A stretch of DNA of 36,557 bases from a virus (lineage: Duplodnaviria > Caudoviricetes), in the IMG/VR virus record IMGVR_UViG_3300024060_000003, positions 1-36,557 of that record. One strand, written 5' to 3'. Under the pieces are notes generated by a model that saw nothing but the letters and a program-made list of their open reading frames with translations, was not told the origin of the DNA and searched no databases. Position 1 is the first letter of the stretch. Each line of letters opens with the position of its first letter. Shown here piece by piece: positions 1 through 36,557 of this stretch. The position numbers were made by a program, and so were the translations under genes.

Positions 1-62
1 TCATCATGGGTCACCCACGTCATCACGCCCGCTACGCGAAGGATCTTAAACGTCGTCGATAA
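1..62 (+). CDS. 3' end of a hypothetical protein (partial)
   Basis: Open frame from base 3 (IMGHPRHHARYAKDLKRRR) to TAA 60-62, directly before the SD AGGAG of the next gene. Confidence 0.5.
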   Translation, partial: IMGHPRHHARYAKDLKRRR

Positions 63-74
63 CAGGAGAAAAAA

Positions 75-482
75 ATGACGAAAGTGACGAAGGCTCCCGG
101 CTTTGTTTCCGCCGAGATAACATCCCTGCCGAAGAATGTGCGCTTCTTGTATGAGGCTCCGGATGGCGCGTACCTCACGGTCTCTGCACAACGCGCGGAA
201 CGTTCGCTGGCCTCTAATAATTACAACGCTAAGAAGGCTATCCCGGCAGGCTCACTGATCATCGTCACGGAGGGTGGTCACCTCTATACACTCAACGGTA
301 ACAGCGGGCTCATAGGACTCGGAAAGAACGAACGCAGCGGTTACGCGCAACTGATGGTTCAGCGCGTTAACATGGCAGTCACCATCAGTGAATATCGGGC
401 GAGCCCAAAGAAGAGTAAGAAGACCAAGGTCGAAAAGAACAAGAAAGCCAAGAAGAAGAGGACGGTCAAGAAAAAACGATGA
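75..482 (+). CDS. hypothetical protein with Lys-rich C-terminal tail
   Basis: 135 aa ORF, SD CAGGAG upstream, C-terminus KKSKKTKVEKNKKAKKKRTVKKKR. Confidence 0.8.
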   Translation: MTKVTKAPGFVSAEITSLPKNVRFLYEAPDGAYLTVSAQRAERSLASNNYNAKKAIPAGSLIIVTEGGHLYTLNGNSGLIGLGKNERSGYAQLMVQRVNMAVTISEYRASPKKSKKTKVEKNKKAKKKRTVKKKR

Positions 483-658
483 ACTCGCTGCAGAAACTGC
501 ACCAGACCGTGAAGAAAAGGGTCGAGCACGTTCGCGACGAGGGTGCATACTTCGTTAGCCACATCGTGATCCTATGGGACGGGCGAGACATCAAATCAAT
601 CTCTTCGGACGGCAGTACGCTCACCAAGTACGACGGGAAAGACACGAAGGATGCATGA
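479..658 (+). CDS. hypothetical protein (59 aa, not in ORF track)
   Basis: MNSLQKLHQTVKKRVEHVRDEG...DGKDTKDA; ATGA overlaps with both neighbours. Confidence 0.7.
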   Translation: MNSLQKLHQTVKKRVEHVRDEGAYFVSHIVILWDGRDIKSISSDGSTLTKYDGKDTKDA

Positions 659-834
659 CGTTTCACGCCGCACAAAGAGGTGAGTGGATGAGCTTTTGGA
701 GTAAGCCTCTTTGCTTCCAGGTCTATCAGCATGTTGGGCCTGCCCGTGTTCCTGCGTGGCAGCTCAAGCAGTTTCTAAACGAGCAGGTCGCGGCAGTCAA
801 AGCTTACAATGGTCCGCACGAGCCCGCATGGTAA
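655..834 (+). CDS. hypothetical protein
   Basis: ATGA-coupled start at 655 within track ORF 574..834. Confidence 0.6.
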   Translation: MTFHAAQRGEWMSFWSKPLCFQVYQHVGPARVPAWQLKQFLNEQVAAVKAYNGPHEPAW

Positions 835-998
835 GCGAACGCATCATCCGTACCTTCTGCTTTCACGCATGGGGGAAGTGGTCGGATCGATTCCAAGGAA
901 CGTGGGTGGACCCTGTGGAACATTCCACGGAAGGGTACATGAGCCAGAAGCGCACCTGCAAAAAATGCGGCAGGATTTCTTATCGGAAGTGCCAATGA
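828..998 (+). CDS. small Cys/His protein (FCxHxW...CxxC), DUF1660-like prophage protein
   Basis: MVSERIIRTFCFHAWGKW...RTCKKCG; start overlaps the end of the previous gene. Confidence 0.65.
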   Translation: MVSERIIRTFCFHAWGKWSDRFQGTWVDPVEHSTEGYMSQKRTCKKCGRISYRKCQ

Positions 999-1204
999 AG
1001 TGGCTGAAACAACTGTTTTGCAGGCACCAGTGGACTAACGATGCTGAGGAAGGTATTTCTCCTCTCGTCAACCTGGAGACGTGCTCGCAGGCTGATGCCT
1101 TCCGTTACAACAGAGGCTGGTGCAAGCGATGTCGCCGCTACCAGAAGCCAAGCATATATCTCTGCGGCAGTGAACACTGGGACGCGAAGGTGAGGTATAG
1201 ATAG
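995..1204 (+). CDS. small Cys/His protein (FCxHxW...CxxC), DUF1660-like prophage protein
   Basis: MKWLKQLFCRHQW...WCKRCR; ATGA overlap. Confidence 0.7.
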   Translation: MKWLKQLFCRHQWTNDAEEGISPLVNLETCSQADAFRYNRGWCKRCRRYQKPSIYLCGSEHWDAKVRYR

Positions 1205-1206
1205 CG

Positions 1207-1509
1207 ATGCCCTGTAGCGAACCGACAATGACGAAACGTGACGACCTTGCCTATGTGACGGGCGAGCTGATCAACACTTTTTCTGCGCGTAAGTGCGACG
1301 CTCTATTCGGTAAGGTTCCGGCGTGGGTAGCGGAGAGGAGGTACATCTATCCGATGGGGCACCAGCTGGACGAGGCAGTCCAGGTTCTCTGTGATTTTTG
1401 CAAGGAGATGGGTGACGACTTCATTTATAACGGCAGAGATCGAGACTGTCGTCACCTCGCCGATTGGTGGGATGATCATAAAGAATCGAAAGGGCACGAG
1501 CCAATATGA
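1207..1509 (+). CDS. hypothetical protein
   Basis: 100 aa ORF filling the gap between coupled genes. Confidence 0.75.
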   Translation: MPCSEPTMTKRDDLAYVTGELINTFSARKCDALFGKVPAWVAERRYIYPMGHQLDEAVQVLCDFCKEMGDDFIYNGRDRDCRHLADWWDDHKESKGHEPI

Positions 1510-1676
1510 GCGAACCATGGTACTGGGTCCTTGTATTCGCAGCCGTCGGAACTAGCTTCCTGATAGGACGTTGGTGCGGGATTCGTGATTTCGAAAAAGC
1601 GTTCCTGAGTTCGAAAAAGCGCTCGATGAAGAAAATAGAAAAACTGCGCGATGAAGAAAATAGAAAAACTGGATGA
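1506..1676 (+). CDS. small membrane-anchored hypothetical protein (56 aa, not in track)
   Basis: MSEPWYWVLVFAAVGTSFLIGRWCG..., N-terminal hydrophobic helix, ATGA overlap. Confidence 0.6.
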   Translation: MSEPWYWVLVFAAVGTSFLIGRWCGIRDFEKAFLSSKKRSMKKIEKLRDEENRKTG

Positions 1677-1679
1677 AGA
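1590..1679 (+). repeat. two short direct-repeat pairs
   Basis: TTCGAAAAAGCG at 1590-1601 and 1610-1621; CGATGAAGAAAATAGAAAAACTG at 1624-1646 and 1649-1671, with a partial third copy at 1672-1679. Confidence 0.9.
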
Positions 1680-1908
1680 GCACGCCAAAGTCTACACCGA
1701 CATGGGCTACGGCATGCCGATTCGCTTGGATGGCGAACTCGTCGCATTGGGTCCGTTCCTTTTCACCGTTGGCATTATCGTCGGCATGGATGAGAGCGGT
1801 TATAAACATCGCTTCTGTTACCACAATGAGAACGAAGCCATGATCGCTTTCCTGGCGTGGATTGGCTCCGATGACGACGAGCCCATAGGTTACATCACGA
1901 AAAAATGA
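1651..1908 (+). CDS. hypothetical protein
   Basis: 85 aa ORF in the gene run. Confidence 0.7.
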   Translation: MKKIEKLDEEHAKVYTDMGYGMPIRLDGELVALGPFLFTVGIIVGMDESGYKHRFCYHNENEAMIAFLAWIGSDDDEPIGYITKK

Positions 1909-1972
1909 ATGCGCAAGCGGAGCTACCACACTGGACGAAAACGGTTCAAAGCACTAGAGGAGGAGAGACACC

Positions 1973-2203
1973 GTGACCACCAGGAAAGAGTTGATGCTGA
2001 AGCAATGCGTCGAACTCGGAGACGCAATAGGCGAAAAACAATGGGAGGACGCAAGGCTGCGGCTCCAGCGGCTCGTCGAGATCATCTTGGGCGAGAGCAT
2101 AAAATCAAGCGCTGATACGAGGAAAGACTATGTTCGGTCTTCCGCCCCCAGGTATTGGGGAAATTCTGGATACTCTGGTGGCTGTACGCTGGCGGCGGCT
2201 TGA
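1973..2203 (+). CDS. hypothetical protein
   Basis: GTG start with strong SD GAGGAGG; competes with overlapping ORF 1909..2115. Confidence 0.5.
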   Translation: MTTRKELMLKQCVELGDAIGEKQWEDARLRLQRLVEIILGESIKSSADTRKDYVRSSAPRYWGNSGYSGGCTLAAA

Positions 2204-2207
2204 CGCA

Positions 2208-2372
2208 ATGATCGATAAGAAACCAGACATCAATAAGAAACCTGATCCTGACACTGAGCCCGATTGGACCGGTAGTTGCGAATCATGTGGCGCGAGTCCG
2301 ATTGTTCCAGTGACCGGTCTGTGCGGACCCTGTACGTGGGGAGAAGCTGATACCGCAGGTGGAAATTGGTGA
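2208..2372 (+). CDS. small CxxC...CxxC zinc-finger-like protein
   Basis: CESCGASPIVPVTGLCGPC; the start could alternatively be 2130. Confidence 0.7.
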   Translation: MIDKKPDINKKPDPDTEPDWTGSCESCGASPIVPVTGLCGPCTWGEADTAGGNW

Positions 2373-2663
2373 GTGACCCGTTATTTTCGAAGAGAGCGAA
2401 CGACAGATTGGTATAACCGACCGAGGGTATGGAAAGAGATGAGAATCGTTACATTCAACAACAAAGGCAGTGGTCATCTGTTCAACGAGAAAAAGGGCAT
2501 GACTGCCTGCGGGAAGAAGTGGCCCGGTCCTAATGGCGAGCTGGAGATCCGTGAACCTCAGGCTGCTGACTACTCCAATGACCGCAAGCTCCACCTCTGC
2601 GGCAACTGCGAGAAGGTGATCACTTCAGCTGGCTCAACTATGTATTGGAGATTCGTCCAATGA
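2373..2663 (+). CDS. hypothetical protein, His/Cys metal-binding pattern
   Basis: GH...TACG...LCGNC; GTG immediately after the previous stop. Confidence 0.65.
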   Translation: MTRYFRRERTTDWYNRPRVWKEMRIVTFNNKGSGHLFNEKKGMTACGKKWPGPNGELEIREPQAADYSNDRKLHLCGNCEKVITSAGSTMYWRFVQ

Positions 2664-3022
2664 GCACTCCACTACGTACAGCAGTAATGCGCATCATGTC
2701 AGAGATGCTGGACGATCCCGATGAGCACGGCATCTATCCGACTGGTCGATTCATGGATCGCATCGAGGCTCTGTTGCATTCAATGATGGGAGCACCAGAA
2801 GTCATGCAGCTGTCCGGATCGGAAGCTGTCTACGGATTCGTGGCTTGGTTGACCACATCGGATGACTTCGAAGACGTACTGAAGAATCCTCCCTTCGGTC
2901 CCACTCAAGATGCAGCTCCATGGGCGGAGTTGGTTAACCAATTCTGCATAATCAATCAACTTGCAGAGCCACGCGAAGAATGGAACACATTGCTTACTCA
3001 CCCGGAGTCGAAAAATGACTGA
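2660..3022 (+). CDS. hypothetical protein
   Basis: ATGA overlap, SD GGAG, MSTPLRTAVMRIMSEML... Confidence 0.75.
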   Translation: MSTPLRTAVMRIMSEMLDDPDEHGIYPTGRFMDRIEALLHSMMGAPEVMQLSGSEAVYGFVAWLTTSDDFEDVLKNPPFGPTQDAAPWAELVNQFCIINQLAEPREEWNTLLTHPESKND

Positions 3023-3473
3023 CCTTACTGACCAACTAGACAAAATTATTCGGAAGGCTGCACTCGACGGTGCATTGACGGAAGATGCCGTCGCTCAATT
3101 TCATTCACTGGTGACACAGTGCGAATCGCAAGCCGAGGAGCTGAGATCGCTGAACAAGCTGAATAACGAGCTGATCGACAAGCGGGACAAGCTGACTATC
3201 GAACTGACGCAGTCGAAGACGCTGAACGAGATAGCAGTGAAGGCTGAACTCGAGATGATCGAGCGCGAGCTGAAGATGACCACGCTGGAACTGACTGCTA
3301 CTCACGAGAAGCAGCGCGTGCAGGATCACATCAACATGTTCACGACCGTGTTCCGTAATTCGGTGCTCAGGAAAGAAGTGATGACGCCCCTTGAGGCTAC
3401 TCGCATGGATCAAGGCATGCAGGGTCAGGGAGGCTACGCGTCGAAGGATACGGTCGAAGAAGAGGAGAAGTGA
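3015..3473 (+). CDS. coiled-coil hypothetical protein
   Basis: SD GGAG, heptad-rich L/E/K sequence. Confidence 0.8.
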   Translation: MTDLTDQLDKIIRKAALDGALTEDAVAQFHSLVTQCESQAEELRSLNKLNNELIDKRDKLTIELTQSKTLNEIAVKAELEMIERELKMTTLELTATHEKQRVQDHINMFTTVFRNSVLRKEVMTPLEATRMDQGMQGQGGYASKDTVEEEEK

Positions 3474-3640
3474 AACTGTGTCCGACTTGCAGTGGTCCTC
3501 TCGTTCGTCGTGATGCGTGTTACCACTGGCGTGGTGTCACCATGCATGGATGGGTCTGTGTACCGTGCAACTCGCTTTGCGATCTTAAGGGCGCGTTCAT
3601 AAAGTACACGCAGAGAAACTTGGATAAGCCTGCGCCATAA
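3470..3640 (+). CDS. small CxxC...CxxC zinc-ribbon protein (56 aa, not in track)
   Basis: GTG start with SD GAGGAG; MKLCPTCSGPL...WVCVPCNSLC. Confidence 0.7.
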   Translation: MKLCPTCSGPLVRRDACYHWRGVTMHGWVCVPCNSLCDLKGAFIKYTQRNLDKPAP

Positions 3641-3641
3641 A

Positions 3642-4025
3642 ATGAAACAAGACTTCGTGACGTTCTACAGTCCCGGTACTTTCGTCGCGGAGCAAACGAC
3701 TAGGGAGGTAGCGAACTGGAATGTGACCAAGGCAGTGGAGATGATGCCCGACATTGAGGAACGTTATGGTGCTCGACCGTACGGATTCCAGTTTCATACC
3801 AAGAAGCGCGGTTGGCGCGATCTCGAACCGAAAGAGATTAAGCGCAGTGGCATGTACTACGTTAATTGCAAAGTGGAGACGCTGGCCGAGATCGAAGGTA
3901 GAGCCGACCCGAAGGAATCGACACTGTTGTCAAATATGAAATGCAACGGTTGGGACAAAGTTGTATCTCCGAGAGAGGGCTGGGCTTGGACTCAACCGCT
4001 GCGCGAAGGGGACACCGTACTGTAA
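3642..4025 (+). CDS. hypothetical phage protein
   Basis: 127 aa ORF, coupled to neighbours. Confidence 0.8.
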   Translation: MKQDFVTFYSPGTFVAEQTTREVANWNVTKAVEMMPDIEERYGARPYGFQFHTKKRGWRDLEPKEIKRSGMYYVNCKVETLAEIEGRADPKESTLLSNMKCNGWDKVVSPREGWAWTQPLREGDTVL

Positions 4026-4231
4026 TGGGTTTTTGGGTCAAAGTTCGTGACATATGGTGGCAGCGACAGCGTGACACCGATCTCAACATTCTCTGGCCTG
4101 CATGCAAGGAGCAGACTCCGGATATCGAAATTGCGAAGGCAATGTTTGCGCTTCATGTATTTAAGGATAGCGCCTGGATCGAATTCTACGGGAAAGAAAA
4201 GCTGCTGAATTTCATTGAGAAATTGGAGTAA
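4025..4231 (+). CDS. hypothetical protein
   Basis: TAATG overlap; MGFWVKVRDIWWQRQRDTDLNILWPACK... Confidence 0.7.
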   Translation: MGFWVKVRDIWWQRQRDTDLNILWPACKEQTPDIEIAKAMFALHVFKDSAWIEFYGKEKLLNFIEKLE

Positions 4232-4234
4232 CGA

Positions 4235-4612
4235 ATGAACGGTGAGGGACAAGAGAAAGCATCATCACGGGAAGCGACATTGGACGCAGTTCACTCTGAC
4301 CAGTTAGGACTGTCAGAGCAGCTGCGTACTCTCAGTGAGATGCTTACCAAGATCGAGGAACATTTGTTAGGTGGTGAGCACATGAAGATGTTGTCGGTAG
4401 CAGCGGCTCAGTCCAAAGCTACTCTTGGCGAGGAGGGGTTGATGCCAGGGCAAGCAGTAATGCCAGCACCGACATTGGATGCGCCGACACACAAAGGGCT
4501 GCTGCTTCAGATGTGCGATCTGGGTACCAACAACGCGCATAGCGTACTTGATATGCAGAGACGGCTTTCTAGCATCAGCCGACTTCTCTCTGTGCCGATG
4601 CCCAAAGAATGA
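4235..4612 (+). CDS. hypothetical protein
   Basis: 125 aa ORF, SD GGAG. Confidence 0.75.
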   Translation: MNGEGQEKASSREATLDAVHSDQLGLSEQLRTLSEMLTKIEEHLLGGEHMKMLSVAAAQSKATLGEEGLMPGQAVMPAPTLDAPTHKGLLLQMCDLGTNNAHSVLDMQRRLSSISRLLSVPMPKE

Positions 4613-4815
4613 GCTGCGTGCACAAACCTGAATACGATTCCAGTGTCAATGAGACCTACTGTTCTCTTTGCCTCGAACGTTTACCCAATGCGTCCAAAAC
4701 TAGCGCGTTCGAAAAGAGCTGGTGGCTGCGACAACACATCTTGGTGCGCACGTTCGTGTACCTCCTCCTTGGTTTCTGCATCGGTCAATTTATAGGGAGC
4801 TTCGCTGATGGCTAA
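4609..4815 (+). CDS. small protein with CxH...CxxC motif and C-terminal transmembrane helix
   Basis: MSCVH...YCSLC...ILVRTFVYLLLGFCIGQFIG. Confidence 0.7.
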   Translation: MSCVHKPEYDSSVNETYCSLCLERLPNASKTSAFEKSWWLRQHILVRTFVYLLLGFCIGQFIGSFADG

Positions 4816-5041
4816 ACTCGAAAAGAAAAAGAACACGCTGGAATTGAAGCTCGTGAAGCTCGAAGAGCAAGTTAAAACATTACAGAAGACGCTCGCAAGC
4901 TGGAAGGCAACGGGCATTCCGGAGAAGACGCTGGTCCTACTGCTCAGCCACTACACAAAGGTGCCACAACGCACGATTCGTCTGGTGATGGATGGATTCG
5001 ATAACCTGTACGACGAATATTTCACGGAGGATGAAACATGA
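4808..5041 (+). CDS. hypothetical protein
   Basis: SD GGGAG, overlapping start/stop. Confidence 0.75.
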   Translation: MAKLEKKKNTLELKLVKLEEQVKTLQKTLASWKATGIPEKTLVLLLSHYTKVPQRTIRLVMDGFDNLYDEYFTEDET

Positions 5042-5421
5042 GCTTCAAACTGACGATAGAAGTACCCGATAGCAAATTAATGGCGACTCTCAGGACGTTG
5101 AACGGTCACAAGGTGTATGTCGAGTCAACGGAACAATACAAACCCGGTTGGGTTGATCCGCGAAATAAGAGCGGTGCTAAAAAGGGAGATAAGAATACGC
5201 ATTCTCGCGCAGCATCTCGACTGACGATGACTGGGAAGACGGCGCAGGAGGGCACGATCATCGCGGAGGGTATCACCCTGTTTGAAAAGCTCGAAAAGCG
5301 CATGGGCATCGGTACCGTTACGGTCAAAGATTTCCGGGAGGTTCTGGTGAAGAACGATAAGCCCAGAGCCGTTGCTCAGCGTTGCGTCACGGAGGGATTT
5401 CTGTCCTACCCCGATGGATGA
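5038..5421 (+). CDS. hypothetical protein
   Basis: SD GGAGG, ATGA overlap. Confidence 0.8.
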   Translation: MSFKLTIEVPDSKLMATLRTLNGHKVYVESTEQYKPGWVDPRNKSGAKKGDKNTHSRAASRLTMTGKTAQEGTIIAEGITLFEKLEKRMGIGTVTVKDFREVLVKNDKPRAVAQRCVTEGFLSYPDG

Positions 5422-5452
5422 TGATAAGCTGCGCGCACCATGGTCATAGGAC

Positions 5453-5725
5453 GTGTCTGTGAAATTCGTCGTAGAAATCCCAGATGACACTATCGAGTGG
5501 GCTCGAGCAGAGGGGGTTAACCGGCAGACGATTGCCAAGTTTATGCGCGAGGAGCTGCAGATGATCTCATCCAGGCATGGTCACTCGCCTGAGCTGAATC
5601 GTCTTAAGATTCCCGGACAATCGCACGAGTGGCGCGGCTTCATCTTCAATGAAGCTCGCGTCTTGGTTCCCCGACCTAAGTGGGGTCGGAACCTAGCGCT
5701 GGACAAGGTGTTGCAGGGTAGCTAA
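5453..5725 (+). CDS. hypothetical protein
   Basis: 90 aa ORF, GTG start. Confidence 0.65.
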   Translation: MSVKFVVEIPDDTIEWARAEGVNRQTIAKFMREELQMISSRHGHSPELNRLKIPGQSHEWRGFIFNEARVLVPRPKWGRNLALDKVLQGS

Positions 5726-5730
5726 GTAGA

Positions 5731-5919
5731 TTGCAGACCCGATACCCCTTCCACTTAGCCAAAGGTGACGCTTTGATCCGTGTCGAGCTGGGGTATAGAA
5801 GAGTCACCGCTAAAGATATGAAGCGAACAGATTTTTTTGTTGTTACCGGGTTTTACGAGACCGGAGAGCCCAAGCTCCAAGAAGCGGATGGCAACCTTCA
5901 GATCCCCATTGAAAAATGA
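5731..5919 (+). CDS. hypothetical protein
   Basis: 62 aa ORF, TTG start, stop overlaps the next ATG. Confidence 0.5.
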   Translation: MQTRYPFHLAKGDALIRVELGYRRVTAKDMKRTDFFVVTGFYETGEPKLQEADGNLQIPIEK

Positions 5920-6122
5920 GTGACTGGTCCCACAATATATGTGAGCGTTGCTGGCGACGTCAGAAACCCGACCGTGAGCCTGTGAAGATTAAATATGCGC
6001 CCGTTGAGAATTGCTGCTTCTGTGGAAACTCGACTCAAGCGGGCATCTACACACGTCACGATCCTAAGGATCCGGAATTGAAGTGCGGTGGCGAACACGA
6101 AGCGGAGATGATCGTTGGCTGA
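5916..6122 (+). CDS. small zinc-finger-like protein
   Basis: ICERCW...CCFCG. Confidence 0.7.
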   Translation: MSDWSHNICERCWRRQKPDREPVKIKYAPVENCCFCGNSTQAGIYTRHDPKDPELKCGGEHEAEMIVG

Positions 6123-6205
6123 CGATGACGGCATTGCGCTGACTTGCATAAGTCACACTGAACACGGTCTTTCAGACGAGCAGATTATGAAGCTTGTTAG
6201 TCACC

Positions 6206-6279
6206 CCCCTCGTAGCTCTGGGGAGAGCAAACGGTTTTCAACCCGTCTGGATCGGGTTCGACTCCCGACGGGGGGTCCA
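6206..6279 (+). tRNA. tRNA gene with atypical 8-nt anticodon loop (TTC Glu or TCA register)
   Basis: Acceptor CCCCTCG/CGGGGGG, T8A9, D stem GCTC/GAGC, anticodon stem ACGG/CCGT with loop TTTTCAAC, T arm TCGGG-TTCGACT-CCCGA, discriminator T, encoded CCA. Confidence 0.85.
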
Positions 6280-6290
6280 CAGGAGCGGAG

Positions 6291-6554
6291 ATGGATAAAA
6301 CAAGAAGAGGATTCCTAACAGGTCTCGGTGCGAGTGCAGGAGCTGTAGCTGCAACTGCCGTGTCAGCAGTGCCCAAGATCGAAGAGGAAGTGATCAAGGT
6401 TCAGACGTACGAGCACGAACTCGTCAAGGTCAAGCATTTTCTGACGCATGGTGACGGTACACAAGATGGAGATCGCGCCATGCTGCAGGTGGATGGACAC
6501 TATCGGTCGCACGTGCTGCGAGACGGTAAGTGGCGAATGATGTTTCCCAATTAG
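6291..6554 (+). CDS. small protein with twin-arginine (Tat) signal-like N-terminus
   Basis: MDKTRRGFLTGLGASAGAVAATAVSA matches S/T-R-R-x-F-L; SD AGGAG/GGAG. Confidence 0.75.
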   Translation: MDKTRRGFLTGLGASAGAVAATAVSAVPKIEEEVIKVQTYEHELVKVKHFLTHGDGTQDGDRAMLQVDGHYRSHVLRDGKWRMMFPN

Positions 6555-6591
6555 GAGCAGTGAGATGAACTGAAGCTAGAGCACCCCCCCG

Positions 6592-6656
6592 TTGTGTATC
6601 ACCAAACGGCTTTTCAGCCGACACAAACTATTTAGTGGAACATTGGAGATACACAA
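6592..6656 (+). promoter_or_regulatory. predicted 5'-leader RNA structure occluding the RBS of ORF 6657
   Basis: TTGTGTATCACCAA (6592-6605) is 13/14 complementary to TTGGAGATACACAA (6643-6656); internal hairpin CGGCT-TTTC-AGCCG. Confidence 0.6.
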
Positions 6657-6977
6657 ATGAGCATCAGATTTTTAAAAGTAAAAGTGAAGAGCCTTGCCTC
6701 AGAAGCACGCATCATCCGACACGAAGAGCGGAAGACCCGTGGACCTATCCGATCCTCCTTACACGAGCACCGTGTCGGGGCTGTTCGAAGGGAAGCACGG
6801 CACACGTTACTGGCATACGGGTACCTACGTGCACGAAGTTACGCGCAGATGGAGCGGTCTCCAAGGACCGAACCAGCGTGGGACAGCGTCGAGCGTATGA
6901 TCAAAAAGTACGGACAACTAAAACAATCTATTGAGGAGTGGAAAATGGAGGGTTCTTCTACATCAGCAAGCAATTAA
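6657..6977 (+). CDS. basic hypothetical phage protein
   Basis: 106 aa, SD GGAG, LKVKVKSLASEARIIR...LHEHR...LAYGYLR. Confidence 0.85.
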   Translation: MSIRFLKVKVKSLASEARIIRHEERKTRGPIRSSLHEHRVGAVRREARHTLLAYGYLRARSYAQMERSPRTEPAWDSVERMIKKYGQLKQSIEEWKMEGSSTSASN

Positions 6978-7135
6978 AACGTTCTGCGCATTTCATCCGG
7001 TGGGGTTTGGAATTAATTCTCATTTGGTTTTTTGTATTCCCTGAAACTGGATTTTGGACTGGCTTCGTTCTAACCATGATTACGGTCGGAATTGAGTGGG
7101 ATCACATCGACTTTAAAGATTGGTCGGAAAACTAG
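6938..7135 (+). CDS. small membrane protein, AT-rich
   Basis: Two hydrophobic stretches (WGLELILIWFFVF, FWTGFVLTMITVGI); start uncertain. Confidence 0.5.
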   Translation: MENGGFFYISKQLKRSAHFIRWGLELILIWFFVFPETGFWTGFVLTMITVGIEWDHIDFKDWSEN

Positions 7136-7155
7136 TCCAACAAAAAAAATCTAGA

Positions 7156-7166
7156 TGTGCTATAAT
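7156..7166 (+). promoter_or_regulatory. sigma70-type extended -10 promoter
   Basis: TGTG-C-TATAAT, a perfect TRTGnTATAAT, in an AT-rich intergenic gap with an upstream A-tract; no clear -35. Confidence 0.7.
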
Positions 7167-7197
7167 AGCGTTCCTGTGTAATTCAAGGAATGCAAAG

Positions 7198-7710
7198 ATG
7201 CCATCAGCCGCAGAGTATGATCGCATTGTGGAAGCGATCTGGAAGAAAATTCCACCGGAGCAGATGCGCAACGTTTGGCCGACCCACGCAATGAGTTTTG
7301 TGCGTGCGATGTGGAAAGCGGAAACCGGAAGAAAGTTCCGGTGGAAGATTCGCATCGGTACCGGCAACCGACGTACATGGCTCCGTGGTGGAGTGTTCAC
7401 TGTCAACCCGAATCAAGGGTGGCACAACGTCAACCACGACATGGGACACTTCATCGAACGCCGCATGGGAGGTGGAGCGCACACGGACAGTCAATTGAGA
7501 CGTGAGCGCAATGGAGCCCACCTCATCGTGCGGAAGTTCCTGGAGACGAAGCCACCTCCGGAGAAAAAGAAGTCCGACATGGTTACCGTCCGCGCTGCCC
7601 GAGTTACTGCAGGTATCCGGCGTTGGGAAGCGAAACTGAGACGGGCGAGCACTGCGCTGAAGAAGCTCAAGAAACAGCAGCGCTACTACGAAAAGGCACA
7701 GGGCTCCTAG
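7198..7710 (+). CDS. basic protein with HDxxH...H (zincin/SprT-like variant) motif and C-terminal coiled coil
   Basis: SD AAGGA, MPSAAEY...; NVNHDMGHFIERRMGGGAH. Confidence 0.8.
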   Translation: MPSAAEYDRIVEAIWKKIPPEQMRNVWPTHAMSFVRAMWKAETGRKFRWKIRIGTGNRRTWLRGGVFTVNPNQGWHNVNHDMGHFIERRMGGGAHTDSQLRRERNGAHLIVRKFLETKPPPEKKKSDMVTVRAARVTAGIRRWEAKLRRASTALKKLKKQQRYYEKAQGS

Positions 7711-7726
7711 CGAGCCCTTCTTTTTT
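7700..7726 (+). terminator. Rho-independent terminator
   Basis: AGGGCTC-CTAGC-GAGCCCT followed by TCTTTTTT. Confidence 0.8.
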
Positions 7727-7772
7727 GCGCTACCCTCGCGGAGCCCAATGGTCAACCGCAGAGGACGTCACC

Positions 7773-8165
7773 ATGCGCTACCTACTCGCCCTGCTCTGTT
7801 TCATCCCTCTCTTTGCGTCCGCTGCCGATGTCACTATCGAATGGGAGTGGCCCACGGAGTATTGCAACAGCGAGCCTTTGCCAATCACTGACATATCAGC
7901 TGCTGAGATCTACATCAGTGATGTCACTATTCCAAGAGTCCCCGGCTCATGTACGGGGGGAGTGGATGTGCCACCTCCCAGCGCCATCATAGCTACGGTG
8001 ACCACACCGGACACGACACTGCTTGTCGATCTGGCTTGCGGTAAGACCTACTTCTTCGTGATGCGGATACAAGCCGGTGGGCAATGGTCGAACTTCGCTG
8101 CTGAGGCAATGACGGATTTACTTTGCGGACGACCGAACATACCGATCATCATCCGCTTGACTTAA
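7773..8165 (+). CDS. secreted fibronectin type III-like protein
   Basis: Sec signal MRYLLALLCFIPLFASA-A; FN3-like pattern VTIEW..P...IY...LACGKTYFFVMR...S; SD GAGGA. Confidence 0.7.
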   Translation: MRYLLALLCFIPLFASAADVTIEWEWPTEYCNSEPLPITDISAAEIYISDVTIPRVPGSCTGGVDVPPPSAIIATVTTPDTTLLVDLACGKTYFFVMRIQAGGQWSNFAAEAMTDLLCGRPNIPIIIRLT

Positions 8166-8174
8166 AGATGTGTA

Positions 8175-9770
8175 ATGGGTCAGGTCATCTCCCTGAATTT
8201 TGGCCTGGTACACCAGCCGCCAAAGTTTGATTACGATTTCGACTTTGACGATCTCGACGATGAGATAAAAGAACAACTCCCCGAGGACACTGCTGAAGTA
8301 TTGCAGTTGTTCTCCGAGGAGGATCTGCACTTCCTGCGCTGGCGTATCTGCTGGCAGCGCATGGCGCGCAAGAAGCAACTGCCGCCTGAAGAATTTCTCT
8401 CGATGGAGAAGTTCATCTGGCTTATTCGGTCAGGTCGAGGCTTCGGTAAGACGCTTACTGGCGCGAACTGGCTGGGGGAACAGGCGTGGCTGGTCGCGAG
8501 TTTCTATGCAGTTATCTCTCCGACGCATGATGATGTTCGTTACACCTGCTTCGAGGGTCCAACCGGACTCCTGTCGGTCATTCCTCCGCAGCTTATTCAT
8601 GACCGGAACCAAGCTCTCCCCTCTATCACCTTAAAGAATGGATCAATCATTCGCGGGTTCGCAGGAGACACTCCCGAACGATTACGTGGACCGCAGCATG
8701 CAGCTATCTGGGCGGATGAGATTGCATCGTGGAAGTACCCTCAAGAGGCGTGGGACAACATCATGTTCGGTCTGCGTCTGGGTGAGACTCCACGCCTCTG
8801 CGTGACGGGTACGCCGAAACCGACACCGTTCATACGCAGGCTGCTGAAAGATAAACGTTGCGTGGACGTGGTCGGTTCGACGTACGAAAACCGCGAGAAC
8901 TTGACCGAGTACTTCTTCGAGTCCATCGCTAAGTACGAGGGCACGCGCGTTGGTCGGCAGGAAATCCATGGTGAGGTGCTGGATCCGGAGGAGGAGGGAT
9001 TCGTTCAGCGCAGTCAGTGGCGCGTTTGGCCTGCTGACAAGAAGCTACCGAAATTCACCTACATCGTCATGTCCATCGACCCCGCATTCAAAGAAAGGAA
9101 CTACGACAAGCGTAAGCAAGTGAGTGACCCAACAGCCTGCTCAGTGTGGGGTTTGTTCATGGTGCCTCGCCTGGGTAAACCTCCGATCCCGAATGCCATG
9201 CTATTGGACGCCTGGGAAGACTGGCTGGGGTTCCCGGCTTTGGTGCGGCGTATCAAGAAAGAGAGGAGCTACACCTATGGGGACACAGACGAGCCTTATC
9301 TGAAGCCTGTAGTTATCGCGAAACGTAAGCGCGCCAAGCATCAGGGGCGTAGGATTGACATCATCCTGATTGAAGAAAAAGCCTCCGGTATCTCTATCCG
9401 TCAACAGCTCGCGGAAGAGAACATCTTGACTCACGGGTACAATCCGGGTAATGAAGACAAGCTAACGAGACTTCATTACGTCTCGCCCATGTATGCAGCA
9501 GGAAGAGTATGGGCAGTTGAGTCCGAAGTAAATCCTGGAAACTTCAAAAGTTGGGCCGACCCACTGATATCGCAGGTGTGTTCTTACGTAGGTCCTGGGT
9601 CTACTGAGAGAGATGATTTGTTAGACACTTCTACCCAAGGGTTACGTCTTCTCATGGACAAATTCTTCGGACCCTTCACCATCGTCGATTCTGTCGAGGA
9701 TCGTGAACGAGCCCGTGCTCGTGAGATTGCTGAACGGCGACTGAGCAAAAAAGAGTCTCCATATGGCTGA
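8175..9770 (+). CDS. terL: terminase large subunit
   Basis: Walker A SGRGFGKT, Walker B IWADE, coupling motif TGTP, nuclease SIDPA...IEEKASG...DDLLD. Confidence 0.97.
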   Translation: MGQVISLNFGLVHQPPKFDYDFDFDDLDDEIKEQLPEDTAEVLQLFSEEDLHFLRWRICWQRMARKKQLPPEEFLSMEKFIWLIRSGRGFGKTLTGANWLGEQAWLVASFYAVISPTHDDVRYTCFEGPTGLLSVIPPQLIHDRNQALPSITLKNGSIIRGFAGDTPERLRGPQHAAIWADEIASWKYPQEAWDNIMFGLRLGETPRLCVTGTPKPTPFIRRLLKDKRCVDVVGSTYENRENLTEYFFESIAKYEGTRVGRQEIHGEVLDPEEEGFVQRSQWRVWPADKKLPKFTYIVMSIDPAFKERNYDKRKQVSDPTACSVWGLFMVPRLGKPPIPNAMLLDAWEDWLGFPALVRRIKKERSYTYGDTDEPYLKPVVIAKRKRAKHQGRRIDIILIEEKASGISIRQQLAEENILTHGYNPGNEDKLTRLHYVSPMYAAGRVWAVESEVNPGNFKSWADPLISQVCSYVGPGSTERDDLLDTSTQGLRLLMDKFFGPFTIVDSVEDRERARAREIAERRLSKKESPYG

Positions 9771-10119
9771 GCAGCCTCCCATTAAATTAGACGTTCCTTA
9801 CTTCATACATGATCCCGTAGATCATCTCCGTGCACTTAAGTGGTGTGAAGGGCACTGGGCAGAGCTAATGTTCGCCCTCAAAGATCGAGGCCTCGAGGAT
9901 CAGATCTCTCCGGACGCAGAAACACTGAACAAGAAATTCCTCGCCGGAGAATTGGATCCGTGTTGGGAAGCTTGCAACATGATCAACATGGGAGCACTGG
10001 AGTGCTTCGGACCTGACAAGATCATCAATGAGAATGCTGGGTGTCCTGTGTGTTCGTTCGCGAATATTACCGGGTATGTGTGTGATCTGATGACCGTAAA
10101 ATACGGGAGTTCTCACTAA
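9763..10119 (+). CDS. hypothetical protein between TerL and portal
   Basis: 118 aa, overlaps both neighbours, CxxH and CPVC motifs. Confidence 0.75.
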   Translation: MAEQPPIKLDVPYFIHDPVDHLRALKWCEGHWAELMFALKDRGLEDQISPDAETLNKKFLAGELDPCWEACNMINMGALECFGPDKIINENAGCPVCSFANITGYVCDLMTVKYGSSH

Positions 10120-12731
10120 TGGTCGAAGAAGTCGTAGGTGGAGTAGAAACATTTACCGATGTACCTGATGAGGTAATTGATACCGACGACGGAGGTGCCA
10201 TAGTCAGAGTCACCGACGATGTCCCGACCAAGATAAACAGAGAGTGGTACGACAACATCGCGGATGACTTCACCGATGAAGTACTAAACAAAATCGCAAC
10301 TCGACTGCTCGAGGATATTGAACGCGACAAGAAGGCTCGCGAGAAACGTGAAAAAGATTACGAAGAAGCGATCAAGCGCACCGGCTTAGGCAAGGAGACC
10401 CCCGGTGGTGCAGACTTCGAGGGCGCATCCAAAGCAGTGCATCCAATGCTTACAGAAGCTACGGTGGACTTCGCTGCGCGCGCTATCAAAGAACTTATGC
10501 CGCCTAATGGTCCCGTCAAAGTCTACGTCCCCGGTGACCATCCTGATGCAGACCGCTTTAAGAAAGGGGACCGTGTCAAGAATTACATGAACTGGCAGTT
10601 CCTGGTTCAGATGCCAGACTTCCGCACTGAGCTAGAGCAACTTTTGACCCAGACTCCATTAGGCGGATCGCAGTACATGCGACTTGTCTATGACGATAAG
10701 AAGAAACGTCCTGTTCCGACTTATTGGCCCAGCGACGATGTCTACATTCCCTACGCAGCTTCCAACTTTTACACCGCAGAACGTCTTACCTTCGTCGAAC
10801 ACATCACGGAGTTCGAGTTCAAGCAGCGTGTCAAGAGCAAGATGTACAAGGACTATGGTCCTGATATCGCAACGGTGTCCGGTGCTACTGAAGAGCTGAC
10901 TCGACCGGCGAAAGCAACGGCTGCTGTTGAAGGTAAGGATCCGGTTGCACCTTATAACGAAGACGGACTGCGAAACGAGTACGAGGTCAACTGTTGGTGC
11001 GATGACTTAGAAGATAAGTACGAGTACGCCCCTTATCGCATCACTATCGATGGTGCAAACCATAAAGTTGTTGCAGTCAATCGCAACTGGGAAGAGAACG
11101 ACGAGACCAAACAGCCACTGTACTGGGCAGTAGAGTTCCCATTCATACCTTGGCGCGGAGCGGGTTCCATTGGTCTCGGTCAAATGATTGGCTCCTTGTC
11201 GGGGGCGGCGACTGGTGCGCTCCGCGCCCTTTTAGATTCGGCACACATGAACAACTTGCCTACTTTGATTCGCCTCAAAGGGGCGAACTTCAGTGGACAG
11301 AGTAAAGAGCTACGTGTCGCTGCAGTGACTGAGATCGAAGGCGGCATTGCCGGTGATGACATTCGCAAGCTCATCATGCCGGTACCGTTTAACCAACCGT
11401 CGCCAGTTCTGCTTGAACTGTTGGGCGTCGTGGATAAGTTGGGTAGGGGTGTCGTTCAGACAACCTTCGAAAAATTAGGAGAGCAATCCACCCAAATGCC
11501 TGTAGGCACCACGCTAGCGCTTATCGAGGAAGGCATGACTGTCTTCAGCGCTATCCACCTGAGACTGTACTCAGCCATGGACAGGGTTATAAAAATCCTG
11601 TGCCGGATTAACCGGATGTACCTGGATGAGGACGAACTCAAAGACGACGTTGGAACTGTTCTTGCTTATCGAAAGGATTTCGATCCACCGCATGACATCA
11701 TGCCGGTGGCAGATCCGGAGATCTTCTCTGACGTTCAACGCATGGCACAATTGCAGGTCGTTGCAGATCGTGCCGCTGCGATGCCCGAGGTTTACAACGT
11801 CAAGGAAGTCGAGAAGCGTATTCTCGAGCGAACCAAGATTCCTAACCCTGATGAACTGCTTCTGCCTGACGATACGCCCCAGGAGCAAAACGCAGTTAAC
11901 GAGAATGCATCCATGAGCCTGGGCCGACCTGTGGCAGCATTCCCAGTGCAGGATCATTTAGCACATCTGCAGGTCCATTTGGATTACGCGATGTCGCCCG
12001 TGTTAGGACAGAATCCTCTGATTGCTCCACGGTTCATTCCGATGCTCATGGGGCACATCATCGAACACATCGCGTTTTACTACGTTGAATACAACGTTGA
12101 TCTGTTGCAAGCATCGTCAAACCTTAGTGATGAGCAGCTGAGGCAGGTCTTGCAACTTCACGATCCCGACGTACGCGCGGAAATGGACAAGAATCTTGCA
12201 ATGCAATCTCCGGATGTGATCCCTGCTATTGGAAAAGTTTTGTCAGGCGTCATGCCCGTGATTGAGCAGCTACAGCAAGTCATGCAGTCCTTCGAGCCTG
12301 AGCCGGAAACACCTCCGGTCGATCCGAATGCGATGGCTGCTATCGAGCAAGAGCGCGAGGCTGACGAGGCCCGAGATTCACGTGAGCGAGAACGAACTCA
12401 GTTGACCCTTGTGGATAAGCGCGAAGCGCGTGAGCACAAGACAGATCTGACCTTTATGGAGCTTGATGCCGAGGAGAAACAGAAGGCTCTAGATGCTGCC
12501 CAGGACGATGCTCTCAAAGCTAAAGAGTACGCTGCTCGACTCAAGGAGCTGGTAGAGCGCGAGCGGGCGGAGGACGAGCGTACTGTTATGGAGACCACTT
12601 CGCGCGAAGCCATGAATGCTGAGGACAATGCCACAGCACTTGAAATCGCAGGCGTCAAGGCAGTGACTGATCGGTCGAAGATCAAGTCGGGAGAGGGTGT
12701 AACAAACCCCCGACCACGCACGAGCACTTGA
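10119..12731 (+). CDS. portal protein (podovirus-type, long helical C-terminal extension)
   Basis: 870 aa after TerL; HPMLTEA..DFAARA..EL, YMNWQ, G.GL..MIG, PVGTTLALIE motifs typical of this portal type. Confidence 0.9.
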   Translation: MVEEVVGGVETFTDVPDEVIDTDDGGAIVRVTDDVPTKINREWYDNIADDFTDEVLNKIATRLLEDIERDKKAREKREKDYEEAIKRTGLGKETPGGADFEGASKAVHPMLTEATVDFAARAIKELMPPNGPVKVYVPGDHPDADRFKKGDRVKNYMNWQFLVQMPDFRTELEQLLTQTPLGGSQYMRLVYDDKKKRPVPTYWPSDDVYIPYAASNFYTAERLTFVEHITEFEFKQRVKSKMYKDYGPDIATVSGATEELTRPAKATAAVEGKDPVAPYNEDGLRNEYEVNCWCDDLEDKYEYAPYRITIDGANHKVVAVNRNWEENDETKQPLYWAVEFPFIPWRGAGSIGLGQMIGSLSGAATGALRALLDSAHMNNLPTLIRLKGANFSGQSKELRVAAVTEIEGGIAGDDIRKLIMPVPFNQPSPVLLELLGVVDKLGRGVVQTTFEKLGEQSTQMPVGTTLALIEEGMTVFSAIHLRLYSAMDRVIKILCRINRMYLDEDELKDDVGTVLAYRKDFDPPHDIMPVADPEIFSDVQRMAQLQVVADRAAAMPEVYNVKEVEKRILERTKIPNPDELLLPDDTPQEQNAVNENASMSLGRPVAAFPVQDHLAHLQVHLDYAMSPVLGQNPLIAPRFIPMLMGHIIEHIAFYYVEYNVDLLQASSNLSDEQLRQVLQLHDPDVRAEMDKNLAMQSPDVIPAIGKVLSGVMPVIEQLQQVMQSFEPEPETPPVDPNAMAAIEQEREADEARDSRERERTQLTLVDKREAREHKTDLTFMELDAEEKQKALDAAQDDALKAKEYAARLKELVERERAEDERTVMETTSREAMNAEDNATALEIAGVKAVTDRSKIKSGEGVTNPRPRTST

Positions 12732-12808
12732 TAAAGTGGGCTCGAGAAGCAGATGATAGACCGGTAGCGTGTCCCGCAAGGGCTCCATATTCAACAGGAG
12801 AGTAGACG

Positions 12809-13042
12809 ATGAAAGACGGCACACACAGCAAAGGCATGGGCAAGTACCCGGCAGGTGCGATCAGCCAGCACAAGGCACTGGCGACGGGGGCTGCACTTCA
12901 AACTGCTAAGACAGCAGACAAAGGCGGCGACATGAATCTGAAGGGCGGAATGGGCAAAGGTGGCACAATTTCATCCAGCGGAGACACCGGAGGCCCGAAA
13001 GGCGGGCGACCTCTGAAGAACACACGTTCGACACCCGCGTAA
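12809..13042 (+). CDS. small Gly/Lys-rich protein
   Basis: SD CAGGAG; four KGG motifs. Confidence 0.75.
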   Translation: MKDGTHSKGMGKYPAGAISQHKALATGAALQTAKTADKGGDMNLKGGMGKGGTISSSGDTGGPKGGRPLKNTRSTPA

Positions 13043-13054
13043 TTCGGGGCTAGT

Positions 13055-13252
13055 ATGTCCGCCGAAGATGTACTGTTAAAGAAGTACCTTCAACGGCTGA
13101 AGGAGGAACAGGCCGGATGCATCGCGTTGCTCGCGACGCCGAAGAGCAAAACAGAGTTCGGCTACGGTGAAGCATGCGGCATCTATCAAGGTCTGCGTCG
13201 CGCCGAGCAGTTGTTCGAGGAAGTAATCGGGGAAGACGAAGACAAGATCTAA
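13055..13252 (+). CDS. small helical head-module protein
   Basis: 65 aa, Y...CG.YQGL..A pattern, position between portal and GroES-like gene. Confidence 0.8.
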   Translation: MSAEDVLLKKYLQRLKEEQAGCIALLATPKSKTEFGYGEACGIYQGLRRAEQLFEEVIGEDEDKI

Positions 13253-13254
13253 CG

Positions 13255-13701
13255 ATGGTAGCGAATGCTCAAAGTTTGCAGCTGGATTACGATTCTGTAG
13301 ATCAAGCCTTTCCGGAAGTGGATCCGGGCTTGAGGCCTTTTGGCAGCAGGATTTTGATTCAGAAGCGTGGAGTGAAAGCGCGTCTGAAGAGTGGGCTCTA
13401 CGTTCCACAGGAGACCCAGGATACCGAGTTTTGGAACACTCAGGTAGCTAAAGTCATCGCACTTGGACCGGGTGCTTTTAAGAATCGCGACACTCTGGAG
13501 GTCTGGCCTGAAGGAGAGTGGTGTCAACCGGGTACCTTCGTTCGCGTTCCCAAGTATTCTGGGGACAGATGGTTCGTAGAGGTACCTGAGGGTGAAGCTA
13601 AAGAGACGGGTATTGAGAAAGTGTGCTTCGTCTTATTCAACGATCTAGACTTGATCGGTGAAATTACGTGTGACCCCATGGATGTTATCGCTTATCTGTA
13701 G
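13255..13701 (+). CDS. groES: GroES/Cpn10-like co-chaperonin
   Basis: LRPFGSRILI, KSGLYVP mobile loop, AKVIALGPG, KYSG, LFNDLDLIG. Confidence 0.88.
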   Translation: MVANAQSLQLDYDSVDQAFPEVDPGLRPFGSRILIQKRGVKARLKSGLYVPQETQDTEFWNTQVAKVIALGPGAFKNRDTLEVWPEGEWCQPGTFVRVPKYSGDRWFVEVPEGEAKETGIEKVCFVLFNDLDLIGEITCDPMDVIAYL

Positions 13702-13711
13702 GAGATAGAGC

Positions 13712-14737
13712 ATGGCCCCCGAAAACGAAGCCGTCACAACAGACGAAGAACAAGAAGAAGAGTTCGTTGCCGTCGAGCAAGAGCCTGGGAAAGAGACTCA
13801 GCAGGCTGCTGGCGACGATGAGCACGAGGAGGGCGAAGGGGAAGAGGAAGAGCAGGACGAGCGTCTCGCCGCTGACCAAGAAGATGAGGACGATAAAAAG
13901 GAGCGACGCCGCTCTGAGAATAAATCCCGTCGTCAGCGTCAGAAAGAAGCACGCGACCGTACTGAGCGTGAACTAAAGTTCCTGCAGAATCGCAACGAGG
14001 AACTGGAGCGACGCTTCAGTCACTTCGAGCAGGAGACAGACGCACGTGTCACTGGCAGCGAAATTGCCAGTATCGATGTATCCATTAACAAAGCTCGATC
14101 TGATATGCAACTTGCTAATCAGGTCATTGAGCAGGCTGTAACAGCACAGGACGGTAAGAACCTTGCTGAGGCTCTCACTCATAGAGACACCATTCGTGAT
14201 GACCTCCGCGATCTTGAGCAGGCTAAAGGTTACCTCGCTAATAACTCGCGTAGAGGTGAGTCACCTGTTCAGCAACAGCTCGATCCGCGTCACGTTGCTC
14301 ACGCACAGAAGTTCATGATCGACAATGAGTGGTGGGATCCAAGTGGGCGCGACCCGGATTCGAAGATTGTGCTAGATATCGACCGCTCATTGGTTCAAGA
14401 AGGCTATCAGCCTGCAACCAAAGATTACTGGGACGAGCTACGGGCTCGTTCCGCAAAAGCATTACCGAAGCGGTTCGAGTCCCGAACCGGTTCACGCGAG
14501 GATGGGGATGGTGGAGAGGGGTCCGGTAACGGACAACAGAAGCCAACCGGTGCTCGTGGGCCTCAGTTCCGAACTGGTGGGCGGGAACGTCCGTTGAAGA
14601 AGAATGAGGTTTATATCAGCCCCGAAAGAAAAGAAGCTATGATCGAGGCTGGTGTATGGGACGATCCAGTGCTCCGTAACAAATACCTGAAGTCGTACGC
14701 GACGTACGATCAAGAGGCAACGGCGGAGGGAGCATAA
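13712..14737 (+). CDS. putative capsid scaffolding protein
   Basis: Acidic disordered N-terminus, coiled coil, short helical C-terminus; upstream of MCP; SD AGGAG. Confidence 0.7.
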   Translation: MAPENEAVTTDEEQEEEFVAVEQEPGKETQQAAGDDEHEEGEGEEEEQDERLAADQEDEDDKKERRRSENKSRRQRQKEARDRTERELKFLQNRNEELERRFSHFEQETDARVTGSEIASIDVSINKARSDMQLANQVIEQAVTAQDGKNLAEALTHRDTIRDDLRDLEQAKGYLANNSRRGESPVQQQLDPRHVAHAQKFMIDNEWWDPSGRDPDSKIVLDIDRSLVQEGYQPATKDYWDELRARSAKALPKRFESRTGSREDGDGGEGSGNGQQKPTGARGPQFRTGGRERPLKKNEVYISPERKEAMIEAGVWDDPVLRNKYLKSYATYDQEATAEGA

Positions 14738-14739
14738 TC

Positions 14740-15324
14740 ATGGTAGCAAAACGTAGAACCGACACGAGACTGAATTCCGATCAATCGGGAGTACGCGTTG
14801 ATCGTCACATGACAGATAGGAATGTGACGCAAAACCGCGAGCTGTCAGACGATGAACGGGTGGCTGAGTTTCGCCAGCAGTACTTTCAATCTGCATTGCC
14901 AGACATTCCGAAGATCAAGGGTTACCACGTTTGTTGGCTGACCACGGAAAATCCCCGAGACCCGATTCATGCGCGGGTTCGCCTGGGTTATGAGCCGATT
15001 AAGGCATCGGACATTCCTGGGTGGAACCATTCAGAGCTTAAAACGGGCGAGTGGGCAGGCTGCATTGGTGTAAACGAGATGATCGCTTTCAAGCTTCCTC
15101 TCGAATTGTACGAACAGTACATGCGCATCAATCATCATGAGGCACCTCTCAACGAAGAGGAAAAACTCAGCAGTCAACTCCGTGCGATGGAAGCTGAGAT
15201 GAACGCCGCAACGAAGCGCGGCAAAGTAAGTCTAGAACTTGAGGATGGCACAGCAGCGTTGGGAGTGGCACCGGAGCCACCTCCTTTCGCACTTGCGACT
15301 GGAGAGGCACCGGATGACATTTAA
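14740..15324 (+). CDS. head-module hypothetical protein
   Basis: 194 aa, SD GGAG; P...GYHVCWL...LGYEP pattern. Confidence 0.8.
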   Translation: MVAKRRTDTRLNSDQSGVRVDRHMTDRNVTQNRELSDDERVAEFRQQYFQSALPDIPKIKGYHVCWLTTENPRDPIHARVRLGYEPIKASDIPGWNHSELKTGEWAGCIGVNEMIAFKLPLELYEQYMRINHHEAPLNEEEKLSSQLRAMEAEMNAATKRGKVSLELEDGTAALGVAPEPPPFALATGEAPDDI

Positions 15325-15347
15325 CCTAGCATTCGGAGGCTCTCATT

Positions 15348-15911
15348 ATGAGTTCTGTAGCATCTCCGTTCGGGCTAAAGCCAGCTTTTCATCCGTCAGG
15401 CATCATTCGCCAGCAGCAATCGACGATAATTAGCGGCTTCGCTACGAACATCTTTCAGTTCTCCCCTGTGCGTATTGACGACGCAACAGGCGCACTTGTG
15501 CCTGCTGTCGCTGGTGCAGCCAATGTTCTCGGTGTCTTTGCGGGCGTCGAGTTCACGGGTACCGACGGCAGACGTCGCGTTGGCAATAACTGGGAAGCCA
15601 ACCAAGTGGCAACGGAAATCGTTGCCTACTACGTTGGTGACCCATTAATGGTCTATGAAATCCAAGGTGATGGTCCGATTCTTCAGGCCAACATCGGGGA
15701 CATGGCGGACTACAACGCACTTGCGGGGAATACAACGACTGGTCTTTCGAGCGTGTCGTTGGAAACCGCAGATCTCAGTGCTGCTGCCGCTACGCTCCGC
15801 GTAGTTGGCATCAATCCTGCACCCGATAACGTGATTGGTGATGCGTTCACCATCGCGCAGGTGCAGATTGCTGAGCATGCATTCCAATCCAACGTGGTCA
15901 TTAAGACCTAG
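15348..15911 (+). CDS. putative capsid decoration/cement protein
   Basis: Ala/Gly/Val-rich beta-type sequence (PFGLKP, LGVFAGVEF, DP..VYEIQ) immediately before MCP. Confidence 0.65.
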   Translation: MSSVASPFGLKPAFHPSGIIRQQQSTIISGFATNIFQFSPVRIDDATGALVPAVAGAANVLGVFAGVEFTGTDGRRRVGNNWEANQVATEIVAYYVGDPLMVYEIQGDGPILQANIGDMADYNALAGNTTTGLSSVSLETADLSAAAATLRVVGINPAPDNVIGDAFTIAQVQIAEHAFQSNVVIKT

Positions 15912-15933
15912 CAACCTAAAGGAGGTTTAGCTC

Positions 15934-16863
15934 ATGGCAGTTCCAATGAGATCCACTGACTTTAGGTCAATAGTGGAACCGATCCTGAACGAGACATTTG
16001 ACGGGATCTACACGCAACGCGCCGACGAATGGAAAGGCGTCTTCAAAGAACGCACGGGTACCCCCCGTTCGTACCACGAAGAGCCGGTCCTGTTCGGTTT
16101 CAACGCTGCACCTGAGATGCCTGACGGCACTCCGGTCACGTTCGACGCAGGCGGAGTGCTGTTTATTCAGCGCTACGTCTACAAGGTCTTCGGTTTGGCG
16201 TTCGCGCTGACCAAGGTCTTGGTCGAAGATGGCGATCACATCCGCATCGGTCGAATCTACTCCGAGCATCTCGCTCAGAGCATGATCGAAACGAAGGAAA
16301 CGTTATGCGCGAATATTCTAAATCGCGCGTTCAACGGTGCCTTCGTCGGTGGTGATGGGGTAGCACTCACCGTGACAAACCATCCGATTGCGCCAGGAGG
16401 CTCAGCGGGTGGGGTGTTCTCGAACCTACTGACGACTGCTGCGGCTCTGTCGCAAACGTCACTTGAGCAGCTGCTCATTCAGATTCGCAATGCCGTGGAC
16501 AACAACGGTAAGCGGATTCGTTTGCAGCCTCTCAAGATCGTCACGGGTCCGAGTCAGGTGTTCCAGTCGGAAGTCCTCTTGAAGTCTGTCCTGCGTGCAG
16601 GAACGGCTAACAATGACATCAACCCGATCCTGTCCATGGGGCTTCTGTCTCAGGGTCAGGCTAACTTGTCGCGTATCACTTCAACGACTGCATGGTGGAT
16701 CCTGACGGATGCTCCACGTGGTCTGCAGATGATGATGCGACGTGGGTTGGAGAAGTCAATGGAAGGCGACTTCGAAACCGACTCTATGCGTTACAAGTCC
16801 ACGGAACGTTACATTCCGGATTGGACTGATCCGCGCATCATCTTCGGCACACCTGGACTCTAA
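15934..16863 (+). CDS. major capsid protein (HK97 fold, Mu gpT-like family)
   Basis: 309 aa, perfect SD AAAGGAGG; DG.P..FD, LAQSM.ETKE...ANILN.AF, GGDGVAL, DFETDSMRYK..ERY...WTDPR. Confidence 0.92.
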   Translation: MAVPMRSTDFRSIVEPILNETFDGIYTQRADEWKGVFKERTGTPRSYHEEPVLFGFNAAPEMPDGTPVTFDAGGVLFIQRYVYKVFGLAFALTKVLVEDGDHIRIGRIYSEHLAQSMIETKETLCANILNRAFNGAFVGGDGVALTVTNHPIAPGGSAGGVFSNLLTTAAALSQTSLEQLLIQIRNAVDNNGKRIRLQPLKIVTGPSQVFQSEVLLKSVLRAGTANNDINPILSMGLLSQGQANLSRITSTTAWWILTDAPRGLQMMMRRGLEKSMEGDFETDSMRYKSTERYIPDWTDPRIIFGTPGL

Positions 16864-16883
16864 GGTCCAAAACGCAGAAGGGT

Positions 16884-16935
16884 GGGGGCCAGACGTGAAA
16901 TGGCCCCCTAACTTCTCCAGACGTGAAATGGAGAA
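16884..16935 (+). promoter_or_regulatory. twin hairpins with identical GACGTGAAA loops
   Basis: GGGGGCCA-GACGTGAAA-TGGCCCCC (16884-16908) and TTCTCCA-GACGTGAAA-TGGAGAA (16913-16935). Confidence 0.8.
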
Positions 16936-16941
16936 ACCAAG

Positions 16942-17640
16942 ATGGGTTTAGTTAATATTCAAAACACCAATTTCGAAAACGGAATTACCAACCGCAACGC
17001 TGCGGATCTTTTCGGTTCGATGGGTCAACTTGACCCGACGAAGTTCCATAGCTTTATGGATGACTTCGATCTCTTCACTGCTCCCGGTGGTTACACTGCT
17101 CCGGCAACAGGGTCCGTAGCACCTGCGGATAGTTTGGGAGGTGCTGTTGACATCGTCACGGGCGCAGTAGATACCAACGTCGCCATCATCCAAGCGGAGT
17201 CATTGGGTTATTCCATTGTCGCTTCGCAACGGGTGTACTTCAGGGTGAAGCTGGAGATGGACGATGTCATCGATGCTGATGGCATTTTTGGTCTGAACGA
17301 TGCAGCAGCAAGTATCACTCCAGCAGACGGTATTTTCTTCGAGAAGACTGACGGTGCTGCTCTGGTGGACTTGGTTGTCCGTTCAGGTTCATCGGAAATC
17401 GCGCGAGAGGCTGGCGTCGCCACGCTGGTCGCTGCAACTCAGATTACCTTGGAGTTCTACTGGGATGGCATCGACCGTGTCTACTTCGGTGTAGACGGAG
17501 TAGCAACTGGCTTCCTCGATCTGGCAGGTCTTACACTTCCAGCCGGATTGCTGGCTCCAACAGCAGGTGCTGTGACGGGTAACTCTTCGACAACCACGGT
17601 GACATTGGACTACCTCTTCGCGGCACAAGAGAGGGCATAA
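16942..17640 (+). CDS. putative virion structural protein (beta-sandwich/lectin-like)
   Basis: 232 aa after MCP, FMDDF...LEFYWDG...VYFGVDG...LDY beta pattern. Confidence 0.7.
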   Translation: MGLVNIQNTNFENGITNRNAADLFGSMGQLDPTKFHSFMDDFDLFTAPGGYTAPATGSVAPADSLGGAVDIVTGAVDTNVAIIQAESLGYSIVASQRVYFRVKLEMDDVIDADGIFGLNDAAASITPADGIFFEKTDGAALVDLVVRSGSSEIAREAGVATLVAATQITLEFYWDGIDRVYFGVDGVATGFLDLAGLTLPAGLLAPTAGAVTGNSSTTTVTLDYLFAAQERA

Positions 17641-17642
17641 CC

Positions 17643-18275
17643 ATGAGACCCATTGTTCAAACGCGGCAACTTGCTGCGGCTGATCCGAATGGCATTGCTG
17701 AAGACCAGCAACTGGGAGCGCCGGGAGATCTGGCGCTCGATGGAGTGCTGGTCGATAGTGACGGTGTCGCTCAGCTAGGTGCCCAACGACAAGTAATCTT
17801 TGAGTCGGCGGGCAACATCGCGACTGTGGTGTTTACGATCACGGGTACGAATGATTCTGGTAGTCCGGTCAGTGAGACGGTTACCGGTATCAACGCTAGC
17901 ACCGTAGCGACCGTACAAAGCTTCCGCACTGTGACGCAGATCGCCGCTGATGCATCGTTCGCTTCAGATGTTGAGGTTGGAACGAATGGAGTGGGAGCTT
18001 CCCAACCTGTTCCGCTCGACCAGTACATCTCGCCGTTCAATGTGACGCTAGGACTGGTCATAAGCGGGACGGTGAATGTCACTGTTCAATTCACGTTCGC
18101 TGACGTCTTCAACGACGCACCAGAATCGTGGACATGGGTTGATCATCCTGATCTAACCGCTCAAACAGGAAATGGTGAGGGAATATTTATCTCACCCGTT
18201 TCCGCCTGTAGATTGCTAACCAACTCCGGTGACGGAGAAGCGATCCTGAGGATAGCCCAAGCCGGTCTGACCTAA
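17643..18275 (+). CDS. putative virion structural protein
   Basis: 210 aa, beta-rich (FTITGT...SETVTG...F.TVTQI). Confidence 0.7.
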   Translation: MRPIVQTRQLAAADPNGIAEDQQLGAPGDLALDGVLVDSDGVAQLGAQRQVIFESAGNIATVVFTITGTNDSGSPVSETVTGINASTVATVQSFRTVTQIAADASFASDVEVGTNGVGASQPVPLDQYISPFNVTLGLVISGTVNVTVQFTFADVFNDAPESWTWVDHPDLTAQTGNGEGIFISPVSACRLLTNSGDGEAILRIAQAGLT

Positions 18276-18448
18276 TGGCTGGACCCACTTCCGACAGCGT
18301 GACCGCTTCGGCGGTCACTGCTGCTCTTGTGACCGCATCGTCGGTTACTGGTTCTGTTCCAACTGGTGATGTTCTTCTCATTGATGATGGCGGAGATAAG
18401 CTTCTCATTGAAAACGCCACCACAGACTTTAGATTGCTAGAGGGTTAA
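18275..18448 (+). CDS. small virion protein (57 aa, not in track)
   Basis: TAATG overlap; MAGPTSDSVTASAVTAALVTASSVTG...LLIDDGGDKLLIENATTDFRLLEG. Confidence 0.75.
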   Translation: MAGPTSDSVTASAVTAALVTASSVTGSVPTGDVLLIDDGGDKLLIENATTDFRLLEG

Positions 18449-18451
18449 CAA

Positions 18452-21070
18452 ATGGCCGACTCAACCATTCCCGGTCTCGTTGCTGTCACAGTTCCAGCAC
18501 TTACTGATTTACTTGGTGTGCGCCAGAGCGGAGATGCACGAGACAAGAAATTAACGGTTACGCAGCTTCTTTCTCTATCTCCGAGCGGAGGTGACGTATC
18601 GAAGGTCGGCACACCAGTCGATAATCAAGTTGGCGTCTGGACTGGTGACGGCACTATCGAAGGTACCACCGGGCTCACATACGATGGCATAGCTCTCGAC
18701 ATAGTTGGCAACATCACGCTCGATGGCACTGTCGATGGCATAGACATCGCGACTGACGTACCGGCGAACACAGCCAAGGTTACGAACGCAACGCACACCG
18801 GTCAGGTCACCGGTTCTGGTGCACTGGCACTTGATATCTCAGCGATCACAGATCAGCCTGCTTCCGGAGTTATCATTGCTGCGGACACTATCCTGATTAA
18901 CGATGGTGGGGTCTTGTCCGAAGCCACGTTTACGCAGATGCTCGCGTTCTTCGACGCTAACATCACGATCACAGCGTCACAGGTGTCAGACTTTGATACG
19001 GAAGTATCGAATAATGCTTCGGTCGCTGCAAATACAGCCAAGGTTACGAATGCCACGCACACGGGACAGGTAACTGGCTCCGGAGCACTTGCACTTGATG
19101 TTAGTGCGATCACAGACCAGCCTGCTAGTGGAGCGATTGACGCAGCAGACACTATCCTGATTAACGATGGAGGCGTTCTGTCTGAATCTACGTTCACTCA
19201 GATGATCACGTTCTTCGACGCCAATCTTTCGTTTGGCACAGGCGACGTAAACAAAGTCGGTACTCCGGTTGATAACGAGATTGGAGTGTGGACGGGTGAC
19301 GGTACGATAGAAGGCACCACCGGGCTCACATACGATGGTGCGGATCTCGATGTGACCGGAAACATCACGCTTACAGGCACGGTCGATGGCATCGACATCG
19401 CGACAGATGTCGCAGCCAACACGGCTAAGGTTACGAACGCGACCCATACGGGTGATGTGACTGGATCAGTTGCGCTGACAATCGCAGATGATGCGGTTAC
19501 TTACGCCAAGATGCAGAACGTCGTCGCTGACGATGTCCTTCTAGGTAACATCTCAGGTGCTGGCGGCATCGTAGCTGAGATCACTGGCGCTCAGATCAAC
19601 TTATTTCTGCCGAACTTTACGGATGCACTAGATGGTCTTGTGCCGCTCTCTGGTGGTGGTTCATCTAATTTCTTACGTGCTGACGGAACATGGGTGACAC
19701 CCGCAGGCTCAGGTGACGTAAGCAAAGTTGGCACGCCTGTCGATAACCAGGTTGGTGTGTGGACAGGCGACGGTACCATCGAAGGTACCACGGGGCTCAC
19801 GTACGACGGTGCAGCTTTCGATGTGACCGGTAACATTACTCTTTCCGGCACCGTTGACGGCATCGACATTGCAACGGACGTTGCAGCCAACACCGCAAAA
19901 GTCACAAACGCTACGCATACGGGTCAGGTTACCGGTGCCACGGCTCTTGCTCTCGATGTCACCGCTATCACGGATCAACCGGCTAGTGGTGCGATTGAGG
20001 CAGCGGACACCATCCTCGTCAATGACGGTGGGGTGTTGTCAGAGTCAACGTTCACACAACTGCTTACTTTCTTTGACGCTAACCTTTCGTTTGTGCCTGA
20101 GAGTTTACTTGCGAGCGACGCGGCTGGTCCCGCGATTGTTGACGAGGCCGCAACCGGCGTTAATCCCACACTAATCCCGAACCGGGTTGAACTCGACACG
20201 GGTATCGGTTGGGCAGCATCTGACACCTTGTCCTTCATCATGGGTGGCGCACAAGCGTTCTCTATGAGCACTGCTGGCATGTCAGCGCAGAACGCCACCG
20301 GGCCGAGAGTGCTAAACGAGGCCGCTACAGCCACGAACCCAACGCTTCTTCCTAACAAGAGTGACGCGGATACGGGTATCGGTTGGGCAGTAGCTGACAC
20401 GCTGTCTCTAATTGCTGGTGGCGTTGAGGGTGCTAGGGTAGAAGCTGCTCAGTTCACTATGGTCAACTTCGTGTTTGACAGTGACCAAACTGTAGGAGCA
20501 GGACAGGACAACTTTGTACTGACCTACGACGATGCCAGTGGAGAGATTGGATTAGAAGCTATCCCGGCAGTCTTCCCTGAGTTCCTTTTCATCGCCACTG
20601 ACTTCTCCAATCCGAATAATACGGATTGGGACATCACTGTTCTGGCTCCAGCGGTCGTAGACTCTAATGACAATGCCCTCACTGTCAGGGCGTTCGATGA
20701 TACAACTACAGAAGCGGTAGGCCTGCAATTTAAGCTGCCTTTAGGAAGCACACAACTCACACTACAGTGGGTCAGTCGGGCTGAAACAGCCCCTGGCTCA
20801 CCCGCAGTTGCTAAGCCCTTACTCCGGATACACGATATTCCGGACAATGCAGCGGTTCCCGGTAATCCCTGGACATCACTTACTTTGGACGATACAGATA
20901 TTCCGACAAACGAGTTTTTCCAGTACGATTCGCAGACGATTACATACTCTACCTTGAGTCTAACGGCTGGTGAATACGTGCAGATGCAATTTGCTAGGGA
21001 ACCCGGTCATGCGAATGATGACTTAGTGGGTGATTGGAACGTATTTAGTCTTCTGGTGAGCTTCTCGTAG
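18452..21070 (+). CDS. long repeat-containing fibre protein (head or tail fibre)
   Basis: 872 aa, T/G/D/A-rich with modular internal repeats. Confidence 0.8.
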   Translation: MADSTIPGLVAVTVPALTDLLGVRQSGDARDKKLTVTQLLSLSPSGGDVSKVGTPVDNQVGVWTGDGTIEGTTGLTYDGIALDIVGNITLDGTVDGIDIATDVPANTAKVTNATHTGQVTGSGALALDISAITDQPASGVIIAADTILINDGGVLSEATFTQMLAFFDANITITASQVSDFDTEVSNNASVAANTAKVTNATHTGQVTGSGALALDVSAITDQPASGAIDAADTILINDGGVLSESTFTQMITFFDANLSFGTGDVNKVGTPVDNEIGVWTGDGTIEGTTGLTYDGADLDVTGNITLTGTVDGIDIATDVAANTAKVTNATHTGDVTGSVALTIADDAVTYAKMQNVVADDVLLGNISGAGGIVAEITGAQINLFLPNFTDALDGLVPLSGGGSSNFLRADGTWVTPAGSGDVSKVGTPVDNQVGVWTGDGTIEGTTGLTYDGAAFDVTGNITLSGTVDGIDIATDVAANTAKVTNATHTGQVTGATALALDVTAITDQPASGAIEAADTILVNDGGVLSESTFTQLLTFFDANLSFVPESLLASDAAGPAIVDEAATGVNPTLIPNRVELDTGIGWAASDTLSFIMGGAQAFSMSTAGMSAQNATGPRVLNEAATATNPTLLPNKSDADTGIGWAVADTLSLIAGGVEGARVEAAQFTMVNFVFDSDQTVGAGQDNFVLTYDDASGEIGLEAIPAVFPEFLFIATDFSNPNNTDWDITVLAPAVVDSNDNALTVRAFDDTTTEAVGLQFKLPLGSTQLTLQWVSRAETAPGSPAVAKPLLRIHDIPDNAAVPGNPWTSLTLDDTDIPTNEFFQYDSQTITYSTLSLTAGEYVQMQFAREPGHANDDLVGDWNVFSLLVSFS
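18590..20440 (+). repeat. intragenic modular repeats of fibre gene
   Basis: GDV.KVGTPVDN..GVWTGDGTIEGTTGLTYDG at 18590, 19241 and 19712; ANTAKVTNATHTG x4; GP....EAAT..NPTL.PN....DTGIGWA..DTLS x2. Confidence 0.9.
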
Positions 21071-21774
21071 TGGCAATAGAAAGCCGCAAGAGCAGAAGCA
21101 ACGGCATCGCGTATGACGATGCGGGGAATGTCTTTGCTATTCAGCCGATGTCTGCGATGGGGTGGCTGCGTTTCTATACGGGGGGTGGAAATCCTAGTAC
21201 AGCAGGGCACATCATCAACCTCTGGGGTGCTGCCGGTGAGCGTTCTTGGGTTCTTGGGACAACTGCTAGTCCGTTGGAGTATTTTGCCAGTATCTCGAAG
21301 AATGGTACTGACATATTCACCACGAATAGCAGCGTCACAATCGGTACGAATGTATTTAATCACGTGGGGATGGATTGGGACGGTGTTGATCTTCGAGTTT
21401 ACTTGAATGGAGTGCTGGATGCTGAATCTGATCAAACCGGAACTATTCACGTGCCGACTCAGGACCTTGGTATTGGCAATAACGGTGATGGTTCTGGTTC
21501 TGGTGCTGACGTATGCGATGTGCACATCGAAGATGTTCGGGTTTACGACAGAATTTTAACTGCCGCAGAATGGCTAACGATCTTCAACTCTATGGGGAAT
21601 GATGGCATTGTCGAAGGTTTGTTATTCCGAATGACCGGCAATGATAGAAGGCAGGGAGTAGTCGTAACCACCAAAAACCCCCTTGATGTAGGACCGAATA
21701 ATGTTGCTATGGCTTCCTCATTCGGCTCCCCGGTATCTAGCTATTTTGTGGGAACTGGCTTCGGCTTCAAATAA
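21070..21774 (+). CDS. LamG/concanavalin A-like lectin domain protein
   Basis: FNHVGMDWDG..LRVYLNG...LGIG...IEDVRVYDRILT..E is the LamG-like signature. Confidence 0.85.
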   Translation: MAIESRKSRSNGIAYDDAGNVFAIQPMSAMGWLRFYTGGGNPSTAGHIINLWGAAGERSWVLGTTASPLEYFASISKNGTDIFTTNSSVTIGTNVFNHVGMDWDGVDLRVYLNGVLDAESDQTGTIHVPTQDLGIGNNGDGSGSGADVCDVHIEDVRVYDRILTAAEWLTIFNSMGNDGIVEGLLFRMTGNDRRQGVVVTTKNPLDVGPNNVAMASSFGSPVSSYFVGTGFGFK

Positions 21775-21783
21775 GGAACGAAC

Positions 21784-22173
21784 ATGGCAAGTGTATTTAA
21801 TAGAACCGATGGTCGGTTTCTTCCGTCAGTGCACACACCCGATTTTGACGTAGCTGATTGGATTATCAATCCTGATCTTTCAGCGGTTGCAAATCAACCG
21901 TCAAGGTATTGGATTATTGACCCACCGGCTAGCGACACTATCCGTCTTGCGACAGCGGGTGAACAAACAACGATTGATGACGATATTGCTGCGGCTAGGG
22001 AAACTGCCGAAAAGGAGGCTGCGAAAACTCAGGTTGATGTTGAGCGGGTCGTGAGAGCTTTGGTTGATATGCTCCCCGGCGAATTCAACATCCTTCGTGC
22101 TTTTCACGCACTCCCTGATCGCACCGCTGACCAGTTAAGGGCAGCACTTAAAGCGAACATTGACGCTCAATAG
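21784..22173 (+). CDS. hypothetical protein, possible fibre assembly factor
   Basis: 129 aa following fibre and lectin genes; SD AAGGA. Confidence 0.7.
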   Translation: MASVFNRTDGRFLPSVHTPDFDVADWIINPDLSAVANQPSRYWIIDPPASDTIRLATAGEQTTIDDDIAAARETAEKEAAKTQVDVERVVRALVDMLPGEFNILRAFHALPDRTADQLRAALKANIDAQ

Positions 22174-22175
22174 AT

Positions 22176-22460
22176 ATGAGTTACACAGATGCAGAGTGGG
22201 AAAACGTCATGTCATTCCTCAACACGGAAGCGGAGAGGCCTCCGCCGAACGGTATTGGAAAACTGATCGAGACCCCCGAAGAATTCGTAGAGATGCTTCA
22301 CACGGCGGAGGCTATCAAGCCTGTCATCGTGGGAGCCCAAGCGGCGAGAGACCGAAGGGAATTCGGTGAATTGCAAAAACGGAAGGCGAACTTAAACCGG
22401 TCGGTGATTGAAACACAAAAGCTGATTGATACTCACCCCGGCAATCCGAATAGACCATAG
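22176..22460 (+). CDS. hypothetical protein
   Basis: 94 aa ORF in the gene run. Confidence 0.7.
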   Translation: MSYTDAEWENVMSFLNTEAERPPPNGIGKLIETPEEFVEMLHTAEAIKPVIVGAQAARDRREFGELQKRKANLNRSVIETQKLIDTHPGNPNRP

Positions 22461-22469
22461 GAGACGATC

Positions 22470-23207
22470 ATGACTAAGAACGTTGGACTGACATATGTGA
22501 AGGAATTCACATTCCCAGCGGAGCAAGGCTTCACCGGTTCCGCTTCTTCAGCGGGCGTACACCAAGTTAAGGGTTACCAACGTGGTGGACGTGTGAGGAA
22601 GATGGCTGAAGGTGGCAAATTCGGCAAGCCCGGTGACAAGTACCCGACGCTGAAGTCTGGACCTGCGGGTGCAAGGTCGGCGATGCCGAAGAACGTCAAG
22701 AGGCACGGTGGCCCGGTGAAGAAGCAGATGGGCGGCTACATGGGACCGGAGCGTGAGATCCAAGTCGATGACGTGAAGATCACGACACCTAGAGCCCATG
22801 GTGGCTCCGTGCACGACAGGCTCCGGCATGAAGGCGCGAAGATGGGTTACGCCTATGGTGGTCAGGTGAAAGAGAGTGACACCTCCGGCGAGTTCAAGAT
22901 GACGAAGGGCAAGCAGGCCACCATGGACACGGGTGTTCAGCCCGCACGCAAGGGTCGCAATCAGCAAGAGATCGAAGCTGGCGGCACCAAGCGACTGAAA
23001 CCTGGGTACAACAAAGGTGGTGGTGTCCACAGCGTGCGGCGGCTGCATAAAGTAATAGCAGCGGACATGCGACGTGCGTTGAAGGGAATTAGCGGAAAGA
23101 TATCTAAGGAAGATCGTGCGGCTGCGCGTCGGGTAGCTGCAGGAAAAGGGATGCCCAAGGGTGTGAAGGCCAGAGGTGGACTCGCGAGATACGCAAGAGG
23201 CAGTTAA
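22470..23207 (+). CDS. basic low-complexity protein with repeated xxxGG motifs
   Basis: SD AGGAG; YQRGG, MAEGG, KRHGG, KQMGG, RAHGG, YAYGG, YNKGG, KARGG. Confidence 0.85.
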   Translation: MTKNVGLTYVKEFTFPAEQGFTGSASSAGVHQVKGYQRGGRVRKMAEGGKFGKPGDKYPTLKSGPAGARSAMPKNVKRHGGPVKKQMGGYMGPEREIQVDDVKITTPRAHGGSVHDRLRHEGAKMGYAYGGQVKESDTSGEFKMTKGKQATMDTGVQPARKGRNQQEIEAGGTKRLKPGYNKGGGVHSVRRLHKVIAADMRRALKGISGKISKEDRAAARRVAAGKGMPKGVKARGGLARYARGS

Positions 23208-24284
23208 ATGGCTACGTCAGGAACAGTCGGTAGCACGATCTTCTTGAATCAGCAGATCATTGATCATGCGTTTCGTCGCTGCAAAATGGTCGAGCAGGAG
23301 ATCACGGGCGAGCACATTACGATTGCTCTCGACCTGCTATGGCTGTACACCCAGACGCTCGTAAATAGAGGCATCAAGTTGTGGAACGTCATTCCGATCT
23401 TGCTGCCGATCTACGAGCGTCAGGTGACGGTGCCTTGTCCTCTCGGTACCGTGGACACGTACACCATCAATTTGCGTAACCAGCAAGTGCTTGGAGGGAC
23501 AGCGACTGCGTCGGAGGGTGTTGCAGACAACGCATTCGATAGGGATCTGACCACTGCGTGCATTCAAGTGTCGATGGCAGGTTCGATCACTCTGCTAATA
23601 CCGAGCGCTACTTATGTGTCCACTTTCGGCATCTTGCCCAACGTAACTGAGTCCTGGGACTACGTGATCGAGGGATCGAACGATAACTTCGTGGCGGAGA
23701 CGGTGGTTCTTCTTACCCGGACAGCTCAAGCAGTGGTTGCAAATCAGTGGCTCTGGGTTGACGTCCAAGGACCGTTCGCGACAGGTGTCATAGAGTTCAC
23801 TTCGTATCGGCTGCGAGCGACAGGTACTACGGTGCTTAATGTAATTGAGTTGGAGTTTCAGCACACACCTAACGAGATTCCGATGTACAAGCTCAATCGG
23901 AACGATTACGCAAACCTCCCCGACAAAGTGAGCACTGGCAGACCGACGCAGTTCTGGTATGACAAAACACGCACGCAACCGGAGATCGAGCTTTGGCCCA
24001 GCCCTGGAGCAGAGTTCACGTTCGGGCAGATTACAGGCTTCGTGCAACGTCAGATGCAAGACGTAGGTGCGATGACGGACGAGCTGGAAGTTCCGGATCG
24101 CTGGTACCTTGCCATCGTGTGCAATCTGGCAGCACAGCTGGGCAGAGAAATTAAAGAGGTGGACGAGGTCATCATTCCTCGCTTGGACCTCGATGCAAAA
24201 ACTTATATAGACGACGCATGGACCGGAGAGACTGATGAGTCTGAAGTGTACTTGCGTCCCAACATCGCACCATACACGAGGTAG
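23208..24284 (+). CDS. putative head-tail adaptor/neck protein with inserted galactose-binding-like domain
   Basis: MATSGT...II..AFRR, NRGI.LW, LNR.DY.NLP.K...GRP.QFW, LWP.P, VP.RW..A. Confidence 0.7.
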   Translation: MATSGTVGSTIFLNQQIIDHAFRRCKMVEQEITGEHITIALDLLWLYTQTLVNRGIKLWNVIPILLPIYERQVTVPCPLGTVDTYTINLRNQQVLGGTATASEGVADNAFDRDLTTACIQVSMAGSITLLIPSATYVSTFGILPNVTESWDYVIEGSNDNFVAETVVLLTRTAQAVVANQWLWVDVQGPFATGVIEFTSYRLRATGTTVLNVIELEFQHTPNEIPMYKLNRNDYANLPDKVSTGRPTQFWYDKTRTQPEIELWPSPGAEFTFGQITGFVQRQMQDVGAMTDELEVPDRWYLAIVCNLAAQLGREIKEVDEVIIPRLDLDAKTYIDDAWTGETDESEVYLRPNIAPYTR

Positions 24285-24286
24285 TC

Positions 24287-24649
24287 ATGCCTATCTTTTT
24301 AGACCCGACTGGGAGATCAACTTACGGCATTGGGATCTGTGCTCGATGTAGTTGCAAGTTTTTCCTGGAGGATTTGTTTTCGGATCCGAACAGTCCCGGT
24401 CTGAAGGTGTGCATTGATGATCTCGACGATTACGATCCCTATCGTCTGGCTCCACGTCAGGCAGATCGAATTACGTTGCCATTCTATCGACCGGATGAGG
24501 ATCTGACGGCAGGGGGACCGAACCCGAACGACAACTTCTTGGGAGGCATTCGAGAAGCTCCTGGCTCGAGCCCGCGTGAAACAGAAGATGGGAGATTACG
24601 TGTGCTTGAGGATGCAACCGTGAACCAGAATGAGATAGAGGACGACTAA
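24287..24649 (+). CDS. small virion-associated protein with CxxC motif
   Basis: GICARC..KF....L..DPN.PGLKVC...RPD. Confidence 0.75.
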   Translation: MPIFLDPTGRSTYGIGICARCSCKFFLEDLFSDPNSPGLKVCIDDLDDYDPYRLAPRQADRITLPFYRPDEDLTAGGPNPNDNFLGGIREAPGSSPRETEDGRLRVLEDATVNQNEIEDD

Positions 24650-25680
24650 TGCCTAACATCAAAATTTCAGATTTGCCTCCAGTCATGTTGCCTCTCGATC
24701 TCCCGAATTCGTTCTTCGAGGTGCAGATAACCGAGGCGGGCTTAGATGTCAGCCGCAAGATTTCAGCTGACGACCTCGGTGTTGGAGGCGGAGTCATATC
24801 CGTTAACTCCGGCGTCAACATCACCATAGACAACACCGACCCGATCAACCCTATCGTTAATCTCGACGCAGCCATCACTGGCGTAAGCGTCAATGGAGTG
24901 ACGCTCGATGCTACGGGTGTTTCGACCAACTTCCTCGACGAAACTGGAAACTACTCGGTGCCTCCGGTAGGTGGGGGTGGTGTAACCGTCGAAGATGAAG
25001 GTACTCCGCTTGCCACCATAGCTGACACGTTGGATTTTGTCGGAGCAGGTGTTACAGCAACAGGAGTCGGTGGTACTAAGACAATCACTATTCCCGGTGG
25101 AGGTGGTGGCACCCCGGCTGGCAATGATGAAGAGATTCAGTTCAATAACTCAGGTGCGTTCGGTGCAGATCCTCATCTCAAGTGGGATGGAACTCAGGAT
25201 TCGCTACAAATTGATGCCCGTGATGCTAGCGCTTTCGACGGAGCGATTGAAGTTTCAAGAATTCAAGAGGGAGCAATCGCGCTTAAAATCCAGAGCATCA
25301 ATGGCAATACAACCTTCCACGATATCTGGCGTAGCTTCAACTCCGGTGGTGAGACTTCTTGGAGGTTGGTAGACGATCACACTGCGGCTACCGCTGCCGA
25401 ACTCTTATTTTGGGAGGACGACTTCGGGGAAATATTCATAGAGTTTGAGCGGGTTGGCTTAATTAGATTCGGAGGACACGTTGGCAATGAGAAAATGTTC
25501 CTCGACTTTGCTAACGAGGTCGTAGCGATCAGAAATGGCGCGACTCTTTACATCGAGGAACTGGCAGCAGCCAATCCGGAGGTTGCTAACCATGGTCAGC
25601 TATGGGTGCGCGATGATACCCCCAATGTACTCATGTTTACCGATGATGCGGGCACCGATCACGTGATCGCTTTTGTGTAA
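24649..25680 (+). CDS. fibre/spike-like protein
   Basis: MPNIKISDLP N-terminus, V.SVN.G, V.DEG...TLDFVGAGVTA, G....IQFNN.G.F modules common in phage fibres. Confidence 0.75.
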   Translation: MPNIKISDLPPVMLPLDLPNSFFEVQITEAGLDVSRKISADDLGVGGGVISVNSGVNITIDNTDPINPIVNLDAAITGVSVNGVTLDATGVSTNFLDETGNYSVPPVGGGGVTVEDEGTPLATIADTLDFVGAGVTATGVGGTKTITIPGGGGGTPAGNDEEIQFNNSGAFGADPHLKWDGTQDSLQIDARDASAFDGAIEVSRIQEGAIALKIQSINGNTTFHDIWRSFNSGGETSWRLVDDHTAATAAELLFWEDDFGEIFIEFERVGLIRFGGHVGNEKMFLDFANEVVAIRNGATLYIEELAAANPEVANHGQLWVRDDTPNVLMFTDDAGTDHVIAFV

Positions 25681-25704
25681 CTACTACTTAAAGGAAAATT
25701 AAAA

Positions 25705-26004
25705 ATGGCAAAGCAAGAAGTAACAGCAGTTCAAGTTCAGATGGCAGCAGCCGCAGGTGTAAAACTGTTGGCTGTCGATGATCTACCGGTGCCGCTATCA
25801 GTGGCAAAGTCTGGTGCACTGGGCATCCTCGAAGGAATGTTGCAGGCAATCGCAAGCGGTGAAGTTGTGCTGGGGCCAGCCCCTGTAGCGGTACCTGAGA
25901 AAAAGGCAGGTTCCACTCCCGATGCTGATCCTCCGAAAGGAGACCAGCAACCACCGAAAAAAGATGGTAACAGCGACGACAAAAAACCTGCAGCCTCAGC
26001 TTAA
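25705..26004 (+). CDS. hypothetical protein
   Basis: SD AAGGA, 99 aa, disordered C-terminus. Confidence 0.75.
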   Translation: MAKQEVTAVQVQMAAAAGVKLLAVDDLPVPLSVAKSGALGILEGMLQAIASGEVVLGPAPVAVPEKKAGSTPDADPPKGDQQPPKKDGNSDDKKPAASA

Positions 26005-26027
26005 CGATAGGCACAGGAGTAAACGAC

Positions 26028-26372
26028 ATGGCCGCGAGAGAAATTTCAGTAAGTACTCTCTTTAGCACGATTGCATCTCTCGCGGTCGTGCTCCCCACTT
26101 TGTGGTTCTTCGGCAAGCCGCTAATCTCGGAGTCGTTGGCAGAAGACTTCAAACAGATTGCACAGGAGCAGTCGCGGCCTATCAGGTCTGCGTTCTCTGT
26201 GTTACTGACGCGAGACATTAATTATTTGCGTAAACAGATTACGGCATTGGAGTTTGTACGAGACAATCCTCCAGCTGATGATTGGACTGCAGACGATGCA
26301 GAATACTTAACGGAGCTGGACATAGAACTTGAGGCGTTGAGTGACGCCCGAGAGGAATTGAAACCTGAATGA
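26028..26372 (+). CDS. single-TM membrane protein in lysis cassette
   Basis: N-terminal TM STLFSTIASLAVVLPTLWFFG, directly upstream of endolysin. Confidence 0.7.
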   Translation: MAAREISVSTLFSTIASLAVVLPTLWFFGKPLISESLAEDFKQIAQEQSRPIRSAFSVLLTRDINYLRKQITALEFVRDNPPADDWTADDAEYLTELDIELEALSDAREELKPE

Positions 26373-26824
26373 TTGATCTTGACCAGTTTAGAGACTACAT
26401 CGTCGAGCCAACGCTCGAGGATCTGGGGTTGATGTCAACTTCAGCGGTCGAGCTGGTGATTGGGACTGCACTCCAGGAGTCCCATCTGACATACATCAAA
26501 CAACTGGGCAACGGTCCTGCGTTGGGTGTATGTCAGATGGAACCTGATACCCACGATGACATCTGGGATAATTTTCTACGGTACCGCGACGTGCTATCGG
26601 ATGCGGTACTCGAAATTGGAGGTCCGGACGCACGAGAGTTGATCGGGAACCTGAAGTATTCAGTTGCAATGTGTCGTGTCCATTACCGACGAGTTAGCAA
26701 TCCGTTGCCTCAGGCAGGTGATCTGTCAGGGCATGCTCAGTATTGGAAGACGTACTACAACACCGAACTCGGAAGCGGAACGACGCAAGAGTACATTGAG
26801 AATTGGAGGAAAGCACATGGATAA
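26369..26824 (+). CDS. putative endolysin (lysozyme/lytic transglycosylase-like fold)
   Basis: GTALQES (candidate catalytic Glu), ALGVCQMEP, YWK.YYNT..G.G. Confidence 0.8.
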   Translation: MIDLDQFRDYIVEPTLEDLGLMSTSAVELVIGTALQESHLTYIKQLGNGPALGVCQMEPDTHDDIWDNFLRYRDVLSDAVLEIGGPDARELIGNLKYSVAMCRVHYRRVSNPLPQAGDLSGHAQYWKTYYNTELGSGTTQEYIENWRKAHG

Positions 26825-27056
26825 GCTCAATACGATACTCGGAGCACTGGTGGCTTCATTGATCCTGTTTCTGACGGGTATGCTGGCACTGTTGCAGGTA
26901 CCGGGGGTCGAGTCGGTAGGAGACATCGGGCAGATAGCCTGGATCGTTCTTTCTGTCGGCGCGTTGATCAGCTTCCTCAAGGATTTTCAATCAATCAGTA
27001 CTCGCCGTCTAATTAATAAGGTAACCGGTACTGGTGACGGAGGAGGTTCGATATGA
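26817..27056 (+). CDS. putative holin (2 TM)
   Basis: SD GGAGGA, 79 aa, two hydrophobic helices, charged C-terminus, adjacent to endolysin. Confidence 0.7.
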   Translation: MDKLNTILGALVASLILFLTGMLALLQVPGVESVGDIGQIAWIVLSVGALISFLKDFQSISTRRLINKVTGTGDGGGSI

Positions 27057-27469
27057 GACAGCTACTCTACGACAGATATCTCTCGTTTTTTGTACTGCTG
27101 TTGTTGGTAGGGCTGCAAGGATGTGCATCGACCAATCCCCTTGCAGCAGCAGAGACAAGTGAGCAACGTGCGTACGCTGCTTACGGTACATTTGTCATCT
27201 TCCAGGAGAAGGCAGTGGACCTTGTGGGGGAGGAAAGTATTCCCAGCGATGTGCGACTGCGCATTATAGCGGCAGAAGATCGAGCGAAGCCGGTAGCTGA
27301 CAACTTGCTCGATGCATACGTAGAATTCCTTGTCGTGAAAGCTGAGTTCAACGCTGGGAATACGAGTCAAGATCGTCTGGTCGTTGCAGCAAACTCGCTG
27401 GACGACTGGGTAACTCGACTCGCCCCTATGGTCAACGAATTAATAAGAACTTTACAAGGAGCTGAATAA
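27053..27469 (+). CDS. lipoprotein, possible spanin component
   Basis: Hydrophobic signal ending in lipobox LQGC; helical body. Confidence 0.7.
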   Translation: MRQLLYDRYLSFFVLLLLVGLQGCASTNPLAAAETSEQRAYAAYGTFVIFQEKAVDLVGEESIPSDVRLRIIAAEDRAKPVADNLLDAYVEFLVVKAEFNAGNTSQDRLVVAANSLDDWVTRLAPMVNELIRTLQGAE

Positions 27470-27897
27470 TGGACCCCCTCTCACTAATCATACTTGCAGT
27501 TAACGGCATTCGTACAGTGATCAACAATCCCGCTTTAGGTGGTGGCAGTAGCGTGCGATTTGACGAGGCCTCTGAGCTTCTCGGTATTCTCGGTGTCCTG
27601 ATTGGACAGGGTGCCGACGGAGTAGATGACCTCAAGAAATTTACTGAGGTTATCGAGTCTATGGCAGCTCAAGGTAGAGGACCCAGTTCAGCGGAATGGG
27701 ACATCATGCGGGGACGTTCTGACGATGCGCATGCGCGTCTTCAGGCTGCGAAGGAGGAGTTACTTGGTGAAGAAGAAGAAGTGGACGACGAAGTACCAAC
27801 CTCCTCCGAACCAGAGCCCGAAGTTGGCGAGGAAGACCCGATTTCTGCGTCTGAATCTGATCCGACCGAAGAGGAAGAGCCACCCCCAGCCGGGTGA
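27469..27897 (+). CDS. hypothetical protein with hydrophobic N-terminus and acidic tail
   Basis: TAATG overlap, SD CAAGGAG, E/P-rich C-terminus. Confidence 0.75.
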   Translation: MDPLSLIILAVNGIRTVINNPALGGGSSVRFDEASELLGILGVLIGQGADGVDDLKKFTEVIESMAAQGRGPSSAEWDIMRGRSDDAHARLQAAKEELLGEEEEVDDEVPTSSEPEPEVGEEDPISASESDPTEEEEPPPAG

Positions 27898-27907
27898 GGA
27901 GTGACTC

Positions 27908-28108
27908 ATGAAAATGCTATTCACAGTGGGAACGGTCTTCCTGCTAATCGCTTGTGCACCTGCAGCGGATCAAGATTTCTTCGAGTGTGGTGCTACCAAC
28001 ACGCTGGTGGTGTGTCCGGTCGGAGAGAGTCCTGATGCTGCTACTCACGGTGACTGTCGTGCGGTTGGGAGTGGTACGACCACGATAGCTGAAGGCACGT
28101 GTAGTTAG
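27908..28108 (+). CDS. small Cys-rich lipoprotein
   Basis: SD GAGGAG, lipobox LIAC, four further Cys. Confidence 0.7.
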   Translation: MKMLFTVGTVFLLIACAPAADQDFFECGATNTLVVCPVGESPDAATHGDCRAVGSGTTTIAEGTCS

Positions 28109-28117
28109 GAGTATCGC

Positions 28118-28762
28118 ATGGCTGTCTCGATGACATTTAATTCGTTGCTTGCAGACCTCCGGGTCTATATGGAGCGAGGCACGTCTGTGGATCCTACGGT
28201 GTTTAACCAGCTGCCCAGCTTGATCAATCTGGCTGAACGACAACTGGCGAACTCTCTGAAGCTCCTGGGATTTGTGGCAGTCGTGACCGATACGTTAGGC
28301 ATCGGACAGTCTGTGATACCGAAGCCCAATCGCTGGCGAGACACAATCTCGATTAACTTCGGCGTGGGCGCAACGCAGATCAGGACTCCGTTATTTGCAC
28401 GGTCGTACGAGTACATGCGACGTTACTGGCCTGATGAAGACCTGACGGATCAGCCAAAATTCTATGGAGATTACGATTACTTCAACTGGTTGATTGTGCC
28501 GTCGGCAGATTTTGCTTATCCGTTCGAGGTCAATTATTGGGAGTTGCCTGCGTTGTTAGATGCGACAAACCAAACGAACTGGACAACGGACTTTGCCCCG
28601 AATGCCCTGCTTCATGGTGCGCTTCTGCAGGCGACTCCCTTCTTGAAAGACGATGAGCGCATTCCAATCTGGCAACAGATTTACGACCGGGACGTAGCGA
28701 TCCTAGAGGCACAAGATATGAGACGCATCATTGATAGGAACGTTACGAGGGAGGCTGTCTGA
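28118..28762 (+). CDS. putative head-tail adaptor / tail tubular protein A-like
   Basis: L.S.INLAE, P.FY, P..D..Y..E..Y...P.L...NQTNW....P.ALL.G.L.A.PFLK.DER...W. Confidence 0.75.
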   Translation: MAVSMTFNSLLADLRVYMERGTSVDPTVFNQLPSLINLAERQLANSLKLLGFVAVVTDTLGIGQSVIPKPNRWRDTISINFGVGATQIRTPLFARSYEYMRRYWPDEDLTDQPKFYGDYDYFNWLIVPSADFAYPFEVNYWELPALLDATNQTNWTTDFAPNALLHGALLQATPFLKDDERIPIWQQIYDRDVAILEAQDMRRIIDRNVTREAV

Positions 28763-30792
28763 TGGGCTATACCAATGTCTTTGGTGGCGAACTAATTTTT
28801 CCGTCACAGCTCAGCTATCTTTCGATTAGTACGGGGGTAGATGTCACCCTGCAGTGGCCGACTGAGCAACAGATCACAGGTGACAGCGTTGTTGCAGACT
28901 TCCTCGATATCAGTACTTCGGTAGGTAGTCTCAACATTGATATGCCATCTGCCCTGGTGACGGGCACTGGTAACAAGGCGACTGTCAACAACGTAGGTGC
29001 CAATACGTTCACCGTGCGTGACAGCACAGGAGGCACGATTCAATCAGTTGCTCCAGGCGAAGCGTGGGTCCTCGTTCTTCGAGACAACACGACTGCTGCC
29101 GGTTTGTGGCGTACGTTCCAAATGGGTGCTTCGGTGTCCGTAGCAAGTGCCTCTGCATTGGCAGGTGCAGGCCTCAAAGCTATCGGTATGCTGCTTAATC
29201 GAAAGATCGACTCCGACATCGAGGCCTTGACGCCGATTACTGTTGTCGATGGTGATCGAGCGAAGTGTTTGATCTATACCGGAGGTCTTGGACAAGCTGA
29301 TTTGCCCGCTGCAGCTGCGGTCGGTAACGACTGGTTCTTTATGCTGCGTAATTCCGGTTCTGGGACGTTAACTATCGTACCAGCGTCAGGCACCATTGAT
29401 GGTTCTGCAGACATCAGCTTGGATCCGAATGGTAGTACGTTCGTCTTCACAGATGGGTCGAACTGGTTCACCATTGGACTCACTGTCTCTTCGACCATTG
29501 CGTTCGACTTCGTCTCGCTACCCGTTCCTGGGTCGGGAGACTTTGTACTTTCTGGCGCGAACTTAGATCGCATCGCGTATCGTTTTACGGGCACACTCAC
29601 GGGCAACCGACGTATCGTTGTGCCCAATACCATCCAGCAGTACTGGTGTGATAACCAAACGACAGGTGCTTTCACTCTGAGGGTTTCGACATTTGCGCAG
29701 GGGGCTCCTCCGAACGTAGGTCAAAACGAGGCTGCAATTTTCTTTTGTGATGGCACAGATGTAATCAACGCAGTATCGGAAGTTAGTATCACTCTTCCAG
29801 TTGTAATCGGACAAGGCGGAACGGGAGCGACGACCGCAGCAGACGCGCGAACAAATTTGGGTGTTCCCCCCACTTCACTAGACCTGATAGCAGGCTTGGG
29901 ATTGGTAGGAGGTGGAGATCTTACAGGAGATCGAACGTTCGACGTCGGTGCTGGAACAGGCATCACCGTCAACGCCGATGATGTGCAGCTTGAGATAGCC
30001 AGCACTCTTAATGTCGATCACGCCGCTGTAGATCTCCTTGCTGGGACCGGCATCGATGCGACGGGACTCGGAGACCTCACCGCAGACAGAACGATCAACG
30101 TAGACATGCTTGGTCTGCAGGATCTGACAGATCCAGCTGCCGATAGGATTTACTTCTTTGATGATTCTTCTTCCTTCGCCGACTTCCTCGTCGTTGGAAC
30201 CGGTCTGGCGATCACGCTGCTTCAACTGGACGTTGACATGCTTGGGTTGGAAGCTCTAGCCGATCCGGGTGCCGATAGGATTTACTTCTTCGATAATTCT
30301 GGTTCTGCAGCTGGCTTCCTCACTGCTGGAGACGGTCTGACGATCACGCTGACCGACCTGGATGTCGATATGCTTGGTCTCGAAGACCTCGCGGATCCAG
30401 CTGCCGATAGAATTTACTTCTTCGATGATACTACTTCGGCTGCGGGATTCCTGACACTTGGTAGTGGTCTGGAGATTGTAGGAACCGAACTTAATACGAC
30501 GGGAGCATTAGGCACGGTGTTCGCCGGTTTCGTTGACTCCGTGGTAGCAGCGGAAGTCCTCCCAGCAGGGTGGTCTGTTGTCCTCGACGCCACAGGAGTT
30601 TACACAATCACTCATAGTCTTGATCTGGATGATGTTAATGATCTCAGCTTTATAGTCACGGCTGACGAGGCTAGGGCAGAGTACTTCGCCCCAACAGCGG
30701 ACACGATAAGTATTCGTATCCAGAGAACCCCCGACGTTGACGTGAACGCCGACTGGTACTTCATCGCTACGCTGAACGCCGTGCAAGCATAA
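28762..30792 (+). CDS. tail fibre/tail-associated structural protein
   Basis: 676 aa beta-rich; FTGTLTGNR.I.VP, QGGTGATTA..AR.NLG fibre motif, internal 44-aa repeats. Confidence 0.75.
   Translation: MGYTNVFGGELIFPSQLSYLSISTGVDVTLQWPTEQQITGDSVVADFLDISTSVGSLNIDMPSALVTGTGNKATVNNVGANTFTVRDSTGGTIQSVAPGEAWVLVLRDNTTAAGLWRTFQMGASVSVASASALAGAGLKAIGMLLNRKIDSDIEALTPITVVDGDRAKCLIYTGGLGQADLPAAAAVGNDWFFMLRNSGSGTLTIVPASGTIDGSADISLDPNGSTFVFTDGSNWFTIGLTVSSTIAFDFVSLPVPGSGDFVLSGANLDRIAYRFTGTLTGNRRIVVPNTIQQYWCDNQTTGAFTLRVSTFAQGAPPNVGQNEAAIFFCDGTDVINAVSEVSITLPVVIGQGGTGATTAADARTNLGVPPTSLDLIAGLGLVGGGDLTGDRTFDVGAGTGITVNADDVQLEIASTLNVDHAAVDLLAGTGIDATGLGDLTADRTINVDMLGLQDLTDPAADRIYFFDDSSSFADFLVVGTGLAITLLQLDVDMLGLEALADPGADRIYFFDNSGSAAGFLTAGDGLTITLTDLDVDMLGLEDLADPAADRIYFFDDTTSAAGFLTLGSGLEIVGTELNTTGALGTVFAGFVDSVVAAEVLPAGWSVVLDATGVYTITHSLDLDDVNDLSFIVTADEARAEYFAPTADTISIRIQRTPDVDVNADWYFIATLNAVQA
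30103..30498 (+). repeat. three tandem 132-nt (44 aa) repeats
   Basis: DMLGL..L.DP.ADRIYFFD units beginning 30103, 30235 and 30367. Confidence 0.9.
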
Positions 30793-30801
30793 CGTTTAAA
30801 G

Positions 30802-32364
30802 ATGGCTAGACAACCTGCACGCTTAGCATCTGCTCCCGGTATCAAACGGGACAGTACTCGTTTCGATAACGAGCACTACATCGATGGACGGTGGTGCAGA
30901 TTTCAGCGTGGCTTTCCTAAGAAGATGGCAGGCTACCAACAGGTCACCGACACCGTACCTGAAATTACGCGTGGCATGCATTCCTTTTCCTCAGACAATA
31001 TTCAGTACCTGCACCTGGGACACCCCAACACCATTGGGCAGTACCAAGTCTCGAACGGCACGCTGGGCACTTTCACTGATCGTACACCTGTAGGCTTTAT
31101 CACCGACCCCACCAATCTGTGGCAGTTCGACATCTTTGCTGACACGGGAGGCACAGGTAACCATCTTTTGGTTGCACATGCCGCACCTAACGCAGGCAAC
31201 ATTGATAATTCAATTGGTGGCGACATTTACATCGATACGATTGATGCCACTGCTGTCCTCAGCACGACGGGGTTGAATACCGATCCGACTACTGGATGGA
31301 ACACCGGAACGTTTGGACCTGTCAGCGGAGGCATCGTAGTCAGCGGTGTTTATCTGTTCGCGTACGGCAGTCGGGGACTCATAAAGCAGTCACTGGTCAA
31401 CAACGTGGGTGGTCAGCCTATCGAGTTTAATCTGGGTACGCAGAAGATCGTCAAAGGCATGCCTCTTCGAGGTGCTGGCAACGGTCCTGCGGTTTTATTT
31501 TGGTCACTTGATTCTCTCATCCGAGCAACGTTCGTTCCGGGAGACGGTCTTAACTTCGCCTTCGACGTCATTGCTCGAGGCATCACGATCATGAGTTCGC
31601 AGGGCGTCATCGAGATGGATGGCATTTACTATTGGCCCGGTGTTGATCGCTTCCTGCTGTTCAACGGTGTTGTGCGTGAGTTGCCCAACAACATGAACCA
31701 GAACTTTTTCTTCGACAACATTAACTTCAATGCTCGCAACAAGTGTTTCGGCTTTAAGATTCCTCGCTACAGTGAATTGTGGTGGTGTTACCCACGTGGC
31801 TCTGCAACTGAGTGCACTCACGCTGTGATTTTCAATGTGCGTGAGAACACGTGGTACGACACAGCATTGCCTGACAATGATGGCACTGATCAAGGACGCA
31901 CTGCAGGAATTTACGCTGACGTGTACCAACGTCCCTTCATGGTAGACAACGATGTAATGCCAAACGGTCGCACGCTTTGGCAGCACGAGAGTGGTGTTGA
32001 CAAGGTCCGTACTTCATCAATCAGTGCGATTCAATCGTTCTTCGAGACGCACGAGTTCGCATTACTCGACCAGAACATGTCAGAGAAATCTTTAAGCGTT
32101 GCTAGAGTTGAACCCGACCTTGTACAGACGGGCGACATGACCTTGACGGTACGTGGTCGTGCGAACGCCAAGGCCACCGTCGTCGATGGAGCAACAGAAA
32201 CAATCTTCGCGACGCCCGCTACGCCCGACGAAGAGACCGTGAAGTTCAAAGAGATCAAGAGACTGATGAGCTTCAAGTTTGAATCGAACGTGGGCGGAGG
32301 TAACTACGAGCTGGGCAAAACGTACGCGCACATCGAACCTGCAGACGGAAGGGTGGAATCATGA
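30802..32364 (+). CDS. tail hub/nozzle (stabilisation protein, P22 gp10 / tubular protein B-like)
   Basis: 520 aa beta-propeller-like; PGI.RD.T, RF..G.P.K..G, ELWWCYP, FN..E..WY, C-terminal DGR. Confidence 0.75.
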   Translation: MARQPARLASAPGIKRDSTRFDNEHYIDGRWCRFQRGFPKKMAGYQQVTDTVPEITRGMHSFSSDNIQYLHLGHPNTIGQYQVSNGTLGTFTDRTPVGFITDPTNLWQFDIFADTGGTGNHLLVAHAAPNAGNIDNSIGGDIYIDTIDATAVLSTTGLNTDPTTGWNTGTFGPVSGGIVVSGVYLFAYGSRGLIKQSLVNNVGGQPIEFNLGTQKIVKGMPLRGAGNGPAVLFWSLDSLIRATFVPGDGLNFAFDVIARGITIMSSQGVIEMDGIYYWPGVDRFLLFNGVVRELPNNMNQNFFFDNINFNARNKCFGFKIPRYSELWWCYPRGSATECTHAVIFNVRENTWYDTALPDNDGTDQGRTAGIYADVYQRPFMVDNDVMPNGRTLWQHESGVDKVRTSSISAIQSFFETHEFALLDQNMSEKSLSVARVEPDLVQTGDMTLTVRGRANAKATVVDGATETIFATPATPDEETVKFKEIKRLMSFKFESNVGGGNYELGKTYAHIEPADGRVES

Positions 32365-32615
32365 TCATCCATCCGCAAGGTTTCCGCGATGACGACTTCA
32401 AGGGCTGGGCTGATCAGATGTCCTTCTTGATTCAGGAGGCTGTGCCCAATTTTCTGATTTACATGCCAGAGGTAGGCGATACGTGGCAGGATTGGGCTCT
32501 GTGTATCGTTGGTTCACAGGATGAGTTAGGGCAAGATTCACCGGACCCCGCAATGTTCGACACTTGGAAAGAGTGGGCTGAACGGTTCTTCGAAACACAA
32601 TCTTTTACGGGATAG
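32361..32615 (+). CDS. small Trp-rich hypothetical tail-module protein
   Basis: WAD...WQDWA...PDP..F..W.EWAERF; ATGA overlap. Confidence 0.75.
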   Translation: MIIHPQGFRDDDFKGWADQMSFLIQEAVPNFLIYMPEVGDTWQDWALCIVGSQDELGQDSPDPAMFDTWKEWAERFFETQSFTG

Positions 32616-32619
32616 GACC

Positions 32620-34593
32620 ATGGCGAAAAGACGAGACGTACACACCGCACCGAATCCTCGAGAGAGGGCGATCATGTCTGATCTCAAGCCTCAAGGTGGC
32701 CTGGGACAGATGCTTGCACAGCAAGGTGCCGATCCAAAACTGTTAGAAGCTGTAGCAGAAGTCGAAGGGATGCCGGGTGGCATGGAGCTTCTCTACACCG
32801 TTGCAGCGGAAGATCTGATGAAAGGTGCAGGCGCGTCGAAGAAGGATGCGAAGAAGATTCGTCTCTACAAACTCGGCGGACCTGTTCGTCGCGCCAAAGG
32901 CGGAGCTGTCCGACAAGCAGCAGAGACAACTCGACGAGCAGGACGTGGTGATGACTCCATGATGCTGCACGTGAGCCCTGAAGAGTACGAAGTCATTGAA
33001 GCCATGTGGGGTAAGGCTGAGATCAATCCGGAGACCGGCATTGGTGAGTACGGATTCCTTAGCAAAGTGTGGAAAAAAATTAAGAAGACTGTGAAGAAGA
33101 TTGTTAAGTCAGATATTTTCCAGATCGTTGCCCCCATCGCACTATCGATCTTTGTTCCTGGTCTAGGTACTGCCATTGGTAGCGCACTGGGAGCCTCTGG
33201 TGCTGCGGCGAGCGTAATCGGTAATGCCCTCGTGCAGGGCGGACTGAGTGCAGCAGGAGGTGGTGACTTCCTGGAAGGCGCACTCTCCGGTGCGATCACG
33301 GGAGGTCTCGGTGAGGTTGCAGGTGGTGCGATCCAGAAGGTTGCACCGGGTCTCTCTGACAGTACTGCAGCCATCATTGGATCGAGCTTGGCGGGAGGCA
33401 CGGCATCTTCATTGACCGGCGGCGAATTCATGGAAGGTGCACTTGCCGGAGGTCTCGGCGAGATGATGCGACCGTCGATGGAAAGCCTCACTGAGATGGG
33501 GCAGAGAACATTTGGCGTTCAGGACCCGACAGGTGGTGGCATTCTGGCTGAGCGAGTTCCTCAACGGAGCTTGACTGAGATTGATCTAGCGACAATTCCT
33601 CCACGGATGGGTGGTGCTGAGCAGGCCTTTGTTGGGCCACCTGCTCCAGGAGTAGACCCTTACGGGCCTGGAGGGGGAAGAGGCAACGTACCCTCGGCTG
33701 TTCTTTCAGAGACGGGAGTGGCTGCAGCTCCGTCCGTTACTCCCGCGCCTGTGCCTGACGTCACTCCGCCCGCAGAAGGAGGTACAGATTTGATGCAGTA
33801 CGCACTCCCGGCGATGATGATGCTGGGCTCACAAAGCGCGTACGAAGAAGCTGTGCCACCTGAAATGCCACCGTGGATGACGGAGTCGCTGCCGATCTAC
33901 GAGATGAACCGACAATTCCAAGGCCTGGATCCCAATGCGTACTACACATACGGACAGGCAGGTGCCTCCCAGTCTGGACAGCATCTGTTCATGACCCCGG
34001 AGCCTTTCGCCGGAGAGGTTGGTACTCCAACAGTCGGACCAACGGGTGGTCTAGGGCTTGGAGATCTTGCCCAGCTGATCGCTTCAGGTCAGGTCGTTCC
34101 AGCCGCCATGGGTGAGACCGGAGGAGTGCAGCTGCAGGGCGCAGGCTACCGGCAGGATCCCAACACGGGCGACTGGCTCCCACCGCAACAGCAGCTGGGG
34201 CAAGGCCTGCCCCGAGCCCGTGGAGGCTACCAACGTGGAGGGGAGTTTGACTATTGGTCGCAGAATGCTGATGTTCCACGTGCAGCCCCCTCAGTGGCCG
34301 CGTCAGGGCGTTATGTTAAAGGGGCGGGCACTGGCAGGTCAGACGACATCCCAGCCCGCCTGAGCGACGGTGAGTACGTCATGGACGCAGAATCGGTGGC
34401 ACTCCTGGGTGACGGTTCCGGGGATGCTGGGGCTCGACGGCTCGACGAGATGCGTAGCAATCTCCGCAAGCACAAAGCCAAGAATCTGATGAAGGGTGGC
34501 TTCAGCCACAAGGCAAAGAAACCACACCAGTACATGGCAGGTGGAGGCATTGCCAGCCTCCGTCGAGCGGCGACTGAAGCAGGGAGAGCGTAA
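32620..34593 (+). CDS. putative internal virion / DNA ejection protein
   Basis: 657 aa, Gly/Ala-rich hydrophobic region, INPETG.GEY, GAGTGRSDDIPARLSDGEYV domain; follows tail hub gene. Confidence 0.7.
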   Translation: MAKRRDVHTAPNPRERAIMSDLKPQGGLGQMLAQQGADPKLLEAVAEVEGMPGGMELLYTVAAEDLMKGAGASKKDAKKIRLYKLGGPVRRAKGGAVRQAAETTRRAGRGDDSMMLHVSPEEYEVIEAMWGKAEINPETGIGEYGFLSKVWKKIKKTVKKIVKSDIFQIVAPIALSIFVPGLGTAIGSALGASGAAASVIGNALVQGGLSAAGGGDFLEGALSGAITGGLGEVAGGAIQKVAPGLSDSTAAIIGSSLAGGTASSLTGGEFMEGALAGGLGEMMRPSMESLTEMGQRTFGVQDPTGGGILAERVPQRSLTEIDLATIPPRMGGAEQAFVGPPAPGVDPYGPGGGRGNVPSAVLSETGVAAAPSVTPAPVPDVTPPAEGGTDLMQYALPAMMMLGSQSAYEEAVPPEMPPWMTESLPIYEMNRQFQGLDPNAYYTYGQAGASQSGQHLFMTPEPFAGEVGTPTVGPTGGLGLGDLAQLIASGQVVPAAMGETGGVQLQGAGYRQDPNTGDWLPPQQQLGQGLPRARGGYQRGGEFDYWSQNADVPRAAPSVAASGRYVKGAGTGRSDDIPARLSDGEYVMDAESVALLGDGSGDAGARRLDEMRSNLRKHKAKNLMKGGFSHKAKKPHQYMAGGGIASLRRAATEAGRA

Positions 34594-35870
34594 TGCCAAC
34601 TAACTTAGACTTTCTATTTGAGGGCAAGCCTCCGCAAGCGGTCACAACCTATGGGCAAACTGTGGAGGGCGTTCCGAAGTGGATGTCCGACTACACGCAG
34701 GGGCTGATTGCACGAGCCAACGCAGCGGCAGCTGAGCCCTACATCCCATACGGTGGACCGAGGATCGCTGGCTTTTCGCCGGAGCAGGAAGCTGCGTTCG
34801 GTATGGTCGAGGAGAACGTCGGCGCGTACCAGCCCTTCCTCGAAGCAGGTGCTGGAGCCGTTGGCGGAGGACTGCGAGCTGCTGCCAACATCGCACAGTC
34901 AGCTGACCCTTACCTCCAACAGGCAACAGGAAGTTTCACCGATCCCGGCGTCGCTCAACAGTACATGGATCCGTACATCCAGAACGTGCTGGCTCGTCAA
35001 GCAGAGGAGTCCGGTCGTCAACTTACGGAGCGATTCATACCAGCGTTGCAAGGTGCATTCACTGGAGCGGGTCAGTTCGGATCTCGTGGTGGCTTTGGTT
35101 CGATGCAAGACATCGGTACACGTGGTGTAAGAGAGATCGCTGAAGGTCTGCAGGGACAACAGCTGGCAGCTCTTTCGGGAGCCTATGCTGACGCGGGTAC
35201 ACGGTACGAAGCAGAGCGCGGACGCTACGGACGACTGGCAACCACACGAGGTGCCCTCGAAGAAGCAACTGCAGCTTCGCAGTTCGCCGGAGCCACAACA
35301 GCGGGCCGACTAGGTGAGTTCGCACAACAAGCAGGTCTCACTGATGCCGCTGCGCTGGAGTCGATTGGTATACAGACGCAAGGGATGGATCAGAGAAGTA
35401 TGGATCTCGCCTACGCAGATTTCCTGGAGCAACGGGACCTGCCAATGGAACGGGTCGGATTCATGTCAGACGTCATCCGAGGCATGCCAGATCCAGGTCG
35501 AGTTTCAACAACAACGGAGGTAGGACCGGCTTCTATCTATCAGCCGTCAGGTCTGTCGCAGATTGTCGGTGGCTACGGTGTGTACCGAGGTCTGCAAGGA
35601 GACGCAAGGGGCGGCTACATCGACAGGCCTCGTTACGCAAGAGGTGGATATATAGATGGCGAGTACGAAGACGTCACCGGCTATGCAGACGGAGGCTACG
35701 TCGATGCAGACGGTTACCAATTCGGTGGACTAGCAGCGGCAGCAGGTCGAGGCATCGTGGGAGCTGGTAGAAAAATAATCGACTGGGCACGAAGTCTTTA
35801 TCCGGATCCCGGTCGAGGCATCGGTGTGGCTGGAGGTCATAACCTGACGTTGACGCACAAGCAGGACTGA
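34593..35870 (+). CDS. putative internal virion / DNA ejection (pilot) protein
   Basis: 425 aa Q/A/G-rich helical; Y.GPRIA.F...Q..A, YMDPY.Q.V, AG.FGSR. Confidence 0.7.
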   Translation: MPTNLDFLFEGKPPQAVTTYGQTVEGVPKWMSDYTQGLIARANAAAAEPYIPYGGPRIAGFSPEQEAAFGMVEENVGAYQPFLEAGAGAVGGGLRAAANIAQSADPYLQQATGSFTDPGVAQQYMDPYIQNVLARQAEESGRQLTERFIPALQGAFTGAGQFGSRGGFGSMQDIGTRGVREIAEGLQGQQLAALSGAYADAGTRYEAERGRYGRLATTRGALEEATAASQFAGATTAGRLGEFAQQAGLTDAAALESIGIQTQGMDQRSMDLAYADFLEQRDLPMERVGFMSDVIRGMPDPGRVSTTTEVGPASIYQPSGLSQIVGGYGVYRGLQGDARGGYIDRPRYARGGYIDGEYEDVTGYADGGYVDADGYQFGGLAAAAGRGIVGAGRKIIDWARSLYPDPGRGIGVAGGHNLTLTHKQD

Positions 35871-35871
35871 G

Positions 35872-36557
35872 ATGAGATCGACCTCTTTTAGGTCAGTTGT
35901 AGAGCCTAGGTTTCAGCAAGGAGGCGCAGCTCAAGCGGCTGGCGTTCGCGATCCTGCGCGAACGAGGCAATTGCTTGCCGATTACCTGGGGCGTGAGCCT
36001 GAGTCTTTAGTCCTCGATCCTGGTGGGGGAGGTGCTTTGAGGGCAGCGCAATCGTTCGTCACACCTTCTGGACAAGTGATAATGGGGGCTCCTTCACAGT
36101 CCAGGTCGATGCAGGCCTTACGGGGAGCCTTGTCTGACATGGAAATCTCGAACGTGCGTCGTAGGGGACGAGTAGATCCTAGGATGGCAGATACGTACAT
36201 GCATCTACTCGTCAGGACACAGGGCAAGAAGCGCGCTGAAGATACGCTGGATGAGCAGTCGCGTGAGGAGGGTGGAGAAGGTGGTCGAATCCTGCAGTAT
36301 TCCGGTGGTGCACTGGAGTGGGTACCTAACGGACCCGGTGGGATACCACAGCCACCAACAGGCGACACGTTCTACGATCCGATAAAGGAAGCACAAGATA
36401 GAGTAGCGAGAGACGAGTACATGAGACTTAACCCACGTCCTCCAATGACGGACGAGAGACGGGCATCGATACGGCAGGCATTCGGTCGCACTCCGGTGTC
36501 GGACGAGGATCGCGCGAAATTAGCACGAGGTGGAATTGTGAGATCAGAAGTGGAACG
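35872..36557 (+). CDS. putative internal virion protein, partial (runs off window; not in track)
   Basis: ATG 35872 with SD CAGGA; frame open to the window end; MRSTSFRSVVEPRFQQGG... Confidence 0.8.
   Translation, partial: MRSTSFRSVVEPRFQQGGAAQAAGVRDPARTRQLLADYLGREPESLVLDPGGGGALRAAQSFVTPSGQVIMGAPSQSRSMQALRGALSDMEISNVRRRGRVDPRMADTYMHLLVRTQGKKRAEDTLDEQSREEGGEGGRILQYSGGALEWVPNGPGGIPQPPTGDTFYDPIKEAQDRVARDEYMRLNPRPPMTDERRASIRQAFGRTPVSDEDRAKLARGGIVRSEVE

What the first reader, a model, noticed from the sequence alone, without database searches (positions are those of the whole stretch)
35872..35925. Putative ejection protein starts with a copy of the major capsid protein N-terminal peptide, followed by a GG motif: candidate capsid-addressing tag
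Seen: the last ORF begins MRSTSFRSVVEP, and MCP residues 5-16 (15946-15981) are MRSTDFRSIVEP, 10/12 identical. The DNA matches at 26/36 nt. Five of the ten conserved residues use different synonymous codons (Ser, Thr, Val, Glu, Pro), while the Arg codons AGA and AGG are shared, pointing to common ancestry followed by selection on the peptide. Similarity stops abruptly and is followed directly by RFQQGG, the motif seen in the other internal proteins. Known: T4 internal proteins use an N-terminal capsid-targeting sequence that is removed by proteolysis, and HK97-fold N-arms mediate scaffold/subunit contacts. Inference: the cargo mimics the capsid N-arm to be recruited to the procapsid (by scaffold or MCP), and may then be released by cleavage at GG.
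Basis: partly seen in the sequence, partly recalled or inferred. Interest (0 to 1): 0.85.

Follow-up and report, generated by a model that had tools for sequence, protein, structure and literature searches.

The report
Swappable capsid-mimic leader on ejection protein
A marine phage starts a likely injected protein with a 12-residue copy of its own capsid protein's N-terminal arm; the copy shows the signature of selection, yet most relatives carry other leaders, so it is likely an optional tag that would help load the protein into the forming head.

Summary
The last ORF begins MRSTSFRSVVEP, 10/12 identical to major capsid protein (MCP) residues 5-16, far beyond chance. An independent contig spans the junction with no difference. 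Five other orthologues keep the leader while their cores share only 26-32% identity between groups. Synonymous sites are near saturation and amino acids are kept (pS 0.82, pN 0.11). A diverged version heads 2 of 45 members of a second cargo family. Against an essential role: only 5 of 104 orthologue rows carry it, they are not one clade, and near-identical relatives use other leaders. Co-variation with MCP cannot be tested, because the MCP arm is nearly invariant (86 of 89 rows). The 26/36 DNA match does not prove ancestry (P=0.15). No protease for GG cleavage was identified. Best reading (about 50%): a selected, optional N-arm mimic that would bind the scaffold or another N-arm receptor in the procapsid. 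Binding is untested. This scan noted MCP-N-terminus copies before on other DNA (8 unchecked notes).

The parts
35872..35907 (+). MCP-like leader, MRSTSFRSVVEP (type A leader)
   Evidence: positions M1 R2 S3 T4 F6 R7 V10 E11 P12 invariant in 6 tagged orthologues including the window
35908..35925 (+). RFQQGG, first [FYM][AQK]xGG motif, closing the leader; sequences switch between alleles just after it
   Evidence: loose ends after 35916 and 35929 in contigs of runs X2, X3, X4, X5, X12
35863..35866 (+). AGGA ribosome-binding site inside the last codons of the upstream gene
   Evidence: sequence; same context in tagged and untagged relatives
35872..36555 (+). Tagged ORF, cut by the record end at 228 aa; closest full-length orthologue P0001 is 654 aa; putative ejection protein
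   Evidence: gene block position; next gene in relative L106 hits phrog_770 DNA transfer protein
35926..36519 (+). Optional insert module (WVPNGPGG..PQP.TGD.FYDPI core) flanked by GG motifs; present in 27 of 104 orthologue rows
   Evidence: no family found
36520..36555 (+). Second GG motif (LARGG) followed by RSEVE, an internal copy of the common type B leader
15946..15981 (+). MCP residues 5-16, start of the predicted N-arm helix (H5-29)
   Evidence: nearly invariant in the clade
15934..16863 (+). Major capsid protein, HK97 fold
   Evidence: PF25209 from residue 6; Foldseek hits to encapsulins and phage capsids, best E 4e-8
13712..14737 (+). Putative scaffolding protein with a conserved C-terminal domain; candidate receptor of the leader
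   Evidence: position between GroES and MCP genes (inference, no family hit); C-terminal conservation in 40 rows
34593..35870 (+). Upstream putative ejection (pilot) gene with GG motifs; used as anchor to collect relatives
32620..34593 (+). Putative ejection protein with GG motifs and a segment shared with tape-measure proteins
22470..23207 (+). Basic 245-aa protein with repeated GG motifs; putative internal head protein

Best explanation
The 12-residue leader is a selected copy of the capsid protein's N-terminal arm that likely works as an optional loading tag: it would bind the site that normally holds the capsid N-arm in the procapsid, most likely the scaffolding protein, and so would raise the amount of this putative ejection protein built into the head. 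Shown: the sequence match, its N-terminal position, protein-level conservation with saturated synonymous sites, its scatter over unrelated core lineages, and exchange of leaders right at the start codon and of downstream modules right after the GG motif. Predicted: MCP residues 5-29 form the N-arm helix. Inferred: that the carrier is an ejection protein, that gene 13712 is the scaffold, that the leader binds it, and that loading rises. The leader is one of several interchangeable cassettes in front of a [FY]QxGG motif, so basic loading must rest on something else, possibly the GG motifs or the core. Whether GG is a cut site is open.
For: Match beyond chance. Tag versus own MCP pS 0.82, pN 0.11, Fisher p 4e-4 on rounded sites; the other tag and MCP pairs give pS 0.14-0.95 against pN 0-0.19. 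Window-type and L106-type tags are each closer to MCP (10/12, 11/12) than to each other (9/12). Tag kept in P0001, P0002, P0003, P0028, P0038, whose cores share 26-32% identity between groups. P0002 starts MAGKVRST, the same register as MCP MAVPMRST. A contig in runs X2 and X3 keeps the tag at 40/44 nt while the letters directly before and after it differ from the window. A diverged tag (MSVNFAELVEPR-MFQxGG) heads 2 of 45 members of a second, large cargo family and scores 27 against MCP 6-16, versus at most 15 for 247 other N-termini. The window's two substitutions occur in MCP homologues (V in 26 of 55 rows; S in Caulobacter phage RW). Literature (passages read): scaffolds contact the coat N-arm in P22 (bioRxiv 10.1101/2022.12.13.520362) and 80alpha (PMC5644958); P22 ejection proteins need scaffold, and the N-terminal parts of gp7 and gp20 are held responsible for loading (PMC8402733).
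Against: Only 5 of 104 orthologue rows carry the tag; 33 have MR[ASN]E[VSA]E, 40 a short leader before [FY]xxGG, 24 neither, 2 are fragments. P0038's sister P0014 is 97% identical in the core and lacks it. A contig in run X4 joins a near-identical upstream gene end to a type B leader. None of 7 GenBank relatives shows a self-copy of its MCP arm in the regions fetched (best 6-7/12). Tag and own MCP differ at D/S and I/V, where 12 of 12 closest MCP rows have D and I. The D in the arm, the kind of residue that binds scaffold in P22, is replaced in 4 of 6 tags. The selection test rests on 12 codons. In P22 the ejection proteins depend on the scaffold's N-terminal and middle regions, not on its coat-binding domain.
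Confidence: 0.5

Rival explanations
1. Captured relic: the 5' end of the MCP gene recombined into a hypervariable leader slot, helped by similar DNA at the R-S-x-V-E codons, and persists as one tolerated leader among many with little or no binding function.
For: 95% of orthologue rows lack it; leader classes change at least 33 times on the tree; the window's internal type B copy and the MCP arm share similar DNA at R-S-x-V-E; leaders swap at the start codon within populations.
Against: Synonymous saturation with amino-acid retention; three distinct tag variants stay within 1-2 substitutions of MCP; a diverged form is kept on a second family in two proteins 69% identical over the part compared.
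Confidence: 0.2
2. Shared recognition site for a folding or processing machine rather than an address: the peptide is read by the phage GroES/host GroEL system or by a protease that handles both MCP and the cargo.
For: A GroES gene lies in the head module and in the cultured relatives fetched. A shared N-terminal protease motif on capsid and scaffold of staphylococcal phage 80alpha is recalled, not confirmed (the term was absent from PMC5644958).
Against: MCP has only 4 residues before the motif and the motif is part of a predicted structural helix, so cleavage there would damage the fold; MCP has no GG motif after it; GroES does not select substrates by short motifs (own knowledge).
Confidence: 0.12
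3. N-arm mimic with another receptor or timing: the leader docks on the portal vertex or on the expanded capsid interior after scaffold exit, positioning the protein for ejection rather than loading it.
For: Same sequence evidence as the best explanation; P22 ejection proteins must find new sites after scaffold leaves (PMC8402733); a crAss001 cargo domain binds the portal (PMC10172136).
Against: Nothing here distinguishes receptors; in P22 the portal is not needed for loading.
Confidence: 0.12
4. Host-facing decoy: the leader (or the short peptide freed at GG) enters the host early and occupies a defence sensor that recognises the capsid protein.
For: Patchy, rapidly swapped distribution fits host-dependent selection; capsid-sensing defence systems are recalled, not looked up.
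Against: A mimic of a trigger would be expected to fire the defence; the N-arm is among the most invariant parts of MCP, which points to an assembly role; no defence data here.
Confidence: 0.06

Closest known systems
Phage T4 capsid targeting sequence (CTS) of IPI-III (PMC9026906, passages read)
   Same: Short N-terminal peptide on a head-internal, injected protein, followed by a candidate processing site; portable between cargos.
   Different: The passages read describe CTS as shared among internal proteins and removed by gp21; they do not describe it as a copy of gp23. Here the leader copies the MCP arm, sits on one known protein per genome, is absent from most relatives, and no protease was identified.
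Phage P22 ejection proteins gp7/gp16/gp20 loaded through scaffold (PMC8402733, section 4.1 read whole plus passages)
   Same: Same gene-block logic (three to four ejection genes after the nozzle); N-terminal parts drive loading; scaffold is required.
   Different: No coat-like peptide is described in the parts read; P22 scaffold uses regions other than its coat-binding domain for ejection proteins.
Phage P1 DarB N-terminal packaging signal (PMC9024508, passages read)
   Same: N-terminal 10-30 residues suffice to load a reporter into the capsid.
   Different: Myovirus antirestriction protein; no resemblance to MCP stated in the passages read.
HTVC023P/CRP-901-type and Caulobacter RW-like phages (PMC10149686, two passages read)
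   Same: Same head module (terminase, portal, GroES, putative scaffold, two unknown genes, MCP); RW MCP is 76% identical.
   Different: The cultured members fetched carry no self-copy of the MCP arm and P0001 has no tblastn match in the phage collection.

Membership tests
T4-type capsid targeting sequence | Short (10-19 aa) N-terminal peptide on an internal protein | tested here: met
   12-18 aa at a supported start codon; internal location is inferred from gene position
T4-type capsid targeting sequence | Shared by several internal proteins of the same phage | tested here: inconclusive
   One carrier among 33 window proteins and one in L106; both records are incomplete; a second family carries a diverged form in another lineage
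T4-type capsid targeting sequence | Sufficient to load a foreign protein into heads | not testable with these tools
   needs a reporter fusion
T4-type capsid targeting sequence | Removed by a phage prohead protease | tested here: inconclusive
   No peptidase family in 29 window proteins or 57 proteins of G009; the conserved 194-aa head gene matched no fold
P22-like ejection (DNA transfer) proteins | Encoded in the block after adaptor and nozzle genes, next to a DNA transfer protein | tested here: met
   PF24175 adaptor and phrog_3287 upstream; next gene in L106 hits phrog_770, E 8e-16
P22-like ejection (DNA transfer) proteins | Sequence membership of PF16928 or another ejection family | tested here: inconclusive
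   No Pfam or PHROG hit for P0001, P0002, P0028; nearest named Atlas cluster PF16928 at 0.84, a lead only
P22-like ejection (DNA transfer) proteins | Present in virions and ejected on infection | not testable with these tools
   uncultured phage
HK97-fold MCP N-arm (donor of the leader) | Copied segment lies in the N-terminal arm helix of an HK97-fold protein | tested here: met
   helix 5-29 in model (pLDDT block 11-20: 84; residues 1-5 under 50); HK97-fold hits
HK97-fold MCP N-arm (donor of the leader) | Leader co-varies with own MCP arm | tested here: inconclusive
   arm is MRSTDFRS[IV]VEP in 86 of 89 clade rows; only the window holds both tag and MCP (one search found no MCP in the L106 or L125 records)

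The most novel reading that the evidence does not exclude
This widespread marine phage clade runs a modular postal system for head cargo: [FYM][AQK]xGGx[VA] motifs mark the joints of all internal proteins (cut sites for an unrecognised protease, or multivalent docking repeats), and swappable leaders in front of the first motif set loading strength. The strongest leader is a direct copy of the capsid N-arm that hijacks the scaffold, and the common MR[AS]EVE leader is its eroded descendant, so more than a third of orthologues (38 of 104) would carry capsid-derived tags.
Probability: 0.2. Interest if true: 0.75.

Novelty: new variant of a known kind. Interest (0 to 1): 0.52.

Why it matters
How ejection proteins are addressed to the procapsid is unresolved even in P22 (PMC8402733, section 4.1). 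If the leader works, it gives a 12-residue, structurally interpretable loading signal whose receptor can be predicted from the capsid protein, and natural tagged and untagged alleles with near-identical cores (P0038 versus P0014, 97%) make a ready control pair. It would also show a simple evolutionary route to new cargo: copy the 5' end of the capsid gene. A cultured relative with a 76% identical MCP (Caulobacter phage RW) makes a test feasible.

Tried and rejected
Pattern searches: RSTxFRS[IV]VEP + 4 residues + GG gave 0 viral stretches; MRSTxFRx[IV]VEPR gave 1; NFAELVEP gave 5, of which only the L125 record was a real gene and none an MCP; VEPRx[FY]QxGG gave 7, of which 2 were the known records; the metagenome scan gave 20, of which 4 were tagged genes (one apparently the window's own record), 1 an interrupted MCP gene and 15 off-frame or chance matches. 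The truncated ORF found no relative in viral contigs and the L125 protein only itself. A 22-aa tblastn found nothing, not even MCPs known to match, so it is uninformative. No solved structure matched MCP by sequence. The 194-aa head gene was folded as a protease candidate; no fold match beyond a long helix, which does not exclude a peptidase. A portal segment resembling the MCP arm (7/12 in RW) was rejected: off-target hits reach 7/12 in other genomes. Descent of type B leaders from the MCP arm is inconclusive: in the register fixed by the tag they rank 2nd to 23rd of 301 MCP 9-mers. A GG cut site before the scaffold's C-terminal domain was rejected as general: it is not conserved. No RNA holder was listed. 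The careful tree did not finish; the quick tree was used. Literature searches listed no paper on an MCP-arm copy in an ejection protein or on this GG motif; the library lacks most subscription papers, and no supplements were read.

Full report
Observation. The last ORF (35872 to the record end) begins MRSTSFRSVVEPRFQQGG, and MCP residues 5-16 read MRSTDFRSIVEP. Among 33 window proteins this is the best 12-mer pair; the next are 8/12. The chance of 10 or more matches is 1e-11 per comparison and about 5e-4 over all pairs. The start codon has an AGGA site and follows the upstream stop directly. A contig from another study spans 35853-36314 with no difference. The DNA match does not exceed what the protein match predicts (P=0.15), so it does not by itself show common ancestry.

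What the phage and the protein are. The window is the whole held record, 36,557 bases. It encodes terminase, portal, GroES, a putative scaffold, an HK97-fold MCP, an SU10-type adaptor, a nozzle-like protein and then a block of putative ejection genes. MCP is 76% identical to Caulobacter phages RW/GB2A and about 40% to CRP-901 and HTVC023P. The runs that I laid are marine, sediment, subsurface or unlabelled metagenomes by their records. The tagged ORF has no family hit. Its full-length orthologue P0001 has 654 aa. The next gene in relative L106 hits phrog_770, DNA transfer protein, and the nearest named Atlas cluster is PF16928 at 0.84, a lead only. Ejection function is therefore inferred from gene position. 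The protein is built as leader-GG-insert-GG-spacer-GG-core; the insert is present in 27 of 104 rows.

The leader in relatives. Of 45 loci collected with the upstream gene, 41 gave a readable downstream ORF, and one (L106) starts with the tag. Protein searches added P0001, P0002, P0003 and P0038. For the tree I took proteins of 370 aa or more among P0001-P0099 plus 25 locus ORFs, removed duplicates and dropped 7 rows without the anchor motif. Of the 104 rows left, 5 have the MCP-like leader (A), 33 have MR[ASN]E[VSA]E (B), 40 a short leader before [FY]xxGG (C), 24 neither (D, which includes some likely mis-called starts) and 2 are fragments. In the six tagged proteins, window included, M1 R2 S3 T4 F6 R7 V10 E11 P12 R13 Q15 G17 G18 are invariant, while the window ORF shares 55%, 41% and 38% identity with P0001-P0003. 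Tagged cores fall in three groups 26-32% identical to each other, and one clade is rejected on a 26-row subset (AU p 4e-52, LG+G4). P0038's sister P0014 is 97% identical in the core and lacks the tag. Laid contigs show the same thing inside populations: the tag with different letters on both sides (runs X2, X3), the tag with the P0001 continuation (X2, X3, X4, X5, X12), and a near-identical upstream gene end joined to a B leader (X4). The leader is thus a swappable cassette and is not required in this family.

Selection. Tag versus own MCP gives 7 synonymous changes in 8.5 sites and 3 non-synonymous in 27.5 (pS 0.82, pN 0.11; Fisher p 4e-4 on rounded sites). DNA was available for four tags; the two close pairs differ only synonymously (2 and 1 changes). 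The window type and the L106 type are each nearer to MCP than to each other. P0002 begins MAGKVRST, in register with MCP MAVPMRST. A second family of large GG-punctuated proteins carries MSVNFAELVEPRMFQxGG in 2 of 45 members; it scores 27 against MCP 6-16, versus 7 for the next MCP segment and at most 15 for 247 other N-termini. The sample is small, but all of it points to selection for an MCP-like peptide.

Co-variation. The proposed test cannot be run in this clade. The MCP arm is MRSTDFRS[IV]VEP in 86 of 89 rows (one duplicate), with two further rows from another clade. No other tagged record holds its MCP. In the window the tag differs from its own MCP at D/S and I/V, where the 12 closest MCP rows all have D and I; both substitutions occur elsewhere in the MCP family. 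Seven GenBank relatives with other or similar arms show no self-copy in the regions fetched.

The GG motif. It reads [FYM][AQK]xGGx[VA] in 338 instances from proteins with three or more copies. A related pattern occurs 13 times in 1,555 aa of four putative internal proteins and twice in 6,655 aa of 19 others, with groups chosen after inspection. It flanks the insert and recurs at wide spacing in the large cargo proteins. This fits a cut site or a repeated docking motif. No peptidase family was hit in 29 window proteins or in 57 of 67 ORFs called in G009, a 96% complete relative (the 10 left out were duplicates or antisense ORFs). The conserved 194-aa head gene matched no known fold. Cleavage is therefore neither supported nor excluded.

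Mechanism. MCP residues 5-29 form a predicted N-terminal helix. In P22 and 80alpha the scaffold's C-terminal part contacts the coat N-arm (bioRxiv 10.1101/2022.12.13.520362 and PMC5644958, passages). P22 ejection proteins need scaffold for loading, and N-terminal parts of gp7 and gp20 are held responsible (PMC8402733, passages and section 4.1). T4 and P1 use short N-terminal targeting peptides (PMC9026906, PMC9024508, passages). I therefore commit to an optional N-arm mimic that binds the N-arm receptor in the procapsid, most likely the scaffold, and raises loading (0.5). Against it stand its rarity, the loss of the arm's Asp in 4 of 6 tags, and the P22 result that ejection proteins use scaffold regions other than the coat-binding domain. 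Rivals are a tolerated recombination relic (0.2), a chaperonin or protease recognition site (0.12), docking at portal or mature shell (0.12) and a host-defence decoy (0.06).

Novelty. It works like a capsid targeting sequence but is not shown to be one. Nine literature searches (listings only, apart from the seven papers cited by passage, which include PMC10149686 and PMC10172136) listed no report of an MCP-arm copy on an ejection protein or of this GG motif; the library is incomplete and no supplements were read. This scan's own notes list eight MCP-N-terminus copies in other genomes; they are unchecked and I did not use them as support. None concerned this genome or look-alike sequence. What is particular here is that the tag is an optional cassette with natural tagged and untagged near-twins and a second carrier family. 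Verdict: new variant of a known kind, interest 0.52.

Noticed in passing
L168:3362-3585: An MCP gene of the same family is interrupted right after the Pro16 codon by an insert of about 224 nt; the upstream part ends in T, the insert ends in G and the frame resumes at ILNEVFDG. Possibly a self-splicing intron; Rfam gave no hit.
   Followed up: partly
window 22470-23207, 32620-36555; L106:15409-17064; P0210-P0254: Repeated [FYM][AQK]xGGx[VA] motifs in putative internal proteins across the clade, up to eight per protein, marking module joints; the segment after one motif in gene 32620 hits tape-measure PHROGs.
   Followed up: partly
window 14740-15324: Conserved 194-aa head gene between scaffold and cement genes with invariant His63, Trp66, Glu113, His132; confident core model but no fold match.
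   Followed up: partly
window 35926-36519: Optional insert module with a conserved WVPNGPGG..PQP.TGD.FYDPI core, scattered over the family tree; no family or fold found.
   Followed up: partly
L108:11281-11313: Leader MRTPMR before FQEGG resembles the MATPMR start of MCPs in other lineages; may be chance, and a public call starts the protein at the second Met.
   Followed up: no
window 10119-12731, around residue 180: Portal segment DFRTELEQLL resembles both the MCP arm and type B leaders; at chance level in the tests run.
   Followed up: partly
L096, L097, L098, L100, L101, L109, L111, L112, just after the pilot gene: In several relatives the pilot gene stops early and 127-176 nt follow; where printed, this stretch still ends in codons for KQD plus stop, as the longer alleles do. 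A conserved ribosome-binding context or a small separate ORF.
   Followed up: no
window 9763-10119: 118-aa Cys/His-rich gene between terminase and portal, found by BLAST only in the three closest loci.
   Followed up: no
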